IMG/VR virus record: IMGVR_UViG_3300026442_000101
Source: a virus
Taxonomy: Duplodnaviria; Caudoviricetes
DNA: 64,000 bases
Reading direction: 5' to 3' (one strand)
Shown here: piece by piece, positions 1 to 64,000 of the stretch
Layout of the letters: the number at the start of each line of letters is the position of its first letter
How positions within the stretch are numbered: the first letter of the stretch is position 1
Made by a program: the position numbers and the translations under genes
Notes under the pieces: generated by a model
The model's database searches: none
Seen by the model: only the letters and a program-made list of their open reading frames with translations
Told to the model about the DNA's origin: nothing

Positions 1-1094
1 TTCTCAAAGAGACCTTGGGTCAGGCTATTGTAATCGCTAGCCGTAAAACGCTCGTCAGGCAGTCCAGCGATAGCCATACGTAACTGGCTGATTGGTGTGT
101 AAGCTCGGATCAGTAAAGACGGGTGAAGGCCGCAAGACAGTTCGGGAATACGCTCGATCTCGTATTGAGCCTGAACGAGATGTTGGCGCAGAGTCTCGGG
201 GTCCTCCACGACAGACTCGCCGACCAAGTTGCGGCGATGGTCAGCCTTACTGAGCGCTTCTTCGCGAACACGCAACTCTCCCATCAGTGCGGCACTTTGC
301 TCACCGAGGTCAGCTGACTTAGTGATGAGGTCCTCAAGGCTGATCTCACCGTCCTGACTTGGGTGATCGAGCATCAACCACTTAGCTGCGCGAGCATCGA
401 GTTCTTCGACGCGCCGTGCCATTTCTTCATCATCGAGGACTTCGGACGTATTGCGAGGTTCTCGCATCAGCATCTCAAGCGTGGCCTGCAGCTCAGCAGA
501 CTTAGCCTTCATCTCGGCGATAACGTCAGGCTCAAGTAAATGACCACGCGCTTCGGCAAGGCGATCTTTCAGGTACTTGACGATCTCAGTTTTAGAGTTC
601 GCCATCTTCCGCCAAGCCATGTACTTGGAGAAAGCAAAATCGAAGTTGGTAGGCGACAGCTTAGCGATCCAGTCCTGACGCTGCTTCGGGCTCATCGAGG
701 TGAACTCAGTGAGGCCAATAGCCAGAGCGTGGAAGTCCTTCGTGTAGCCGATGTGGATACGGACCAACTCAAACTGCGCAGTGACGGTCCGACCCTTGTT
801 CAGGTTCTCCCCGCCATCTACTATGAATGAGTAGGAATTCTTATCCCCATACTCGCAACGGATCTCGTAAGTGTGCCCTTTGTGATCGAAGATCTGGTGA
901 AGCGAACCCCCGTCTTCGAACCAGTTAGGATCGGGAGGGAGTGGGCAGAATGCAATAGCGAGCAGGCTGGATTTGCCGCCGCCGTTACTGCCTAACACCA
1001 TTTGGGTTTTTAGGCTAGGTCGGATCGTAATTGACTCGCTTCCATTGAGCGACATCCGGTTACATCTGACCAGCTTTACTTCTCTGAAAAACAT
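1..1094 (-). CDS. sbcC: SbcC/Rad50-like SMC ATPase, N-terminal part (runs off left edge; phiKZ gp165-like)
   Basis: Not in ORF track. Manual translation from ATG at 1094: MFFREVKLVRCNRMSLNGSESITIRPSLKTQMVLGSNGGGKSSLL, an N-terminal Walker A typical of SMC/Rad50; coiled-coil-like sequence follows. Confidence 0.85.
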   Translation of the reverse strand, partial: MFFREVKLVRCNRMSLNGSESITIRPSLKTQMVLGSNGGGKSSLLAIAFCPLPPDPNWFEDGGSLHQIFDHKGHTYEIRCEYGDKNSYSFIVDGGENLNKGRTVTAQFELVRIHIGYTKDFHALAIGLTEFTSMSPKQRQDWIAKLSPTNFDFAFSKYMAWRKMANSKTEIVKYLKDRLAEARGHLLEPDVIAEMKAKSAELQATLEMLMREPRNTSEVLDDEEMARRVEELDARAAKWLMLDHPSQDGEISLEDLITKSADLGEQSAALMGELRVREEALSKADHRRNLVGESVVEDPETLRQHLVQAQYEIERIPELSCGLHPSLLIRAYTPISQLRMAIAGLPDERFTASDYNSLTQGLFE

Positions 1095-1164
1095 GTCGGG
1101 ATGTCCCTAAGTCAATCTGCTTTAGCATTAGCGGGTTTTGTAGAATTTTATCTGGAGCTGAACC

Positions 1165-1995
1165 ATGAAGATGTCTGCGTTCAGATCTGTCGCGATTGGA
1201 CGGGTCGATACTAACCTAGAGCTAGGCTCGAAAGTGATTGAGATTGTCCCGATCGAGTGGATCCCAATGCGTGACGGCGAACTTACGTCGAACGCTACCA
1301 CGTCCACCTTCTCTACGGTCGACTCCGACAACAACGTCGTCAAAGGCGGTACGGTATCATCGAACACGATCAAGGCTACGTGGATGCCCTGCGGTTCCAA
1401 CCGCCTCACTGCTCCTAACGTGCGGCGTGGTGAGCGTGTAGAGGTCCTACAAGCGGCTGACGACGATAAGTATTACTGGCGCACCATGGGTCTGGATGAT
1501 CACTTGCGTAAGCTTGAGACCATTATCTTCGGTATCAGCGCCGATCCTAAGGAACAAGGCCCGGGTGAGACCACTGTCCTCAGTCCAGAGAACATGTACT
1601 GGTTCGAGTTCTCTTCGCACAGCAAGATGCTGGCCTTCCGCAGCTGTCAGGCGCAGGGCGAACCGTTCCTCTACGAGATGTACTTTGACTTTGGCGCTGG
1701 TGAGTTCATGGTCAAGGATGACATCGGTAACTTCATCAACATGATCAGTCAGCTCAGGCTGATTCACGCACAGAATGCTGAAGGCACATACGTCAAGCTG
1801 GATAAGAAGGACATCAAAGCCTTCGCCCCGCAAGACATCGCTGCCGAAGCTAAGCGTAACGTCAGCATCAAGGCGGGTATGAACATGGATCTCAAAGCTG
1901 GAGTTAAAGCTACCATTGACGGCGGGGGCAGTGTGATGACATTCATCGGTGCAGGCACTACCCTCAAGACTCCTCAATTCGTAGGGTTGACATAA
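1165..1995 (+). CDS. Baseplate central spike (phiKZ gp164-like)
   Basis: 276 aa; OB-like N-terminus (PNVRRGERVEV) and short beta-repeat C-terminus; directly upstream of a PAAR gene. Confidence 0.75.
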   Translation: MKMSAFRSVAIGRVDTNLELGSKVIEIVPIEWIPMRDGELTSNATTSTFSTVDSDNNVVKGGTVSSNTIKATWMPCGSNRLTAPNVRRGERVEVLQAADDDKYYWRTMGLDDHLRKLETIIFGISADPKEQGPGETTVLSPENMYWFEFSSHSKMLAFRSCQAQGEPFLYEMYFDFGAGEFMVKDDIGNFINMISQLRLIHAQNAEGTYVKLDKKDIKAFAPQDIAAEAKRNVSIKAGMNMDLKAGVKATIDGGGSVMTFIGAGTTLKTPQFVGLT

Positions 1996-2264
1996 TGGCC
2001 TTTCCAATCTCTCTCGTTGGTGAGTCTCAGGCCGGCGGCGTGATCACAGGTCCAGGTATGCCTACCTGGACGGTGCTTGGCAAACCCATGTCTCTGCTCA
2101 ATGACGATGTTGCAGGTCACGGCACAGGATCTCACGCAGGTCCAAAGATGGTGGAAGGTTCAGGGTGGTTCACCATCAACGGTATCCCAGTGGTCCGTAC
2201 CGGCAATAAAGCGTCGTGTGGCCACGAGGCCAACGGTAACCCGTGGATGATCCTTCCATTTTAA
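1995..2264 (+). CDS. PAAR-like spike tip protein
   Basis: 89 aa with VAGHG...H...GS..FTINGIPVVRTG..ASCGH metal-binding PAAR pattern; start overlaps spike stop. Confidence 0.85.
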   Translation: MAFPISLVGESQAGGVITGPGMPTWTVLGKPMSLLNDDVAGHGTGSHAGPKMVEGSGWFTINGIPVVRTGNKASCGHEANGNPWMILPF

Positions 2265-2265
2265 C

Positions 2266-2302
2266 GGCATAGTCGCCGGGTGGGGAACCACCCGGCTTCT
2301 AT
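2266..2302. terminator. Hairpin terminator between convergent genes
   Basis: gccgggtgg-ggaa-ccacccggc, preceded by ggcatag. Confidence 0.7.
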
Positions 2303-2307
2303 TCGGC

Positions 2308-3567
2308 TTACGTCGGGTTGGCGAGGTACTCAGTACCGAACTCGAGGAAATACGCCGAGGCATACTTCTGACGCTCTGACGATACCCTGGCACCGTTGTA
2401 ATACATGTCGTCGGCACGAGGACGTTTATCGTGGACGTAACGGTTCACGAGGTTGTCAGTCACGGCAATCGAATACAGGTCATCTTCGACGATGGCGATA
2501 TAGGACGGCACCAAACCGTTCTCGAGCTGCAGTGGGTAGCGTGGGCGCTCGTACGCTACGTAACGACCCGGCAGCTTGGTACGCTCCAGCCCGTGACGCT
2601 CGTAATAGAGGTTGCTGGCTTCGATGGTGATCACGAAGGACTGGCTCAGCGTCATGTACGCCTTGATCGCTTCGTCGCTGTTGGCTTGAGTGAGGTCGAG
2701 CGCATCGCCGTGGTTAGGGTTGCGGGTCAACGTCGCTTCGAATGCCGACAGATCGATCAACTTGTTGGAGTTGTAGTAACGATGAGCCAGAGGGATGTTG
2801 TACCACTGGACATCGATCGAATGGTCGCCCGTCACGCTGTACTGCTGTTCGCCGTAATGCAGGAACCCGCCGATCGACATCATGACGATTCGTTTCGACA
2901 GATCGATATTTGGCACGTTGACGACGAAGCCGTTGCGTAGAGGGTTGGTTCCCTTAGGCTTGATCATCGCAGCAGTGATTGGGGTCACAGTGACCTTACC
3001 AACGTCAAGGAAGCTGATCAGCCCGATGTCGTGGTTGTTAGCGATCCAAGTGCTGCGACCACCGCCTTTGACGCGCAGACCCCGGGTCGAATAGTCGGTG
3101 ATGTGGAACAGGCCATTCACGTTGACCAGGCAGTTGCGATACAGCAGCGCGTAGTCCATCTCAGGCTTGGTGAGAAGGAGGTCGGTCAGATCCTCATCAG
3201 GATACTCGTTACCCTCACCTGCTGTAGGGTGGACACGGTTAACGAGATAGCCAGCCGAGAAGGCATCGTTGAACTTAGCAACGCCCGCTGTACGCTTCGG
3301 TACGACGTTCGAAGTTGGAAGACTGGTGTCGCCAAGCGATACAAGCCAATCGTCGACCGTGACGTTGTCAAGGACACTATAAACAGTATCCAAGATGTCC
3401 ATCAGGTTGATGCTGAGTTCGTGGGAGACCGCTGGGTGCTTGAGGACGAGGTAAGCGACACTGTATTCGGTTACCAAGTTACGCAGATAGCTGTTACCCA
3501 CCTGCGCTTCAATCAGCCTCTGGTTCTCGCCACGAGGGCGTAGTAGCGCACGTTGGCAAGTGTACAT
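2308..3567 (-). CDS. Conserved phiKZ-like virion structural protein
   Basis: 419 aa ORF with GAGGTG RBS, inside the structural cluster; function not recognisable. Confidence 0.6.
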   Translation of the reverse strand: MYTCQRALLRPRGENQRLIEAQVGNSYLRNLVTEYSVAYLVLKHPAVSHELSINLMDILDTVYSVLDNVTVDDWLVSLGDTSLPTSNVVPKRTAGVAKFNDAFSAGYLVNRVHPTAGEGNEYPDEDLTDLLLTKPEMDYALLYRNCLVNVNGLFHITDYSTRGLRVKGGGRSTWIANNHDIGLISFLDVGKVTVTPITAAMIKPKGTNPLRNGFVVNVPNIDLSKRIVMMSIGGFLHYGEQQYSVTGDHSIDVQWYNIPLAHRYYNSNKLIDLSAFEATLTRNPNHGDALDLTQANSDEAIKAYMTLSQSFVITIEASNLYYERHGLERTKLPGRYVAYERPRYPLQLENGLVPSYIAIVEDDLYSIAVTDNLVNRYVHDKRPRADDMYYNGARVSSERQKYASAYFLEFGTEYLANPT

Positions 3568-3641
3568 GCATTCACCTCGTCGAAAAATGATATGCTCGAC
3601 GTCCTATAGACGCGAGTCCCATATTTTAATGGAGACCTCAA

Positions 3642-4373
3642 ATGGCTAGCGCCAATCCCCTCGATTATCTGTACCCATTGGACCTGACGGGTGCGGCGGC
3701 AACCAACAAGGTGGTCAATGAAAGCCGTACGCTGAACCCACCGGAAGAAGAGCTCGATTTCCATTTCCTGCTGCCGTGGGCCGGTCCCTACTTCCGCGAC
3801 ACCATGGTCCTGCGCCACATCACCACCAACCGCCTTTTGATCCGCGGTGTGGACTGGGCGCCTGGGCATAAGTTCAACAGCGCCAGTTACGAATTACAGA
3901 ACACCAAGGGTGGCGTCTATGCTTCCATCCTGCTGTTCGACCGCAAGCTGTCTGGCCAAGTCCGCATGGATTCGTACCAGACTCTGGGCGGCGCCTGGAC
4001 GCTGAGTGAGAACAAGATCCTCGAGATCATGTCCAACAAGATCGCCGACCCTCGTCAGGTGGCCTTCGAGGAAGTGAACGGTCTGCCGGAAGTATTCCCT
4101 CCGACCGAACACACTCACCCAGCTGACGACATGACCGGCTTCGCCGAACTGATCGCCGCTACCTACGACGTGGCCGCTGCCATTCGTGCGCGGACTCAGT
4201 CCTGGCTCGACAATCCTCCGCTGATCCCGAACCTCTACTACACCAAAGATGAGATCGACGCCAAGCTGCTCGAGATCGAAGGTGGCGGTGCGTCGGTATC
4301 GGATCTGGAAGAAATGATCGATTCCATGACCGCGTCTTACACCCAGGCGGCTAACGAACTCGGGGCGCTCTGA
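3642..4373 (+). CDS. Tail/baseplate adaptor-like protein (cassette 1, gene A)
   Basis: 243 aa; YPLDLTG..ATNKV.NE...L...GPYF motif shared with 8760..9404; helical C-terminus. Confidence 0.65.
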   Translation: MASANPLDYLYPLDLTGAAATNKVVNESRTLNPPEEELDFHFLLPWAGPYFRDTMVLRHITTNRLLIRGVDWAPGHKFNSASYELQNTKGGVYASILLFDRKLSGQVRMDSYQTLGGAWTLSENKILEIMSNKIADPRQVAFEEVNGLPEVFPPTEHTHPADDMTGFAELIAATYDVAAAIRARTQSWLDNPPLIPNLYYTKDEIDAKLLEIEGGGASVSDLEEMIDSMTASYTQAANELGAL

Positions 4374-4389
4374 GTAAGGAACTTCCGAC

Positions 4390-7320
4390 ATGAGTTTGAC
4401 TGAAAACCTTGCGGCACTCAGTGCCGCGATGGACCGACTGTTTACCCTGGTGGGTACAGTCGCCACCGGTAAGCGTAAAACGGCCGGTACGGCAGACAAA
4501 ACGAAGCTCGTGGCTGGATTGACTAAAACCCAGCTGGCTTCCGCTGTCCGTAAAGCTGCCGACGACCATGCCGCGCTGCAAGGTAACGTGCACAACGACA
4601 CCTTCACGTCGGTAGGGATTCACTCCAAGGCTACGTTCGACACTCTTCTGCCGACCGTTATGCCAAACGGCGTCTTGCCGCTCTCGCGTTTTGGTACGCA
4701 GAACTATCTGCCGCCAGGCATCCAGGGTAGCTTCGAGGGCGGTACGACTGGTCTTCAATACACCGACACTGCCTGCATCATCGAAGATGACGGTACCGCT
4801 GTCTATCTGCGTAACGGTACGGACGGTGCCAGTCAAGGCGTCTTCTACGCATTCCTTGAGGGCGCTAGTTCTAAGGTTGGCGTACCTATCCGTACCGGTC
4901 GGCGCTATCAGCCGAGCTGGTTCCCAGCAGGCACTACCGCCCTCGCCGTCTTCAACTCCAGCCAGTCTGTCATCGTTGGCCAGTTGCAGGATGCTTCCGG
5001 AACTCCGGGCGATTACTTCATAGCTCTGACCAACGGAACCTACGACGCTACCAAGCACGTAGGCGGGATCATCCCCAAAGCAGTCGGTGACACTTACATC
5101 AAGGTAGGTGGTGAGGCATTCGTAGCGGGTAACACTGTCTACTTCTACAACCTCACCTTCTCCGGCAGCAGCATGACGCAGCCGTATGACATCACTGTTC
5201 ACACGCTTCCGCGCGCAACTCTGGCAGCAGCCGGCGGTGGTCAGGTTACGTTCACGCAAGTGACTGGGATCACTACCAAGGGCTTTGGCAACGTCAGCTA
5301 CGCCGCTCTCGATCGGATGCGTTTTTGCAGTAAGATCGTGAGTCAGGATGCCTCGGAAAACCCGATGGTGCGTCAAGTCGGTACGCGGTTCTCCTTCTTG
5401 CAGATCATGTACTACTACAGTGGTACGCCTGTATCTGCGATGGATGAGGCGACTGGTAAGATCCGCACCAAGCTCTATCATCAGAGCCGTATGGTGACCA
5501 CCAGCGGCGCGCCGTATAGCGGCACCGGGTTCAGCTTTGTATTCGATCCGGTTGCCAAGACCGTGACGCTCGACCCGTTCTACTTGTCCGCCGAGAACAC
5601 GGTGACCGACGACGTTCCAACGCCGACCTACGCGGGTCCTATCTTCGACGGCATCGTGCTGGACAAGCTGGCCTCTGTTGGTCCGTACAAGCTCAACTTT
5701 GCGTACGATGACTTCGGTAACGTATTCAAGTTCATCTTGACGAACCTCGTGGATAACCTAACGGTCCAGGTCGGTCGGGTGACCAACTTCACCAGCCGCT
5801 ATGCAGCATTGGAAGGTGGCGTCGCTGCCGTCGCATCACTCGGAGCTCTTGTCGTAAGGCCTTCGTTCGGTACGGCTATCGGTTCCGGGATCCACGGCGC
5901 TGTCATGTTGTCGGCGACTAAGATGTATCTGTTCGCAGACGGTGTGACAAAAGCCGGTACTTGGCGACGCGGCATGGTGAAGACCACTCTGGAGGGCGAT
6001 GGGCAGTATAACTACGCGTCCATCTACCGCGGCACGATCAAAGGTTACGAGCCGTCGCCCACTCGGGATTTCTTCACTGACCTTGGTTATACCGACGACG
6101 ACTATAAGGCTCCAGTCAATGAGGTAACGGCTACCGGGTCGTTCTTCACGCACACTCAGCGATTCATCGCTGCAAAGACTGGCGTATCTTCGGTTAACCG
6201 ATTGGTCGGCAGGGCGTCCATCACGGAAGACCTGAGTCTCGGTGCTCAAGTCAGTGTCACTGATGCGATCATGCAAGGCTTAGGCAATCAGATCGCTTCT
6301 AAGTTGGCTGCTCAGGGCGAACCAGCCACCACTCAGTGGATTGCTGAATTGGTGATCCCTGCGAGTAACGGCGTCCCGCCTTTCGTTGCGTATCTGGGGC
6401 TGTGCGACAACGGCAACAACTACGTGACCATCTGTCCGGTGACAGTGACTCGCGATGGCGTAGGTAACGTCACAGGGGTGTCGGTAGGTACTCCGCACAC
6501 GCCTAAGTACATCTACACCAATGGTACCGGTGTAGGGCTTGCCATGAACTCCAACGGTATCCTTTACGGCGGCCCGTGCACCATGTACGACATCGGCACT
6601 GATGTCTTCATCGGTATCTGTACGTCGGGCTACATGCAGGTGCCTGGTGGTTCTCCGCAGTCGGCGTTCTGCTTCCGCTACAACCGGCCGGCGCAGGCGT
6701 TCCAGCACCGCGACGATTACTCCCAGCGTACCACTAACGTGTATTCTGGCGGCACCGGGCGTCATTTCGTAGCGCACCCTTCGTTAGGGTTCGGGTTCTG
6801 CTGGAACACCCAGCTGGCATCGGGCTACTCTGACGAAACCACCAAGTTGAACTTCCAGCCGATCGGGACGACCGTGGCCGAATTCAACGCATGGACCGGC
6901 CAGTCGATTTCTCCTCAGGAGACTTGGACGTGCCTGGCGTCTCAAAAGGCTGCTGAAGGCTGGGTCGTGTATTTCTCCGAAGATACCCCTGTGGTCATCA
7001 ACGGGACCTACTACGTCCTTCCGGTAAGTAGCGTCGATCTGCGCACGATCATCCCTGATGCTTCTAACCGGACGTTCTACGTCTACGTCAGGATCGTCGG
7101 CGGTGCGGCTCAGTATGTCATTGCAACTACGACCACTGCTGAAAGCAACCTGAACATGCTGGTGGGTACGGTAACCACCAACGCCACGCAGATTGTATCC
7201 ATCGCTGCTGAGAAGGTCACCCGACTCGGCAACTTCCGAATCAGCGCTACGTCGAAAGGTTCGGCTATCCCGGTATCCACCGGCCTGCCGCGCAACGCCG
7301 ACAAACTCGCATGGAGTTGA
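4390..7320 (+). CDS. Long tail fibre/tip-like protein (cassette 1)
   Basis: 976 aa, G/T/S-rich beta-type composition; H..GNVH and YLPP.I.GSFEGG N-terminus and RLG.FRIS...GSAIPVSTGLP C-terminus shared with paralogs. Confidence 0.7.
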   Translation: MSLTENLAALSAAMDRLFTLVGTVATGKRKTAGTADKTKLVAGLTKTQLASAVRKAADDHAALQGNVHNDTFTSVGIHSKATFDTLLPTVMPNGVLPLSRFGTQNYLPPGIQGSFEGGTTGLQYTDTACIIEDDGTAVYLRNGTDGASQGVFYAFLEGASSKVGVPIRTGRRYQPSWFPAGTTALAVFNSSQSVIVGQLQDASGTPGDYFIALTNGTYDATKHVGGIIPKAVGDTYIKVGGEAFVAGNTVYFYNLTFSGSSMTQPYDITVHTLPRATLAAAGGGQVTFTQVTGITTKGFGNVSYAALDRMRFCSKIVSQDASENPMVRQVGTRFSFLQIMYYYSGTPVSAMDEATGKIRTKLYHQSRMVTTSGAPYSGTGFSFVFDPVAKTVTLDPFYLSAENTVTDDVPTPTYAGPIFDGIVLDKLASVGPYKLNFAYDDFGNVFKFILTNLVDNLTVQVGRVTNFTSRYAALEGGVAAVASLGALVVRPSFGTAIGSGIHGAVMLSATKMYLFADGVTKAGTWRRGMVKTTLEGDGQYNYASIYRGTIKGYEPSPTRDFFTDLGYTDDDYKAPVNEVTATGSFFTHTQRFIAAKTGVSSVNRLVGRASITEDLSLGAQVSVTDAIMQGLGNQIASKLAAQGEPATTQWIAELVIPASNGVPPFVAYLGLCDNGNNYVTICPVTVTRDGVGNVTGVSVGTPHTPKYIYTNGTGVGLAMNSNGILYGGPCTMYDIGTDVFIGICTSGYMQVPGGSPQSAFCFRYNRPAQAFQHRDDYSQRTTNVYSGGTGRHFVAHPSLGFGFCWNTQLASGYSDETTKLNFQPIGTTVAEFNAWTGQSISPQETWTCLASQKAAEGWVVYFSEDTPVVINGTYYVLPVSSVDLRTIIPDASNRTFYVYVRIVGGAAQYVIATTTTAESNLNMLVGTVTTNATQIVSIAAEKVTRLGNFRISATSKGSAIPVSTGLPRNADKLAWS

Positions 7321-7323
7321 TTC

Positions 7324-8037
7324 ATGTCGATCCAAGATAAGATCAACACGCTTAAGGCGGAGGTGGCTGACTTCACGCAACAGATCGTTCGCGTTCTGTC
7401 TAAGAAGCCAGTCGCCGTTGAGTTGTCTGATGATTCGCCTCGTCTGAATAACCGTACACCGGCTCAGATGCAAGCGGATGTCGATACCTTGACGACCGCC
7501 CATGCTGCAAGAACCGATAACGCGCACAGACTGACGCCTGCAATTCTTGCGGCGTATACTGATACTGAGCTGAATGCGAAGATCAATGCGCTTGTTCGGG
7601 TGAACACACTGCCTATCAGTCAGTTCGGTTCTCTCGATAACTCGTCACTGCCGGTGTCCTCGACTGGAATGACACTGCGCCTAACGGCGCAGATTCCCCT
7701 GATTCTTTGGGGACGTTATTTCATGATGCCGATGACCAACAAGCTGATCACTGACGATGTACCGTCTGCGGCTAACAAGACGCTGTACGTGTACGCTGAG
7801 ATCGTAAACAACGCCCCCGTCTACAAGCTTTACGAGACGTTCCAGGCCGATGCCTTCAACAGACTTTATATCGGTACCTGTAACGTCGGGGCGTCTGCGA
7901 TCACATCGGTGGCGATCACTAAGGTCACCAAGCTCGATAACTTCAGGTTGTCCAGCGTCGGTATTGGTGCAGGTATTCCGTACACCACCGGCCTGCCAAC
8001 TGCAACTGCTTCCATCCCTGGTGGTTGGAAGTCTTAA
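7324..8037 (+). CDS. Short tail fibre-family paralog
   Basis: 237 aa; same N-terminal (HAARTDNAH) and C-terminal (FRLS...GAGIPYTTGLP) modules as the long proteins. Confidence 0.65.
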   Translation: MSIQDKINTLKAEVADFTQQIVRVLSKKPVAVELSDDSPRLNNRTPAQMQADVDTLTTAHAARTDNAHRLTPAILAAYTDTELNAKINALVRVNTLPISQFGSLDNSSLPVSSTGMTLRLTAQIPLILWGRYFMMPMTNKLITDDVPSAANKTLYVYAEIVNNAPVYKLYETFQADAFNRLYIGTCNVGASAITSVAITKVTKLDNFRLSSVGIGAGIPYTTGLPTATASIPGGWKS

Positions 8038-8049
8038 TGGAGGTAGACT

Positions 8050-8748
8050 ATGGGTGCCTTGACTACCGCCATTGCGCAGATGGCGGCTAAGTTCAACGCG
8101 ATGAAGGTCGAGGTTCTCGATCTTCTGTCCCGCAAGCCAAAAGCTTCACTGGCTGCTGACAACGCTTTAGCGCTGCAAGATGGAAGTACATCGACAAACA
8201 TCGTCAATGACGGGAGGGCTGTGGCTAACGCCCACATCACGAACTATCAGAACCCGCACGGCGTAACGCCTGAATCTCTCAGCGGGATGAAGAGTTCTGA
8301 TGTGGACGCAGCCTTGGCAAACCGTATCCCAGAGGGCGCTTTGCCGATTTCCCGGTACGGTGATCTTGACGGTACGGTGATCAGCGTGACTTCGAGTGGG
8401 CTGACTGTATCGTGGCCTGCTCAAGTACATGCGGTGATGATGGGCTACTATCGCCCATTGCCTGCGTTCAACATCACGCTGCAGCCTAACACCTCGTACA
8501 ACGTGTACGTTCGCTTCAACGGCGCAACCACGAGCTACATGTTCAGCACCGAGGACCTGGCCGAGACCACCACTCGGATGTGGATCGGTCGAGTTGTCAC
8601 CGGGGCTTCCACCGTGTCGTCCATCACCATCAACCGAGTGTCCCGTATCGATACCTATCGTACGTCGGCTACTCCGATCGGTTCTGCGGTTCCCGTAACT
8701 GTGGGTACTCCAAACACCTCCCAGATTCTTGCACCTGGCTGGTTCTAA
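8050..8748 (+). CDS. Short tail fibre-family paralog
   Basis: 232 aa; HITNYQNPH and RIDTYRTSATPIGSAVPVTVGTP motifs. Confidence 0.65.
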   Translation: MGALTTAIAQMAAKFNAMKVEVLDLLSRKPKASLAADNALALQDGSTSTNIVNDGRAVANAHITNYQNPHGVTPESLSGMKSSDVDAALANRIPEGALPISRYGDLDGTVISVTSSGLTVSWPAQVHAVMMGYYRPLPAFNITLQPNTSYNVYVRFNGATTSYMFSTEDLAETTTRMWIGRVVTGASTVSSITINRVSRIDTYRTSATPIGSAVPVTVGTPNTSQILAPGWF

Positions 8749-8759
8749 TCGAGGTCATC

Positions 8760-9404
8760 ATGGCTGACACCATTTTCAAATACCCGCTGGACCTCCTCGG
8801 CACCAGCGCGACCAACAAGGTCATTGACGAAAGTCACACGATCGGGTCGGTCAAGGGGCGGATCTTCGTCGCCGACTACGGTCCATTCTTCGGGGGCTCG
8901 GTCATCCTCAAAGACGGCGTGAGTGGCCGTACGCTTGTTGCGAACACTGACTACACTCTGGTCCACCATTACCGTGAGGCGACTGCGCGCACCGGTCAGG
9001 CGATCTACACCGCTGTGCGGATCGTCAATCCGAACGTCAGCACCACCATCCTCATGACCTGCCAGTATGTCGGTGGTGAGTTCTCGTTCTCGACCTATGC
9101 GCTCAAGCAAGCCATCGAAGAGCTGATGAACGACGATCGTCCCGTGTATTGGGGCGACCTCATTGGCGTACCTGCCCAATTCGTACCAGCTCCTCACCTG
9201 CACAGCGCCTACGACCTCTACGGCATGAAGTACGTCGTGGAAGCACAGGTCGATGTGGCCAACGCGATTCGTGAAGGCGATGCTGCGTCTCGAGCTTTGC
9301 TGCTCAAACAGATTCAGGATAAATTCCTGTCGTTCGATTCGTTCGCCAAGCAATTGGCCGACTGCTTCGAATCTGGCGCTGTAGAGCTCCGATCGATCAT
9401 TTGA
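8760..9404 (+). CDS. Tail/baseplate adaptor-like protein (cassette 2, gene A)
   Basis: Start placed at ATG 8760 after GAGGT RBS; KYPLDLLGTSATNKVIDE..GPFF paralog of 3642..4373. Confidence 0.65.
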   Translation: MADTIFKYPLDLLGTSATNKVIDESHTIGSVKGRIFVADYGPFFGGSVILKDGVSGRTLVANTDYTLVHHYREATARTGQAIYTAVRIVNPNVSTTILMTCQYVGGEFSFSTYALKQAIEELMNDDRPVYWGDLIGVPAQFVPAPHLHSAYDLYGMKYVVEAQVDVANAIREGDAASRALLLKQIQDKFLSFDSFAKQLADCFESGAVELRSII

Positions 9405-9421
9405 TAAAGGGACAACTCAAC

Positions 9422-12376
9422 ATGTCGAAGTCCTCTAGCACTATCATTGCTGAGACTATCGGTGAAGTCGAAGATTCGATGACCGAATTCAAGGAAGGGC
9501 TCGAAGCCGCCTTGAAGAAGAAGGCAGAGAGTGCCGAATATGCTGAGACCGCTGATACGCTAGAGGGCAAGACTCCGGCCGAAGTGGAAGCACTGCTTCT
9601 GGCCGAAGTCACCAAGCACACCAGCGCCCTTGGTCAGAACGTCCACGGCCTCAATGCTGGGATGGTCGGCAGTTATAACAAGTCCGAGTATGATGCGAAG
9701 TTTGACCTCATGCTCGACACCGACAGCGGTATCCCTCTGGACTTCTACGGTGACCGTGAATTCCTTCCACCATCGGTGACCGGTTCTTTCGAATCCGGCA
9801 GTAACACCACGCCGTATAGCAACGTGGCGATGATGATGGAAGATAACGGTACCTTGATGATTCTCCGTCCCGGTACCGATGGCGACAGTGCGGGTGTGTA
9901 TTACTCGTACCTGCGTAACGCCATGACCGAGACCGACCTCGCCAAGAACCTCGTGATGTCTAACGTCGAGTACCGGCCGGCATACTTCCCAGATGGGATG
10001 CGTGCAAAGTGTATCTTGAAAGGTACGCAGGACATCATTACCGGCATCATGAAAGATGCGACCACTGGCGCGCACACCGGTTACTTCATCTCGTTGACCA
10101 ACAACACGATGGACCAAACCAAGCACACCGGTATCTTCGTCCCGAACGGGAATTTCCTCTCGGTGCGAGGACCTCTCCCTGGTCTGTACCACACCCCGTT
10201 CGGTTTCATCAAAGGTAACTACGTCTACATCCTTCACGACATCCATCAAGAGGGTAAGATCGGTTACCGTGTATGGCGTCTGAATAAGAACGAGCTGATT
10301 ACCGGTAACTTCACCAGCGCCACTCAGATCAAAGGTTGGACCATCAACCGGGGTCAGAACGGCGTTGTGACTCGCGACGATATCGTGATCTACGACGATG
10401 TTGTTAGCTCCACCATCAACACCGGCATTCCTTCCACCACAGTCCTGGCCACCAACGGCTCGACCATGGCGACAGCTCTGACTCGCGACAACGGCGAGAC
10501 AGGCATCATGGGCAGCTGGTACATGCAGTTCTACCCTAGCGACAACATCTTCTCGGTTGCCAGCGCCCAAGCCTACTTCTCGTTTGAGTTCAACGAGAAT
10601 AAGCAGATCGATGTGTCGAAATACCACAACGATCCGATTCGAATGGACTATTCGTCGGCTGGGTGGGCACTGCAAGCTTCGGCTGCAATGAACCAGAATA
10701 CCTACAATAGCCACCACCGCCAACAGAACTCGCAGTCTACTGACTCGATCTACGCTAACGTTTATAACCAGTTGTGGTTGTGGACAGTAGTTTCGTACAC
10801 GGCAGGTACGGGCAGTATGTACCTACACCGATTCCAGTACGATCCTTCGATCGATCCAGTCGCTGTTCTTGCAGGCGACGCTAACTGGACGGAGCACGGG
10901 TATGTGTCGCCGGTAGGGCGTTTCGGTAGCGCACTCACGGCTTCGATGAGGGCTGTGTCCAACGTGGGTGATGGTGTTGTTAACTGTCTGAACTTCGGCA
11001 GGCTTCCTGAGCCATACGGTGCTACGTCATACTACGTGCGGTGTGCGCTGATCGGCGAACCTACCTTCCAGTACTCGTCGGTAACTGGTAACTTTGCCTG
11101 GAAAGGTTTCGGTCCGACTGATCAGCGTTACGACCAGATCGCGCTGAACCAACCTGCAACGAACTGGCACATCCTTCTAAACGAAGGTTCGCCTGGAGCG
11201 TCTCGTACCTCTCAGGCAAGGTTCACCAGAGCTCAGCCAACCCTGACCACCAGAGCGGCTGTGGTCAATGCCGACATGTCGGTGTCGGGTTCCGTAACTG
11301 TACCGCAGGCAGTCATGGAAACGCTGGAAGCTCAGATCCTGACTAACCTGGCTAGCCGGGGGTACACTCCGTCCACCGATCCGATCGCGGGCAGTTACAG
11401 TAAGTACCACTTCGAACTGAACATCCCGCAGATCTACACCGACATGCCTCCGTTCGTAGTCGGTTCGATCATGTCAGGTAACGGCGCCAACCGCGCTATC
11501 CACATGTTCATCTATACGGTGACCATCAGCGGTAGCAGGCAGAACGTGACTGGTGCGTCTATCCAGCCGGGCACTGCGTTACTGATCCGTAACGAGGCCA
11601 CTGTCGGCAGCGCATTGGGTGTACTTGAAGCTCGGGACTGTGGTCAAACGGCGATTCGTCGAGTCAGCGGTGGGTTCATGATCGGCTTTGCCGATAGCGT
11701 CTCCTATCACGTCGTAGGTAACGGTGGGCGGGCAATGCTCGCACTTCGTTATTCGGGAGGCACTTGGGCGGTGAACGGAAACGTTTACTGGGACTATTGG
11801 AACGGTACCGCTCCAGCTGGTTGGGTTAACCTTCCTAGCCGCGGTCTGTACTACGTCCTCTCGTCTGAGTTCATCTACTCGGAAATCGACTGCGGTACGA
11901 AGATGATCGCAACGCTGTTCGCCGATAATTCGATGTCGACGTTAAACGTTAACGAGTTGCGAGCAAGGTCGGTAGACCCGGCTTACGGCTTCGTGATGAT
12001 GTCGCAACGAGTGGTGAGTGCATGGACGGTCTACTTCGCAGACGAAACTCCAGCGATGTTGGACGGCTACTACAGCCTGGTTCAACCGTTGAACTACGCG
12101 CTGAACCCAGCTACTGATGCTAACAAGACGTTCTACGTCTGGTTGGTTCGAAGCGGGGCTGCTCTAACCTACGCTGTGACGACCACTAACCAACCGCCAT
12201 CGTCACCGTCGCTGTACCTCGGCTACTTCACCACAACCAACACCGGTCTTAACCTCATCGACGTGCGTAAGCGCGTGGCTGTGGATGGGAAGATGTTGTC
12301 GCCAGATGCGCGTGGTTCCTCGATCCCGCTCACCTCCGGTACTCCGAACTCCTACGGCCGCCTCAACTGGAAATAA
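9422..12376 (+). CDS. Long tail fibre/tip-like protein (cassette 2)
   Basis: About 984 aa (start 9422 or 9401); FLPPSVTGSFESG and LS..ARGSSIPLTSGTP motifs shared with 4390..7320; central part divergent. Confidence 0.7.
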   Translation: MSKSSSTIIAETIGEVEDSMTEFKEGLEAALKKKAESAEYAETADTLEGKTPAEVEALLLAEVTKHTSALGQNVHGLNAGMVGSYNKSEYDAKFDLMLDTDSGIPLDFYGDREFLPPSVTGSFESGSNTTPYSNVAMMMEDNGTLMILRPGTDGDSAGVYYSYLRNAMTETDLAKNLVMSNVEYRPAYFPDGMRAKCILKGTQDIITGIMKDATTGAHTGYFISLTNNTMDQTKHTGIFVPNGNFLSVRGPLPGLYHTPFGFIKGNYVYILHDIHQEGKIGYRVWRLNKNELITGNFTSATQIKGWTINRGQNGVVTRDDIVIYDDVVSSTINTGIPSTTVLATNGSTMATALTRDNGETGIMGSWYMQFYPSDNIFSVASAQAYFSFEFNENKQIDVSKYHNDPIRMDYSSAGWALQASAAMNQNTYNSHHRQQNSQSTDSIYANVYNQLWLWTVVSYTAGTGSMYLHRFQYDPSIDPVAVLAGDANWTEHGYVSPVGRFGSALTASMRAVSNVGDGVVNCLNFGRLPEPYGATSYYVRCALIGEPTFQYSSVTGNFAWKGFGPTDQRYDQIALNQPATNWHILLNEGSPGASRTSQARFTRAQPTLTTRAAVVNADMSVSGSVTVPQAVMETLEAQILTNLASRGYTPSTDPIAGSYSKYHFELNIPQIYTDMPPFVVGSIMSGNGANRAIHMFIYTVTISGSRQNVTGASIQPGTALLIRNEATVGSALGVLEARDCGQTAIRRVSGGFMIGFADSVSYHVVGNGGRAMLALRYSGGTWAVNGNVYWDYWNGTAPAGWVNLPSRGLYYVLSSEFIYSEIDCGTKMIATLFADNSMSTLNVNELRARSVDPAYGFVMMSQRVVSAWTVYFADETPAMLDGYYSLVQPLNYALNPATDANKTFYVWLVRSGAALTYAVTTTNQPPSSPSLYLGYFTTTNTGLNLIDVRKRVAVDGKMLSPDARGSSIPLTSGTPNSYGRLNWK

Positions 12377-12378
12377 CC

Positions 12379-13062
12379 ATGACTGATGCAGAGCTGAGAC
12401 AATATCTCGTTACCAAGTTCAATCTTTGGAAAGTTGAGATCATCAGGCTGCTGAAGCGGGTAGCTCCGATCGTAAAGCATGCCGACAACACGCTGAAGAT
12501 CAATGGGTATAGCCTTGCCGACCTCATCGCTATCATCAAGGGTGAGGTAGGTAACCACACGAGTCAGGTGCGTCCCCACGGGGAAACCCTGGCTCAGTTG
12601 GGAGGCATGACCACTGCAACATTTGATGCGCAGGCGGTCAACTATTTCCCGAAGGATGCTGTACCGCTGACCAAGATCCCCGCCGGAGCGGGGGTTTTCA
12701 CCTCAGCCACGATTTACACGCCCAACAACCTTGACATCGTTTATTACGGTCGCAAGCTTCGGGTTCCGTCCGGTAACGTCACGCTTTCCGGTACTGCTCG
12801 CCTGTATCTGAAAGTGGTGGTCACTGGTATCGGGCCAGCTGAAGCGGCTGTCTTCGCCATTTCTGCAAATGCTAACGAGGACTCGCGGAATATGGTAGTG
12901 GGGTGGCTTGACTACGCAGGTGGTAACTGGACACCTACGTTCATCCGTACGGTGCGTATCGGCGCTGCCGTACTCTCCGCGACTGTCCGTGGTAACGGTA
13001 TCCCATACTCCTCCGGTAGCCAAGCTGCCGCAGGTTCCATTCCGACCACTTGGTTCCAGTGA
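12379..13062 (+). CDS. Short tail fibre-family paralog
   Basis: 227 aa; HTSQVRPH and LSATVRGNGIPYSSG motifs. Confidence 0.6.
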   Translation: MTDAELRQYLVTKFNLWKVEIIRLLKRVAPIVKHADNTLKINGYSLADLIAIIKGEVGNHTSQVRPHGETLAQLGGMTTATFDAQAVNYFPKDAVPLTKIPAGAGVFTSATIYTPNNLDIVYYGRKLRVPSGNVTLSGTARLYLKVVVTGIGPAEAAVFAISANANEDSRNMVVGWLDYAGGNWTPTFIRTVRIGAAVLSATVRGNGIPYSSGSQAAAGSIPTTWFQ

Positions 13063-13070
13063 GGTAACAG

Positions 13071-13814
13071 ATGGCTGGTCCAATTACAGAAGGTGTCCTG
13101 CTGAGGATCCAGAAGTTCAAAGCTTACCAGGCCGAGATCGTAAGGATCCTCACGCAGATCAAACGGGACAGTGCGTTCGAATCGAAAGACGCTGGGCTGT
13201 TGGTGCCTGACTGGAACTTTACCAAGCTCCTGAAGAAGGCTCGTGATGCACTGACAGCTCACGTTGCTCGTAGGGACAATCCGCATCAAGAGACGATGGA
13301 AAGTATCGGCTCGTATAGCGCGACGGCGGTGAACGCCAAGCTCGCTGCTAAGGTACCGAACTCCGTAGTGCCGATCAGTACCTACGGCATCATCGAGTTC
13401 CTTACCGCCGCCCAGATTGCGGCTGCTTGGTCTGGTGCGGGCTGGGTCGTCTCGTGTAACCGTGCAATCAAGATTGTTCTGTCGGGTACGCCGTACACGC
13501 TACCGCCATTCAGTCTCGATCTTCGAGGTGTCGAAGCGAACCCTGCGAACTCGACGTTCAACGTTTACGTGCGTGCACGCTTTGGGCAGGTTACCTATCA
13601 GGCCCGGATCGACTCGCCTCCTGAGTCTGTATCGGTAATGTTCATTGGTACGGTGACGACTAATGCTAGTGGTATTGCTAGCCTTAACTTCGCACCCGTA
13701 ACACGGATCGATACCTTCCGTCTCTCGAACACTCCGCTTGGTTCTGTTATCCCGGTTACTGGCGGCACTATCGACGCGCCTGTCAAGCTTCCGGCAACGT
13801 GGAACCCGCTTTAA
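13071..13814 (+). CDS. Short tail fibre-family paralog
   Basis: 247 aa; HVARRDNPH and RIDTFRLSNTPLGSVIPVTGG motifs. Confidence 0.65.
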   Translation: MAGPITEGVLLRIQKFKAYQAEIVRILTQIKRDSAFESKDAGLLVPDWNFTKLLKKARDALTAHVARRDNPHQETMESIGSYSATAVNAKLAAKVPNSVVPISTYGIIEFLTAAQIAAAWSGAGWVVSCNRAIKIVLSGTPYTLPPFSLDLRGVEANPANSTFNVYVRARFGQVTYQARIDSPPESVSVMFIGTVTTNASGIASLNFAPVTRIDTFRLSNTPLGSVIPVTGGTIDAPVKLPATWNPL

Positions 13815-13827
13815 AGGATCGTAACCC

Positions 13828-14451
13828 ATGGCCTATGAAGTTCCACCAACCCCAACCAACGTCCAGACCACCAATCCATACGTGGCTCTCGACCGTGGTC
13901 TGTTCCTCTCGCAGAAAACCAACCCGGCAAAGTATGCGCGCATTCACGCTGCTCGCTGGGTAACCGTAGGCCCTGAGGCAGCGGTGGGTGTCCTGGAATA
14001 TCAGGTCATGGTTTACAACACCAAGCCCACAACCGCTGCTCAATACGCTGCCGGCACCCTGCTGGTAGCTCCTGGCGGCGGTAACTGGTTCGACACCTTC
14101 ACCAGGGGTCTGGTCACTGATCCGATCCTGGCTGAATACTGGGCGATCGATAGCTTCACTTCGAACTACCTTGCAGCTGATGCGACTCGTCTTAAGGACG
14201 ACGATAAGGCCGACAAGATCGTTCAAGCGCAGTTGTTCGTATCGACCATGGCGTCGTGGGCAGGTCTCAAAGAGATCAACCTCACTACCGTCTTCAATGC
14301 GGTAGCTGGACAACCACTGTCCCGCACCAGCATGAACCTTAGCATCGACTACGAAAAGAATGGCACCTCTGGCCACCTTGACGTAATCGATCTGCCGAGT
14401 GGGCGGTTCGATCCAGTGCATGTCGCATTGGACAAACTCCGAAACGTGTAG
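13828..14451 (+). CDS. Hypothetical protein, probably virion-associated
   Basis: 207 aa with AAGGA RBS, co-oriented between tail genes and endolysin. Confidence 0.55.
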   Translation: MAYEVPPTPTNVQTTNPYVALDRGLFLSQKTNPAKYARIHAARWVTVGPEAAVGVLEYQVMVYNTKPTTAAQYAAGTLLVAPGGGNWFDTFTRGLVTDPILAEYWAIDSFTSNYLAADATRLKDDDKADKIVQAQLFVSTMASWAGLKEINLTTVFNAVAGQPLSRTSMNLSIDYEKNGTSGHLDVIDLPSGRFDPVHVALDKLRNV

Positions 14452-14459
14452 GTGAAAAC

Positions 14460-15134
14460 ATGGCTGGTAATCCCACCGTAACGCAAACCCAACAGTACCT
14501 CAACACCCTCGGCTTCAACTGCGGGATCGCTGACGGTATCTGGGGTAAGAACTCTCAAGGAGCCCTCGATCAACTCAAAGCCTCGGCTATCGACGCTTCT
14601 CATCCATACGGCGTGAAGAAGCTAGGTTGGGGTAAGAAGCTGAACGATGCTGAGATCGCCAAGGTAGCTCAGGTGGTCTCTAACCTGGGTCTTCCGAAGT
14701 CGATGATCATTGATCTCATGGCCTGCATGGCGTGGGAATCTGGTGAGTCGTTCAGTCCGTCGATCCGTAACCCCAAGTCAACTGCCACCGGCCTGATCCA
14801 GTTCATGGAAGCCACCGCAGTAGGTCTGGGTACCACCACCGCCAAACTGGCGAAGATGACGGTCATCGAGCAGCTGAACTACGTAGAGCGTTACTTCAAG
14901 CCCTACGCCAAGCGCCTGCAGAACCTGGGCGACCTGTACATGGGTATCATCTGGCCGGTCGGTATCGGCAAGCCTGATTCCTACGTCATGTGGAAATCCG
15001 GCGACAAGCAGTTCGAGCCGAACAAAGGTCTGGATGTCAACAACGACGGCCAGATCCTGCGTATCGAATGCCTGCACAAGGTCAACAACAAACTTGTGAA
15101 GGGCTTCCAGTCGCAGTTCGTCAAAGAACTCTGA
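14460..15134 (+). CDS. Modular endolysin: peptidoglycan-binding domain plus lysozyme/transglycosylase-like domain
   Basis: N-terminal QQYLNTLGFNCGIADGIWGKNS (PG_binding_1 pattern); catalytic WESG...PS.RNPKSTATGLIQFM; phiKZ gp144-like position. Confidence 0.9.
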   Translation: MAGNPTVTQTQQYLNTLGFNCGIADGIWGKNSQGALDQLKASAIDASHPYGVKKLGWGKKLNDAEIAKVAQVVSNLGLPKSMIIDLMACMAWESGESFSPSIRNPKSTATGLIQFMEATAVGLGTTTAKLAKMTVIEQLNYVERYFKPYAKRLQNLGDLYMGIIWPVGIGKPDSYVMWKSGDKQFEPNKGLDVNNDGQILRIECLHKVNNKLVKGFQSQFVKEL

Positions 15135-15135
15135 C

Positions 15136-15186
15136 AAAAAAAAAGAAAGCATAGAGCAGGTGGGTTTCCCCACCTGCTCCTTATGC
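15136..15186 (-). terminator. Rho-independent terminator with GCATA/TATGC outer stem
   Basis: gcata-gagcaggtggg-tttc-cccacctgctc-cttatgc; minus-strand tail CTTTCTTTTTTTTT. Confidence 0.85.
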
Positions 15187-15189
15187 CGC

Positions 15190-15876
15190 TTAGGCTTTCT
15201 GGTCGCGTAGACCTTTGTGCCATTCCATCGCAGATTCATGTGTGGTCACATGGAACTCGATCGGCATGAATGGCCAGCGCTCGGTGAACTCGTGGACCAG
15301 GTCACTGGCAAACTTCTCCTTATCGCCAATAACCAGCGTGCACGACGTGCCGCGATACTTCGTTTCCAACGACCATACACCGGCTTCGGTAGCCGTTTTC
15401 CAGATGCCGCAAATTTCCGGCTGATACTGGAGAGGGTTCTGGTGCACTAGTCGGTACATTCGCAGAGTGTACAGCGGGGTCAGGAACATCTTGGCAAAGA
15501 TCTTCTGACCTTGTGCGGTCAAGTCACCCAATTTCACGTCAGGGTAAACGTGATTGTAGTAACTGGTTGCAGGTTGTGGGAAAATCACCCTGACCATTTG
15601 CTTGGTAGCCAGAGCGATCACGCTGGCCAGTTCGGTGGGGAGGTTGGTCTCGCGGAAAGCGTTAATGCGTTCAGTTTGCGATGTCGCCTGATCGGCGGTC
15701 ACATGGATGAAGTGACTCCGATCGCTTTCGGATTTGTGTCGATCATGCACGTTCTTCTCATCACTGGTGGCTGCCAGTAGATGGGGTATATCGCTCACTT
15801 TATCGATCACAGTCTCCTGACCGAAAACTTCAAAGGTGAGTGGACCAGTCTGCAGGCTGGTGATTGGGTTTCGCAT
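15190..15876 (-). CDS. Hypothetical protein
   Basis: 228 aa with AAGGAG RBS. Confidence 0.6.
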   Translation of the reverse strand: MRNPITSLQTGPLTFEVFGQETVIDKVSDIPHLLAATSDEKNVHDRHKSESDRSHFIHVTADQATSQTERINAFRETNLPTELASVIALATKQMVRVIFPQPATSYYNHVYPDVKLGDLTAQGQKIFAKMFLTPLYTLRMYRLVHQNPLQYQPEICGIWKTATEAGVWSLETKYRGTSCTLVIGDKEKFASDLVHEFTERWPFMPIEFHVTTHESAMEWHKGLRDQKA

Positions 15877-15970
15877 GGTGTAGCTCCTTTTGTTGGCTGC
15901 TCGTGTTCTGCCTGGTAGGACTTACGAGGAGTCAGCGCGGTTAGTGCCCGTCGGAATGACGGGCTCCTAA

Positions 15971-16327
15971 TTACTTGTCGAAGAAGTAGAACTGACCATC
16001 GGCCAGGTGCTTCAACACCGCAACCACTTCGGCCTGAGCGAATGCGCATTCGAAGTGGAACGAGATGTAGTTGGCCAGGTTGGCGCAAAGATCACCTGGT
16101 ACTGGGTCAGGAAGTTCATCGACATCGTATTCGTGCTGGAGGTTAATTCTCACCTCCGGCATCGGAACAACTGCCATCTTCTGACACAGCTCCAGCTTGT
16201 AGCCGGCCTCGAGCATACTGTCGAGGACGCCTTCAGCTGCGATCTCGGTATCGAGGTCATCGTGGAACAGATCACCAATAGCCATGGTGACCGCGACCTG
16301 CAAACGTTGATTGAGCTTCTTGCGCAT
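15971..16327 (-). CDS. Hypothetical protein
   Basis: 118 aa acidic ORF abutting 16330; hairpin gcccgtc-ggaat-gacgggc (15946-15964) just downstream. Confidence 0.55.
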   Translation of the reverse strand: MRKKLNQRLQVAVTMAIGDLFHDDLDTEIAAEGVLDSMLEAGYKLELCQKMAVVPMPEVRINLQHEYDVDELPDPVPGDLCANLANYISFHFECAFAQAEVVAVLKHLADGQFYFFDK

Positions 16328-16329
16328 GG

Positions 16330-16950
16330 TTAGGCTACCTTGTGCTCGACGACTTCGCCGTCCAGGATTTTGTTGATGAACATCGCTTGATCTTTGATGA
16401 AGGAACAGAGGCGCAGCTCACGGTTCGCATTGGTCTGATGGCGAATGTAGCCAGCTACCGTGACCAGGTCATTCGGCGGGAACGACGGTTCGATGAAGTC
16501 AACAGAGCCGCTGATGAAGTCTGAGACGCTCGTATAGCGCGTCTGAGCAGCGTTCCACACCAAGGTCTGGTCTTTGTACACATCGCTGTAATCAGCGAAC
16601 ATGTGCGTGCTGGCGAGCCCTGCTGCGAGCAGCATAGCCACGTCCTCATCTAGCATGAGCGCGAATTGACTCATGAGGATCTGGTACTTGTCGTTGTTCG
16701 GCACGTAACCGTGACGATACGAATGGACGTAGCGGAACGCATCGCCGAAGCGCTCGAGATACTGATCCATCCCCATCAAGTATTCTTCGCTGTGGATGTG
16801 GTTATGCACCCGGATGTTCCGCTCACGCAAAGCGATCGCGTCATTGTGACTGTTGGTCTTTCTCAGACCCTGGATGCCTGCGGCTGCAAACCCCAAGCCA
16901 GCTGCGCCGATCACGCCCAACGCGATAGCCTGTTTGATTGAAAGAGCCAT
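16330..16950 (-). CDS. Hypothetical protein with N-terminal hydrophobic anchor
   Basis: 206 aa; AIALGVIGAAGLGFAAAGI; GGAGG RBS. Confidence 0.6.
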   Translation of the reverse strand: MALSIKQAIALGVIGAAGLGFAAAGIQGLRKTNSHNDAIALRERNIRVHNHIHSEEYLMGMDQYLERFGDAFRYVHSYRHGYVPNNDKYQILMSQFALMLDEDVAMLLAAGLASTHMFADYSDVYKDQTLVWNAAQTRYTSVSDFISGSVDFIEPSFPPNDLVTVAGYIRHQTNANRELRLCSFIKDQAMFINKILDGEVVEHKVA

Positions 16951-17276
16951 GTTGCCTCCGTGTTTTATTGTGAATCGGATCTACGCCGAAGCGATCGTCC
17001 GAGTATTTGTTTGCTGATGCCTGCCCAAAGGTCTTCACTATCGGGCGCTGGCACATCTGGGTATTTCGGATAAGTGGCGGCGATATCAATATCGCCATCA
17101 AAGTCTTTGTTCAGTCTCGTTTTCGAGAACTGCCCTTCAGATTCACCCCCTTGATCTCCGGAAAGTCCTTCGGGAGCATGAACGATGGGGAAATGAAGAA
17201 CCGTTGGGCCAAGGTCAGTGATTGTGATAGTGATTTCAAGGAGTCTTCAAGTAAGATGCTAGAATCGTTAGCCAGG

Positions 17277-17298
17277 GTAGGTGGGGAAACCCACCTAC
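17277..17298 (-). terminator. Hairpin at AAA gene stop
   Basis: gtaggtggg-gaaa-cccacctac overlapping the stop codon. Confidence 0.6.
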
Positions 17299-18395
17299 TC
17301 GGACTCCAGGGTGGCTTTGCCTTCTTCGCTCACCTTGGCCTTACGTTTACGGTTGCCGGTGCTCGAAAGGTTCTGGCTCCATGAACGCATGATAGTCATG
17401 GTGACCTCGTCGTTGAACTTCACGCGATACTTCACGCCGGTAGGGGTCGTGTGGATCACGGTAGCGCCGGGGTGGTTACGATCGAAGACGTAAGAACCGA
17501 TCATCTCCAGAGAGCCGTCCTGAATCAGGTCGATTTCCAGATGACCGTTGTCGTAACGCTCGATGACTTCACCGACGAAGGACTTGCCCTGGAACGCTAC
17601 GTCCACGACCGCCAGAGCTTGGTGTACAGGACCCGGAACGTTGAGGATCTTGATACGCTTGTTGAGATCCTTAGCAGCGGTAACGCGCTGTGCTTGACGA
17701 ACCAGGTACATCAGGATGTCGAAGCTCAGGTGATGAACAGACGCGTAGGCAACCAGGTATTCGGTAAGCTCCTCGTTGATGTCGTTGGAGCGGCAGACGT
17801 CCTTCACGATTTCGCTGGTCAGATCACCGTAGTCGATACGGAACATGAAGCGCCCAGGCCGATCGATCATGTATTCGTTGAGCTCCTTGTCTTCGTTGGC
17901 AGTGACCACGAACATGACGTTCTTGAGGTCAGAGTCAGAGAAGAGGGTCAGCATCGAATCTTTGGCAGACTTGCCATAGATCTTGCCGTACTCATCGAAG
18001 TAGACCATGCACGAGCCGATCAGGCCGATGACCGCTTTGAGCAGACCAGGCGGCAGCTCGTTGTTGATCAGCAGGACAGGCATCTCGAGATCGAGACACT
18101 TGTTACCCAGGTGTTCAGCCAGCAGGGATTTGCCAGAACCCTTCAGACCTTTGAGCAACACGCCGGTAGAGCACTGACGTTCTTCAAAGGCTTCCATGAT
18201 TGCCGACAGGTTATCCTGGTGATCACCGTAGATCTTGCTCGGCAGGCTGAAGCGCTTACGGTCACGGACGAGATCCAGGCCATCTTCAGTGAGGTTGATG
18301 CGATAGACAGCTGGTGGAATCTTTTCCACCCGGCCGACTTCTGGAACGTTACGAGCCGATACGTGAGAACCGTGATCGAAGAATTGCAGACCCAT
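17295..18395 (-). CDS. AAA-family ATPase
   Basis: Walker A GLKGSGKS, Walker B VYFDEYGK, sensor VTAN, arginine finger DRPGRF. Confidence 0.9.
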   Translation of the reverse strand: MGLQFFDHGSHVSARNVPEVGRVEKIPPAVYRINLTEDGLDLVRDRKRFSLPSKIYGDHQDNLSAIMEAFEERQCSTGVLLKGLKGSGKSLLAEHLGNKCLDLEMPVLLINNELPPGLLKAVIGLIGSCMVYFDEYGKIYGKSAKDSMLTLFSDSDLKNVMFVVTANEDKELNEYMIDRPGRFMFRIDYGDLTSEIVKDVCRSNDINEELTEYLVAYASVHHLSFDILMYLVRQAQRVTAAKDLNKRIKILNVPGPVHQALAVVDVAFQGKSFVGEVIERYDNGHLEIDLIQDGSLEMIGSYVFDRNHPGATVIHTTPTGVKYRVKFNDEVTMTIMRSWSQNLSSTGNRKRKAKVSEEGKATLESE

Positions 18396-18444
18396 CTTAA
18401 TTTCCTTACTTAATGGTTGATGTTGCGGTTAGGATTCAAGCTTG

Positions 18445-18462
18445 TAATGTATCACTGAAAAT
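18445..18462 (-). promoter_or_regulatory. Phage promoter motif copy 1 (TTTTCAGTGATACATTA)
   Basis: Repeated motif about 50 nt upstream of the AAA start; other copies at 34265, 41754 and 57761. Confidence 0.6.
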
Positions 18463-18541
18463 GTTTTTACAGCATAAGCGCCCCTCCCCACCTCTAGTAA
18501 AGAGCACTAGAGATGTTCGTTCGTTCCACTCACTCACTTGT

Positions 18542-18583
18542 CTAATCGTCGACTTCATTCCTTCGATCCAAGATCTCAGTCAT
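18542..18583 (-). CDS. Candidate 13-aa microprotein MTEILDRRNEVDD
   Basis: GAGGAG RBS 5 nt upstream of ATG; followed by hairpin ctctagt...actagag. Confidence 0.3.
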   Translation of the reverse strand: MTEILDRRNEVDD

Positions 18584-18654
18584 TACGTCTCCTCTAGAAT
18601 AAGGATGGGAGCTTTTAATGCAAAAGATCAAGAGCTTATCTAACTTTTTACATG

Positions 18655-18705
18655 CAGCATAAAGTGAGAGTCAGGTGGATGGGTCTTACGACCCATCCAC
18701 CCTCC
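18655..18705 (-). terminator. Portal gene terminator hairpin
   Basis: ggtggatgggtc-ttac-gacccatccacc with cagcata flank. Confidence 0.75.
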
Positions 18706-18714
18706 TCTAGTTAC

Positions 18715-21546
18715 TTACAGACCTGGGAACGTCGGATCGTCGGCGGCGTCACCGCCTTCGTTACCTTCGGTACCACCAGTTTCGTCAGCAGGCTTAGGTT
18801 CTTCAACCTCTTCCTCTTCAGGCTCAACTGGCTGTTCAGTTTCTTCTACCGGAGGAGTTTCTTCCTCATTGGCGAGTTCCTCGTTGCCGAGTTCGTCTTC
18901 GGTATTCTCCTGATCACCCATGTCTGGGACAGGAGCTTCTGCATCGAAGTCAGGTTCAGCTTCCTCTTCAGGCTGACCAATTTCGTTCAGAGCATCCTTT
19001 GTCATCTGATCGGCTTTCAGAGCACGTTCCTGACGCTTACGGTTCTTGTAAGCATCCTGCGCCACGATTTCCATGTAGTCAGACAGACCTGCCAGAAGCG
19101 CGCTTACGTGAGTCTTCATCTCTTCGTTCAGATTCATCAGAGGACTTCCATCCTCAGTGTTGACGAAGATATCCAGATCACGGAACAGACCACGCTCTCG
19201 CATCCAACGACGCAGCTCATGACCCTTGAGGGACGCGATTACGGTTGGGATGGATTCGCGGATGGTGTCGTTCATGTAACCGTGGAAGTACTCTTCCTGC
19301 ACGTAAGCCGGCAAGATGGTATCGAGCACGTCGGAGTAGTTCTTGTACATCTCGATCTGCTTGGTCATGTTATCCGACTCAGGAGCCGGCAGCTTCACAG
19401 TCAAGGTATTCAGGAACTCTTCGAGGAACGCTTCCGGATCTTCCTTGAATTCATCAGGCAGATCTTTGGTGTTGTTCTCGATGATCTCCATCAGCTGTTC
19501 GACCAAAGGACCGCTGTTGTACGTGAAGATACGCACGTAGTCAGTGATCATCGGGTTGGCCAGGTTCTGGAGCACCATGACGCGCTTGAGGAGCATCAGG
19601 CTGTTGCGCACGATGGTAGTCGCGAACTCAGGCTGGTTAGCGCCGTCGATCATCTCAGGCGTCAGGCTGAAGACACGCACCAAGTCAGAACGCAGACTTT
19701 CCAGCAGATCGGTATCCACGGGGTTGTACGAACTTTCCCGTGGCGTGATAGAGGTCTTCACCTCAGGATAACGAGGGTTACCCGACACGTTCACCGATAG
19801 CGCAGACATCTGCAGCTGTTCAGCCAAGCCCTGAATGCTGACGATACCAGTAGGGAACTGGTGATACGCCAGAGCCATCGCTTCGTTAGCCAGGAAGCTC
19901 ACTGTACCGACAGGATCGCCATCGTCCTCAGGGAGTTCGATGTTGATGTCCTTACCAGGAATGGCGTTCTTGGTAGCGCCGATGATGGAAGCTACGAGCA
20001 GGTTGGCGCGCATTGCTGCGAGCGACTTGGCATCTTCCAGGATGGATTTACCAATACCGTACTCGTTATAGTCGAAGGCCATGTAGACCATCAGCTCAGC
20101 AGGCACGTAAAGCATGGTGGTCTGCTGGTTCTTCATCGAACGCGAGAAGAGCAGGCGGTCAACGTGCTCGCTCTTGCTGATCTCCACATCGCCGCCTTGC
20201 AGGCCGGTCTTGATGCGGGCAATGATGTCGTGGTCGATGAACTCACCGTGCAGCTGGACCAGACGATCGATCAACTGGTTCGACGCATTTTGAATGCCGC
20301 CGTTCAGCGTTTCGTTCGCCATGTTCAGCAGTTCACCAGACACCTGGCTAGCCGAACCTACCTGACTATCGCCACCCACTGTCCCACGACGAATATCTTC
20401 GTAGAAATTCAAGCGACGGCTAAATGATAGCGGGAATCCATTTGCGTCGAGGATGATAATGTAGCCGATGTGGTTCGTCTCATCGCCTGGCACGCAGACC
20501 GGCATTACGGCCTCGATCGGGAGATGGTAAACCAGCGGATGACCTACGGTATCAGCGCCTGCTTGCTTGAGGGTCGGTACGACTTCCAGGCGGCTGCGTT
20601 TGACGCCCTGAGGAGCTCTGAAGAAACGGGAATAGATGTTGGAGGTATCGACCTCACCTTTCTTCCCGCCAGACTTCTTGTCGAGGACCGTATCGCCCTT
20701 GTCAGCCATCTCCTGACGTTCACGCGTTTGACGCTGCTTACGCCGAGACTCAAGCGAAGATTCGCCGTAGGCTGCACGCATCAGACGGGCACGCTTCTGT
20801 TCCTGCACCGCAGGCATACGCAGCGCAGCCAGGTTGTCAGTAACCTTGAACGGCAGAGTGACGGACTTCTGACCCTTCGACGCTTTGATGGTATGATAGT
20901 CCGCCATCTTGTCGCGGGTAATCGCCCTTCTGGAGGACTCCAGGCTGGCGTATGCGCCGTTTTTGGCAGTGGGGATGCGCAGGCCCAAGACACCCTTAGG
21001 TTTGAACCAATCGCCTTCCCATTCGCCACCGTAGCTCGCCACCGATTCCATCGAAGCATTGGAGTCAGTACCATTGATCATACGGTCGATGGACGCTTCA
21101 GGCAAGATCATGATAGCGTGTGCGCCGGACCAGACGAGCGCGTTGTCAATCCAATCGGGCACCTTCTTGTCGAGGTTCTGTTCTTCGACGTGGAACTTAT
21201 ACAGACCATCGACGAGCTGTGAGGTAAGCGCCGTGTCCGGCCCCGGCATGCCGTTGGCCATCACAAGCGACGTCGAAGAGAGGTCACCAGGCGCGACGAC
21301 CGCACTGACCAGGATGTCCTTGGCAAGCTTAAGGTCTGGCTGAATCTGGAAGATGTTGCGGATGTCAGTGGCGTCACGCAGAGTGCGACGTACCACACTG
21401 GCAATCGCAGTCATGTCGACGTTTTTCAGCTTACCATTACTGGGATCCGTTCTGTCGGTCACCAGTCGTCCAAGCAGGCGTTCGTCAGCCTCACTCAGAT
21501 TCCTGAACTGCGCAATCTTTTGCTGTGCGCGGTCATCGTTATCCAT
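18715..21546 (-). CDS. Portal protein (phiKZ gp129-like)
   Basis: 943 aa; size, acidic C-tail, GHPLVYHLPIEAVMPV..PG and YGIGKSILE motifs, synteny near capsid genes; ASMES/ASLES protease-type sites. Confidence 0.75.
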   Translation of the reverse strand: MDNDDRAQQKIAQFRNLSEADERLLGRLVTDRTDPSNGKLKNVDMTAIASVVRRTLRDATDIRNIFQIQPDLKLAKDILVSAVVAPGDLSSTSLVMANGMPGPDTALTSQLVDGLYKFHVEEQNLDKKVPDWIDNALVWSGAHAIMILPEASIDRMINGTDSNASMESVASYGGEWEGDWFKPKGVLGLRIPTAKNGAYASLESSRRAITRDKMADYHTIKASKGQKSVTLPFKVTDNLAALRMPAVQEQKRARLMRAAYGESSLESRRKQRQTRERQEMADKGDTVLDKKSGGKKGEVDTSNIYSRFFRAPQGVKRSRLEVVPTLKQAGADTVGHPLVYHLPIEAVMPVCVPGDETNHIGYIIILDANGFPLSFSRRLNFYEDIRRGTVGGDSQVGSASQVSGELLNMANETLNGGIQNASNQLIDRLVQLHGEFIDHDIIARIKTGLQGGDVEISKSEHVDRLLFSRSMKNQQTTMLYVPAELMVYMAFDYNEYGIGKSILEDAKSLAAMRANLLVASIIGATKNAIPGKDINIELPEDDGDPVGTVSFLANEAMALAYHQFPTGIVSIQGLAEQLQMSALSVNVSGNPRYPEVKTSITPRESSYNPVDTDLLESLRSDLVRVFSLTPEMIDGANQPEFATTIVRNSLMLLKRVMVLQNLANPMITDYVRIFTYNSGPLVEQLMEIIENNTKDLPDEFKEDPEAFLEEFLNTLTVKLPAPESDNMTKQIEMYKNYSDVLDTILPAYVQEEYFHGYMNDTIRESIPTVIASLKGHELRRWMRERGLFRDLDIFVNTEDGSPLMNLNEEMKTHVSALLAGLSDYMEIVAQDAYKNRKRQERALKADQMTKDALNEIGQPEEEAEPDFDAEAPVPDMGDQENTEDELGNEELANEEETPPVEETEQPVEPEEEEVEEPKPADETGGTEGNEGGDAADDPTFPGL

Positions 21547-21578
21547 CTACTCCTCTCCTTAAAGATCGGGGTCAAGTC

Positions 21579-23807
21579 ATGAATGCCTACTACAGGCTTT
21601 ACATCAAAGCGGTTCTAAAGCTTGCTGCGACACTCGTGATCAAGAGTAGCTACACAGCGCGGGCAATGAACGACTATCTAAAGTCGCTCGGCTACACCGT
21701 CGATCCTGACGACCCCTACAGCTGGAAGTACTACTTAAACCTCGCCGGGGAATATCACGAAAGCAACACAATGATGAAGGTCACCTCTCTGGATACCCAG
21801 GAGGAGATTGAATTCACCAAAGCTAACTTGCGCCTTCACCGGGCAACGGCAAAGGAATACACGTACGGCAATCGGTACTATCGCGACCTGGTCGCGGCGA
21901 ATCCAGATCAACAGTTGTTGATTAACGGGATCATCAACCCTGTCGATATCGAAATTTCGATATCAGCGAGTGACCATAATATCCTGTCCTACGACAGCAA
22001 GCTTGTGGAGCCCGCAGAACAGCAGCTGATCCCTGATCTGCAATGGTACATTACCAAGTATTTCGAACGTTACGACAACTCGGATTACGCGCTGTTTGAG
22101 CCGTATTACTACCCAGGTCTGCTCGGCGTCCTATATAGCAAACTGCCGACCGTCATCCTGATGAGTCGTAAGCGTGCGTGTAAGACCGATCGGGCCCACA
22201 GCTACCACATCCGTCAGTACCTGAACAGCTTCCATGCTGAGGTGGGTGCTGAGTTCGATTTCATGAGCCAGAAGCAGAAGTTGGCTCTGTATCGGAACAT
22301 CCTCTACCTCAACAGGAACATCGGACGCAAAGAGACGTTCGAATGGTTGACGCAGCGGATCTTGACGGATCGTGGTTTCTCTCTGGCGACGTACGACTTC
22401 GTACACTCCACGGAGAACATGCCGAAGAACCTCGTCCCTGACATCATCATGGACCGCTACCCGCTGAACGGCATTGCGCCTGCGTCAGGTAGCGACCGTA
22501 AGTCGGTGGGTGAGCTTCTGGATCTAGAGCTGCCGCTTGCTCGTGACAACATGGTTGCTCGAGACGATACCGAGATCGAAGCCACTGCTATCATGCAGAA
22601 GTCCCTCTGGGGCAAGCTTCCGACCAAGGTGCTCGAGTCCAACGTCATCGACCGCAGCGATGCTGAGCCGTTCACGCTGACCGAAGTATTGCTCAACCAC
22701 TGGATCTACCTGTCGCACTACGACCGGTTCAAGTCCGTGGTCCCGATCGTCAACCCTGCTAACGGCGACATCTTCAGGTTGTCGGTGAAGAACGCCTTCA
22801 TCTTCTATCTGTACGCCTATAACAAGGCGAACGATGTAACCATGACCAAGGTCCCGGTCATTGCAGCGAAACGCGTACGACGCATCCCAATGCCTACCAA
22901 GGCTGAGTTGCGTAACTTAGCTCCGCGCAGCCTCGTCCCTGATTACTACATCGACTACATTCTGGACACCCAGGTGGAAATCGGCACGTACATCAGTATC
23001 GAAGCGTTCCGCGAGATGTGCGTGCGTGTACAAAAGGTCATGATCGGCCACCGTGCCATGCGTCACTATAATGGTGACTACAAGGCAGAAGGTGCGCTGC
23101 ACACGATCATCGATCGCTGCTACATGGATATCCGGATCGACCTGGCTGATCAGATGGATTACGAGGTGTGGTTGAAGGACGTCGGCATCGACACTTCTTC
23201 CATGGGTCGTTTGGAATACGGCTTGATGGCGGCAGCTATCCTGAAGTCAGCCACTGGCGCTGACCTCGGTGACACTACCACCATGCGTCAAGTCCACGCC
23301 TCCATGCTCAGGATCATGAGAGCGCTGTCATCCTACTCCGTGCAGTACATCGCACAGATCAACGACAGTCCAATCAAGATCATCGACGGTAAGTTCCCGA
23401 AGCTCTCGATTCCTAAAGAGCATACGACGACTCACCTCGATATCGAGCTGGACATCCCGACCGTCCTCGAACAGTCTGCGTACGAGAAAGAGACGATCGA
23501 CATCCCTGTCCCGCCTACGTACGTAAGCGTCACTGCCAAAGCGCAGAACGCCACCATGCGTGTGCCTACGGACATCTGGACTCGGATCATCGGAGTGGGC
23601 GATCACCATGCGCCTATTCCATTGCAGACTCCGGCCATCAGCCTAAGGCAGCCAGCGGTAACCGACTTGAGTGAATTCACTCAGAGCGGCATTGCCGGTT
23701 ATCTACCAATCCCTGAGCGCGCCCTTACCGATCTCATCACTGCCGCCCGTCTCGACGGTTACGACAAGATGACAGATGCTAGACGTAAGGCGTTCCTCGG
23801 CATTTGA
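21579..23807 (+). CDS. Large baseplate/virion structural protein (phiKZ gp128-like)
   Basis: About 742 aa from ATG 21579; WKYYLNLAGEYH motif; divergent from portal. Confidence 0.65.
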   Translation: MNAYYRLYIKAVLKLAATLVIKSSYTARAMNDYLKSLGYTVDPDDPYSWKYYLNLAGEYHESNTMMKVTSLDTQEEIEFTKANLRLHRATAKEYTYGNRYYRDLVAANPDQQLLINGIINPVDIEISISASDHNILSYDSKLVEPAEQQLIPDLQWYITKYFERYDNSDYALFEPYYYPGLLGVLYSKLPTVILMSRKRACKTDRAHSYHIRQYLNSFHAEVGAEFDFMSQKQKLALYRNILYLNRNIGRKETFEWLTQRILTDRGFSLATYDFVHSTENMPKNLVPDIIMDRYPLNGIAPASGSDRKSVGELLDLELPLARDNMVARDDTEIEATAIMQKSLWGKLPTKVLESNVIDRSDAEPFTLTEVLLNHWIYLSHYDRFKSVVPIVNPANGDIFRLSVKNAFIFYLYAYNKANDVTMTKVPVIAAKRVRRIPMPTKAELRNLAPRSLVPDYYIDYILDTQVEIGTYISIEAFREMCVRVQKVMIGHRAMRHYNGDYKAEGALHTIIDRCYMDIRIDLADQMDYEVWLKDVGIDTSSMGRLEYGLMAAAILKSATGADLGDTTTMRQVHASMLRIMRALSSYSVQYIAQINDSPIKIIDGKFPKLSIPKEHTTTHLDIELDIPTVLEQSAYEKETIDIPVPPTYVSVTAKAQNATMRVPTDIWTRIIGVGDHHAPIPLQTPAISLRQPAVTDLSEFTQSGIAGYLPIPERALTDLITAARLDGYDKMTDARRKAFLGI

Positions 23808-23816
23808 GGATGCGTA

Positions 23817-24770
23817 ATGATCGCACCAGAATCGCTCCTCAGGATGCATCCGCTGGATGCCTTGAGGGCACAAATCGGGGAGCGCCTCAAGGCTCCCCTG
23901 CAAGCTAGCTACCTGAAGATCGATCCACCTAAAACGGTGAGTGGCGTCAAGACTTCCGTCCAAGTGTCCATCGACAAGAGTAAGGCTCCGATAGACCTGT
24001 GGGATCGAGTGGGCACGTTCCACTTCGAGTACGACAGGATTGATCTCACCGCCTTTACCTCCGGTCTGAACAAGACTGTCAGGTCGTCTCTACCGGTAAC
24101 TCCCCAGGCGTTGCTTAGCAAGCTCTTCTATCTTTACGGGATTCCGATCATTGATAGTGACCTCGTTGATGCACGGTACACCACGCTTGGGTCAGCAGAT
24201 GTAATCGCCGCTGATGAATCCTACCGTTGGGTGGGTGACACTCAGCTGACGATCGCCATGCTGGGCATTGAAATCCTTGGCCTGATCATGGTCAATACCT
24301 TCACGTTCTCGTTCACCGCCGATTGGCGTTCAGCAGATGTGAAGAACCGGATCACCACTCACCTAAACCTTGGCAACTCTGCTTCGCTACCGACGGCTGT
24401 GGTGGCTTCGATGTTCACGCTGGGTACGCCAGTAGTGAATGGTCCGGAAAGCGCTGGTAACAACACCAAGATCAAGCTTACCTTCAATGGCAGTCCGTAC
24501 GAAGGTTCTGTGGACGTCGTCTACGGTCGTCGCTCCTTCCCGGACACGTTCCGCTGGCCTGTGAAGATTACCAATCCGGTGATCGACACCTCGGCCTTGG
24601 CCCCAACGCTTTCGACGAAACTCGGTTGCCTGATCACGTCCGGTGATTTGAAGGCAGAACCTATCCCGGCAGTTTCGGTAGGACAGAAGGTTTCGTTCCC
24701 TGTCCACTTCAAAGAGACGTCTCTGGCATACGTGGGTTCGATCCTCATCGAATACACCCGGACGGCTTAA
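23817..24770 (+). CDS. Virion structural protein, YxRxD adaptor family (two units)
   Basis: FEYDRIDL and VVYGRRSF; same unit as the 41.8-54.5 kb array. Confidence 0.6.
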   Translation: MIAPESLLRMHPLDALRAQIGERLKAPLQASYLKIDPPKTVSGVKTSVQVSIDKSKAPIDLWDRVGTFHFEYDRIDLTAFTSGLNKTVRSSLPVTPQALLSKLFYLYGIPIIDSDLVDARYTTLGSADVIAADESYRWVGDTQLTIAMLGIEILGLIMVNTFTFSFTADWRSADVKNRITTHLNLGNSASLPTAVVASMFTLGTPVVNGPESAGNNTKIKLTFNGSPYEGSVDVVYGRRSFPDTFRWPVKITNPVIDTSALAPTLSTKLGCLITSGDLKAEPIPAVSVGQKVSFPVHFKETSLAYVGSILIEYTRTA

Positions 24771-24777
24771 GTCATAG

Positions 24778-25302
24778 ATGGAAACCACCATGTCTGAAAC
24801 GCTACGGTTATTGAAGTTCGATCCGGCCGTGGCATTGCTGATCATGGCCAACAATCAACTCAACACTAACCTGATGCCTCAGTACGCTGAGGTTAGTGCG
24901 CCCACTGCGCTTGACGAGCTTCTAACCAGCGTGGTGATCACCACGCATCCGTCTAATGACGATGGGATCTATCGCCGCCATACTGGCAGCATTACCTATC
25001 GTTATAATCGGATCCATGTGGCCGACATCTTCGGTACCATGCGGTTGGATCTGACGCCCCCGACTACGGTCGGCGGTGTGATGAAAAACCTCGCGAACGC
25101 TTCTGGTCTCGTTATCACCGATGATGACTTTGAGAACGGGTTGGTCACCGACAACTCATTCATACTGAAGGCTAAGCCTCAGTCACTGCGATGGGTTGGC
25201 GAGACGACAGTGATGCTGAACGACCCAGGTGAGGCAATCCAGCTTTCTGAAGCATTCCCAATCAACATTCTTGACGGCTTGTATCCACCAGTGTTTTCGT
25301 GA
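24778..25302 (+). CDS. Virion structural protein, YxRxD adaptor family
   Basis: YRYNRIHV...SLRWVG; C-terminal LSEAFPINILDGLYP. Confidence 0.6.
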   Translation: METTMSETLRLLKFDPAVALLIMANNQLNTNLMPQYAEVSAPTALDELLTSVVITTHPSNDDGIYRRHTGSITYRYNRIHVADIFGTMRLDLTPPTTVGGVMKNLANASGLVITDDDFENGLVTDNSFILKAKPQSLRWVGETTVMLNDPGEAIQLSEAFPINILDGLYPPVFS

Positions 25303-25325
25303 GATATGGGTGAAGGGGCCATGAG

Positions 25326-26360
25326 ATGGTATCGTACAGCGATCCAAGACTATCTCGTTTCAAGAAGAAGTCGAAAGACCTCTTGATCGATTATATCAAC
25401 TTCAAGAACAACCGAGGTTTCCGGCCTGACCAGATCCTCTTCGGTGTTCCTGAGATGGTAGATGAGAACACCGGCTTGACGCACGTCGAGCTCCAGTTCA
25501 AAGAAGAGCTGGGCTGGAGTCGGGACAAGGCTATCCTTGCCTACAAGCGTCTGGACATCAACCAGCTGATGGGCAATAAGCCAATCGTCCTACATGTGGC
25601 TGAAGAGACCGATGAAGCCATCTACGCGGCTCTCTTAGAGCAGTACGGCTGGTTGCTTGAGCCTGAGCTGGCTGACCTTGAAATCTCCTCTAGGGGCTTC
25701 GAGAGCGCTGCTAGCAACACCAACCTTGGTGGGTTCGAAGTAGAAGACAACAGCGAAGGGGAAGAGGTGATAGTGCCGCCTTACTTGGAGAACAGGAATT
25801 ACATCCTGACCTTCAAGCCTGAGAACCTGATGTACTACGGTGAGGTGAAGATCTTCACTCGCAAGAGCATCGAACTGCTTGGAACCACTATCGACTCACT
25901 CCTCGATCTGCGTGAGTTCTACGCAGACGGTAACTACGATCGTCCATTCGTTGACTTGTTCGGCGACGCTGGTGCGTTCTACGTGACCGATGAGAAGACT
26001 GGCGATAAGACTCGCCGGGCATGGGAAAGCATGCTTTACGAACTGACCGTTGAACAAACCATCGACGTAGGGAGCGGCTTCCCTAAATTGATGCAGCTAC
26101 TCACCGGCGATGAGTGGGTGATCTCTTCCGAGAAGGTTCCGTTTAACCTGAATGACGTAAAGGTCGTTTACAACGGCTTCGTCAGCAAGGACTACAGCGT
26201 ACCCGATCCTGCTTACAACTATGTTGTAGCGCTCGAGCTGGGTCCTCTGTGTGAAAACCTGCAAGGTATCTTCAAGATCGGCTATCGCTTTAGCGACTCG
26301 AGGACCCCAGGTAATCTCCCGTACGACCGTGCGTCCGTTCATCCACTCTTCACTCGTTAA
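25326..26360 (+). CDS. Virion structural protein, YxRxD adaptor family with C-terminal tip domain
   Basis: AYKRLDI; C-terminal YNYVVALELGPLCENLQG pattern shared with array members. Confidence 0.6.
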   Translation: MVSYSDPRLSRFKKKSKDLLIDYINFKNNRGFRPDQILFGVPEMVDENTGLTHVELQFKEELGWSRDKAILAYKRLDINQLMGNKPIVLHVAEETDEAIYAALLEQYGWLLEPELADLEISSRGFESAASNTNLGGFEVEDNSEGEEVIVPPYLENRNYILTFKPENLMYYGEVKIFTRKSIELLGTTIDSLLDLREFYADGNYDRPFVDLFGDAGAFYVTDEKTGDKTRRAWESMLYELTVEQTIDVGSGFPKLMQLLTGDEWVISSEKVPFNLNDVKVVYNGFVSKDYSVPDPAYNYVVALELGPLCENLQGIFKIGYRFSDSRTPGNLPYDRASVHPLFTR

Positions 26361-26369
26361 GGTACATCC

Positions 26370-27278
26370 ATGAATACGGTACAATCTACCGCCTACGGCC
26401 TCGAAGTAATGTTGCGCATGCTGTTCGGCCACCCGCCGGCCATGGATGCAAAGTCAACCATGAACGAGCGCCTCGACATCCTCGGCAACGCCCGCCCCAC
26501 TGCTACTGAAAAGATGCAGATGGGTATCCTCGTAGCCGGTAACAAAGGTCACGAAGTCACCATCGGTAACGGCGGTATCGGCCTGACGTCGATTCTGGAC
26601 CACATGGCTACCAACGCCTCGGTCTACAACCCAATGCCGTTCTGCATGCGTACCGTGGATGAAGACATCCCACTAGCCCAACGTGCCAAGTACGCGCTGC
26701 GCAAAGAAGTCACCGTCGGCGGTATCAACTACTACGCCTACTTCGGCCTGCGCCTGGCCATCGGCACCGATGATGTCCACATCGTCAAGAAGAAGATCAC
26801 TACCGAGGGCGATACTGTCATCGAAGAACCGTGGGCGCCTTCGACTTCGGACCTGTACCCAGATCCGATCCTGCTCCCGCAAACAGGCGCGGTTACCACC
26901 ACTGATGTGAAGATCCAGGTCTCCGCAATCACCACGGTGAAGCTCAACGCCAACGACATCGAAGAGTACATCAACGTCGCCAAGATCATGTACGGCGGCG
27001 ATGAGCGTTACGCGGTGCTCTCCGAGTTCGCGCTGTGCACCGGTGCTGACCGCACCGTCACCGTACAGTCGACCGCTGGTAACATCAACTTCGTTGAATC
27101 CATCGGCACCCAAGCGTTTGCGTACGCCGCAGACCACAAGGCTGTTTACTACAACTCGCAAGAACTGACGCTGGACTTCGATGTCGGCGCGCAAATCCCA
27201 CTCCTGGGCACTGCGTCTATCCCGACTCTCGAGACTATCGGCACCCTCGCCGCTAATCCGAACGAAGTCACGCCGTAA
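26370..27278 (+). CDS. Conserved phiKZ-like virion (baseplate-region) protein
   Basis: 302 aa; GNKGH, PFCMR..DEDI...R.KY.LRK pattern; strong codon bias. Confidence 0.6.
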   Translation: MNTVQSTAYGLEVMLRMLFGHPPAMDAKSTMNERLDILGNARPTATEKMQMGILVAGNKGHEVTIGNGGIGLTSILDHMATNASVYNPMPFCMRTVDEDIPLAQRAKYALRKEVTVGGINYYAYFGLRLAIGTDDVHIVKKKITTEGDTVIEEPWAPSTSDLYPDPILLPQTGAVTTTDVKIQVSAITTVKLNANDIEEYINVAKIMYGGDERYAVLSEFALCTGADRTVTVQSTAGNINFVESIGTQAFAYAADHKAVYYNSQELTLDFDVGAQIPLLGTASIPTLETIGTLAANPNEVTP

Positions 27279-27333
27279 GCTTGCCTGATATAAGGAGAGC
27301 GGTGTAACCTAATAGTTGCACCGCGACGCCGTT

Positions 27334-27918
27334 ATGATTACAATCAGCAGCAACGGTTGGACGTACCGGATTGTCGGTATCGACAACGGAACTAACACCG
27401 TGGGATTCGTGGTCATCGACCATAACCTGCGGACGGGCATCTCCACCGTCGTATTCGCAGAAACCATCACTGCTGATCGTTCCGCTTACCTCCGGTTTCC
27501 GGGTATCTCTGCTCACCGCAGTAAGTTGCATGCACGCTTGGCTACCATCAAGCCGTGGATCGCAGACCTGATGGAAGAGCACGACCCGGACATCGTTGGG
27601 TGTGAATCTCCGTTCGCCCACCTTGGCATCAATACTTACGCAACTCTGCTTAAGTCCATGGATGCTATCGAGGACGAGGTCTACGATTACAGGTCTACCA
27701 CTGACTTTGTAAAGATCCCACCGGGGAAAGCCAAGAAGGCCGTGTGTCCTCCTGGCGATTATAAGAACGATAAGGAATCCATCCGCCAATTCATCTTGAA
27801 GGATGAACGAATAGTCGCTGGTTCGGGCATTGTACTCGACCGGTTAGACGAGCACTGCATTGATGGGATTGCAGTGGCTAGATGTTTGGCGCTTGATGCT
27901 GCCCGCGCGTTCGCTTAG
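27334..27918 (+). CDS. ruvC: RuvC-like Holliday junction resolvase
   Basis: IVGIDNGTNTVGF, VGCESPF, P..AKKAV, HCIDGIAVA acidic tetrad; start 27334 or 27316. Confidence 0.85.
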   Translation: MITISSNGWTYRIVGIDNGTNTVGFVVIDHNLRTGISTVVFAETITADRSAYLRFPGISAHRSKLHARLATIKPWIADLMEEHDPDIVGCESPFAHLGINTYATLLKSMDAIEDEVYDYRSTTDFVKIPPGKAKKAVCPPGDYKNDKESIRQFILKDERIVAGSGIVLDRLDEHCIDGIAVARCLALDAARAFA

Positions 27919-27994
27919 AGCAAGGAGTCAGGGCTAATAACATGGAGTGTAATGGCTCCATGATATCACAACACAACATCATCTGGGGGTTCTT

Positions 27995-28405
27995 ATGAAC
28001 GTGAAGGATGCTATCGATCTGATGGCTAGGAACCCGGCGGTGGGCTTTCCTTGGGAACCGACCTTGGTCAATCTGGTCAACGGTTTTCTTCCCTCAGGTT
28101 GCCAGTTGGACCCACACACCGCAGAGGCTCTGGAAATCCAGAACGCTATCGATAGCTTGGATGCCTCGATCCAGGAGATGGTCCTCACCTCAAGTATAGG
28201 CGCGGCCAATGTAGCTGCGTCGGTGCCAACACCGTCGATCCCTGCTCCAAAGCAATCTAAAGCGGATCTGCAGAAGTGGGCTGGTTTCCTCGTCTGCATC
28301 TTTGCCTTGTCGATCGCCGCGAAAATTGGCGATGGTGCCATTGTGCTCGAGATCATTAAGGTCTTCGCGCCATTGTTGGGTGTTGATCTCCCTTCTGGGC
28401 AGTAA
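27995..28405 (+). CDS. Membrane protein with C-terminal hydrophobic segments
   Basis: 136 aa; WAGFLVCIFALSIAAKIG..IVLEIIKVFAPLLG. Confidence 0.55.
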   Translation: MNVKDAIDLMARNPAVGFPWEPTLVNLVNGFLPSGCQLDPHTAEALEIQNAIDSLDASIQEMVLTSSIGAANVAASVPTPSIPAPKQSKADLQKWAGFLVCIFALSIAAKIGDGAIVLEIIKVFAPLLGVDLPSGQ

Positions 28406-28406
28406 A

Positions 28407-28447
28407 CAGCATAGAGCCCCGGGATGACTCCCGGGGTTTTATGCCGC
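28407..28447. terminator. Bidirectional hairpin with GCATA/TATGC flanks
   Basis: cagcata-gagccccggg-atgac-tccccggggtt-ttatgccg between convergent genes. Confidence 0.75.
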
Positions 28448-28660
28448 TCAGCCGCGGTGACCAATGGTCCCGACGTTGAAGATACGACGTACACATTCCT
28501 TACCGACGCGATGCGTGGCCATCGAAGTTTTCCGCAGGCGCTCGATATACACCGACCAGAGGGCCATTAATTCACGCTCGGCACGAGGGTAAGTAACGCT
28601 AGACACTTCACCGCTATTCGCCGCTCGAATAGCCAGACTCAACTTAGACGCATAGGCCAT
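28448..28660 (-). CDS. Small hypothetical protein
   Basis: 70 aa; GGAGG RBS; coupled to CYTH gene. Confidence 0.55.
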   Translation of the reverse strand: MAYASKLSLAIRAANSGEVSSVTYPRAERELMALWSVYIERLRKTSMATHRVGKECVRRIFNVGTIGHRG

Positions 28661-28662
28661 GA

Positions 28663-29307
28663 TCAGTCCTCCACATGGACGTTAGTCGAACGGAAGTACT
28701 TCTCGTACAGCTCACCAACCTTTTCGTTGATGCCGTTCGTATTGGCTTCTTTGGCCGCTGGCGTGACGATGAGGATTTCGTCATACTTGAACGGAATATC
28801 ACCCGCTTCGAGCACAGTTCCTTGAGGAAGCTCAGCATCCACCTTAACCCACGGTACCAACTCACCACGCTTGTTGTAGAAGACGTCCAGTTCGAACTTG
28901 AAGCGGATATCTTTATCTTCCAGCGTGGAGTCGACGAAGTAACGTGTCTTGATCAGCCCCTGGTCAGCGAGCAGTTTGAACTGGTTGAAACGAGTGACCG
29001 TAGTCAGCAGGTTATCTTCCAGCTTACCTTCCGCACCTTGGCTGGTCTTACAGGTTTCTTCGTACGAGGTGTTACCGTCAACAGTATCGGTCCTACGAAC
29101 GCGTATGTTGCCGCTGGAAGCGTTTTTGTCAGTCTTGGGGATGTAGATACCCCATTGCTCCTGACCCTCGTGTCCGGTCGCCTTTGCCTTGATCTCGTCG
29201 ATGTCGTAACCGAGCAGATAGACTTCGTTCTCGTATTCGATGCCGGAGGATTCAAAACTTTCCTCACTCTCACCGTCAACGAATGCCAGTTTTTCAATAA
29301 GAGACAT
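28663..29307 (-). CDS. CYTH-superfamily (triphosphate tunnel) enzyme
   Basis: EYENEVY, IRVRR, TCK, KTRYF, FELDVF, VKVDAEL motif order; start at ATG 29307 after GAGGTG. Confidence 0.75.
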   Translation of the reverse strand: MSLIEKLAFVDGESEESFESSGIEYENEVYLLGYDIDEIKAKATGHEGQEQWGIYIPKTDKNASSGNIRVRRTDTVDGNTSYEETCKTSQGAEGKLEDNLLTTVTRFNQFKLLADQGLIKTRYFVDSTLEDKDIRFKFELDVFYNKRGELVPWVKVDAELPQGTVLEAGDIPFKYDEILIVTPAAKEANTNGINEKVGELYEKYFRSTNVHVED

Positions 29308-29462
29308 GTCCACCTCGAAAAATAGACAAAAAAAATACGCCGCCATGACAGGCGACGACCGTGAGCACTGCTGAGGTGCCCACGGATTCGTCCTACAGTA
29401 TTAGTCAGAGGTTTATGGAAGGGTTGTCGACGTCCTAGCTGATGAGGCAGGACGTCTGGAGG

Positions 29463-31343
29463 TTACAACTGTGCCATTGCCAGAATGAACGCCTCTTTGC
29501 GGGCGGCAAACGGCAGCACTTCTACCAGACGGTTGTCAGACGTCGACAACAGCAGCCGGCCTTTCTGAGGAGCTGGCAAGACCTCGTCCAGGCGGCTGTA
29601 CAGTTTCCGGATCTCGAGGAACAGCGCGTTGTTCGCCGATGGCTCGATCACCAGACCTTCTTTGGATTCCAGCAGTTGCAGACCCAGGCCGATGTCGTCC
29701 AGGGTGTGGTCTACCGAAATGATTGCAGCGAAGTCGATGAAGACTGCTGCGTTGACGTTGGTTGCTTCGCCAATCAGGTCGCCAGCCAGCGCGGCCAGAT
29801 CTTCTTTGACGATGTGACAGCAGGCGATGTCGGAAACGAAGTGCATGCGCTTGGCGAATGCAGCTGCTTCTTCAGCGCCACGACGATCACGGAACGCCGC
29901 CAGCAACTTGCCGTAGCTGGTCGCGAAGTTCAGCTTGGCGATGTCGAACTGGAACTGGTAGGTGGAAGCACGAATGGTGTTGACCGAGAACCGGCGGTTC
30001 AGGTTTTCCCACAGCGGCTTCTCGAACTCCGGCTTGAGCTTCATCAACAGATCAGAAGCTTCGGTCAGAGTGGCCGCAGCATGCACCTGGTTGATCAGAT
30101 CCAGCTGGCTCTCGTCACGCAGCAGCACCGGCGTACGCAGGATGTGCAGGTCGATACGAGGCTGACCTTCGTCGCTTACCATCTTCACTTGGCTTTCGAA
30201 CACGGCGCCCTGGATGCTGTCGATGGTATCGGCTTTACCCAGGGTCATTTGTTCTTCAGGGATTTCGCGCAGGATCTCGGCCAGGCGCACAGTCTTGCTA
30301 CGTTGTTCGATACGGCTGTTGGTTACGCCGTCTTCACGGTTGGCCAGGCTGATACCTGCGGACAGGGTACGTGGCTTGGCATCGGGTTCACGGGTTTCTT
30401 CACGCAGGCTGTGGGCCATGTGGCGGTTGTCGTCGTTCACTTCTACGAGCTCCTCGCGGACTTCGCCGCGTTCATTCATGACGTAATACTTGATGTGGGT
30501 ATTGACGTCATAGACCGTTGGGATGGTGGAAAGGATGTCTTCGCCATTACCAGTCAGCTTCCACTTGGTAACGCTGGCAGCTTGGTAATGGTACTCGCCT
30601 ACCCAGTAATCGTCGTACGGGTTGGCTTTAGTGTAGTCAGGACCCTGGATGACAAAGCCTGGATCCTCACGGCGCGGGGCCTGTTCGGTGTGGTGATATT
30701 CAGGACGCTCTTCACGAGCTGTACGTTCTTCACGTTCAGGCTCGCGACGATCATCATCCTCACGACGATCGTCGTCATTGTGGCCGGTATCGGCTAACCA
30801 ATGAGCACTGTCGTCGGAACCGCGATCGCGGCCTCGCGATCCGCCAGACCGTCGATCATCTCGGCGACTATCACGAGAATCACGACGATCATCACGATCA
30901 CGACCGCGGCCACGATAGTCCCGATCATCATTCTCGCGTGAGCGTTCGCGGCGAGACCCTTCCACCATTTCTTGAGCATCGGCACGGGCGTCCTTCATCT
31001 CGTTGTAAATGGCGTCACTCAGATCCCGTGATACACGACTATCGCTAAGCACCAGCTCAGCGAAATGACCATCGACGACGATCTCAACCGTCTTGTCGAT
31101 GATATCGGCTTCACTATCACCGCGATCGCCGTACTTACGATCAACACGATCGTAGGCTCCGACGATGCCATCTACCAGTTCATTGAAGTTTCGGTTTTCC
31201 CAACGACGATCGCTGAGTTGGTCTGCGTAGCTACGACGCAGATCCAACATCAAGTCGTCGCGGATATCCCGGGATTTCGCCTGTGCGTTGATGTAGCGAA
31301 TCGCTGCATCAGCACAATCGTCCCAGAAACGATCTCCACTCAT
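29463..31343 (-). CDS. Conserved jumbo-phage protein with long R/D-rich low-complexity segment
   Basis: 626 aa directly downstream of nvRNAP beta-N; residues about 130-215 are RD/RS/RG-rich. Confidence 0.65.
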   Translation of the reverse strand: MSGDRFWDDCADAAIRYINAQAKSRDIRDDLMLDLRRSYADQLSDRRWENRNFNELVDGIVGAYDRVDRKYGDRGDSEADIIDKTVEIVVDGHFAELVLSDSRVSRDLSDAIYNEMKDARADAQEMVEGSRRERSRENDDRDYRGRGRDRDDRRDSRDSRRDDRRSGGSRGRDRGSDDSAHWLADTGHNDDDRREDDDRREPEREERTAREERPEYHHTEQAPRREDPGFVIQGPDYTKANPYDDYWVGEYHYQAASVTKWKLTGNGEDILSTIPTVYDVNTHIKYYVMNERGEVREELVEVNDDNRHMAHSLREETREPDAKPRTLSAGISLANREDGVTNSRIEQRSKTVRLAEILREIPEEQMTLGKADTIDSIQGAVFESQVKMVSDEGQPRIDLHILRTPVLLRDESQLDLINQVHAAATLTEASDLLMKLKPEFEKPLWENLNRRFSVNTIRASTYQFQFDIAKLNFATSYGKLLAAFRDRRGAEEAAAFAKRMHFVSDIACCHIVKEDLAALAGDLIGEATNVNAAVFIDFAAIISVDHTLDDIGLGLQLLESKEGLVIEPSANNALFLEIRKLYSRLDEVLPAPQKGRLLLSTSDNRLVEVLPFAARKEAFILAMAQL

Positions 31344-31375
31344 TTAATACACACTCCTGTATTGCGCGGGATTTG

Positions 31376-33082
31376 TTAATTACGGCGAACAGCATCATCG
31401 ATGTGATCGATGACCGGCCTCATGTGTTCTTTGCGACAGATGGTATTCTTTCCGTCGAGCAACGTCGTCGGGTTGATCGTTGCACAAGCCAACGGATAGT
31501 TCTTCGGCAAGATGCCGTAGTTACCACATTCAGCACGAGATGCATGCATTCGCGACAGAGGATCGTTCACGTTGATGTTGGTCGGCTTCTTACCCCCAGA
31601 GGTTTGAGCCTGCATCACCAGACGGGAAGTGATCTTGAAGAACATGTTGTCTCCGGGCGTAGAGACAGACGACATGAAGGCCTTCTGACTGGTCTTCCTG
31701 AGGTTGAAGATGATGGTTGGCATGAACCACTTACCCAGGATCTTGTTGTAATCCTCGGCGGTGTGCTTACGTTTCTTGTTGTTCGTGATTTCAAACAGGC
31801 AGCGGAAAATCTGCTCGGTGATATCACGCAAGACGTACTGGGAAGTTACAAGCCGTTTCCCGTACATGCTACCGATGTCTTCTTCCTTATCCCGGATCAG
31901 CCCTTCGATGTTTTGCAGGATGTAGTTGAACAGCTCGTAGATGGTGTCGATCTTAAGATCTTCCTCCTCGAGCAACATCCGGCGTACTTCGATATCGACG
32001 TAATAGTCGAGGCTGGTCAAGTGGGACTCAACGTTCTCCACCAGTTTACCGGTACCGAGCTGGTCACCGAAGAGCACATAACCCATCCAGATCTTCCAAC
32101 GCTCATCTCCCATCAACTCGTCGATATCCGTTACCTCAGGGAACAGATCGACAGTGTAGAAGAACGCACGAGCGTAGGACATCGTCAGAGGGTTGGTGCG
32201 ATCTTTAGGGATCAACATCGCCATCGGAGATTTGATGGTGCTATACAGCACTTTCTGCTTGAGGGCAGACGGCCTGACATGAGACGAGGTAACGACCGTG
32301 AACTTGTCAAGATCGTAACCCTGCTCCTGTACCTGCCTGATGATCTCCGCCTGAATTTTGTCAGGTTCACGAAGCTCATCAGGAACGAAGACCTTGGTGA
32401 GCTGCACCTCGGTTCGAGCAAACCGGCGGAACGTTTCAGCCATTCCGTACCGACAGAACAGATAGTGAGGCAAAGTACTAACTGCCTTACCAAGCGATAA
32501 TGTATCACTCTGCCCAGTTCGGTTATTAGCGCCGCCGCTATTGTGCAACCAAGACCACGCCACGTAATCCGAAACATCCTCCCCATTGACTCGGATCGTG
32601 TGGATGATTTGTTTGAATGTTACCGGAGCGCGGGACATCCGGATGAACACGTAATCAGGCCCAATACTCAGACCTGGATCCATCAACACTGTACCAATCC
32701 CGAACTGCTTACCTGCGATCATCGTCAGGGAACCCCGACGGGCATAAGGCAGGAAGAAGTACCGTGGGATGAGCTTGGTCTCATCACACAGGAATTGGTA
32801 TTTGACCAGGTACACGTCGGTCGTGGCCAGATCGATAGACGGCTGACCACGATCCGAACGGGACATCGAGGATGCCATTACAGCGATCGCTTCTTGCGGA
32901 CTACAGATTTCCGAATGCGAGAACGAGAAGTTATCCGGGAATCCCGGCTCCGCGCACGCAATGTACTGATCGATTTCCTCCTTAGCTCTCCGGAGGTCCT
33001 TGAATGCCAGACCGTCCAGGATATCCTGGTTGAAGACTGGCATGTCCTCCTGGCACTCATCGAACAATTGATAGTCAGGCAT
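31376..33082 (-). CDS. Non-virion RNA polymerase beta subunit, N-terminal part (phiKZ gp123-like)
   Basis: 568 aa; C-terminal SRMHASRAECG resembles the beta R.VH.SH.GR.CP region; synteny two genes from the capsid gene as in phiKZ. Confidence 0.8.
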   Translation of the reverse strand: MPDYQLFDECQEDMPVFNQDILDGLAFKDLRRAKEEIDQYIACAEPGFPDNFSFSHSEICSPQEAIAVMASSMSRSDRGQPSIDLATTDVYLVKYQFLCDETKLIPRYFFLPYARRGSLTMIAGKQFGIGTVLMDPGLSIGPDYVFIRMSRAPVTFKQIIHTIRVNGEDVSDYVAWSWLHNSGGANNRTGQSDTLSLGKAVSTLPHYLFCRYGMAETFRRFARTEVQLTKVFVPDELREPDKIQAEIIRQVQEQGYDLDKFTVVTSSHVRPSALKQKVLYSTIKSPMAMLIPKDRTNPLTMSYARAFFYTVDLFPEVTDIDELMGDERWKIWMGYVLFGDQLGTGKLVENVESHLTSLDYYVDIEVRRMLLEEEDLKIDTIYELFNYILQNIEGLIRDKEEDIGSMYGKRLVTSQYVLRDITEQIFRCLFEITNNKKRKHTAEDYNKILGKWFMPTIIFNLRKTSQKAFMSSVSTPGDNMFFKITSRLVMQAQTSGGKKPTNINVNDPLSRMHASRAECGNYGILPKNYPLACATINPTTLLDGKNTICRKEHMRPVIDHIDDAVRRN

Positions 33083-33101
33083 CCCCTACACCTATATCTG
33101 T

Positions 33102-34196
33102 CTAAGCTGGCTTTAGTTTTAGCAACGTCGTAGCGAAAGCGAAGATCGACGAAACGATACCCGTCGTCAGCTTTATCCAATCGCCGAAGTTGCGAGTACT
33201 CTCCTTTACATCTTCTTCGTTTGCGCGATAGCGCTGCCGCTCTTCCCTTTCACGACTTTGTTGTTGCTCGTACTGCATTTTCTCACGCCAATTCTCATGC
33301 TCCCAATCGGCGCGCTCTTTGGTACGTTCATAAGCTTTGCTGGTGAGTTCTTCTTTACGCATTTCTGCCTGACTAACCCCAGCTCTTGCCTGCTCGATTG
33401 TCTCAAACAAACAATACTTCTTATCTGCCTCTTCGAAGGACAGATGCTCATGTTCGATCGAATGACCAAATCCACCCATGTTCTTAACGACGGCTGTCCG
33501 CCTTCGTGTGACATGGATCCCGTCTAACATGTCCGGATCACGTTCGATAGGAATGTGATAAACCTCACTACCCACCATCATGAACCGATCGTGCCTGTTG
33601 CGCAGCTGCCCGTTGTCGATTGCGCGAATGGACATAACGAAAGTCTCATTCCCCAACGCTGGCAACTCTTGCGCCAAGCTAGCCTTTGCACGGCTGTTCT
33701 TACTAAATGGATGTTCCGCGAATTTCTGCTGCTCCCCAGCAAAGCAGATCGTCACATCCAGATCCTCAACATAAACAGAACCACCAGCTGCCAGAATATC
33801 CGACATATGGAATTCCATCTGCAACGTCAGGGAATAGACCAGACCTTGGAAAGGACTGGAATCTTTCGCCCGATAGAATGCGTTGATGATCGCTTGCGTT
33901 GTCTCGTCCGGAACCGTGTGTCGATCCTGAAGGTCGATGTAGGTAGCCATGAAGGCTTCCTCAGTCATCCTCCAGACGATGAACACATCCACGTACTCGA
34001 GCCTGCGATTCTTCAGATCCGGCTTCAGGATGGAGTTAACGCCAAGCCTAGACTTGATGCGAACTTCGCGAGACGTATTGTTCACCCAGCGGTACGTAAC
34101 CTCTGAATGTTCAAGACCTGCCTCGACTCCTTCCTGGTGAGTACAGCGAACTTGGTAGTTCCTAAACACTGGTGTTCGAAGACCACCACTATTCAT
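33102..34196 (-). CDS. Conserved hypothetical protein with C-terminal coiled coil and hydrophobic tail
   Basis: 364 aa; own upstream promoter motif at 34265. Confidence 0.65.
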   Translation of the reverse strand: MNSGGLRTPVFRNYQVRCTHQEGVEAGLEHSEVTYRWVNNTSREVRIKSRLGVNSILKPDLKNRRLEYVDVFIVWRMTEEAFMATYIDLQDRHTVPDETTQAIINAFYRAKDSSPFQGLVYSLTLQMEFHMSDILAAGGSVYVEDLDVTICFAGEQQKFAEHPFSKNSRAKASLAQELPALGNETFVMSIRAIDNGQLRNRHDRFMMVGSEVYHIPIERDPDMLDGIHVTRRRTAVVKNMGGFGHSIEHEHLSFEEADKKYCLFETIEQARAGVSQAEMRKEELTSKAYERTKERADWEHENWREKMQYEQQQSREREERQRYRANEEDVKESTRNFGDWIKLTTGIVSSIFAFATTLLKLKPA

Positions 34197-34264
34197 AACG
34201 ATAAATCCCCTGAGTTAAAAATTACAACGCTCCATTCTTGCTTTACCCTGCCTCATCATCTTGA

Positions 34265-34282
34265 TAATGTATCACTGTAATC
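34265..34282 (-). promoter_or_regulatory. Phage promoter motif copy 2 (GATTACAGTGATACATTA)
   Basis: Shares taatgtatcactg with 18445; about 70 nt upstream of 34196. Confidence 0.6.
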
Positions 34283-34297
34283 GCTTTATCCATAAAA

Positions 34298-34356
34298 CAG
34301 CATAATGCAGCATAAAGAGCGGTGGTTTCCCACCGCTCTTTATTAAACGCCTATGC
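34298..34356 (-). terminator. Major capsid gene terminator
   Basis: taaagagcggtgg-tttc-ccaccgctcttta with tandem cagcata flanks. Confidence 0.8.
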
Positions 34357-34365
34357 CCTTACGGG

Positions 34366-36618
34366 TTAAGGAGTTACGGTGCCGCCGCCGGAGTCGTCGC
34401 CGCCACCGGTCCCACCAGTACCACCGGTACCGCCAGTGCCTGCGTCGGTGCCACCGTCGCCAGCTTCAGCTTCGGTGAGTTTGACACGAAAAGGCAGGGT
34501 CTGCTCCAGGAGCTCAGCAACGCCTTCCACGTTCACCTTGACGATGATCGGGCAGAAGTTGTAGTGCTGGAAGCGCGGCTGCACTACAGCCTCGTTCACT
34601 GGACGGCCATCACGGGTAACCGAGATGGTGGAGACCAGGGTCGGAGTCAGCAGCATTGCGCCGGAGCTCAGAGCGTCGATGCCTTCGCCATCGCGAACGA
34701 TGACCATGTACATGACGTCGCGCAGACGGGCGTCCACGTCCGATTCCAGCTGGTACTTCAGACCAGCACCCAGGGTGCGGCTGTCGCCCGAGATGGTCAT
34801 GAAGCGCTCGATCTGCTTCGAGGTCACCAGACCGAAGCGGAACGGTTGAGCAACTTCACCGCCGTCCATGTAGCGGCAGGCGTTCTCGTAGTTGGTCTTC
34901 TGCAGGATGTCGAAGGCCACCGAACGCAGGGTGTTGACCAGGACCGCAACGCCGTTCTCGACGTTGGCGACGGTTTCCTGCGACTGGGCAGTTTCCATCA
35001 GGTCGACGGTCAGTTCCTGAACGTACGGGTTGACGAGGTAACGGCCGATACCTTCGATAGGCAGGGCGTTGATCTCGAAGTCGCCAGCGGTCATCTCGCC
35101 GCGCAGGCCACCGGTCAGACGCATCAGACGCTCGTGGTAACCGATCAGGGTACCCACAGCTTCGTTGTTGATGTAGCTGGAGACCGCGAAGGTCAGCCAG
35201 TCCATCACGGTCTGGTCACGGTTTTCGCTCAGTGGGTACGGAACGAAGAACGGCGAACGCTGACGGGTCAGCAGACGCTCGGTCACGTTACGGACGTTGA
35301 GCATCAGGCCCAGGTGACGGTGGTTGGTGTTGGTCAGACGAGCGTCCGGCCACCAGCCGACTACCTTCAGTTGTGCCAGGCCATCAACGATGGTCTTGCC
35401 GACGCCGGTGCCCAGCGGGATGCGCTCGCCAGCTTCGTTCTCGATGTACATCACTTCCATGGAAGTGGTGGACACGTCGATGGTGCCGCGCTCAACATCG
35501 CTGTTGCCGTTCAGACGGGTCTTCAGACGGACGCTGTAGCCACCATCTTTGATGGTGGTGAACACCGCACCAGTCAGAGCTTCGCCCTTGTAGTTGGTGG
35601 TGTTCTTGTCGATCTTCAGGGTGGTCAGAACGAAGTTCAGCGACAGTTGACGGCCGCCTTGTTCTGGCAGCTTCACGAAGCGGCTGAATGGCAGACCCTT
35701 GGTGTCGAACACGATGGTGTCGGCGCCCAGGCCCAGGTACACGTCGGCAACGCCGATGTTACGGTCCAGTGCTTCGGTGTAGTCGGCTTGACCAACGCGG
35801 CTGATCGAGTCGGACTGACCCAGGCCGAAGATGTTGACGGTCTTGTTGACCAGCAGAGCCGAGGTCTTGACGGTACGACGACCGGAGATGTAGTCGAACG
35901 GCTCGACAACGGATTCGGCGACGAAGTTGTCTTTCGACACGTCGGCGTAGCCCGGGATCAGCTGGGTGCTGTTGTCGTGCAGTACGGTGTAGTCGATCGC
36001 CGAGTCCATGACGCGGCGCAGGCCGAAGTCGGATTCGGAACCATCCAGCTCGTGGCGCAGGGTGTTCTGCACGTAGAGGTTCGGGATGGTGATGTCGATA
36101 CCGCCTTGCTCAGGAGTCAGTGGAACGGTGCGGTACACCATTTCCATGGCCGGGCCCTGGCGCGCGATCTTGTAGTTCAGACCGATGGAGATCGGCAGGT
36201 GATCGATCAGCGACTGGTTGTCGAAGGATTCCTTCGAGTATTCGCTGTCGAATTCCATGCCGTCGGCGTGAGCGTAACGCACACCAGCGCCCAGCTGCTT
36301 GCTTTCGGTCGAGATCTGCAGGTTCAGCAGGTCGGAAGGACGCTGGGCGAACGAGGCGATGAACGAGGCTGCTGCCATACCGGCCGGGTTCTTGTAACCG
36401 GCTTCGGTGTTGCCTGGCTCGAGGACGCTTTTCAGGTTCTCGGCAACGCTCGACAGATCGACGCGGCTTTCGAAGGAACCTTCTTGCAGCCACTTGATGG
36501 CGTCAGCGCTCTCGGTGGAATAACCACCGGAGTGAATGTTTTCCTGGATCTGGGTAGCCAGCACGCCAGAGCCGGCGCCGAAGTTGCCGCCGGGCTTGTT
36601 GAGTTTGATGACACTCAT
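34366..36618 (-). CDS. Major capsid protein (phiKZ gp120-like)
   Basis: 750 aa, extreme codon bias, N-terminal propeptide with STES/SFES/SKES sites, VQPRFQHYNFCPII C-terminal motif, next to DnaB. Confidence 0.9.
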   Translation of the reverse strand: MSVIKLNKPGGNFGAGSGVLATQIQENIHSGGYSTESADAIKWLQEGSFESRVDLSSVAENLKSVLEPGNTEAGYKNPAGMAAASFIASFAQRPSDLLNLQISTESKQLGAGVRYAHADGMEFDSEYSKESFDNQSLIDHLPISIGLNYKIARQGPAMEMVYRTVPLTPEQGGIDITIPNLYVQNTLRHELDGSESDFGLRRVMDSAIDYTVLHDNSTQLIPGYADVSKDNFVAESVVEPFDYISGRRTVKTSALLVNKTVNIFGLGQSDSISRVGQADYTEALDRNIGVADVYLGLGADTIVFDTKGLPFSRFVKLPEQGGRQLSLNFVLTTLKIDKNTTNYKGEALTGAVFTTIKDGGYSVRLKTRLNGNSDVERGTIDVSTTSMEVMYIENEAGERIPLGTGVGKTIVDGLAQLKVVGWWPDARLTNTNHRHLGLMLNVRNVTERLLTRQRSPFFVPYPLSENRDQTVMDWLTFAVSSYINNEAVGTLIGYHERLMRLTGGLRGEMTAGDFEINALPIEGIGRYLVNPYVQELTVDLMETAQSQETVANVENGVAVLVNTLRSVAFDILQKTNYENACRYMDGGEVAQPFRFGLVTSKQIERFMTISGDSRTLGAGLKYQLESDVDARLRDVMYMVIVRDGEGIDALSSGAMLLTPTLVSTISVTRDGRPVNEAVVQPRFQHYNFCPIIVKVNVEGVAELLEQTLPFRVKLTEAEAGDGGTDAGTGGTGGTGGTGGGDDSGGGTVTP

Positions 36619-36812
36619 CGTGATACTCCAAATAGCTATTTGGTATAATTGAGAGATCGAAGCTTCGTTTTCGGGACTGACGCCTGTCTCCTAGTAGTCG
36701 ACTACCAAAAGCAATCCCTCGTCCTGCTGGCGTATTCTTGAATTCTGTCGATCGCCATACGGCGTAATCTACATATCACCGTGATAACACACGGATTTTC
36801 CATAACATGTAT

Positions 36813-37340
36813 TTACGGTTTGGCGCTGTCGTTCTCGAGCTCTTTACTGGTGGTCATCACCTGGCTCTTGCTAGCCCCGGAGTTTTTATTTACCGAGGAT
36901 AGGAATTTATTGAACGACTTCGACGCGTAAGCCACTTCACGACCGCGATAGGTTGCCATCGCAGTGAGCAGCTCACGAATGAGATCTTTCTTGTCCGAGC
37001 CATCCTTTTCAATGAGCAGGATGCCATCATAACTATCTGGAACGATCACAAAGTGACCGAGCTCGAACTGCGGTACGGTAGCATCCTTCTGGTCGGAGCC
37101 GTAGAGCGCAAACACTGCATCGTCGGCGCTGAACTGGCCGACCTTGTCCGCTGCTGGGAATACGAAATCATCGATACCCAGAGCTTTGAAGCGAGAACGC
37201 AGCAGATGGTTGGCGACATAGTAGAGTCCGATGTCATGCGGCGATACTATGCTCTCGAAATCTTTTACGTTAGTCCCGTAATGTTCGATAGAGCCGCTCA
37301 GCCATTTTGGAATGAACCGAAGCTCGATTGGTTTGTTCAT
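36813..37340 (-). CDS. Virion/head-associated protein (phiKZ gp119-like position)
   Basis: About 175 aa between DnaB and capsid genes. Confidence 0.55.
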   Translation of the reverse strand: MNKPIELRFIPKWLSGSIEHYGTNVKDFESIVSPHDIGLYYVANHLLRSRFKALGIDDFVFPAADKVGQFSADDAVFALYGSDQKDATVPQFELGHFVIVPDSYDGILLIEKDGSDKKDLIRELLTAMATYRGREVAYASKSFNKFLSSVNKNSGASKSQVMTTSKELENDSAKP

Positions 37341-37379
37341 CACACACCCATTAACTTTCAATGCCTGCGGTGAGGCGGT

Positions 37380-38921
37380 ATGGAAATCAAGCTACTGTTA
37401 GCCAAGGCCATCAGCGCCATCTATTACGCAAGTCACTCCGGAGGTCAAGATCCGGAAGCTACCTCGAACCTGATCGAACGCACTCTGGAACACCTAAGCC
37501 TTCCAGACGATCCGCTGAACTCGAACCGCGAGCACTCAGCGCTGATGCGTACACGCCAGATCTTGGTCTGGATGAAAGGTAAAGGTATCGACCACGCCTA
37601 CGATCAAAACGACCTCATGGCGAGGCTTTGTGCGTCCTGTGGGGACAATGATCGTCTATATGATCTCTTCTGCAAGAGTATCCTGGTAGTTGACGATCCG
37701 GATGCGGCAAAAGACAAGTACGATTCGATCGCACATGAACTGTACGATTTCATTGCAGTAGAAGACTTCGTCAAGCTGGCCAGGGCTGCATCCCACAAGA
37801 TCGCATTCAACCGCGACAAGATCACTGACGTAGCTCGTTTCCGCGACGAGCTGGTGCTCAAGTTGCAGGACCTGCCGCTGGCCGGTAAACGTCGCGCTGC
37901 ATCCGCTGGTCGCTGCATTGACATTGGTGATATCGAAAGCTTGACCCAAGTCTACCAGCTCGCTCAAAGCGCGATCGATCCAGATGCCATCCTCAAGCTG
38001 CCGTTCAAAGCAGCTAACCGCATGACGGGTGAGCAGGACGGCGTGCGTCGTGGTGAATGGGGTAACGTGTCGGCTCTGTCGGGTATGAACAAGTCAGGTA
38101 CACTGCTTGATGAGTTCATCTCGTTCTGTATCTTCAACACACCGAAGCTGATTGACGAAACCAAGAAGCCTTGCCATGTGTTGGCGATTCTGGAAGACAA
38201 GCCCGAACTCGTACTCCAGAAGCTCTACGTTCTGCTCATGCAGCACGAAACAGGTCTGCCTGTGATCATCCGAGGGGTAGACCCGAAAGAGATCGCACAG
38301 TACGTCATGGAGCGTCTGCAGCGCAATGGCTGGCATGTCAAGATCTTTGACTATACAGAAGGCGCTGAGGTAGACGACTGTATCGAAGACCTGCGTCAGC
38401 TGCAACGTGATGGCTACGAGATCTTCACATTCGGTTGCGACTACCCGAACCTGTTCGATAAGAGCAGCATCGTGGTGCAGGTAGCCGGTGAAGAGATCCA
38501 GCTCTGCCACCGTAAGCTGCGTAAGTTCACTGCGCCGAACAACATCTACGGTTACGCAGTGCACCAGTTGTCCACGCAAGCTAAGGAGATGTCCCGTCAG
38601 TATCCTGAAGACTACATCAAGAAGCTGCCTGGTAAGGGTTACTACGAAGGCTGTAAGAAGCTCGACACTGAGTTCGACTTCGAGCGGTTTGTAGCCAAGA
38701 CCATGCATGGTGGTCAAGCGTGGCAAGAAGTGCAGTGGGGCAAGCACCGTAAGATCGGTACGACTCCTGAGCAGGATAAGTACTACGCACTGAAGTTCCT
38801 CCCGTATCCAATGATGGGCTTCAAGTACGACTTCGATCTCGAAGAAGATCTGTCCTTCCGTAAAGTCGGCGGGCGTCTTGCAGCAGGAGCTGCCGGTCAC
38901 GAGTGGACCGATTTCGACTGA
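37380..38921 (+). CDS. dnaB: DnaB-like replicative helicase (phiKZ gp118-like)
   Basis: 513 aa; ALSGMNKSG P-loop, DYPNLF, HQLS motifs. Confidence 0.85.
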   Translation: MEIKLLLAKAISAIYYASHSGGQDPEATSNLIERTLEHLSLPDDPLNSNREHSALMRTRQILVWMKGKGIDHAYDQNDLMARLCASCGDNDRLYDLFCKSILVVDDPDAAKDKYDSIAHELYDFIAVEDFVKLARAASHKIAFNRDKITDVARFRDELVLKLQDLPLAGKRRAASAGRCIDIGDIESLTQVYQLAQSAIDPDAILKLPFKAANRMTGEQDGVRRGEWGNVSALSGMNKSGTLLDEFISFCIFNTPKLIDETKKPCHVLAILEDKPELVLQKLYVLLMQHETGLPVIIRGVDPKEIAQYVMERLQRNGWHVKIFDYTEGAEVDDCIEDLRQLQRDGYEIFTFGCDYPNLFDKSSIVVQVAGEEIQLCHRKLRKFTAPNNIYGYAVHQLSTQAKEMSRQYPEDYIKKLPGKGYYEGCKKLDTEFDFERFVAKTMHGGQAWQEVQWGKHRKIGTTPEQDKYYALKFLPYPMMGFKYDFDLEEDLSFRKVGGRLAAGAAGHEWTDFD

Positions 38922-38926
38922 TCGAA

Positions 38927-38978
38927 ACAAAAAAAAAGAAAGCGAGGGAGCCGGGGCACGAAGCCCCGGTCCTTATGC
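38927..38978 (-). terminator. Bidirectional terminator with CTTTCTTTTTTTTT tail
   Basis: gga-gccggggc-acgaa-gccccggtcc-ttatgc. Confidence 0.8.
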
Positions 38979-38980
38979 TG

Positions 38981-39286
38981 CTATTGCTTAGAAGCAGATT
39001 TCATCAGATTCAAGAACCCAGCCAACTTCACCGCGCGTTCCCGCCCGGCTTGGTCTAACAGCTTGAGGATGTATTCTTGAGTATCGATTGTCATCTTCTT
39101 CAACGCCAGTGCATTGTAGAGGAACAGACCGATTGGCTCGGTGAGGTAGGACTCGTCGTTCTCCTCAGCTGCCCACTGCGCCAGCCTGGCGCGCTTCTCG
39201 TACTCAAGCTTCCACTCGGCGCTGATCTCAAGCAACTTATTGGCGATCTCGAAAGCGCCATCGTCATCCCTGATCTCAAGTTTCAT
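38981..39286 (-). CDS. Hypothetical protein
   Basis: 101 aa; ATGA overlap with upstream gene. Confidence 0.6.
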   Translation of the reverse strand: MKLEIRDDDGAFEIANKLLEISAEWKLEYEKRARLAQWAAEENDESYLTEPIGLFLYNALALKKMTIDTQEYILKLLDQAGRERAVKLAGFLNLMKSASKQ

Positions 39287-39429
39287 GCTGCTGCTCCTGC
39301 GGCTTCGGCACGTCCCTCGGCTCGCGCCTTGGCGATTACTTCTGCTCGCTCTTGAGCATTCTTGTGCTTGAGATGATTGATGTACATCCCAAGGCAGATG
39401 CCGATTGCGAGAATAGTTACTTCTTTCAT
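39283..39429 (-). CDS. Small membrane-anchored protein (48 aa)
   Basis: GAGGAGG RBS; MKEVTILAIGICLGMYINHLK. Confidence 0.6.
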   Translation of the reverse strand: MKEVTILAIGICLGMYINHLKHKNAQERAEVIAKARAEGRAEAAGAAA

Positions 39430-39446
39430 TTTGACCTCCTCGGTCG

Positions 39447-39677
39447 TTAAAGAAATCGATTGAGTTCGGTCACCCATGCCTTAACTAGGTGATAGGGCGA
39501 ACTTGTGTTGTGAATTGCGATGTGGCGGATCTTGGATTTGATACTGGGGTTAGCCAGCACTTGTCGACCGATGTCGGTTTTCTTGGCTGCATCCAGATCA
39601 GCTTTAAGTTGAATCATCAACTGCCTGATCTTTTCAGCATCCTGTACGGTGCGTTCTGCGGTGCTCATGGTGCGCAT
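39447..39677 (-). CDS. Hypothetical protein
   Basis: 76 aa in a tightly packed operon. Confidence 0.5.
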   Translation of the reverse strand: MRTMSTAERTVQDAEKIRQLMIQLKADLDAAKKTDIGRQVLANPSIKSKIRHIAIHNTSSPYHLVKAWVTELNRFL

Positions 39678-39862
39678 TCATCCAGAAGGCCGGCTTTGTT
39701 AGTGTCGAGCAGAACACCAGCTTCAGCGCGAAGGTTATTGTTGATACAGTCGCCCGGCCGATCGAGGATATCGAAGAGCAAGGCGACGTTAGCACAAATC
39801 ACCAACACAGCTGCAAGAGCCGTGATGGTGAGGTCTTTTGGTTTATCATCCGTGAAGGTCAT
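39665..39862 (-). CDS. Small membrane protein (65 aa)
   Basis: ATGA overlap with upstream ORF; LTITALAAVLVICANVALLF. Confidence 0.5.
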   Translation of the reverse strand: MTFTDDKPKDLTITALAAVLVICANVALLFDILDRPGDCINNNLRAEAGVLLDTNKAGLLDECAP

Positions 39863-40029
39863 GCTGCACCCATGATCAATGCCACGATGGAGAGGACTAC
39901 GAAACATGGGATACCGATGATCAGGACCCACTTGAGGAAATTGTCAAGCTTTCTGAGCAGCCGCAGTTTCCTACGAGCTGCCATGCTCTCTTCAAGCTGA
40001 CGTTCCAGATCGTTGATAGCTTCGTCCAT
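39859..40029 (-). CDS. Small membrane protein (56 aa)
   Basis: Not in ORF track; MDEAINDLERQLEESMAARRKLRLLRKLDNFLKWVLIIGIPCFVVLSIVALIMGAA; TAATG and ATGA overlaps on both sides. Confidence 0.6.
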   Translation of the reverse strand: MDEAINDLERQLEESMAARRKLRLLRKLDNFLKWVLIIGIPCFVVLSIVALIMGAA

Positions 40030-40547
40030 TACAGTCCAACCTCCTTAGCGTGACGCTGGAACTCCCGGGTGAAGGAGTCCAGGATCTTCTTGGGTTTGTA
40101 ACTACCTTCCAGATCAACCTTGATCATCAGATCCTTGTTGAACTTGTAGAGCGACTTCCAGGCTGCGATACACTTGTTGTTGAACTCAGCTGCAAACTTG
40201 AGCGTAGTGAACTTGCGGTAGCACTTCTCGATTGGATCACGTACCAAGAAGAGACCGTTGATCTCACGGATCTCGTACGCCCGGCGAATACGCGGAAGGA
40301 GACGACGGGTGAAGAGCATTTCCATCGAATTCTCACGCGCTTCAACCGCCATCTCGAATGCTTCGATCGCACCATGCTTCTTAATGCTGAAGGACTTGGA
40401 AGTCCAGCCAGCAGTGTCAGAGAGAACGCTGGCAGTCCAGCGCTCTGCATCTTCCTGATAGCTCACGCCGCATGGGGCACTGAGCACCTTAGTTACGCCA
40501 GCTTCCGATACAACTACTTTACGAGCTTCGAGTTTGATTACAGCCAT
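40029..40547 (-). CDS. AP2-domain DNA-binding protein
   Basis: GVSY...RWTASV...SKSFSIKKHGAIEAFEMAVEARE matches the phage/apicomplexan AP2 pattern; GGAGG RBS. Confidence 0.7.
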   Translation of the reverse strand: MAVIKLEARKVVVSEAGVTKVLSAPCGVSYQEDAERWTASVLSDTAGWTSKSFSIKKHGAIEAFEMAVEARENSMEMLFTRRLLPRIRRAYEIREINGLFLVRDPIEKCYRKFTTLKFAAEFNNKCIAAWKSLYKFNKDLMIKVDLEGSYKPKKILDSFTREFQRHAKEVGL

Positions 40548-40579
40548 TACGTTGACCTCCGCGGTCGATGGGTACAACT

Positions 40580-40915
40580 TCAATGAACGGTCTTGTGACC
40601 TGAGTACCAACCACGCTTCTGTTGCGCGATGGATGGGTTGAAACGTTTGCTGCGCGGCAAGCTACCGTTATAGTTCTCGAGGATCTGCTCGATAACTGCC
40701 GGGTTCTCACAAGTGCGGCGGAGCTCCTTCTCGAAGTCCTCGCGCTCTTTCTTGTCAGAGTAGATCTTCAGGCTACCGAAGATCCGGATGTAAATCGGAC
40801 TGCCATGATCGAAGTAGATCGGGACAGTGCCGATGCGGTGCGTCTCTGGAGGCGGATCAGAATCCCCGCAGAGAATGAGCGGATTGCCCATGATGTTGAT
40901 GGACAGTTGGGACAT
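40580..40915 (-). CDS. Hypothetical protein
   Basis: About 111 aa; GAGGA RBS. Confidence 0.55.
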   Translation of the reverse strand: MSQLSINIMGNPLILCGDSDPPPETHRIGTVPIYFDHGSPIYIRIFGSLKIYSDKKEREDFEKELRRTCENPAVIEQILENYNGSLPRSKRFNPSIAQQKRGWYSGHKTVH

Positions 40916-40926
40916 GGTTTGATTCC

Positions 40927-41418
40927 TCATAGGGGGAATTTCTCCGGGTCAAGTTCGTTCATCCGCTGCGCGAAGTTGGAGTAGAGCGCGGTACCGCGGT
41001 CAGGTTCTCTGACGCAGATATCGAGACACTCAACGAGCGACGTTACGGGGTGACCCTCCTCAGCTGCTTTACGCAGCAAGTTAGTGACATGTGCTTCATG
41101 CTCGGTAAAGACCCGAGTCTTCTTGTAACGCTCGCTTAGGTAGACTTCACCAAGCGAGTCGAATGCGATGTAACCCCGCAGACCGGGCGCTACGATGAGC
41201 GACCGATCAGGGAGTCTTGCAGCCCACTTACGACCGATGTCGTTGCGGTTCTCCACCAGCCAACCGCCAGCATGGTTAGCTGCGCTTTCGACGGATTCAT
41301 GCTCACCAAGATTACTGAAGTGCTCGGTAAACATGAAGTGAATCATGAACAACTCTTCGGGGCTGATTGGATCAGCATCCTTTTGAATTAGTTCGATGAC
41401 GGAGATATCGTTCTTCAT
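40927..41418 (-). CDS. Hypothetical protein
   Basis: 163 aa; GGAGGT RBS. Confidence 0.6.
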   Translation of the reverse strand: MKNDISVIELIQKDADPISPEELFMIHFMFTEHFSNLGEHESVESAANHAGGWLVENRNDIGRKWAARLPDRSLIVAPGLRGYIAFDSLGEVYLSERYKKTRVFTEHEAHVTNLLRKAAEEGHPVTSLVECLDICVREPDRGTALYSNFAQRMNELDPEKFPL

Positions 41419-41427
41419 GGTACCTCC

Positions 41428-41712
41428 TTAAGCAGCCATTGCTTGCGGCAGGTGGAAGACTTCGCCTTCTTCAAGGGCGATGAAGTGGCAGCGCGTGATA
41501 TACTTGCGCAGGTCTTCAGCTTGACTCTCCAGCTTCTCCAGCTTAGCCAGGTCAGTTTGCAGACCAGCCCAGTCGCCGATGTAGGCGCCGACGTTGTTCA
41601 GCTTCTCTTCGAGCTGGGTAGCTTTCTGACGAAGCACTACGCGCTCGCAGGCGGCGAAAGCGATAACTTCTTTGATGGTTTCAACGTTAGCAGCGGTGAT
41701 TACTTGTTGCAT
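41428..41712 (-). CDS. Small coiled-coil protein, first gene of the small-ORF operon
   Basis: 94 aa; GAGGAGG RBS; promoter motif 40 nt upstream. Confidence 0.65.
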   Translation of the reverse strand: MQQVITAANVETIKEVIAFAACERVVLRQKATQLEEKLNNVGAYIGDWAGLQTDLAKLEKLESQAEDLRKYITRCHFIALEEGEVFHLPQAMAA

Positions 41713-41753
41713 GATGTTAGCCTCCTCGGCTATTGATGTTAGGTTCGTGTTGA

Positions 41754-41771
41754 CTATGTATGACTGTAAAA
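41754..41771 (-). promoter_or_regulatory. Phage promoter motif copy 3 (TTTTACAGTCATACATAG)
   Basis: Variant of the repeated motif heading the small-ORF operon. Confidence 0.55.
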
Positions 41772-41820
41772 ATCTTGACTGCAAATAGGATGTAGAGAAA
41801 CCCTCTTATAAAGGTGCGAT

Positions 41821-42369
41821 ATGACCGGTGTAGAACTTCTTATTGGAATGATCACCGAGGCTAACCGGGCTATGCTCGAAGAGGTTAACCTCGTATTGAC
41901 TACAAAGAACATCCGCTTCACCGATCTGTACCCAGGTGAGTGGGAAGGTGGATTCAACACCAAGGTCGGGGCGACTGGTTTCGGTCCAAGACTCGAAGGT
42001 ACCCACGTCTACTATTACAACCGTCTTGACATTCAGCAAGCGTTTGTCGATATCGGCGTGGATGAGGTAGTGGCGCAGGTGGTGGGTGAAGTCACTCCAG
42101 CATCTATCCTTGCGGCACTCGCAACCAAGCACAACCTCTGGCTGCGTCTCGATGACCTGAGCGATTACACCTACGTTGATGGCGTGGCTGTCTTCACCCT
42201 CAAGCCAACGTCCTACGTGTGGCTAGGGACGCTCACCGTCACCGTTGTGAACGAACCCCTGACCTTAGGCGTCATGTTCCCCTTCAACGTCTTAAACGGC
42301 CTCGTTGAGCCTGGTGGCGTTGAGATGACTGATGGCGGGATTTACGAGGAGCTGATCCAGCAGCCGTGA
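41821..42369 (+). CDS. YxRxD adaptor/fibre family member
   Basis: YYYNRLDI; SYVWLG; C-terminal LGVMFPFNVLNGL. Confidence 0.6.
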   Translation: MTGVELLIGMITEANRAMLEEVNLVLTTKNIRFTDLYPGEWEGGFNTKVGATGFGPRLEGTHVYYYNRLDIQQAFVDIGVDEVVAQVVGEVTPASILAALATKHNLWLRLDDLSDYTYVDGVAVFTLKPTSYVWLGTLTVTVVNEPLTLGVMFPFNVLNGLVEPGGVEMTDGGIYEELIQQP

Positions 42370-42411
42370 ATTCTATGACCTTCTGACCATCCATCAACCG
42401 AGACTTCGTGT

Positions 42412-42948
42412 ATGGCCACCGATTACACTAAGAGTGAAGCCGACATCATTGTCGACCTCATTCGTCAGGACAATGGACGCAAGCCACTCACCAGTTCGAT
42501 GGTGACGTTCGGTACGCCAAATGTCTACATCCCTCAGCCCGGGGTGAACCGCAACACTGTCGTGGTGGTCACCGCTCGCCCCGGCCAGACGCTCGAAGGT
42601 AGCCACAGCTACTATTACAACCGGGTACCACTCCCCCAGTTTGTAAACCCCAACGTCCCGGACATCTTGGAATTCGTGATCGAAGGCGAGACCAAGCTGT
42701 CTGAACTTCTCCCTCGAATCAATGAACGCCTCAACATCAACCTTGGCGTGAGTAAGATCTTCGACCGGGACATCCCTGACTTCGAACAGATCGGTTCTGC
42801 TGGAGAAGACATCGAACTTAAGGTGACCTCCAACTCGTTGGTGTTCCTGAGCTCGATCATGATCCACGTCAAACCGGTCCTCATCCCTCTGGGCGCTGTC
42901 ATCAAGACCAAGCGCATGGACGGCCTCACTTACGCACCACCTGTCTGA
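42412..42948 (+). CDS. YxRxD adaptor/fibre family member
   Basis: YYYNRVPL; SLVFLS; LGAVIKTKRMDGLTYAPPV. Confidence 0.65.
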   Translation: MATDYTKSEADIIVDLIRQDNGRKPLTSSMVTFGTPNVYIPQPGVNRNTVVVVTARPGQTLEGSHSYYYNRVPLPQFVNPNVPDILEFVIEGETKLSELLPRINERLNINLGVSKIFDRDIPDFEQIGSAGEDIELKVTSNSLVFLSSIMIHVKPVLIPLGAVIKTKRMDGLTYAPPV

Positions 42949-42950
42949 TG

Positions 42951-42989
42951 CAGCATACATGGGGAGGGCGACCTCCCCTAAATATGCCG
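42951..42989 (+). terminator. Hairpin with GCATA/TATGC flanks
   Basis: cagcata-catggggagg-gcga-cctcccc-taaatatgccg. Confidence 0.7.
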
Positions 42990-43079
42990 TAAATGTTGAC
43001 GAATGCTATAGGGTTGGAGAAGGAAAACCAATTCTATGCATTGGCTATTTATAGCCTATCCCGAAAGCTCTCGAGAGTA

Positions 43080-43631
43080 ATGAAGATGGCCGACAATCTG
43101 ACCCTTGCGCCCAAAGAGGTGCTTTGCGCCCTCATCAACCGCAACAACACCGCACAGGGTGCCGCGCTGACTCCTGAACTGGTAGACTTCGGTCTCCCGA
43201 CTCAGTCCGCCGGCGCCAAGAACACCGACATCACCGTAACCGCCAAAGTAGGCTCCGGTTACACTGGTGCTGAAGTCATCAACTATGACCGCGTCCACCT
43301 GCAGACCGACGTGGTCAACGCCTACGTGGCATCCGCTGCAGGTCGCGACGTAGTCTTCGCTGTTGGCAATGCTGTCAAGATCTCCGACATGATCGCCGAG
43401 ATCAACTCGCGTCTGGCTATCAACCTGACCCCCGACGACTACGTTGACGCCACCCTGCCTGAGTTCACCGGTGTGGCCAACGAAGAGTTGGACGTCCAGG
43501 TTACTGCCAAGGCCGACTCGCTCTGCTACCGCGGCAGCTTCACCTTCAAACTGAAGGCTGAGGACATCCCGCTGAGCGAAGTGATCGTGACCAAGGTCCT
43601 GAACGGCCTGACCTACGCGCCTCCGGCCTGA
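43080..43631 (+). CDS. YxRxD adaptor/fibre family member, probably high-copy
   Basis: NYDRVHL; SLCYRG; LSEVIVTKVLNGLTYAPPA; strong codon bias; own leader and terminator. Confidence 0.65.
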   Translation: MKMADNLTLAPKEVLCALINRNNTAQGAALTPELVDFGLPTQSAGAKNTDITVTAKVGSGYTGAEVINYDRVHLQTDVVNAYVASAAGRDVVFAVGNAVKISDMIAEINSRLAINLTPDDYVDATLPEFTGVANEELDVQVTAKADSLCYRGSFTFKLKAEDIPLSEVIVTKVLNGLTYAPPA

Positions 43632-43644
43632 TGGGTCTCCGATC

Positions 43645-43702
43645 AGACATAAGCACGGACGAGGGGAGGGCACACCCCTCCCCTCGTCCTGTCTGCCCGC
43701 GC
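43645..43702 (+). terminator. Hairpin terminator
   Basis: ggacgaggggaggg-caca-cccctcccctcgtcc. Confidence 0.7.
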
Positions 43703-43715
43703 TAGGAGATGCGTT

Positions 43716-44519
43716 ATGTTTCTGTTACCAGGCGGATCGGAGCAGGCTCTGGTCGACGCCATCAATGCCGTAAACGAACTGCCGACTCCACTTGCCCCCG
43801 ATGACCTGTATCTAGGCAAGTTCACCCCAGTGCCTAACGGCCAGCCGGGTGAGATCTCGCTACCTGTAGTGGCGATGTACAACAGCGACTTCGAAGGCTA
43901 CGTTCGGTTCACGTACAACCGCCTTGATCTCGGCAAGGTCTACGGTACTGTAAAGCCGTCGATCAGACGTGTCGGTTATCCGACCCTCTACAGGTTGCTG
44001 CCGATCATCAACGAGACGCTGGGTCTTTCTCTCACCGAGAACGACGTGGTCGATATCTCGATCACCTGGCTCAACGATAACGAGCAGATCAACATCCCGA
44101 TCGTGGCGAAAGCCGAATCGCCGGTGTATGAAGGTCAGTTCGTAGTCGAGTACGTCCGCGTACGTCCAGAGCTTGCCACCATCGTCTTCCGCGACCTCGA
44201 CGTGCTGAAGCACCCGATCGATCCTGCGCTAGGTAAGAAGTCTATTGCCATGCACACCTGGTCGATGGACTTCACCGATTTCCAATCGGAACTCCTCCTT
44301 CGAAACGGTACGTGGTGGGATATCACTCGCGTCAGGAGAGTGATGGATAAGTTCGGCATGCCTAACTGGCCGCAGGTGCCGACTTCGCCGTGGATTTCTG
44401 TACAGTCCACCAAAGACGTCCCGACTGCCAACAAGTCGTTCACTCACGTTATCGTACAGCGGGATGTCAATCTGCCGGATATGGTTGGCGACGCTTACAT
44501 TCATTTCAACCGTAGCTAA
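43716..44519 (+). CDS. YxRxD family with C-terminal tip domain
   Basis: FTYNRLDL; ends GDAYIHFN. Confidence 0.65.
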   Translation: MFLLPGGSEQALVDAINAVNELPTPLAPDDLYLGKFTPVPNGQPGEISLPVVAMYNSDFEGYVRFTYNRLDLGKVYGTVKPSIRRVGYPTLYRLLPIINETLGLSLTENDVVDISITWLNDNEQINIPIVAKAESPVYEGQFVVEYVRVRPELATIVFRDLDVLKHPIDPALGKKSIAMHTWSMDFTDFQSELLLRNGTWWDITRVRRVMDKFGMPNWPQVPTSPWISVQSTKDVPTANKSFTHVIVQRDVNLPDMVGDAYIHFNRS

Positions 44520-44530
44520 GAGGCTCGCTC

Positions 44531-45361
44531 ATGGCCTTGTATAATGATCCACTCGACACTATCTTGGAGTCGATCAAGACGCTGAACAACGGCGTCTCGC
44601 TGGGGCGTGACGAGTACAACTATTCGGCACCTGGCGTAATCCCAGTAGAAGCCTCCGGCGTCAACACCACCATGACCATTACCTCGCCTGGACCGCAAAG
44701 TCCGTATGCGGGCGAAGTCACGGTGAAACACATCCGCTTGAATCTGGCTGACCTGCTGGTCCTGATCCCTTCTGAAGTAGCGGTGAGCGGCGTGACTACC
44801 ACGCTCGCTTTCGCCCAACAGCTGAACAGCATCTACGGTTTGGCTTTCACTGAAGACGACATCGTCAACGAGCCGGTCGCTCTACCGAACGGTACCGGTC
44901 AGATCACCCTGACCGCTGTAGCTACCTCTCGCGGCTGGATTGGTTCCGTTACCTTCAACGTGGTGCCTGGTCGTCAGAAGCTCGATGAGCTGATCACCGT
45001 CACCCGACTGGATGGCCTGAATTATCCTGACCCGTACGAAGGTAAGCCTTTCGGCAACGCCTACAGCTACTGGCGCGATTATTCGGCGCGCTACAACCTG
45101 CTGGATGTTCTCGTAGCGGGAGAGGGCGGGGATCTGGTGAATGTCAAAGACGCCCTCGTCTACATCACCGGTGACGCGTGGGTTACTGAGGGTTCCAGTC
45201 GTTACTCTCTGGAAGGTACCGAGATTCTCTACGTCGGTCCGACGTCTGGTTACCTTGAGACCAACCAAGCCTACGCCAAAGTCGTGGTGGTGAAATTGGG
45301 TACTGCGTGTCTCGGTTTCTCCGGACGCATGTTCCTCCACTACAACCTGCCAGTTACGTGA
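44531..45361 (+). CDS. YxRxD family with C-terminal tip domain
   Basis: KHIRLNL; LDELITVTRLDGLNYP; ends GRMFLHYN. Confidence 0.65.
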   Translation: MALYNDPLDTILESIKTLNNGVSLGRDEYNYSAPGVIPVEASGVNTTMTITSPGPQSPYAGEVTVKHIRLNLADLLVLIPSEVAVSGVTTTLAFAQQLNSIYGLAFTEDDIVNEPVALPNGTGQITLTAVATSRGWIGSVTFNVVPGRQKLDELITVTRLDGLNYPDPYEGKPFGNAYSYWRDYSARYNLLDVLVAGEGGDLVNVKDALVYITGDAWVTEGSSRYSLEGTEILYVGPTSGYLETNQAYAKVVVVKLGTACLGFSGRMFLHYNLPVT

Positions 45362-45369
45362 GGTGAGAG

Positions 45370-46146
45370 ATGGATAGCGCTGAGAAACTCCGTCAGTTAC
45401 TCAACGACGAGCAGCTGCCACCAAAGCTCTTCACCGAGCGCAACCTGATCATGCGCATCCCGGAAGCCGATGTCGGTGAGGGGTGGAACACCAAGCTGGA
45501 ACTTGAAGGCATCCCGGGTCGCGGCTACTACGGTACCGATGAGGTCTTCTATAAGCGTATCCCGCTTGAGCTGATCCAACGCGTCACACCGCTGCGTTCT
45601 GTCGCTGCCCTGACGCCACAGCTCGTGGTAGACCTCTTCAACGCCAGTACTGGCGCATGGCTGATCCTTGACGACCTTGAGGAGTTCACTCCTCCAGAGT
45701 TGGCTGACGGCGAGAGTGGGTCGGTTACCATCACGGCTAAGTCCACTTCGTTGGGCTTCACCGGTTCGGCGTTGATCAATCTTGAGTACGGTCGTTCGTG
45801 GCTGGATTCCGTAGTCGCATCACGTAACCTCAATGTCCTGACGCATCCCATCAAGGTCGACTATCGAAAGTCGGCCCGCATGCTGACGTGGTCGAAAGAT
45901 TTCACGTCGTTGCGCGATTCCATGCTGCCGGTTAAAGGCATTTATGCCGACTGGGAGATCTTCAGCGCTGCGTGTGGTGAAATGGGTATCCCGACTTGGG
46001 TTCGCGCCAGCTGCACTGATTACCCGACTTCAGCCATACCCGACAGCAACCCCGCTTTCCATCGTGTAGTCATCCAACGAAACGTGGTGAGTGGTGGAAT
46101 GATCGGGGATCTGTACTTCCATTACAATGTCCTCGAAGAGATGTGA
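45370..46146 (+). CDS. YxRxD family with C-terminal tip domain
   Basis: FYKRIPL; SLGFTG; ends GDLYFHYN. Confidence 0.65.
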   Translation: MDSAEKLRQLLNDEQLPPKLFTERNLIMRIPEADVGEGWNTKLELEGIPGRGYYGTDEVFYKRIPLELIQRVTPLRSVAALTPQLVVDLFNASTGAWLILDDLEEFTPPELADGESGSVTITAKSTSLGFTGSALINLEYGRSWLDSVVASRNLNVLTHPIKVDYRKSARMLTWSKDFTSLRDSMLPVKGIYADWEIFSAACGEMGIPTWVRASCTDYPTSAIPDSNPAFHRVVIQRNVVSGGMIGDLYFHYNVLEEM

Positions 46147-46149
46147 CCC

Positions 46150-47097
46150 ATGCCTCTTTACAAAAAGCCCTCGAAAGACTTGGTGTACGACCTCATCAAC
46201 GAGGCGAACCCACAGCTTGAAATTCCAGCCTCGGCACTTAACGTGTCGCTCGGTGTGCCGGCAGCCATTGCCGGTACGTCCTGGCCGGCAAACAACACCA
46301 ACATCGTTCTATCCCCAGCGCCAGGCAGCGGCGACTTCATCGGTCGCCAGACCGTCAGCTACCGTCGCCTGGATCTGTCGGCCTTGTTCCGTGGCCAGAC
46401 CATCCTGATCAAGAAATTCAAGTCTACCGCCAGCTCCAGCTCGGGCACTTTGATGTACACCGTCTATCAGCTGTTGGCGGACATCAACTCTCGGTACGGG
46501 ATGAACCTGACCGAAGACGACGTCAACAATGCCAACATCCTACGGGGCAGTACCCTGGAAGACGGGCAGTACACCACTACCGTTACAGTGAGCACCAAAG
46601 CGACCTCGCTCGGTTATACCGGCAGCTTCTCTCTGAAGTGGCTGAACACCAAGCAGTCGTTGGAAGACATGATTACTGTCCGCACGCTGGGCGGTCGTCT
46701 CTTCCCGGGCGGTAACGACTTCAGTGGGGCGCACAAAGAAATTCTCGCCATGGCCGGTTACGGTATCGATGGCAGCGATGCACTTCGTCGAACCAGCTCG
46801 ACCTGGAACGGTACGGCTACGTCAGGAGTCGTCGCCGCAGCGCACCAAGTGTGGCTGTCCGCCATGCTGGATGATATCAACATCAAGTGCGGCACCAGCT
46901 ATAAATGCACCAACGGCGGATCGTACCTGACCACCAACGAGTTCTTCGGCATGAACTACACGATCGTAGTCCTGCCGCACGCCAACTACCCGGACGCGAA
47001 TACGACAGACTTCAACCGTCTGTTCATCATCACCGCGCCGGCGAACTGTCCATGGGCGGTTGGTGATCTGTACGTCCACGCCAACTACCCGTTCTAA
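46150..47097 (+). CDS. YxRxD family with C-terminal tip domain
   Basis: SYRRLDL; SLGYTG; ends GDLYVHANY. Confidence 0.65.
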   Translation: MPLYKKPSKDLVYDLINEANPQLEIPASALNVSLGVPAAIAGTSWPANNTNIVLSPAPGSGDFIGRQTVSYRRLDLSALFRGQTILIKKFKSTASSSSGTLMYTVYQLLADINSRYGMNLTEDDVNNANILRGSTLEDGQYTTTVTVSTKATSLGYTGSFSLKWLNTKQSLEDMITVRTLGGRLFPGGNDFSGAHKEILAMAGYGIDGSDALRRTSSTWNGTATSGVVAAAHQVWLSAMLDDINIKCGTSYKCTNGGSYLTTNEFFGMNYTIVVLPHANYPDANTTDFNRLFIITAPANCPWAVGDLYVHANYPF

Positions 47098-47110
47098 GGA
47101 TAGGTGAACC

Positions 47111-47986
47111 ATGAGTTTCCTCACTCCGTCCAGACAGGACATTTTGAACTACGTCAACTTGGCGAACAGTACCTCGTACGTGTTGGCTGACGTGACGTTC
47201 GGTACGCCTGCGCCGACCGAAGGTAGTTGGCAGGGCAACGTTACCGATAAGAACACCGTCGTCCGCATCACTGCGGCTGCAGGCGGTACGTTCCAGGGCA
47301 GCGCGGTTGTCGTTTACGATCGCCTCAATCTGGCGAGCCTTGCGAACATCAAGGGTTTCAAGCCCCGCGTTACCGCGCCAGCGACCACGCACGATCTACT
47401 CGCGTCGATCAAGTACTTCACCGGCTTGAGCTTGTCGGTCAATGACATCGAAGCTACCCCAATGACCGACAATGGCAACGGCACCTATTCCGGTACCCTG
47501 ACTGCCAAAGCTGGATCGTGGGGATGGTACGGGAGTCTGCCGATCACTGTGCAGAAGGGCGGCGATCGCCTGAGCGACATCATTACCGATGTTACGCTCG
47601 ACGGCCTGAACTACCCGACGACGTCGGATCAGGAAATCTACGGGGCACTCTACATGTACCCGTACGACATGACCCCATACTTCAACACTCTGATCGATCT
47701 GGAAGACGGCGTAGCGCTTACCACCGAGCAGGTCAATGCCTTGGTGTTGGCGTTCAACGCGGTGGACGTTTCGTCCGGTAAGGGTCTGTGGACTGGTAGC
47801 GGTGCTGCCACTACCTGGACGCTGGGCGGTGCCAAGTGTGTGCGTAACGGCCTCAACGGCTCCGACCTGCCAACCAACCCTGGCTACAAATACGTGGCTG
47901 TGATCGAATTGCGTGCTGACGTCACCACTCCTCGCGGCGTGATGTACCTGCACTACAACGACTACACCGATCCTAACGCCGTTTAA
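47111..47986 (+). CDS. YxRxD family with C-terminal tip domain
   Basis: VYDRLNL; LSDIITDVTLDGLNYP; ends GVMYLHYN. Confidence 0.65.
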   Translation: MSFLTPSRQDILNYVNLANSTSYVLADVTFGTPAPTEGSWQGNVTDKNTVVRITAAAGGTFQGSAVVVYDRLNLASLANIKGFKPRVTAPATTHDLLASIKYFTGLSLSVNDIEATPMTDNGNGTYSGTLTAKAGSWGWYGSLPITVQKGGDRLSDIITDVTLDGLNYPTTSDQEIYGALYMYPYDMTPYFNTLIDLEDGVALTTEQVNALVLAFNAVDVSSGKGLWTGSGAATTWTLGGAKCVRNGLNGSDLPTNPGYKYVAVIELRADVTTPRGVMYLHYNDYTDPNAV

Positions 47987-47991
47987 CATCC

Positions 47992-48018
47992 AGCGGGTCC
48001 CTTCGGGGACCCTTCGCT
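47992..48018 (+). terminator. UUCG hairpin between array sub-blocks
   Basis: gggtccc-ttcg-gggaccc. Confidence 0.6.
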
Positions 48019-48030
48019 AAGGAGCGAGTT

Positions 48031-49056
48031 ATGTTACGAGCTATGCTCGGCTTCGACCACTGTCCCCGGAACGTGGCCAACAGCTGGATTGCCAACTCCG
48101 GCTATTCGATCGAACGCTATTACCTGGACACTGGTGTCGGTCGTGACATCATCGTCGATAACAATGCCAAGTTGTCCATCTCTGCCGGCAACACTGCTGG
48201 CCGTACCTTGCACGTCCTGAACCTCAGTCAGTTCCTGGTCCCGAACGCAGCCAACAGCTTTGTATTCGGCTATCGGGCGAAGATGGAGACGGCCGGCGGT
48301 GCGGTTGGTGACTGGGCGCTATGGGTGGATTACCAGCGTGGTAACACTGGCGCAACCATCCTCAACCTCGGCCATATTTTCGGCACTGTTACGGCCGGTG
48401 TCGAGGCGTACATCGAGATCGTCATCCTGACGTCCGGCGCTGTAGAGTTCTGGAAGGACGGTGTGCTGGTCAGTTACAACGCTACTCTTTTGAGCGGCAT
48501 GATTGCTCAACTGAAAGCTGGTAACTTCTCCCTCGTCTTGCTGGCAGCTACCGCCAACACCCCTGCCGTGATTTCGTATCGCGACTTCTACTTGCTCGAT
48601 GACGTGCCTGGCGATGGTTTCACTTCCCGTCTTGGTTCCCGCGTCGTACGACCGGTCACTATTGACGCTGTTCCGGTGTCTACCGGCTGGAGCGCAACGA
48701 ACTCGCAGACTCCGCTGGAGATCCTCAGTGCACCGATCGATACCGCGAGTCCAGGTCTTCTGACCTCGTCCGTGGGCGCTCAGGCGCTTGAGGTGAGTTT
48801 GAAGTCGACCATCCCGGCCAACACCAAGGTGGAAGCGATTCAGCTCATGGCGGGCGCACTAGGCAGCACTGCGGCTTCTCGCCTAGGTTTCTCTCTGAAG
48901 GATGCTAACGGGGTTACTTCTCGTCGAGTAGTCACGCCAAGCACCACCCTCAAGTACGGTTTGCCGACCGGCTGCTGGACTCGTAGCCCGAGTGGACAAG
49001 AGTGGACCAACGCCACCATCGATAGCACGTCGCTGGTGATCACCCCTGATCTGTGA
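48031..49056 (+). CDS. Lectin/LamG-like beta-sandwich virion protein (paralog 1)
   Basis: YIEIVI...F; YRDFYLLDD...RLG...VRPV; W....ID...L.ITP shared with 50959 and 52087. Fold is inferred. Confidence 0.5.
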   Translation: MLRAMLGFDHCPRNVANSWIANSGYSIERYYLDTGVGRDIIVDNNAKLSISAGNTAGRTLHVLNLSQFLVPNAANSFVFGYRAKMETAGGAVGDWALWVDYQRGNTGATILNLGHIFGTVTAGVEAYIEIVILTSGAVEFWKDGVLVSYNATLLSGMIAQLKAGNFSLVLLAATANTPAVISYRDFYLLDDVPGDGFTSRLGSRVVRPVTIDAVPVSTGWSATNSQTPLEILSAPIDTASPGLLTSSVGAQALEVSLKSTIPANTKVEAIQLMAGALGSTAASRLGFSLKDANGVTSRRVVTPSTTLKYGLPTGCWTRSPSGQEWTNATIDSTSLVITPDL

Positions 49057-49066
49057 GTAATCGGCT

Positions 49067-50095
49067 ATGACGATTTCCGTTCGTAACGCGCTGGGTTATG
49101 CATTAACCCGGCCAGCCGGGACCAACACTCTGCGTAACGTCATTGGTTACGCGCTGACGTTACCGGCAGCTGATGCAGTCGTGAAAGGCGGCGACGTAAA
49201 TCTGCTGGCTTCTCGCGAGCAGATGTTGTACCAGCTCGTTGTCAAGAGCAACCCCAAGATGGCCAGCTACGCCGCTACCGACATTGCCTTCAGTAGCGTC
49301 ACTGCCATGAACGCCACTATAGCTCCAAGCGGCGGCTCGTCGCTGATGCCGGATACTTCGGCGATCGTGAAGGCAGCAGGCTCCGGTAGTATGATCGGAC
49401 AGCAGACCGTCTATTACCGCCGCATCGACATCAGCAAACTGTTCAAGGGCAGGACGCTGACGTTGAAGGTGCCCTACGCCATGGGCACGACTGCGATTAC
49501 GAGGGCTCAGGCTCTAGACTTCGCTGCTCAGCAGTTTGGCATCAGGATCCCTACCGATGACGTTAACTTCACGTCTTGGTCGTTCCCTGCAAACAATAGC
49601 CTCAGTATAGTCGGAACGAGTCCTTGTTTCAAAGGGACGCTGATCATCAGGGTTGAGCGCGATAAACAGCTCCTGAGTTCGGTGGTTGGGGATCGAACCT
49701 TTGCCGGCCGGTCTTGGCCAGATGCGATGATCGACGTGGGCGATGGAACCAAGCCGCAAGGCGAACTGCTGTTGTACGACATCGATTACAGTTCCCAGAA
49801 ATCGGTATTGAACAACCTATCTTCTGGCACAGTTCCTGACGTCAACACCACCGGGAGTCTTGCTGCTGCGATGAACGCAGTACCTAACAACTCAGGGTAC
49901 GCGTTTGGTAATCAGCGGTGCGATACCCCGCCTGGGATCTTACTGGCGCGAGCGACACGGTATACGCTGCCTAACGCAGCAATTCCCGAGGCCAACTCGG
50001 CGCAATACAATCGCTGTGTTGTTATCGAAAACGTCGATTACCCGCAGTATCCGTCGTGGTGGGCGGGGAAGATCATCCTTCATTACAATGTCTAA
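49067..50095 (+). CDS. YxRxD family with two N-terminal RNxxGYALT repeats
   Basis: VRNALGYALTRPA and LRNVIGYALTLPA; YYRRIDI; ends GKIILHYN. Confidence 0.65.
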   Translation: MTISVRNALGYALTRPAGTNTLRNVIGYALTLPAADAVVKGGDVNLLASREQMLYQLVVKSNPKMASYAATDIAFSSVTAMNATIAPSGGSSLMPDTSAIVKAAGSGSMIGQQTVYYRRIDISKLFKGRTLTLKVPYAMGTTAITRAQALDFAAQQFGIRIPTDDVNFTSWSFPANNSLSIVGTSPCFKGTLIIRVERDKQLLSSVVGDRTFAGRSWPDAMIDVGDGTKPQGELLLYDIDYSSQKSVLNNLSSGTVPDVNTTGSLAAAMNAVPNNSGYAFGNQRCDTPPGILLARATRYTLPNAAIPEANSAQYNRCVVIENVDYPQYPSWWAGKIILHYNV

Positions 50096-50106
50096 CGGGG
50101 CAACCT

Positions 50107-50601
50107 ATGTCAGTTTATACGGAATCCAGGGCTGATGTGATCGACCTGTTCCTGAAAAAGACTGGCTTGTCGATCCCGACGGCTGACCTCATCGTCAGCC
50201 GTCCGAAGGTGAACGATGATCCAGCTCGCCCTACAACCAACACCCAGGTCAAGTTTACGGTGGCGGATACCAACGCCAGCTACAGTGGTAGCGAGGTATT
50301 CCACTACAATCGGCTAGACTTGGCCAGGTTGGCAAACTACCCAGCGCCGGACTACCCGCCGATTACTAACGTCGGGGTGTCGGTATACGCGCTGCTAACG
50401 CAAATCAAAAACGCCATGGGGTTATCCTTCACCCCTGACGATTTGGTGGAGACGTTCGTGACCGGTACCGAAGGTAACACGTCCATCCTCCTCAAAGCCA
50501 AGACCACTTCGCTGGGATGGATCGGTGAGTTCAACCTACCGCTCGGTGTTCCGCCGCTGCTGAGCAGCATCTTCGTCAAAGACTTCGTTCTCTGGAGCTA
50601 G
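50107..50601 (+). CDS. YxRxD family, adaptor-only half
   Basis: HYNRLDL; SLGWIG; ATG at 50107. Confidence 0.65.
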   Translation: MSVYTESRADVIDLFLKKTGLSIPTADLIVSRPKVNDDPARPTTNTQVKFTVADTNASYSGSEVFHYNRLDLARLANYPAPDYPPITNVGVSVYALLTQIKNAMGLSFTPDDLVETFVTGTEGNTSILLKAKTTSLGWIGEFNLPLGVPPLLSSIFVKDFVLWS

Positions 50602-50603
50602 TA

Positions 50604-50948
50604 ATGGCTAACGATATCAATTGGGTCCGTTACGGATTCCACATCAACGACCCGGCCGTCAAGCCTGTCGCTGAGCAGTTCGAGACCGGTGAAATCGTCG
50701 ATATCGAGAAAGGTCAGTTGCTCGCTGATCTGATGAACGAGATCGATAAGAAGGAAGGTAAGGGTCAGTGGGTCAGTAATGACGAACTGCCCGGCAACTT
50801 CAACTTCAACGGCTGTTACGTCGACCACCGCGGGCCGAACAGCTTCAACTATCCGACCAAGGGTACCATGCAGAACGTGTTGATTCTGTCGTTCCCCTCC
50901 TCGGCTGTACAGCCGGTTGGTCGCATCTACATTCCCTACAACGACTAG
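50604..50948 (+). CDS. Stand-alone tip domain of the array family
   Basis: 114 aa ending NVLILSF...VGRIYIPYND, like the fused tip domains. Confidence 0.6.
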   Translation: MANDINWVRYGFHINDPAVKPVAEQFETGEIVDIEKGQLLADLMNEIDKKEGKGQWVSNDELPGNFNFNGCYVDHRGPNSFNYPTKGTMQNVLILSFPSSAVQPVGRIYIPYND

Positions 50949-50958
50949 GAGTTGAGTC

Positions 50959-52044
50959 ATGCCTATTCTTTCTGTTGAAGGGATGTTGGATGCCCTCCCC
51001 GGCGCCGGTCACAACAGTGCGAGCGTCGGTACGGCATTGCTTGGCAGTCCATACCTGATCTTCGCAAACTCTGCCGCCACCTTCAGTGAGGTGACCATCT
51101 CCAAGGATGTGAACGGTTGGCTGAACACCCGCACAGGCCCAGCCACCGGCACCACGACGCAGACCACCAAGTACTGCGGCATCAGCCGACTCCTTTCTGA
51201 CTACACGACGATTGCGGCGAGCACGTACCTTTACGGCGGGGTGCGTCTGAAGGTATTCGTCAACGCCACCCAGCTTCCAATCGTAACGCTCCATGACCGG
51301 AAGAGTCTTCCGAATACCCCCTCGAACCAGGTGGTCATCTTCAACTATCAGGATATCCCGGGCGGTGTGGTGGCTGGTCAAGAGTACTACTTCGAATGGG
51401 CCATCGATATGGCTGCCGGTAAGGTGTATCGTCGCCTTGATGGCAATCGTATTGCCGACGTTACCCTATCGGCCGCTAACATCACTGCGCTACTAGCGCA
51501 GGGGTTTGGTATCTGCTACGGCTTTGCGGCTGGTTACTCCGTGGCGATGTCCACTGTGGTCGGATACAGCATCAAAGACATCTATGTCGGCGAGAAAGTG
51601 GCTGGCGAGACTGTCGACTGGCTGGGGCCTCGCTCTGTGGTGCCTGTCGACTTCAACGCGTTGGATTCGCAGTGGCTTGCCAGTGCCGGCACACCGCTCA
51701 GCGCACTGCAGACCCCGATCAACGATAGCGCTTCGCTAAACGCGCCGTCGGTCACTTCCGATGTGGCGGGTACCCCTGGTACGTTCACCATGAACACCCC
51801 AGCGGTTACCGGCATTATCAATGCCGTAACGCTCACAGGCCTGGCCAAGCGGCAAGCAGGTTCGTTGGGCGGTCTGAAGGGCGCTATTAAGTCTGGCAAC
51901 AACCAGATCGATGGTCAGCCCAAGAACCTGGATCTTACCTACACCTACGTCACCCTCGGTCTGTATCCTAAGGCCCCAGGTAACGTGTCGTGGACTAAGG
52001 AACTACTGGGTTCGCTCAGCACCATCGTCACGCCGAGTAACTAA
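50959..52044 (+). CDS. Lectin/LamG-like beta-sandwich virion protein (paralog 2)
   Basis: YYFEWAID; IKDIYVG...WLGPRSVVPV; WT...L..L...VTP. Confidence 0.5.
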   Translation: MPILSVEGMLDALPGAGHNSASVGTALLGSPYLIFANSAATFSEVTISKDVNGWLNTRTGPATGTTTQTTKYCGISRLLSDYTTIAASTYLYGGVRLKVFVNATQLPIVTLHDRKSLPNTPSNQVVIFNYQDIPGGVVAGQEYYFEWAIDMAAGKVYRRLDGNRIADVTLSAANITALLAQGFGICYGFAAGYSVAMSTVVGYSIKDIYVGEKVAGETVDWLGPRSVVPVDFNALDSQWLASAGTPLSALQTPINDSASLNAPSVTSDVAGTPGTFTMNTPAVTGIINAVTLTGLAKRQAGSLGGLKGAIKSGNNQIDGQPKNLDLTYTYVTLGLYPKAPGNVSWTKELLGSLSTIVTPSN

Positions 52045-52086
52045 ACATCGCACGGGGAGTGGCGACACTCCCTACGAGGATTTCCC

Positions 52087-53223
52087 ATGCGCGGATTCAA
52101 CATCATCGGTCTCAATCACCTCCAGAAAGGCAAGCTCGGTGACATGAACGCTTGCTACGGATTTGGTTCCAGTCAATGGGAGCCGGTCGCCATTCGCAAC
52201 GCGACGAGCCAGGGTCAAGTTGGGTTGTACGTCAATACTGCCAACAAGCTGGTGTTTGCAGTAAACGACACGGTCGGAACAACCAAGGCCGGCTGCACTC
52301 AAATCAAGCTGTCTAAATTGATCGATAACGCAGCCGACGTCGCTGAGCTTACCATCGGTATGCGTCTTGATGCTGCGCCGTATACGCCGTCCATCACCAG
52401 CGCTTATCCACTGGTCTGCCTTTATGCGATACAGCCCGCTGTCGGCGCTACCAACGGACCACAATCCACTCTCGTGATACAGCCTTCTGCTAACGTCGCT
52501 GCAGCGTCTGGTTACTACGAGTTCGTATTCACCCTAACCGCCGTAGGTGCCGGCGGTGGTAGGATCGACATCTATCTGGATAAAGTCTTCCAGGGCTACA
52601 CCACGTTGGCATCCACGATCGGTCGAACCAACATTGGTAACTACTACCTCAGCTTCGGTCGTATGGCTATGGTTTGCTATAACAGCACGACTCCTGGGCT
52701 CGGTGGTGCGGATACGGTGCTCTTCACCATGGAGGACATTTACTGCGTGTACGACACCGTCGTTCAAGATGGTAGTACCCGTAAAGGTCCGATGAAGATC
52801 CGCCCTCTGGACGTCGATACCAACAACGATGTCGCGTGGCAGACTTCGGACGGCAGTGCTCGTGCAGCGTGCTTGAACCTCGCCGATCACCACGGCACTA
52901 TCTTGACGCCGTATGTCCTGTCCCCACTCGACATGACGGCCATCAAACTCAGACGCGTCACTACGCCGATCAGCGACAGCGACAAGATCCTCTGCATTGC
53001 TGGAGCGACTAGCGCTTCTCGTGACGTAGGGCAGTCAGCGAACATCTCGGCTAAGTGGAAGTTCAACTCTTCGGAATCGGCAGCTACCAGCTATCTGCCC
53101 ACTTCCGGAGACTACACCACGCAGAAGGACTTCCCGCTAGTCACTCTCCAGGCCATGCCGGACGGCTCACCCTTCACCAAGGCCAAGTTGGCTGACCTCG
53201 AGATGGTCCTGACTCCGGTATAA
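52087..53223 (+). CDS. Lectin/LamG-like beta-sandwich virion protein (paralog 3)
   Basis: GYYEFVF; MEDIYCVYD...RKGPMKIRPL; FT...L.DL..VLTP. Confidence 0.5.
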   Translation: MRGFNIIGLNHLQKGKLGDMNACYGFGSSQWEPVAIRNATSQGQVGLYVNTANKLVFAVNDTVGTTKAGCTQIKLSKLIDNAADVAELTIGMRLDAAPYTPSITSAYPLVCLYAIQPAVGATNGPQSTLVIQPSANVAAASGYYEFVFTLTAVGAGGGRIDIYLDKVFQGYTTLASTIGRTNIGNYYLSFGRMAMVCYNSTTPGLGGADTVLFTMEDIYCVYDTVVQDGSTRKGPMKIRPLDVDTNNDVAWQTSDGSARAACLNLADHHGTILTPYVLSPLDMTAIKLRRVTTPISDSDKILCIAGATSASRDVGQSANISAKWKFNSSESAATSYLPTSGDYTTQKDFPLVTLQAMPDGSPFTKAKLADLEMVLTPV

Positions 53224-53233
53224 CGAGGTCGTC

Positions 53234-53944
53234 ATGCCGCAAATCAAACTTAGGAACGCCCCACTCTACGTGGGTATGGTGGGCGATGCGCGAGTTAAGT
53301 TGCGTAACGCCCCGATGTATGTGGCGGTTCAGAGCCCACCTGTGGTAGAGTTCCGTAGCGTCAGGGCCTACGCTTTGACTCAACCAGCGAACACCACGCA
53401 GTTACGTAATGTTCGGATGTACGCGCTGGTGCAGATGGCGCCGCTTACCTATCTTGCCAAGGCAGGCGCGGTAGCTCTCCTCGAGGCTATCAACAAGGAA
53501 CATTCCAAAACCCTGACTGCGGAGCAGGTGTATTTCGAGAATCCCCAACCTCTGGCTGGTGATGATCACTTCAACTCGCAGATCACCATGAAGCCACATG
53601 CGGTGTTCCCGTATTCTGGACAAATGGTGTTCCGGTATAACCGATTCGTCATCGCTGACTTCTTCGCAGGTAAGGATACCAGTACCCTGCCAGCAGGTAG
53701 TCAGACCACCATCCACGGACGACTGGCGGCTATCAATAGTACGTTTGGGTGCTCGTTATCGACGACTGATGTCGTGAACGCTCCAGTGGCAGCTAATACC
53801 ACAGGCCTCACGCTCACCATCGCTACCACGAGTATTCTATTCGTACCAGGTAGTAAGATGTTCATCGGACAGTCGTTACCAGCCGACGATCTCTCGGTCA
53901 AGGCTCCGGTAACCGATCTCGGTGGTTTTGATGCAGAAGGCTAA
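53234..53944 (+). CDS. YxRxD family with four N-terminal LRNxxxY repeats
   Basis: KLRNAPLYV, KLRNAPMYV, FRSVRAYAL, LRNVRMYAL; RYNRFVI; ends VTDLGGFDAEG. Confidence 0.65.
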   Translation: MPQIKLRNAPLYVGMVGDARVKLRNAPMYVAVQSPPVVEFRSVRAYALTQPANTTQLRNVRMYALVQMAPLTYLAKAGAVALLEAINKEHSKTLTAEQVYFENPQPLAGDDHFNSQITMKPHAVFPYSGQMVFRYNRFVIADFFAGKDTSTLPAGSQTTIHGRLAAINSTFGCSLSTTDVVNAPVAANTTGLTLTIATTSILFVPGSKMFIGQSLPADDLSVKAPVTDLGGFDAEG

Positions 53945-53949
53945 GTAGA

Positions 53950-53986
53950 CAGCATACAGCCCCGGCGCGAGCCGGGGCTGTATGTC
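53950..53986. terminator. Bidirectional terminator with GCATA/TATG flanks
   Basis: gcatacagccccggc-gcga-gccggggctgtatg. Confidence 0.85.
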
Positions 53987-53994
53987 GCTTGGGA

Positions 53995-54519
53995 TTAACC
54001 CTCGGCGTCGAAGCCGTCCAGGTCAGTCACGGAAGCTGCTTCGTTCAGAGGAACGTCAGCGTCCGGTACGGACAGAACAGCAGCGAAGGTGCCGGTGTAC
54101 AGCAGGCTGCCAGCGTCGGCAACAACATCGGCCGAACCGTTGGTGTCTTCGTCAACCGGGCGAACGATGTTCGACAGGCTGATTTCCGATTCGATCAGAC
54201 CCAGCGCGGTAGCGACCTTGGTCAGGACCTGTGCGTCGGTATCGCCTTCAGCGATGACCACAGGGATGGCCTTGGCAGTAGCGATACCTTCGCCAGCAGT
54301 CAGCGCCCGACGGGTGTAGCTGAAGGTCTGGGTGCCGCTGAAGCCTTGGTTGTCGACAGCGGTGTAGGTGATGCTGGTGTTGCGACCACCAGTGCCAGCT
54401 TCGCTGACAACCGAGCCAGGAGTGATCTGGGCGGCGGTAGCGTTCAGGCTGGGGTTAGCAGCGTTGATCAGTGCCAGGACGTTAGCCGCGGCAGTGATGG
54501 CGATATTGACTTTAGCCAT
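53995..54519 (-). CDS. YxRxD family member on opposite strand, probably high-copy
   Basis: SYTRRAL; SLLYTG; ends VTDLDGFDAEG; strong codon bias. Confidence 0.65.
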   Translation of the reverse strand: MAKVNIAITAAANVLALINAANPSLNATAAQITPGSVVSEAGTGGRNTSITYTAVDNQGFSGTQTFSYTRRALTAGEGIATAKAIPVVIAEGDTDAQVLTKVATALGLIESEISLSNIVRPVDEDTNGSADVVADAGSLLYTGTFAAVLSVPDADVPLNEAASVTDLDGFDAEG

Positions 54520-54570
54520 GATGTTGAACCCTTCATGTTTGCGGTTAGGGACAGTCCTAACATAGCATCA

Positions 54571-54620
54571 GCGGCATAAGCCCCTACACCAGAGCCGTGA
54601 AGCCTGGTGTAGGGGAATGC
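54571..54620 (-). terminator. Hairpin closing ncRNA candidate A
   Basis: cccctacaccag...ctggtgtagggg 12-bp stem with gcata/aatgc flanks. Confidence 0.75.
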
Positions 54621-55242
54621 TCAAGGATCAGAAAGGCAACTACCCGACAATGGATACCTGGGGAGGAGATGCGCGGCTGCTACGCGCTCCATCGTCGTTA
54701 GGTCGACCAAGACTTTTGTCGCCCTTATCTCCGTTTCAGTGAGGTCAATACCCACCCATCAGATCGCCTATAATAGACGTGCACATCCATTACAAGCATC
54801 TGAAGGCTGCGTACTACGAGCCGCGTTGGTCGGCAGTCCATTTCCGTCTTTTACGATCATCGCTTCAGCCCACTGGACTGCGGGTCGAACCCGGAGCAGC
54901 GGTCCACTAGACCGACGGAGCGTGACGGCGTACCACGATTAACTGCCAAGCGCGAACATCGTGCAACAACTTGAGTACTCCTTGAAGCGTTGGCGTGCTT
55001 AACGAGTCCCCCGTACCCTTCGAAACTCTAATCACCGGCCAGGGGTCAGAGAGTCTCTCATATACTCCAATAGTCCAGGGTGAGGTTATTGGAGATGCCC
55101 TAAGGCATATCAAACACAAGAGTGTTTCACGCCATGTTTAACGTCTTGCGATCATCAGTGATAAGACGATCAGAGGACCAGCTGCCTTAGACAGTCAGGC
55201 GGCCAGCGAGGGAGTCCGGGATGCGCGGCTGGTCCTCTGATA
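54620..55242 (-). ncRNA. Large structured ncRNA candidate A (about 620 nt; strand tentative)
   Basis: No credible ORF; at least nine stems seen by eye; 12-nt direct repeat at 54668 and 55220. Confidence 0.55.
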
Positions 55243-55263
55243 TAATACTTTCATGTTTCGTAA

Positions 55264-55971
55264 TTATTCACGGATAGTTCGCACCATGTACTCGTTGGTC
55301 ATCTTGATGACGTTACCTAACTTAGTAGCCGCGTTGATGCGCTGGCAGAACTCTTTGAGGATCGGTCCACCGGACTGGGATTTACAGTTGAAGGTCAGTT
55401 GGATCATGCCGGCGAAGATACGGACTTCGATAAGCGGCACCGGCAGCAGGGTGGCTTGGATCACCTTGCCGTCGATATCGGTACGATATAGCACGTAATG
55501 GTAATCGAGATCACGAGTGCTATCAAGTACGACTTGGTTGATGCCGTAGAGGGCTTGCCGTATCGCATCACGATCGGCAGTGTCGGTGTCGTTAAACACT
55601 ACGCTGATACTTCCGCCAGTATCCTCACCACCAACCGAGACTACCTGCATACGCAGCAGGGCGTTAATGACATCACGATTGGCTTTGAGGTGATCCATGC
55701 TCGAGTCGAACTGTAACGCAGTGATCGCTAAGCTCGTGTCCACGCGGCGTGGTACGTTCTGTTCCTTGATGACGATCTCGACTTTACTGCCATCAAGGCT
55801 AGTCCAGTTACGGATATCCTCGCCAACGAGGTTGCGCTCTGCACGCAGATCCTCGCTGGTGATCTTAACCTCGTGACCGTACTCCTGCATCAGAGCACGC
55901 TCGATGATTGCCATGACGTGACTTTTACCGACGCCGGTCGAACCTTTAACGATGACTTCGAGCTTTTCCAT
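55264..55971 (-). CDS. Hypothetical protein with N-terminal P-loop-like motif
   Basis: VIVKGSTGVGKSHV; no clear Walker B. Confidence 0.6.
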   Translation of the reverse strand: MEKLEVIVKGSTGVGKSHVMAIIERALMQEYGHEVKITSEDLRAERNLVGEDIRNWTSLDGSKVEIVIKEQNVPRRVDTSLAITALQFDSSMDHLKANRDVINALLRMQVVSVGGEDTGGSISVVFNDTDTADRDAIRQALYGINQVVLDSTRDLDYHYVLYRTDIDGKVIQATLLPVPLIEVRIFAGMIQLTFNCKSQSGGPILKEFCQRINAATKLGNVIKMTNEYMVRTIRE

Positions 55972-56341
55972 TGGCTGCGATCTCTCTTTTGATGTATGAC
56001 CATTTGTTCATGATGCCCGCCGCAGCGCCGAGCGCTACGTCATGACAATCATTGTATTCAAACGCTACCTCCCTGAGACCAGGTCGTAGGGCTCCGACCT
56101 GCTTGTCGTCACGCTTAGCTTCGAGGACGACACAGTAGACCTCGTGTTTGACGAGGTGCGCCACGTACCGGGCAGCGTCACGCCACAGCTTGTTAGGGAC
56201 ATCATGGCAGGTCATCTTACGGACCTCATTGAGATAACCCTCAACCTTTAAGATGAGGACGTATTCGTCGCCAAGGAGTCGAAGTAAGTCTCGAGGTATT
56301 TGATGCCGCACACAGTCCAGCAGAAATGCTTCCAGTTCCAT
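55946..56341 (-). CDS. Hypothetical protein
   Basis: 131 aa; GGAGGT RBS. Confidence 0.6.
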   Translation of the reverse strand: MELEAFLLDCVRHQIPRDLLRLLGDEYVLILKVEGYLNEVRKMTCHDVPNKLWRDAARYVAHLVKHEVYCVVLEAKRDDKQVGALRPGLREVAFEYNDCHDVALGAAAGIMNKWSYIKREIAANGKARSHR

Positions 56342-56394
56342 GACGACCTCCGTTTATTCATTACATAGCCGTCATTGTTAAATGTATACGAACG

Positions 56395-56660
56395 GCATAA
56401 AGACCCGGCCGAAGCCGGGCATCTTGATCTTCATGTTGCCCGTCGTTGTACATGCGCATCCGGCTAGAGGCAGCGAACCGCCCGATAGGTTTCAGCTACA
56501 AGCATTGATAGGCGCGTTCAGCCTCAGGAAGAACGCTAAGGGGTGGCGTTGCCGCCATTGGGGTTCCATTCCTCAGGGAGCTGGACGAAACGGACGTCCT
56601 TACTGTGAGTTCAAGATCTAAATTGTGAAAGAGCTCAGAGAACAACTTGTGAGGGCATTC
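56395..56660 (-). ncRNA. Structured ncRNA candidate B (about 250 nt) with UUCG terminator hairpin
   Basis: Minus-strand GCAA and UUCG tetraloop hairpins; closing stem atcttga/tcaagat. Confidence 0.55.
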
Positions 56661-56698
56661 TCTACATAGTATATTGACATCATCCGTAAGTATTCACG

Positions 56699-56748
56699 CA
56701 AAAAAAAAAGAAAGTAGCACAGCCCGGCTTTCGCCGGGCTGTATGCTG
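56699..56748 (-). terminator. Terminator with CTTTCTTTTTTTTTT tail
   Basis: gca-cagcccggc-tttc-gccgggctg-tatgc. Confidence 0.85.
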
Positions 56749-57072
56749 TCAGTCTTTGCGACGTCTGAAGGATGTGATTGCTTTCTTGATGTAGGAGAGG
56801 TTCTTGATCTCGGAATACGGGACCGAGTTCTGCCGACAGAAATCTCTGTAGGCGATCAACTCCTCCATCTTCGAAAGCTGCACGTAGTGACTGATCTCAC
56901 CATCGGGTAGATAGTGGCGGATATAGATCATGTCGTCCTTGTGCTTACTTGGGTCAGCAGCTTCCCAGATGAGTCGCTCCTTACCGTGGATCGTATCTAC
57001 GAAGAGGTGGACGACAGTGCCGTCCTCATCCCCGTAGTGATCCTGACTGTGCTTGATGTACGGCTGTGTCAC
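56749..57072 (-). CDS. Hypothetical protein
   Basis: 107 aa, GTG start overlapping upstream stop. Confidence 0.55.
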   Translation of the reverse strand: MTQPYIKHSQDHYGDEDGTVVHLFVDTIHGKERLIWEAADPSKHKDDMIYIRHYLPDGEISHYVQLSKMEELIAYRDFCRQNSVPYSEIKNLSYIKKAITSFRRRKD

Positions 57073-57374
57073 GTAACTACCTCGTAGACTTTGTTGTACA
57101 GATCACGGATCTCCTTGAGGACCCGATCGCGATCACCTTTGTAGTCATGCGAGATGATTGTCTGCATGAGCCACGCTTCTGCCGCAGTGAGCTTGCGCTC
57201 GATATCTGCGATCTTCTCCAGGATCTTCTTGTGAAGAAACTCGATCTCCTCATCGATCTTCTTCTTATCCGCCTCGGTCCGAGGAGTTGGTTTGTATCGC
57301 TGGTAAGCTGCGTAACCTCCACCAGTGATCACGCCAGCTGCTATCAGAGCGGCTACTAACTTTGCTGCGTTCAC
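57069..57374 (-). CDS. Membrane-anchored coiled-coil protein
   Basis: GGAGGT RBS with GTG start; AALIAAGVITGGGYAAYQ. Confidence 0.6.
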   Translation of the reverse strand: MNAAKLVAALIAAGVITGGGYAAYQRYKPTPRTEADKKKIDEEIEFLHKKILEKIADIERKLTAAEAWLMQTIISHDYKGDRDRVLKEIRDLYNKVYEVVT

Positions 57375-57383
57375 GGTTACCTC

Positions 57384-57722
57384 CTAGCCTACATTAGGCA
57401 TGACGATAAGTTTGATGACCTTCAGCTGATCCTGGATGCTCTCCAGTTCGGTAGGCGACAATTTGTCGAGTTCGCCCGTGGTGCTCTGGACAGTCAGCTT
57501 AGCAAGGAAATCTACCTGGACATCGCTCAGCAAACCGCTGCCATTCAGGTTGACGAACAGGCTGATCATCTGAAGATCCACAATGATCGAAGTGACTTTC
57601 ATCTTGGCGAGAGTTCTGTCTTCGCTTTCCTTTGTAGCTTTGATGGACTTGTAGGCTGCGTAACCCAGACCACCAACGATTGCACCCAGAGCAGCGATAC
57701 GGACGATATTACCAAAGTTCAT
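57384..57722 (-). CDS. Membrane-anchored protein
   Basis: GAGGAGGT RBS; IAALGAIVGGLGYAAYK. Confidence 0.65.
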   Translation of the reverse strand: MNFGNIVRIAALGAIVGGLGYAAYKSIKATKESEDRTLAKMKVTSIIVDLQMISLFVNLNGSGLLSDVQVDFLAKLTVQSTTGELDKLSPTELESIQDQLKVIKLIVMPNVG

Positions 57723-57760
57723 TGCGCGACCTCCTCGGTCATTGAGATTGTTCATCGCGA

Positions 57761-57778
57761 CAATGTGTGACTGAAAAA
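57761..57778 (-). promoter_or_regulatory. Phage promoter motif copy 4 (TTTTTCAGTCACACATTG)
   Basis: 40 nt upstream of 57722. Confidence 0.55.
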
Positions 57779-57787
57779 TAGTTAAAT

Positions 57788-57836
57788 GCGGCATATACCC
57801 CACCACCGGCGGAGCGACCGGTGGTGGGGATCTATG
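57788..57836 (-). terminator. Hairpin closing ncRNA candidate C
   Basis: ccccaccaccggc-ggagc-gaccggtggtgggg with gcata/tatg flanks. Confidence 0.75.
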
Positions 57837-57844
57837 TTGGTTCA

Positions 57845-58060
57845 CACTTGGGGCTGAGTGGTCACCCCACAGAGTTCGGCTTGTCCTCACGACGCTGAAC
57901 TCTGCAGGCTGTGCACTCTAGGCACTAGCTAGACTCCGACGGACCCGCGACCGTCGTAGCCTAAGGTCGGAGAGGACTCCCGACCACGGTGATCCAACGA
58001 TGGGAGTGTGCACACCGTTGGATTAAACTGAATCCATTCGCCCGAAATAATTCAGTCTAA
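57845..58060 (-). ncRNA. Six-hairpin ncRNA candidate C (strand tentative)
   Basis: Adjacent stems at 57849-57869, 57870-57904, 57919-57963, 57965-57985, 57992-58023 and 58027-58056. Confidence 0.55.
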
Positions 58061-58078
58061 CATATAATACATCACATG

Positions 58079-58495
58079 TCACCAGTTGAACATCTTACTC
58101 CTCTCCGATGCATTAGCCTCGACAGTGTATTCGTCGAAAGGCTTGGCATTTGCGTATGCACGTTTAGCTGTAGGGAGGAACCCTGCGGCTTTGTATGCGC
58201 GGATGCTTGAAGCATTCTTCGGTTCGATCCAGGCTCTCATGCGCTTACCTTGACGAAATGCGCGAATGAAGTCTGCTGCCACACCTTTACCCCGATATTC
58301 GGGGAGGATGTAAATAGAGCCTGTCCGCCAGTAGCCGTCCGGCTCTTGGAATGGTACAGAGAATCCCACGACCTTCCCCTCGAAGTACAAGGGTTCGATA
58401 TTTTCCATGTGGTTCTTAAGTGCGGCAGGGCCTAAGAATGGATCCTTCAAGGCTTTGTCCACGAGCGCTTTAAGCTCAGGTGTTATAGTCGCCAT
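58079..58495 (-). CDS. GNAT-family acetyltransferase
   Basis: IYILPEYRGKGVA (acetyl-CoA loop) and NASSIRAYKAAGF. Confidence 0.85.
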   Translation of the reverse strand: MATITPELKALVDKALKDPFLGPAALKNHMENIEPLYFEGKVVGFSVPFQEPDGYWRTGSIYILPEYRGKGVAADFIRAFRQGKRMRAWIEPKNASSIRAYKAAGFLPTAKRAYANAKPFDEYTVEANASERSKMFNW

Positions 58496-58551
58496 GATCC
58501 TACTCTCAATATACTTGACCATACGATAAGTTTTAACGAACACCCCCTATA

Positions 58552-58595
58552 CAAAAAAAGAAAGCACACCAGGGCCTTGCGGCCCTGATGTGTTT
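58552..58595 (-). terminator. Terminator with CTTTCTTTTTTT tail
   Basis: cagggcc-ttgc-ggccctg. Confidence 0.75.
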
Positions 58596-58599
58596 AGTC

Positions 58600-58926
58600 T
58601 TACTTGATCACGCTAAGAGTCGGTGGGTGCGAACTCTTTCGGAACCATGCTGTCCACGCCGCTTTGAAGGACGGAAATCGGTCCTTGGTTACCTTACGGC
58701 CAAAGCGGTCAGTCAGCACATAACCAGCATCATCCAGTTGGTTGAGCAACCAGGCGACACCATGACTCGCGCCAGCATTATAAATGTTCACTTCTTCTGG
58801 CGTGTCGATGATTTCGGTGATGTTATCGCCGACGTCTGCGATCTTACCTCGGAAGCCGTGAACAAGCGCAGCCGCAGACTCTGCTCGGTAAGCGTCCCAC
58901 ATGAGTTCTTCAAGCGGAGATTTCAT
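58600..58926 (-). CDS. Hypothetical protein
   Basis: 108 aa; TGATG overlap with upstream gene. Confidence 0.55.
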   Translation of the reverse strand: MKSPLEELMWDAYRAESAAALVHGFRGKIADVGDNITEIIDTPEEVNIYNAGASHGVAWLLNQLDDAGYVLTDRFGRKVTKDRFPSFKAAWTAWFRKSSHPPTLSVIK

Positions 58927-60239
58927 CAGTCTTCCTCAGAATCGACTTGATCAGTGGTGGTCAGATGGGTTAGCCAGCGGCAAAGATTGTGCTGCACATC
59001 TTCGTCACTCAACTGACTGGTCAGACGACCGGTCATACACATCGGAATGCTGATGGTCGGCATCAGGCCGCGATCGATCAGGTGGACATTCATCACCCCA
59101 TGTCGAGTACAGTTCACCGATACGCCAGTGATGTATTCGGCGAACTCGCAGATTGCGTTACGCATCTCTTCCATGAGACGCTCCATGACCTTCTGTGCGA
59201 TCTCATCACCGTAAGGGACGCCGATGGTATCCATCAAGGTGGTGAAATGCGGGATGAAAGTCGCGCCGTTATACACGACGTTGAGCGTGTCGAGGTTGAG
59301 TTCGGACATCGTCGACAGAGTCGCGCGGTAGATGCGGTTGAGGATGTGTCGATATTCCGGATCCGAAGCTTCGATAGTTTCATCGAACGACTTCACGATG
59401 ATCTCCGGCCCGAAGGTGGTTGGGATGCCACTGAAAATCCTGACCAACTCACCGAACGTAACGTAACCGTCCGAAGCGAACTGCGTATCGCGACTGAGCC
59501 TGTCGAGGAACATGACGTGACTGAGTGGTCGAGTTTCCGTCGCGTAACTCATCTGCTCCAAGGTATCATGAGGAGCTGCGTCGAGGTCGAACTCTTTCGC
59601 AACACCGTCGTATGCCCGCAGGATCTCGTCCAGCCATTCTCTCGAAGACTCGGTGAGTACCGGCACCAGTCGCACCGTAGTCGGAACGCCAGTCAGGTTG
59701 AGTGCAGGGCTACCTATCCGAGTGTGTGCTCCTAACACCGCCTCGGAGATCGTACGGTTGATGAGGTCGCCCGGACGAAGGCTGTAGAGTCTCTCATCGA
59801 TGCGATGAGTCGGCGGGACGACGTGGTCATCAGTGATCGTCTGCACGAGAGGACCATGCGGTGTGTTGAGCTGACGATAGGTAGTCACGCGGTCGAAGTA
59901 CAGCTTGGCATCGTGATCGACCAACCCACCCATGCTGACGACACTGGCGTCTTCAGTGAAGCCCGTAACGACAGCAGTCTGCTTACCGAACCCTGGACCA
60001 CCGACATTGCTCTCCATGGTCAGGGTGAACGCGTAGCGCGGTTGATCGTTGCCGCCCGGGATGGTGACTTCCCGCCCGTCGCGCAATGAGATCGACAGAG
60101 CGTCGTCGATCAGTTCGTCACGTTGGATATGACAACGCATACCTGGAGTGAGAATCGGATAAGCGACCAGCTTTGGAACTGGGCTCAGCTGGCGGAAGTT
60201 GATGGAGACAGCATCGTAGGTTTCGATCTGAATATGCAT
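58926..60239 (-). CDS. Divergent homologue of nvRNAP promoter-specificity (sigma-like) subunit, phiKZ gp68 family
   Basis: Motif order V.IP.G...R..F.L / GFT / D....YF / LRP.D / W.L..IL.AY matches my recollection of gp68-family proteins; needs a profile search. Confidence 0.55.
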   Translation of the reverse strand: MHIQIETYDAVSINFRQLSPVPKLVAYPILTPGMRCHIQRDELIDDALSISLRDGREVTIPGGNDQPRYAFTLTMESNVGGPGFGKQTAVVTGFTEDASVVSMGGLVDHDAKLYFDRVTTYRQLNTPHGPLVQTITDDHVVPPTHRIDERLYSLRPGDLINRTISEAVLGAHTRIGSPALNLTGVPTTVRLVPVLTESSREWLDEILRAYDGVAKEFDLDAAPHDTLEQMSYATETRPLSHVMFLDRLSRDTQFASDGYVTFGELVRIFSGIPTTFGPEIIVKSFDETIEASDPEYRHILNRIYRATLSTMSELNLDTLNVVYNGATFIPHFTTLMDTIGVPYGDEIAQKVMERLMEEMRNAICEFAEYITGVSVNCTRHGVMNVHLIDRGLMPTISIPMCMTGRLTSQLSDEDVQHNLCRWLTHLTTTDQVDSEED

Positions 60240-60250
60240 TATAAAGCTCC

Positions 60251-60280
60251 GGCATAAGTGGGGCGGTTTCCCGCCCCTAA
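60251..60280 (-). terminator. Hairpin with gcata flank
   Basis: ggggcgg-tttc-ccgcccc. Confidence 0.7.
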
Positions 60281-60285
60281 TTAGA

Positions 60286-60870
60286 TTACATGTTGTCGAT
60301 CAGGCGGCGTTGTTCGGCGAGCTCATCGCCGAATACATCAAGATACATTTTCGGATATCGCGCATAGCCAGCCGCTGCACCAAACTTCTCTTTGATGTGC
60401 TCGATCGCAGGCTTCATCGCTTCGTTGCGACTCATCCCTTGATTCATGCGATACAGCACAGCGCGTTCAACCATCAAACCGATGTTCCCTGGTAACTCTC
60501 GATCAGCTGAAGCCATCAGCTCCGCGAACATACTCGGATACCCGCCCTCGTACGACGCTCGGTGATACTGACATCCAAGCGCCACCTGTTCTCGATCGGT
60601 GATATCCAACTCAGTGATCATCTTGTAATCAGTGCTGCGCACCCACTCAGCGCTCAGCAGATGGTGGTTGTGTCGCTGATGAGCAAACATATCGTGGAAG
60701 TGCGCGACCAGCATGATCAGCTTGGGATCATACCCCAACCCTAACCGATCGTTGATTACATTCCCGCACAATTCAACCCGAGTGAAATGATCTACTCGAT
60801 GCGCTTTGTCATTGACTTCCCACGCCTTGGTGAAGTCTTCGATAACCTTGTTTCTTAATTCATCAAGCAT
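60286..60870 (-). CDS. HD-domain phosphohydrolase
   Basis: H..DH..RV, AHFHD, H, YHR, ADR metal ligands; AAGGA RBS before ATG 60870. Confidence 0.85.
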   Translation of the reverse strand: MLDELRNKVIEDFTKAWEVNDKAHRVDHFTRVELCGNVINDRLGLGYDPKLIMLVAHFHDMFAHQRHNHHLLSAEWVRSTDYKMITELDITDREQVALGCQYHRASYEGGYPSMFAELMASADRELPGNIGLMVERAVLYRMNQGMSRNEAMKPAIEHIKEKFGAAAGYARYPKMYLDVFGDELAEQRRLIDNM

Positions 60871-60991
60871 TGCGTTATCCTTTCGGATGTTGTTGTTCAT
60901 GACTACAATGTAGTATTCAAATTCGTTTGACTGCGCGATACCAATTTTATGTCAACTCTTTCTTTCACCACAGATAAATTCGGAGTCATCT

Positions 60992-63900
60992 ATGTTTGCA
61001 GGAATCAAAAGAAGGCTGGGACTGGTGGAAGTCACCACCACCCCGACCTATATCGTGGTGGAAGGATTCAGTACCTTATCGTTCACCAAGGACATGTATC
61101 GCGTATGGGGTAACAACACCATCGCCAAGTACATGTTCTCTCAAGTACGGTCGAGCGAATTCAAGCTGCGACACTTCTTCGGCCTCGACTTCCTCTACAT
61201 CTGCCGTCGCCTCTACGACGAGAAATACACCAGCATGCCAAAGCGTATCCTGGGTAAGATCATCGAGGAGCTCGAAGAGAAGACCTGGCTCGGCCAAGTC
61301 GGTAAGGACATCACTCCGATCACTGACATCAGTGTAGCCGACAAGACCGTAAGCTTCACCCTGAAGCCATTCCAGCGTGAGTTCGTGGAAGTGTTCGGGA
61401 AGATGGTCCCAGCCTACCGTCTGAAGGGCTACATGCTCGATGCAGGTGCAGGTACCGGTAAGACCGTCACAGACCTCGTTATCGCAGCGTCCCTGCATGC
61501 CAACAAGGTAATCATCGTCACGCCAAAGAACGCCGCAGAGCGCGTCTGGGAAGCTACCATCAAGGACATCGTCCTGAAGAAGCAACCCTACTGGCTGTCG
61601 GTGGGTAACAAGCCGCCTAGCGTCAACGACTACTACTTCATCTGCCACTACGAGTCGCTCGAGCAGATGCTGGCGTTTGTCAAGGCAAACCCACAGGCGT
61701 TCAAGAACACTTTCGTCATCCTTGACGAGTCGCACAACTTCAACCGCATCGCATCGGACCGTACCCAGTTCTTCATCGAGCTGTGCAACCTCCCTCAGGT
61801 TACCTACAACCTCTGGGCTTCTGGTACCCCGATCCAGGCGCTGGGCACTGAGTGCATCCCGTTCCTGAAGTGTGTTGACCCGCTGTTTGACAGCTACTGC
61901 GAAGAAGCCTTCCGTAAGATCTACGGTCGTGACGCTAAGCGCGCTAACGACATCCTGCGTAACCGCATCGGTCACCTCAAGTATCACGTACCTCAACAGG
62001 ACGTGGTCCATACCGAGGTTATCGTTGAGACCGTCAAAGTCTCGATGCCTAACGCGAAGGATTACACCCTCGAGAACATCGGTAAGCTGCTGCGTGAGTT
62101 CATCGACAAGCGTCGTGAGCATTACGCCAAACACCGACTGGACTATGTCAAGTTCTACGAGGATGGCCTGAAGGTCTTCAAGCAGACGCTCAAGACTGAC
62201 CAGCAGAAGCGTCAGTTCGAAGCGTACCAGTCTGCATTCAAAGTCATCGCCGGTCGTTTTGATCCGCAGACGATGAAGGCTGAAGCACAGCTCTGTAACC
62301 AGTACGAGCTCAAGACCATCATCCCGGTCCTGAACAATCCGCTGAAGAACAACTTCAAAGGTGCTCGTTCGGTTATCAAGTACGTCGACCTCAAGATCAT
62401 GGGCGAGGCACTCGGCACCATCGTTGGCGGTATGCGCTCGAAGTGTCACGTCGAGATGGTCAAGCACATCGACTTCAACAAGTACATCGACGACGCTGAG
62501 AAGAAGACGCTGATCTTCACCAGCTACGTCGAGGTCCTCGAGTCGGTGGCTGATATCGTCGACAGCAACGGCTATAAGTCTGGGCGCGTCTACGGCGCTA
62601 CCAACAAAGACTTGGCATCGATCGTGGGTCAGTTCTACAAAGACGAAGACCTCAATCCGCTGTGCGCTACCTACCAGTCACTCTCGACTGCGGTACCTCT
62701 CACTGCGGCCAACACGATCCTCATGATCAACCAGCCGTTCCGTGACGCTATCCGTACACAGACCATCGCTCGTGCAAACCGTCTTGGTCAGGACAAGAAC
62801 GTCTACGTGTTCGACTTCCTGCTCGACACTGGCGACATGCCGAACATCTCGACGCGCAGTAATGACATCCTGCTCTGGAGTCAGAACCAAGTGTCGCAGA
62901 TCCTTGGCGTGAATAACGTCGACGTGGATACGCTGGCATTGGAATCCGCGTCCGTTGATGAGTACTCGACTGAGGTGTTCGATCTGCTTGTCGACGCTGG
63001 TGACCTGCTCGCACAAATCCTCGGTATTGACAAGTTCCTTGACCGCATCGGGGCTCGTACGAACTTGACTAACCAAGGCCGGACAGGTTGGGGTAACGAA
63101 GCTTACTCGAAAGAGAGTGTGGGCTTTGATGTCCCGCATTACCTGTACCACGGCTCGATGTATAAGCAGGGCGAACTCATGCCTGGCTTCCAGCGCTCCG
63201 GTGAGCTGGTTCGTTGGGATGGCGTGGAGTCGAACGAGTGGCTGTACGCAACCACCGATCGTGAAGATGCGATCATGTTGGGGATTGGCTCGGCTCTTGA
63301 GAAAGAGTTCCGTGTCGATCGATATTCGTACGATGCCAAGACTCGTAAGCTGGTCATTACCTCGCCGGACAACATCACTCCCGCTGACGTCAGAAAGGCC
63401 CAGGTCTTCCTGTACACCATCAAGGGTGAGAACTCTGACGAGTGGCTGCCGAACTTCAATCAGCAGAACGGCATCGAGAACGAGTATAAGACCCAGAACA
63501 CTATCGATGAATCGATCATCAAGACCGAGCAAGTCGATATCAGTAAGGTGCTCGCCAACTACCGTCTCGAGATCGTCAAGTCGAAAGCGGAATACTCGAC
63601 CGAAAGCTTCTCGCAGGTGATGAGTAACCTGAAGAAGATGATCTTCGGCGATAATCGCGAAGACAAGAAGAAACACCTACCGACTAAACCTTGGATGAGC
63701 ACCAAGGAAATTAAAGCGCTGCTTGAATACATCGATGATTACTTCGGCAACGATTCCTGGCTGTCTAAACAACAGTTCAACGTCGACGTCCCAAGTAACG
63801 GCATCATCCAGGCGTTGTCGTACGACGGTAAGTTCACGACCACCAATCCGATGTCGGCTATCAATGGTCATCTCAATGACTACAAGACGAAGGCTGCCAA

Positions 63901-64000
63901 GTTTGCGTCCCAACTCAAAGAGATGGACAGTGCGGTGCAGCGGGTTTACGGCAAGTATGAGAAACCACTCATCGCCGCTGCCAAGGCTGATCAGCACGAC
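60992..64000 (+). CDS. SNF2/SF2 helicase fused to ART-like and further domains (runs off right edge)
   Basis: Not in ORF track; manually open for 1003 codons. GAGTGKT, ILDESHN, ASGTP, TIARANRLGQ, then YLYHGS...LYATT...NEY. Confidence 0.9.
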   Translation, partial: MFAGIKRRLGLVEVTTTPTYIVVEGFSTLSFTKDMYRVWGNNTIAKYMFSQVRSSEFKLRHFFGLDFLYICRRLYDEKYTSMPKRILGKIIEELEEKTWLGQVGKDITPITDISVADKTVSFTLKPFQREFVEVFGKMVPAYRLKGYMLDAGAGTGKTVTDLVIAASLHANKVIIVTPKNAAERVWEATIKDIVLKKQPYWLSVGNKPPSVNDYYFICHYESLEQMLAFVKANPQAFKNTFVILDESHNFNRIASDRTQFFIELCNLPQVTYNLWASGTPIQALGTECIPFLKCVDPLFDSYCEEAFRKIYGRDAKRANDILRNRIGHLKYHVPQQDVVHTEVIVETVKVSMPNAKDYTLENIGKLLREFIDKRREHYAKHRLDYVKFYEDGLKVFKQTLKTDQQKRQFEAYQSAFKVIAGRFDPQTMKAEAQLCNQYELKTIIPVLNNPLKNNFKGARSVIKYVDLKIMGEALGTIVGGMRSKCHVEMVKHIDFNKYIDDAEKKTLIFTSYVEVLESVADIVDSNGYKSGRVYGATNKDLASIVGQFYKDEDLNPLCATYQSLSTAVPLTAANTILMINQPFRDAIRTQTIARANRLGQDKNVYVFDFLLDTGDMPNISTRSNDILLWSQNQVSQILGVNNVDVDTLALESASVDEYSTEVFDLLVDAGDLLAQILGIDKFLDRIGARTNLTNQGRTGWGNEAYSKESVGFDVPHYLYHGSMYKQGELMPGFQRSGELVRWDGVESNEWLYATTDREDAIMLGIGSALEKEFRVDRYSYDAKTRKLVITSPDNITPADVRKAQVFLYTIKGENSDEWLPNFNQQNGIENEYKTQNTIDESIIKTEQVDISKVLANYRLEIVKSKAEYSTESFSQVMSNLKKMIFGDNREDKKKHLPTKPWMSTKEIKALLEYIDDYFGNDSWLSKQQFNVDVPSNGIIQALSYDGKFTTTNPMSAINGHLNDYKTKAAKFASQLKEMDSAVQRVYGKYEKPLIAAAKADQHD

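Follow-up and report, generated by a model that had tools for sequence, protein, structure and literature searches.

The RNA C locus

The window is the entire 64,000-nt stretch of viral DNA that was analyzed (IMG/VR record IMGVR_UViG_3300026442_000101). PHROG matches to a major head protein, a DnaB-like helicase, a polymerase family, and virion proteins identify it as DNA of a phiKZ-like jumbo phage, and 246-kb metagenome contigs carry identical copies. The locus adjoins virion genes and lies among accessory genes, including a gene for a GNAT acetyltransferase. Between this GNAT gene, which lies on the minus strand and stops at 58079, and a 112-aa gene that starts at 57722 is a gap occupied by a stretch that we call RNA C, which the original prediction had put forward as a structured noncoding RNA. 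The elements of the locus are as follows.

58079..58495, minus strand: GNAT acetyltransferase gene, the upstream neighbor (PHROG acetyltransferase)
58061..58064, minus strand: TATG, a phiKZ-type late promoter core whose last G is the predicted start, at the 5' edge of 11/11 distinct homologs
57788..58061, minus strand: gene for RNA C, spanning about 274 nt between the predicted +1 G and the predicted terminator end
57788..57839, minus strand: phiKZ-type terminator, a 12-bp hairpin (57798-57829) and then TATGCC (motif match, PMC10914365)
57384..57722, minus strand: 112-aa gene, a nonconstant downstream neighbor that differs among lineages

The genes around RNA C vary among relatives in several respects. 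Longer GNAT forms of 264 to 444 aa, doubled or fused, were found at L164:2188-2994, L170:373-1185, L171:5001-5795, L173:799-2133, and L174:613-1455 (L numbers denote related loci), and in these long forms the final Trp codon beside RNA C is often kept. A 437-aa phrog_3141 gene (window 58926-60239, minus strand) is present at the locus in L002, L171, and L232 and missing from it in L164, L165, and L175. The adjoining small genes at window 57069-57374 and 57384-57722 (minus strand) have similar hydrophobic N termini and possibly encode paralogous membrane proteins.

RNA C is conserved across a clade of uncultured phages

Syntenic loci were located through GNAT and neighboring proteins (L002, L164, L165, L004, L170, L171, L173, L174, L175, and L232). 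In three close relatives, the RNA C body is 94 to 96% identical to that of the window while the surrounding genes are 62 to 89% identical, and no other segment of the locus, including every neighboring gene, is conserved as well. A first covariance model, built from four close sequences alone, matched L173 (192 bits), L004 (120 bits), and L174 (85 bits), as well as L171, L170, and L175 (27 to 29 bits; E of about 1e-7 or better), each match sitting in the expected gap of its locus. A second model found L232, which was outside its training set, at 61 bits. In total, 8 uncultured lineages yielded 11 distinct sequences; these lineages are kin, and counts across them do not represent independent events.

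Beyond these lineages, the covariance models, run with no positive control, found no RNA C in five cultured jumbo phages (FLC9, RP31, Noxifer, DT01, and pEa_SNUABM_37) or in four IMG/VR relatives with a different gene order. The closest cultured GNAT is that of Burkholderia phage FLC9, in which no gap follows the GNAT gene. No homolog was recovered from GTDB, blastn against cultured phages gave no match to RNA C, and DNA-pattern scans of IMG/VR returned chance loci only, with no score from the models at the loci screened. The window had no match in Rfam 15 at the gathering threshold, and weak thresholds applied to the window and six homolog loci gave only chance matches, with no ribozyme among them. 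No description of RNA C was found in the literature, and the main text of 2026 preprints on noncoding RNA mining makes no mention of jumbo phages. Judged from sequence comparison, RNA C is an uncatalogued RNA family confined to a single clade of uncultured phiKZ-like soil phages.

The RNA C stretch (278 nt) folds with z scores of −5.95 on the plus strand and −6.05 on the minus strand, and 0/200 shuffles folded as well. It contains no conserved ORF, large or small. Structural conservation was checked as a possible refutation of the candidate; the structure is strongly conserved among the homologs, so the candidate stands, and RNA C is almost certainly a genuine gene for a conserved structured RNA. 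We assigned it to the minus strand because in the minus reading G-U pairs (77) far exceed A-C pairs (6). This bias rejects the plus-strand reading, and the tmRNA-like 5' letters of the plus strand are a coincidence.

Covarying stems, a kissing contact, and a knotted 3' domain

In an alignment of ten sequences, 96% of cells were paired and double (compensatory) changes occurred in 57/65 pairs; slid controls gave 29 to 42%. The alignment was fitted to the stems and is hence biased toward them. L232 was added to the comparison by hand placement. The stems, in transcript order, are as follows.

58024..58059, minus strand: H1, a hairpin with a conserved purine-rich loop (91% paired, double changes in 13/14 pairs; reduced in L170)
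57992..58023, minus strand: H2, an 11-bp stem (double changes in 10/11 pairs)
57965..57985, minus strand: H3, a hairpin whose loop bases 57972-57977 form half of a kissing contact
57930..57963, minus strand: H4, a hairpin with a G-rich loop (double changes in 11/12 pairs)
57908..57929, minus strand: H4b, a 7-bp stem (90% paired across homologs)
57867..57907, minus strand: H5, a stem of fixed length and freely varying sequence, whose loop bases 57883-57888 form the other half of the kissing contact
57849..57866, minus strand: predicted sixth hairpin, unsupported across homologs

The original prediction had six stems tiling the region, followed by a terminator. Back-to-back stems do run over 57849-58059 and the terminator is where it was expected, as a recognizable phiKZ motif. 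The stem at 57849-57866 was rejected (80% paired across homologs, no better than shuffles), and an additional stem at 57908-57929 is supported.

Loops 3 and 5 are complementary over 6 to 7 nt in every lineage, with letters that differ between lineages. On columns that had not been fitted to the contact, 96.5% of the cells were paired, with double changes in 4/6 pairs. Loop pairs from the same lineage had an energy of −14.8, compared to −10.5 for swapped pairs (a mean cost of about 4 kcal/mol), and by exact permutation (P = 0.0002) the contact was the strongest among 36 segment pairs. It recurs in L232, which was absent from model training.

A second contact links the end of the H4b loop (57915-57918) to the tail (57856-57859), with 95% pairing and double changes in 3/4 pairs. 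H4b together with this loop-tail pairing has H-type pseudoknot geometry. Because nested folding favors a single long H5 over H4b plus the loop-tail pairing, a two-state switch with the longer H5 is also possible. In most lineages loop 1 could pair with the tail, as could loop 4 with the H2-H3 linker, but neither pairing shows double changes. A signal between loop 1 and loop 4b (P = 0.0006) was set aside, as the pairing is absent in the lineage of the window and the registers differ; a palindromic GUGCAC contact was not conserved (P = 0.78). Comparison of the homologs shows that purifying selection on the minus strand maintains five to six stems, the kissing contact, and a 3' domain that is knotted or switchable.

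These contacts replace the beads-on-a-string layout that had been envisaged for RNA C, and they also argue against a precursor cut into separate hairpins, as the loop-loop contact requires hairpins that are joined or bound. We consider it very improbable that RNA C is a precursor of small RNAs or a ribozyme of a new class. The presence of several pseudoknots would suit such a role, but the unpaired bases hold few invariant positions across the 8 lineages, which argues against a ribozyme, and the weak-threshold Rfam searches of the window and homolog loci described above gave no ribozyme match.

Transcription of RNA C

In phiKZ, the late promoter core is TATG, the G of which is +1, and the motif is short, common, and insufficient on its own to define a promoter (PMC4666361). 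By its letters, RNA C has the makeup of a phiKZ-type late unit, with TATG at +1 and a hairpin-TTATG terminator. A hairpin with a TATGCC tail also ends other genes in the window, and a terminator of the same type follows all of the RNA C homologs inspected. From the biology of phiKZ, the nonvirion RNA polymerase of the phage would start RNA C late in infection at TATG and stop at the terminator hairpin; transcripts reading through from the GNAT operon would carry RNA C as well.

That read-through bears on whether RNA C could instead act in cis, as a 3' UTR that stabilizes or regulates the upstream operon or as a switch on the terminator before the downstream genes. GNAT lies directly upstream in 6/8 lineages, no terminator separates its stop codon from RNA C in the window, and the 3' domain has two alternative pairings. 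However, the gene immediately upstream in L171 and L232 is a 168-aa gene other than GNAT, the downstream gene varies between lineages, and TATG is invariant at the 5' edge of RNA C. Further, neither alternative fold invades the terminator, and a conserved promoter-like block comes after it. A cis-acting role is thus highly doubtful, and a 3' UTR specific to GNAT, as the original prediction had allowed, is unlikely. TATG and the terminator stay constant in the homologs inspected, whereas the genes on either side vary; this favors a stand-alone late RNA over a GNAT 3' UTR, and we regard RNA C as probably its own transcript.

Neighboring structured RNAs and a module in common

Two further structured RNAs, A and B, lie near RNA C. 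RNA B (window 56390-56670, minus strand) is also a conserved family, with a TATG start, AGUAAG and CUCCCU motifs, and a terminator of the same type. It was found in every lineage whose contig covers that part of the locus (L173:3680-3960, L171:8545-8790, L232:15145-15375, and L175:3225-3470). RNA B and RNA C showed no covarying pairing with each other. The 3' segment of RNA A (window 54745-54835, minus strand; L173:5722-5796) repeats the H5-base module, namely AGCC, a long stem, and GGRUG, and the RNA C model matches RNA A at L173:5722-5796 with an E value of 7e-4. This match suggests that the module common to RNA A and RNA C reflects shared descent or a shared ligand. Because RNA A is missing from its position in L171 (10190-10279) and L232 (17067-17142), where the gap is <90 nt and B and C remain, the trio is not obligatory at the locus.

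The recurrence of the module, in which AGCC lies opposite GGRUG with a G-purine mismatch, suggests a common binding site, as would be expected of a protein decoy or scaffold whose fold offers a phage or host protein, for instance an RNA-sensing defense factor, motifs such as the H5-base internal loop. The place of RNA C among accessory genes with GNAT would agree with such a role. Yet the module may reflect shared descent alone, RNA C has no repeated motif of the CsrB or ToxI decoy kind, and it has no constant protein neighbor. A nearby gene, at L171:9192-10190 and L232:16057-17067 (the position of window 55264-55971), bears the index label Acb2/Tad1 hairpin, a label that Pfam did not return for the L171 protein. 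We consider a decoy or scaffold unlikely.

A conserved anti-Shine-Dalgarno-like loop

Loop L2 of H2 (58003-58012) ends in CUCC, an anti-Shine-Dalgarno-like motif. L2 varies in sequence, yet CUCC or CCUC is kept in 8/8 lineages. It is the only loop of RNA C left without a partner, as no covarying internal partner was found for it. The ribosome binding sites of window genes are GGAG or GAGG, the complement of the L2 motif. The best match among 41 ribosome binding sites was the following.

31347..31357, minus strand: candidate target, the ribosome binding site of a 626-aa gene (29463-31343), with 11 nt complementary to L2

The next best site matched over 8 nt. The match was found post hoc and has a P value of 0.025 to 0.034 when scored by run length and of about 0.2 when scored by duplex energy. 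The relative L236, in which the gene is 84% identical, has an identical site; because the whole leader is conserved there, this conservation is not specific to the site. In two phages without RNA C, the site differs. The 626-aa gene (minus strand) follows a gene with the PHROG label "polymerase" and had no PHROG, PDB, or Atlas match; weak relatives in DT01 and two IMG/VR phages were the only ones found.

Small RNAs that cover ribosome binding sites are known to be marked by C-rich loops (PMC4615179). By analogy, the kissing and pseudoknot contacts of RNA C may form a rigid, nuclease-resistant body that displays the free C-rich loop L2, which would pair with the Shine-Dalgarno sites of chosen mRNAs and block their translation late in infection. 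We tentatively propose anti-Shine-Dalgarno pairing, with translation blocked from a knotted scaffold, as the main job of RNA C, while holding that it is well short of probable. Known sRNAs of this kind are simple hairpin chains that need no pseudoknots, and the ornate fold of RNA C points equally to a structural RNA. A fuller version, in which a jumbo phage of the nucleus-forming type controls the timing of its translation through a trans-acting late RNA with several knots, the one free loop of this RNA coevolves with the site of the 626-aa gene, and the RNA belongs to a cassette of two to three late structured RNAs sharing a module, is quite improbable. If RNA C does repress translation through L2, RNA-based control would be added to what phiKZ-like phages use.

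As a structural RNA, RNA C would form dimers or rings through intermolecular pairing of loops 3 and 5 and serve in virion assembly, DNA packaging, or the phage nucleus. Stems that drift freely in sequence but keep their length, together with a loop-loop pair that covaries, make up the pattern of pRNA, and in ROOL and GOLLD the kissing loops that covary turned out to pair between molecules (10.1101/2024.12.08.627333). The late-type promoter and the adjacent virion genes are in line with such a function. Against it, covariation is blind to whether pairing is intra- or intermolecular, RNA C is far shorter than ROOL and GOLLD, and the window has no tRNA. RNA C is also unlikely to be a core packaging part because it is missing from the searched cultured phages and relatives (searched with no positive control). 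We judge oligomerization to be rather unlikely overall, though it is the main rival to anti-Shine-Dalgarno pairing, ahead of a protein decoy; if RNA C does form rings, it would be a small counterpart to pRNA, ROOL, and GOLLD.

Comparison with known RNA systems

Almost no noncoding RNAs have been characterized in lytic jumbo phages. The sRNAs of phiKZ and 201phi2-1 (PMC11512511, PMC10914365) come from the same phage group and share its grammar of promoters and terminators but, unlike RNA C, are <250 nt, mostly derived from 5' UTRs, and located at other loci (gp182/gp277).

Several familiar classes were set aside. As had been predicted, the loops are not repeated and ANGGA is scarce (0 to 1 per homolog, the single one in the window being used in the kissing contact), which leaves no basis for a CsrB/RsmZ-type CsrA sponge. 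A CRISPR array or ToxI-type repeat RNA, the former already thought unlikely, was rejected in that RNA C contains no direct-repeat family. ARAGORN identified 0 tRNA or tmRNA genes in the window.

Like RNA C, the phi29 pRNA is short and of late type, and in both the stems are conserved, the sequence varies, and complementary loops covary as a pair. In contrast to pRNA, RNA C consists of hairpins in a row, has no three-way junction in its predicted structure, and lacks an Rfam match. To our knowledge, the use of a pRNA is not known in phiKZ-like phages. ROOL and GOLLD are likewise phage encoded, with covarying kissing loops and pseudoknots (10.1101/2024.12.08.627333). They are 650 to 800+ nt long, whereas RNA C, at about 270 nt, falls below 500 nt, has no sequence or model match to them, and does not lie beside tRNAs.

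Adjacent hairpins, drifting stems, and a conserved anti-Shine-Dalgarno loop are shared with the cuckoo family (RSs0680), the Staphylococcus aureus RNAIII-type UCCC sRNAs, and 6C RNA (PMC4615179, PMC6486639). The L2 loop is predicted to be accessible in 8/8 lineages. RNA C differs from these sRNAs in having one free CUCC loop rather than a long C-rich motif in each hairpin loop, the motif being shorter and the other loops different, and in being phage encoded, with a kissing loop, a pseudoknot, and no Rfam match. On the features tested, RNA C is not a member of the cuckoo, CsrB, ROOL, GOLLD, pRNA, or tmRNA families. Its fold is well supported, its predicted ends are clear, and variants occur in nature, so it is suited to immediate in vitro work, and on present evidence it appears, by analogy, to resemble a C-rich-loop sRNA or a small ornate phage RNA.

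Follow-up and report, generated by a model that had tools for sequence, protein, structure and literature searches.

Near the end of a 64,000-nucleotide stretch of phage DNA (IMG/VR record IMGVR_UViG_3300026442_000101; the whole stretch is henceforth called the window), a single reading frame joins a helicase, a domain with an ADP-ribosyltransferase (ART) fold and a module resembling internal head proteins, with head-protease motifs conserved at the joints. In the explanation that we favour, and rate somewhat above even, the source is an uncultured soil jumbo phage of the nucleus-forming, phiKZ-like kind and the frame encodes a virion polyprotein, in which a packaged helicase, an H-Y-E ART-fold domain and a gp303/internal-head-protein-like module would be processed in the head. 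Because the head-protease motifs at the joints are conserved, the phage probably packs the chain in its head and frees a host-modifying enzyme there. The features on which this reading is built are collected in Table 1.

Table 1. Features of the polyprotein reading frame and of the major head protein in the window (a slash within a motif marks the predicted cut)
Feature	Residues	Position (nt)	Strand	Remarks
Polyprotein ORF		60992..64000	+	frame +1, ATG at 60992; 1003 codons, open at 3' end (window end)
N-terminal domain	1-117	60992..61342	+	common to all gp203-type virion helicases
SF2/SNF2-type helicase core	118-640	61343..62911	+	Pfam, phrog_62 and phiKZ gp203 match
Walker A, GTGKT	154-158	61451-61465	+	
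DESH	245-248	61724-61735	+	
Border site 1, L-A-L-E/S	648-652	62933..62947	+	predicted prohead-protease site, helicase end
ALES	649-652	62936	+	
Linker 1	653-713	62948..63130	+	two more motif copies
STE/V	659-662	62966-62977	+	
SKE/S	706-709	63107-63118	+	
ART-fold domain	714-866	63131..63589	+	AF2 model, structure searches, phrog_13483
His720 of triad		63149-63151	+	in YLYHGS, 717-722
Tyr752 of triad		63245-63247	+	in WLYATT, 750-755
Glu831 of triad		63482-63484	+	in NEYKT, 830-834
Border site 2, S-T-E/S	869-872	63596..63607	+	between ART-fold and third domains
Third domain	872-1003 seen, ~150 missing	63605..64000	+	gp303-like, internal-head-protein-like
Major head protein		34366-36618	-	YSTES, GSFES, ISTES and YSKES within first 131 residues

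The first-pass annotation of this DNA, made from the letters alone, had described one frame open for more than 1000 codons, and this is what we find. A Shine-Dalgarno-like GGAG lies 10 nt upstream of the start codon. Judged from full-length relatives (P0009, 1151 aa; P0157, 1144 aa; P0159, 1155 aa; P0158, 1284 aa), the complete protein is probably about 1150-1160 aa long. A search of the viral_contigs and metagenome_contigs collections for an exact 49-mer taken from the end of the window found nothing, no database record was found for the neighbouring 204-aa protein, through which we also sought to extend the frame, and there was no near-identical DNA among phage records. The 3.1-kb stretch itself is identical, without indels, in four separately assembled soil runs. 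Since, in addition, diverged fused orthologues occur in JGI, ENA and Logan data, we rejected the possibility that the fusion is an assembly or frameshift artefact. The stretch was found in 21 soil metatranscriptome runs, but on contigs of 40-83 kb that may be carried-over DNA, and we therefore make no claim of expression. A scan for promoters and terminators upstream of the frame found none; a TATG at 60948-60951, which we take to resemble the phiKZ late-promoter core, is only a 4-mer and no evidence of a promoter.

The chain is ordered as helicase (residues 1-652), ART-fold domain (714-866) and gp303-like domain (872 onward). Helicase motifs and end-to-end orthology place the first module among the gp203-type SF2/SNF2 helicases: its core matches Pfam ResIII (1.2e-07) and Helicase_C (1.9e-05), both over the cut-off, and phrog_62 (1.5e-83), and tblastn aligns it with phiKZ gp203 at 34% identity over 654 aa (E 8e-119). 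Against phiKZ gp203 and RAY gp131 together, identities run from 34 to 38% (E 1e-118 to 1e-143). The N-terminal domain (residues 1-117) has no Pfam family match, and tblastn alignments to RAY, Noxifer, DT01 and phiKZ begin at residue 1-6. By sequence comparison, then, the module is an orthologue of phiKZ gp203. An SNF2 helicase ending near 62900 had been proposed, correctly: homology to phiKZ gp203 runs slightly past the core and stops exactly at L-A-L-E/S, at nt 62947. What is known of the packaging and processing of this helicase comes from papers on relatives, in which phiKZ gp203 is packaged in the head, proteolytically processed and pellets with phage DNA (PMC12676376), and RAY gp131 localises with capsids (10.1101/2023.02.24.529968).

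The middle domain was modelled by AF2 with a pLDDT of 91.8. In all four structure libraries (PDB, AFDB clusters, Atlas and BFVD) its best named neighbours are ADP-ribosyltransferases, proteins whose fold is a split beta-sheet NAD-binding core. ART-superfamily chains account for most rows at Z 5 or more in a wide PDB search, with one Z above 8; the VIA Z scores are 9.1 for KptA (its NAD lobe, in complex with DNA or ADPR; 84 residues aligned at an rmsd of 2.1 Å), 7.2 for Scabin, 7.0 for TreX, 6.9 for pertussis S1 and 6.8 for Arr, and further ART neighbours include DarT1 (5.6), DarT (5.0), diphtheria toxin and PARP1. A Foldseek search of the PDB, which the first-pass annotation had put forward as a check, returned Tpt1/KptA and toxin ARTs in the top rows and ARTs in most of the top 50, as weak matches (E ~0.02, TM 0.33). 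The AFDB clusters gave DUF3990 (E 1e-5), the Atlas gave DUF6886, Arr-ms and Pertussis_S1, and BFVD gave Arr and DarT. The triad residues lie on model strands 18-23, 52-55 and 132-135, where ARTs carry them, with the His in the first strand (H-G-S/T), the Tyr in the second and the Glu where the fifth begins, the arrangement of the H-Y-E class. The earlier suggestion of an ART-like middle domain with this triad thus stands; the nearest solved folds are those of KptA/Tpt1, Scabin, pertussis S1 and Arr and not those of diphtheria toxin or PARP, although the triad is of the H-Y-E type. All the motifs cited in support of that suggestion and of the linkers (ALES, STE, SKES, WLYATT, NEY and STES) are where it placed them; YLYHGS is present as well, and the position given for it, 63149, is that of the His720 codon and not of the motif start.

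Homologues of this domain belong to phrog_13483 (match 6.8e-49). A word-index search recovered only four of them, and an exhaustive search was needed to assemble the family, which numbers 162 representatives at 50% clustering, mostly stand-alone proteins of 150-175 aa. Among 120 homologous sequences, which share 25-53% identity with the query domain, H720 and Y752 never vary, and conservation of E831 is 90% or higher. No curated ART family matched the domain (Pfam at E up to 10, and NCBIfam) or any of the 120 family members, and neither phmmer nor a profile found a PDB sequence match. Since no Pfam or NCBIfam model matches, we treat the domain as a new family within the fold and not as a member of a named one: on the structural model, it represents an H-Y-E ART-fold family that had not been described and to which phiKZ gp282 belongs. 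This phiKZ protein is homologous to residues 714-866 (45% identity, E 1e-37), has the same H-Y-E residues and begins directly at the ART core, without a leader or protease motif. In the phiKZ proteomics study (PMC10449902), the supplementary files searched do not name PHIKZ282, and PHIKZ203 and PHIKZ303 appear there only in lists of constructs, blot images and proteins; our literature search found no paper mentioning both phiKZ and gp282. Its lack of a leader and its absence from the files searched suggest that the ART family is not intrinsically a virion family.

The third domain matches the phiKZ head protein gp303, reported in the literature as packaged and processed, by tblastn on the window (E 4e-09), and the corresponding domain of P0009 matches the C-terminal half of gp303 (E 2e-11). 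In DT01, the gene downstream of the helicase encodes an end-to-end homologue (E 1e-24); RAY gp130, which lies downstream of the RAY helicase, was considered for the same role and rejected as not homologous. The AF2 model (pLDDT 87.7) found only jumbo-phage virion or internal head proteins in BFVD, and its top Atlas cluster (TM 0.53) carries PF12699 in 19% of members; the structural resemblance to phiKZ internal head proteins is only moderate. There was no PF12699 sequence match for the third domains of P0009, P0007 and P0012, and solved structures gave generic helical matches only, all with Z below 7. In four relatives a phiKZ_IP (PF12699) gene comes next; in the present phage we would expect the frame to run on for about 150 residues, to end near W-M-D-R-S-I-K and to be followed by such a gene. 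Sequence and model together identify this domain as a gp303 homologue with an internal-head-protein-like fold. The first-pass annotation had foreseen a third domain among several ejected enzymes; the domain is there, and it is related to phiKZ gp303 rather than being a recognisable enzyme.

What joins these modules resembles the substrate of a prohead protease, whose specificity we take from papers on relatives: S/A/G-x-E and LSxE in phiKZ (PMC10449902), and A-x-E, with a preference for Ser at P1', in SPN3US (PMC10052503). Both borders carry S/A-x-E/S or G motifs, as had been claimed, and these are conserved in relatives that are 40-57% identical. At site 1, all 9 of the 9 relatives aligned keep both the L and the E, in the pattern L-[AST]-[LM]-E; the site fits the LSxE consensus measured for phiKZ (PMC10449902) and aligns with E-S-L-E-S at residues 650-654 of phiKZ gp203, where homology ends. 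Linker 1 cannot be aligned between relatives, yet it is always rich in [SA]-x-E-[SGA]. At site 2, [SA]-x-E-[SG] occupies the same alignment column in all six relatives that continue, and is also present in P0157-P0159; the equivalents are S-Q-E/S in the separate DT01 gene and S-N-E/G in phiKZ gp303. Both flanking sites fall in low-confidence, presumably flexible, parts of the model (pLDDT ~67 for residues 700-709 and ~54 at site 2), so that sequence and model together predict a conserved S/A/G-x-E motif in an exposed segment, as expected of a protease substrate.

Since [SAG]-x-E is a common word, with 15 copies in the polyprotein frame, the three sites stand out by position and conservation only. 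A count over 12 related proteins puts the density of [SA]-x-E-[SGA] in linkers at 12 times that in domains (Fisher p 3e-13, not a strict probability since the sequences are related). S-x-E-S occurs 16 times in the 19,931 aa of the window's reading frames, and 11 of these copies fall in four proteins: the capsid protein N-terminus, a portal-like protein, a 227-aa protein and the polyprotein. The match to the capsid propeptide that had been pointed out is real: four such motifs lie near the start of the major head protein, and its YSKES (residues 127-131) is identical to the motif in linker 1. The two proteins share only two 5-mers, YSTES and YSKES, and sharing at least two has a shuffle P of 0.11, so the capsid match is weak evidence when taken alone. 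A homologue of the prohead protease gp175 was not found within the window (tblastn, E 1e-3).

Relatives show that the modules can be separated and rearranged. The first-pass annotation had asked whether they encode the domains as separate genes, and they do: helicase, ART and gp303-like genes are separate in phiKZ and DT01. At least five independent full-length fusions occur at 40-57% identity, all fused relatives being uncultured. P0008, P0013 and P0014 have helicase and ART only, P0037 has the reverse order, ART-helicase, joined by A-T-E/S, and P0158 has added a second ART-like module after another S-x-E-S linker. In L004, L012 and L013 the gene is split by GIY-YIG homing endonuclease genes about 10 residues ahead of site 1, and the split ART proteins start with leaders of 10-14 residues ending in L-[SA]-[LM]-E/A, which resemble T4 capsid-targeting peptides.

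From these observations we infer cleavage at these sites, ejection, catalysis and a target in the following way. The helicase module would be the packaged SNF2-type helicase present in all nucleus-forming phiKZ-like phages, and the whole chain would enter the prohead via the helicase, the head-protein module or both. The prohead protease, cutting after S/A/G-x-E, would then cleave L-A-L-E/S, S-K-E/S and S-T-E/S, leaving helicase, ART and head-protein module free inside the capsid, from which they would be expelled with the DNA. At the onset of infection the ART would use NAD+ on a host (or nucleic-acid) target, as T4 Alt does. A bolder version, which we offer tentatively and expect to fail sooner than hold, is that the clade injects an unrecognised H-Y-E ADP-ribosyltransferase as a passenger in a helicase polyprotein from which the prohead protease frees it, that the linkers are a general means of loading variable effector cargo, and that the enzyme acts in the first minutes, before the nucleus forms, with a defence or transcription factor of the host, or else nucleic-acid ends, as its target.

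The protein might instead be packaged and stay uncut, the ART-fold and head-protein modules remaining permanently attached to the C-terminal side of the helicase, for instance to anchor it to the inner body or DNA. SPN3US has 42 uncleaved head proteins, and all its mapped substrate cuts remove N-terminal propeptides (PMC10052503), so that the protease would be working in an unusual way if it freed large folded modules from a single chain. A tethered enzyme acting beside the DNA with which gp203 co-pellets (PMC12676376) is conceivable, and repeated fusion in both orders could mean that two activities must stay joined. We nevertheless consider an uncut chain unlikely, in view of the border motifs that are conserved while the linkers around them diverge, their enrichment in linkers, the reported processing of phiKZ gp203 and gp303, which have the motif at homologous positions, and the split genes: a split precisely at site 1 is tolerated, and the part downstream of it retains a short leader ending in the motif.

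The ART-fold domain could act on nucleic acid and not on a host protein, ADP-ribosylating ends or bases in DNA or RNA in the manner of KptA/Tpt1 or DarT. It would cooperate there with the DNA-bound helicase, either on the injected genome or on DNA or RNA of the host. The KptA NAD lobe, bound to DNA or ADPR, is its best neighbour, DarT1 and DarT also match, and its fusion partner, in either order, is a DNA translocase; in phiKZ, the orthologue of this translocase pellets with phage DNA (PMC12676376). However, the R-H-R-R tetrad and N-terminal lobe of Tpt1 are absent, no Arg is among the invariant or near-invariant residues of the family, protein-targeting toxin ARTs score nearly as high (Z 6.3-7.2) and fold similarity does not give the substrate; we regard a nucleic-acid target as improbable, rather more so than an uncut chain. 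Least probable, and in our estimate very unlikely, is a catalytically dead or repurposed fold, an NAD(+)/ADPR sensor, NADase or structural spacer with no ADP-ribosylating effector. The missing Pfam and NCBIfam ART profile matches would fit it, as would the several ART-fold matches (such as MbcT and RES toxins) that degrade NAD+ instead of transferring ADP-ribose. Against it, conservation of the triad across the 120 diverged sequences argues for a maintained active site, and H-G-S, L-Y-A and E-Y are what we take to be the motifs of active H-Y-E enzymes (PARP1, diphtheria toxin and exotoxin A).

This reading bears on how phiKZ-like phages protect their DNA and start expression before the nucleus forms; most of their many injected head proteins have no known activity. 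If our reading is true, the ADP-ribosyltransferase would be the first of these injected proteins predicted to modify the host, and would define a new ART family of at least 162 diverged members for which databases have no model. As the architecture suggests, the prohead protease would unpack a multi-enzyme polyprotein inside the capsid, beyond propeptide trimming, a cargo-loading principle that could serve to package foreign proteins, and the natural variants (split, reversed and extended) are ready-made experimental controls.

Several known systems correspond to single modules. phiKZ gp203 and RAY gp131 are orthologous to residues 1-652, and gp203 has S-L-E/S at the homologous position; both are stand-alone proteins of ~700 aa with a short acidic tail past the motif and without an ART or gp303-like module. 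The phiKZ gp282 family, unannotated as phrog_13483, shares the ART-fold domain and its triad, but gp282 itself lacks the protease motif. With phiKZ gp303, PF12699 internal head proteins and giant-phage ejection proteins the third domain shares gp303 homology and structural neighbours that are jumbo-phage virion or internal head proteins; here, by contrast, it is fused behind an enzyme and not its own propeptide, and lacks a PF12699 sequence match. Arr, DarT, diphtheria toxin and PARP share the ART fold with a His in the first strand, an aromatic residue in the second and an acidic residue in the fifth, and KptA/Tpt1 shares the fold. Arr has Asp where Glu stands. The domain differs from this H-x-x clade in having no detectable sequence-profile similarity and neither the tetrad nor the N-lobe of Tpt1, and it is smaller than the catalytic domains of PARP or diphtheria toxin.

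Two other systems are comparable. T4 Alt is late, head-carried, trimmed by the prohead protease after Glu, injected with DNA and modifies host RNA polymerase (PMC5512222, PMC5694885), the same predicted logic of a packaged, protease-trimmed, injected ART. Alt, however, is a stand-alone enzyme of the R-S-E type, carries a short targeting peptide at its N-terminus and is unrelated in sequence to our domain, whereas here an H-Y-E domain sits inside a 1150-aa chain, flanked by helicase and head-protein module, and two internal cuts would be needed. Polyvalent proteins (Iyer et al. 2017, PMC5512222) are large multi-domain proteins in which a SWI2/SNF2 ATPase and an ART occur, predicted to be delivered with DNA and processed into effectors, and our protein, with several effector domains including SNF2 and ART in one phage protein, is of this general kind. 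Their ARTs, however, are H-Y-D (Tox-ART-HYD2, Pfam ART-PolyVal) and their hub is a zincin-like metallopeptidase (MPTase) within the protein, whereas ours has Glu in the triad, no PF18760 or peptidase match, and linkers that bear the motif of a separate prohead protease. The term phiKZ occurs 0 times in that paper (PMC5512222), which does not describe polyvalent proteins for phiKZ-like phages. The kind of system is thus already known from T4 Alt and the polyvalent proteins; what is new is the helicase–ART–head-protein variant and the ART-fold family that it carries.

The window is a piece of an uncultured phiKZ-type (nucleus-forming) jumbo phage from soil. Protein matches are to phiKZ-like families (major head protein, virion structural proteins, DnaB-like helicase, polymerase), and no near DNA match to the window was present among 50,697 phage records. 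From an ATG at 60992 (+), preceded by GGAG, a single frame stays open for 1003 codons up to the window end, and its translation places every motif cited in the first-pass annotation where that annotation had put it. About 40 nt upstream of the start lies T-T-T-T-A-T-G (60946-60952); phiKZ late promoters have TATG as their core, which would suit a virion gene, but a 4-mer is no evidence. A 3.1-kb stretch is identical, without indels, across contigs from four separately assembled soil runs, which rules out an assembly artefact as the origin of the long frame, and the fusion and its architecture are almost certainly real. Elsewhere in the window, two paralogous proteins of phrog_3573 (function unknown; 4390-7320 (+), 976 aa, and 9401-12376 (+), 991 aa) match a virion structural protein family in their C-terminal parts, and the major head protein ends (34369-34461 (-)) in a tail of ~30 residues, nearly all Gly, Thr and Asp with G-G-T repeats, an uncommon feature among phiKZ-type capsid proteins.

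The N-terminal module is a helicase with a Walker A motif (GTGKT) and DESH, in which Pfam ResIII and Helicase_C exceed their cut-offs. Its homologues in 209 phage records all belong to jumbo phages, all at <60% identity, and cover ~71% of the query at most. The phiKZ orthologue is gp203, a virion protein that undergoes proteolytic processing (PMC12676376); the homology begins at residue 1 and reaches nt 62947, ending exactly at L-A-L-E-S, where gp203 itself has E-S-L-E-S. The orthologue in Erwinia phage RAY, gp131, is a stand-alone protein of 707 aa labelled 'virion-associated SWI/SNF family helicase', and its GFP fusion localises with capsids (10.1101/2023.02.24.529968).

The middle domain, previously proposed to be an ADP-ribosyltransferase (ART) with an H-Y-E triad, matches phrog_13483 (function unknown; E 7e-49), is homologous to the 153-aa phiKZ gp282, and has no sequence match in Pfam, NCBIfam or PDB. 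An exhaustive profile-free search yielded 162 representatives of the family, mostly stand-alone proteins of 150-175 aa, and 120 of these served as alignment input for an AlphaFold2 model (pLDDT 91.8, pTM 0.84). In a wide PDB scan the model best matched the NAD lobe of KptA/Tpt1 (Z 9.1, rmsd 2.1 Å over 84 residues); further matches were Scabin (Z 7.2), the Rhs toxin TreX (7.0), pertussis S1 (6.9) and Arr (6.8), with heat-labile enterotoxin, CARDS toxin, DarT1, MbcT, diphtheria toxin and PARP1 lower. ARTs likewise filled nearly all of the top 50 rows of Foldseek against PDB, at an E of only ~0.02, and the predicted fold found DUF3990 and unnamed proteins among AFDB clusters (E 1e-5), the clusters DUF6886, Arr-ms and Pertussis_S1 in the Atlas, and phage Arr and DarT in BFVD, so that comparisons made with the model agree across libraries. 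Across the 120 sequences neither His720 nor Tyr752 varies, Glu831 is conserved in at least 90%, and the three lie on model strands 18-23, 52-55 and 132-135, where ARTs hold the triad; the words L-Y-H-G-S, W-L-Y-A-T and N-E-Y are similar to ones found in PARP1, diphtheria toxin and exotoxin A. Given these fold matches and the conserved triad, the proposal stands: judging from the model, the domain very probably has an ART fold, here of the H-Y-E type, in a family still missing from curated libraries. Conservation alone leads us to predict catalysis, and the domain is probably an active NAD-using enzyme.

Of the third domain the window holds 132 residues, versus ~285 in full-length relatives. 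It shares homology with phiKZ gp303 ('structural head protein' by annotation) in the C-terminal half of that protein, and it is homologous end to end (E 1e-24) to the 371-aa product of the gene that comes right after the helicase in Pseudomonas phage DT01. From BFVD its model (pLDDT 87.7) retrieved nothing but jumbo-phage proteins, several of which bear the name of a virion structural or an internal head protein; the Atlas gave a cluster annotated in part PF12699 phiKZ_IP (an internal head protein family), and solved structures gave no more than generic helical matches. Based on this homology and on these fold neighbours, we conclude that the third domain is a head or ejection-protein module rather than a recognisable enzyme. 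The chain of separate enzymes envisaged in the first-pass annotation does not extend to it.

The phiKZ prohead protease cleaves after S/A/G-x-E, refined to LSxE by a proteome-wide study (PMC10449902), whereas the SPN3US enzyme recognises A-x-E, cuts behind it and favours Ser at P1' (PMC10052503). S-x-E-S is uncommon in the present phage, with 16 copies in the 19,931 aa of the window ORFs: four lie in the capsid protein, all within the first 131 residues, three between residues 165 and 267 of a portal-like protein of 943 aa, two in a 227-aa protein and two in the polyprotein ORF, where they flank the ART domain and fall in the low-confidence ends of its model. This concentration in the capsid N-terminus bears out the claim that the linker sites match the capsid propeptide. 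In an alignment of nine relatives (40-57% identity) the helicase ends in L-[AST]-[LM]-E, with L and E invariant, and [SA]-x-E-[SG] follows the ART domain in every sequence that continues, while the linkers around both sites are otherwise not alignable. The latter site has counterparts in the separate DT01 protein (S-Q-E/S) and in gp303 (S-N-E/G). Counted over twelve proteins, the four-residue motif has a 12-fold higher density in linkers than in domains, and together with the conserved positions this supports the earlier view that S/A-x-E-S sites mark domain borders.

The portal-like protein (18715-21546 (-), phrog_3004, virion structural) carries S-M-E-S at aa 165 and S-L-E-S at aa 201 and 264, sites that would suit the long propeptide which giant-phage portals are described as losing by cleavage. 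The 227-aa protein (28663-29346 (-), phrog_14791) may be a small head protein whose leader can be cut off: S-E-E-S and S-F-E-S overlap at aa 27-33, close to its acidic N-terminus.

Relatives do encode the domains as separate genes, as the first-pass annotation had suggested checking, and several other arrangements occur (see table). The reverse order in P0037 suggests that ART and helicase were fused more than once. In P0158 the fourth module contains Y-L-Y-H-G-T, W-L-T-P-S and N-E-Y-A-Y; its only Pfam match, ART-PolyVal (PF18760), is non-significant (E 0.1). The module could represent another ART cargo, distinct from the first. In three relatives a GIY-YIG homing-endonuclease gene interrupts the polyprotein gene ~10 residues before the helicase-end site, and the downstream protein opens with a leader of 10-14 residues that ends in L-[SA]-[LM]-E/A; these leaders resemble the short peptides that target T4 internal proteins to the capsid (PMC5694885). 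A phiKZ_IP gene follows the polyprotein in four relatives.

Module arrangements in the ORF and its relatives (P, protein sequences; L, loci; P0037 and P0158 are metagenomic; a slash marks the position after Glu)
Arrangement or feature	Where found	Details
Domains of this ORF	aa 1-652, 714-866, 872 onward	helicase, ART, third domain; L-A-L-E/S at aa 648-652, S-T-E/S at aa 869-872
Three separate genes	phiKZ	gp203, gp282, gp303
Separate genes	DT01	helicase adjoins gp303-like gene, ART elsewhere
Helicase-ART only	P0008, P0013, P0014	ends at one and the same alignment column
Full triple fusion	this ORF, P0009, P0157, P0159	
Extra module between helicase and ART	P0025, P0029	
Reverse order	P0037, 839 aa	N-terminal ART, A-T-E/S linker, gp203-type helicase
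Third domain duplicated	P0012	
Fourth module, second ART-like	P0158, aa 1150-1284	C-terminal, behind G-S-S-E/S-H-E/S
GIY-YIG endonuclease between helicase and ART genes	L004, 5186-5986	opposite strand
GIY-YIG endonuclease between helicase and ART genes	L012, 4283-4900	opposite strand
GIY-YIG endonuclease between helicase and ART genes	L013, 395-1138	opposite strand

A packaged polyprotein is the most economical reading: the prohead protease would separate the chain into helicase, ART and head-protein module, and the freed ART would be injected as an effector in the manner of T4 Alt. We consider packaging likely and cutting at the linkers somewhat favoured, and propose only tentatively that the ART is ejected and finds its target in the host or in nucleic acid. 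Chief among the rivals is a multi-domain virion protein that stays uncleaved, with the same modules remaining joined. A second rival keeps the mechanism of the packaged polyprotein but makes nucleic acid the substrate of the ART; the presence of KptA and DarT among the fold neighbours and the fusion to a DNA translocase speak for such a substrate, whereas the Tpt1 tetrad is absent from the domain.

Our literature search found no mention of this ART family, no report of its fusion, in phiKZ-like phages, with the virion helicase and with a head-protein module, and none of prohead-protease motifs serving as inter-domain linkers. Packaged ARTs are already known, T4 Alt being an example. SNF2-ART polyvalent proteins have likewise been described (PMC5512222), and ARTs have been noted in jumbo phages of all groups (PMC7824862).
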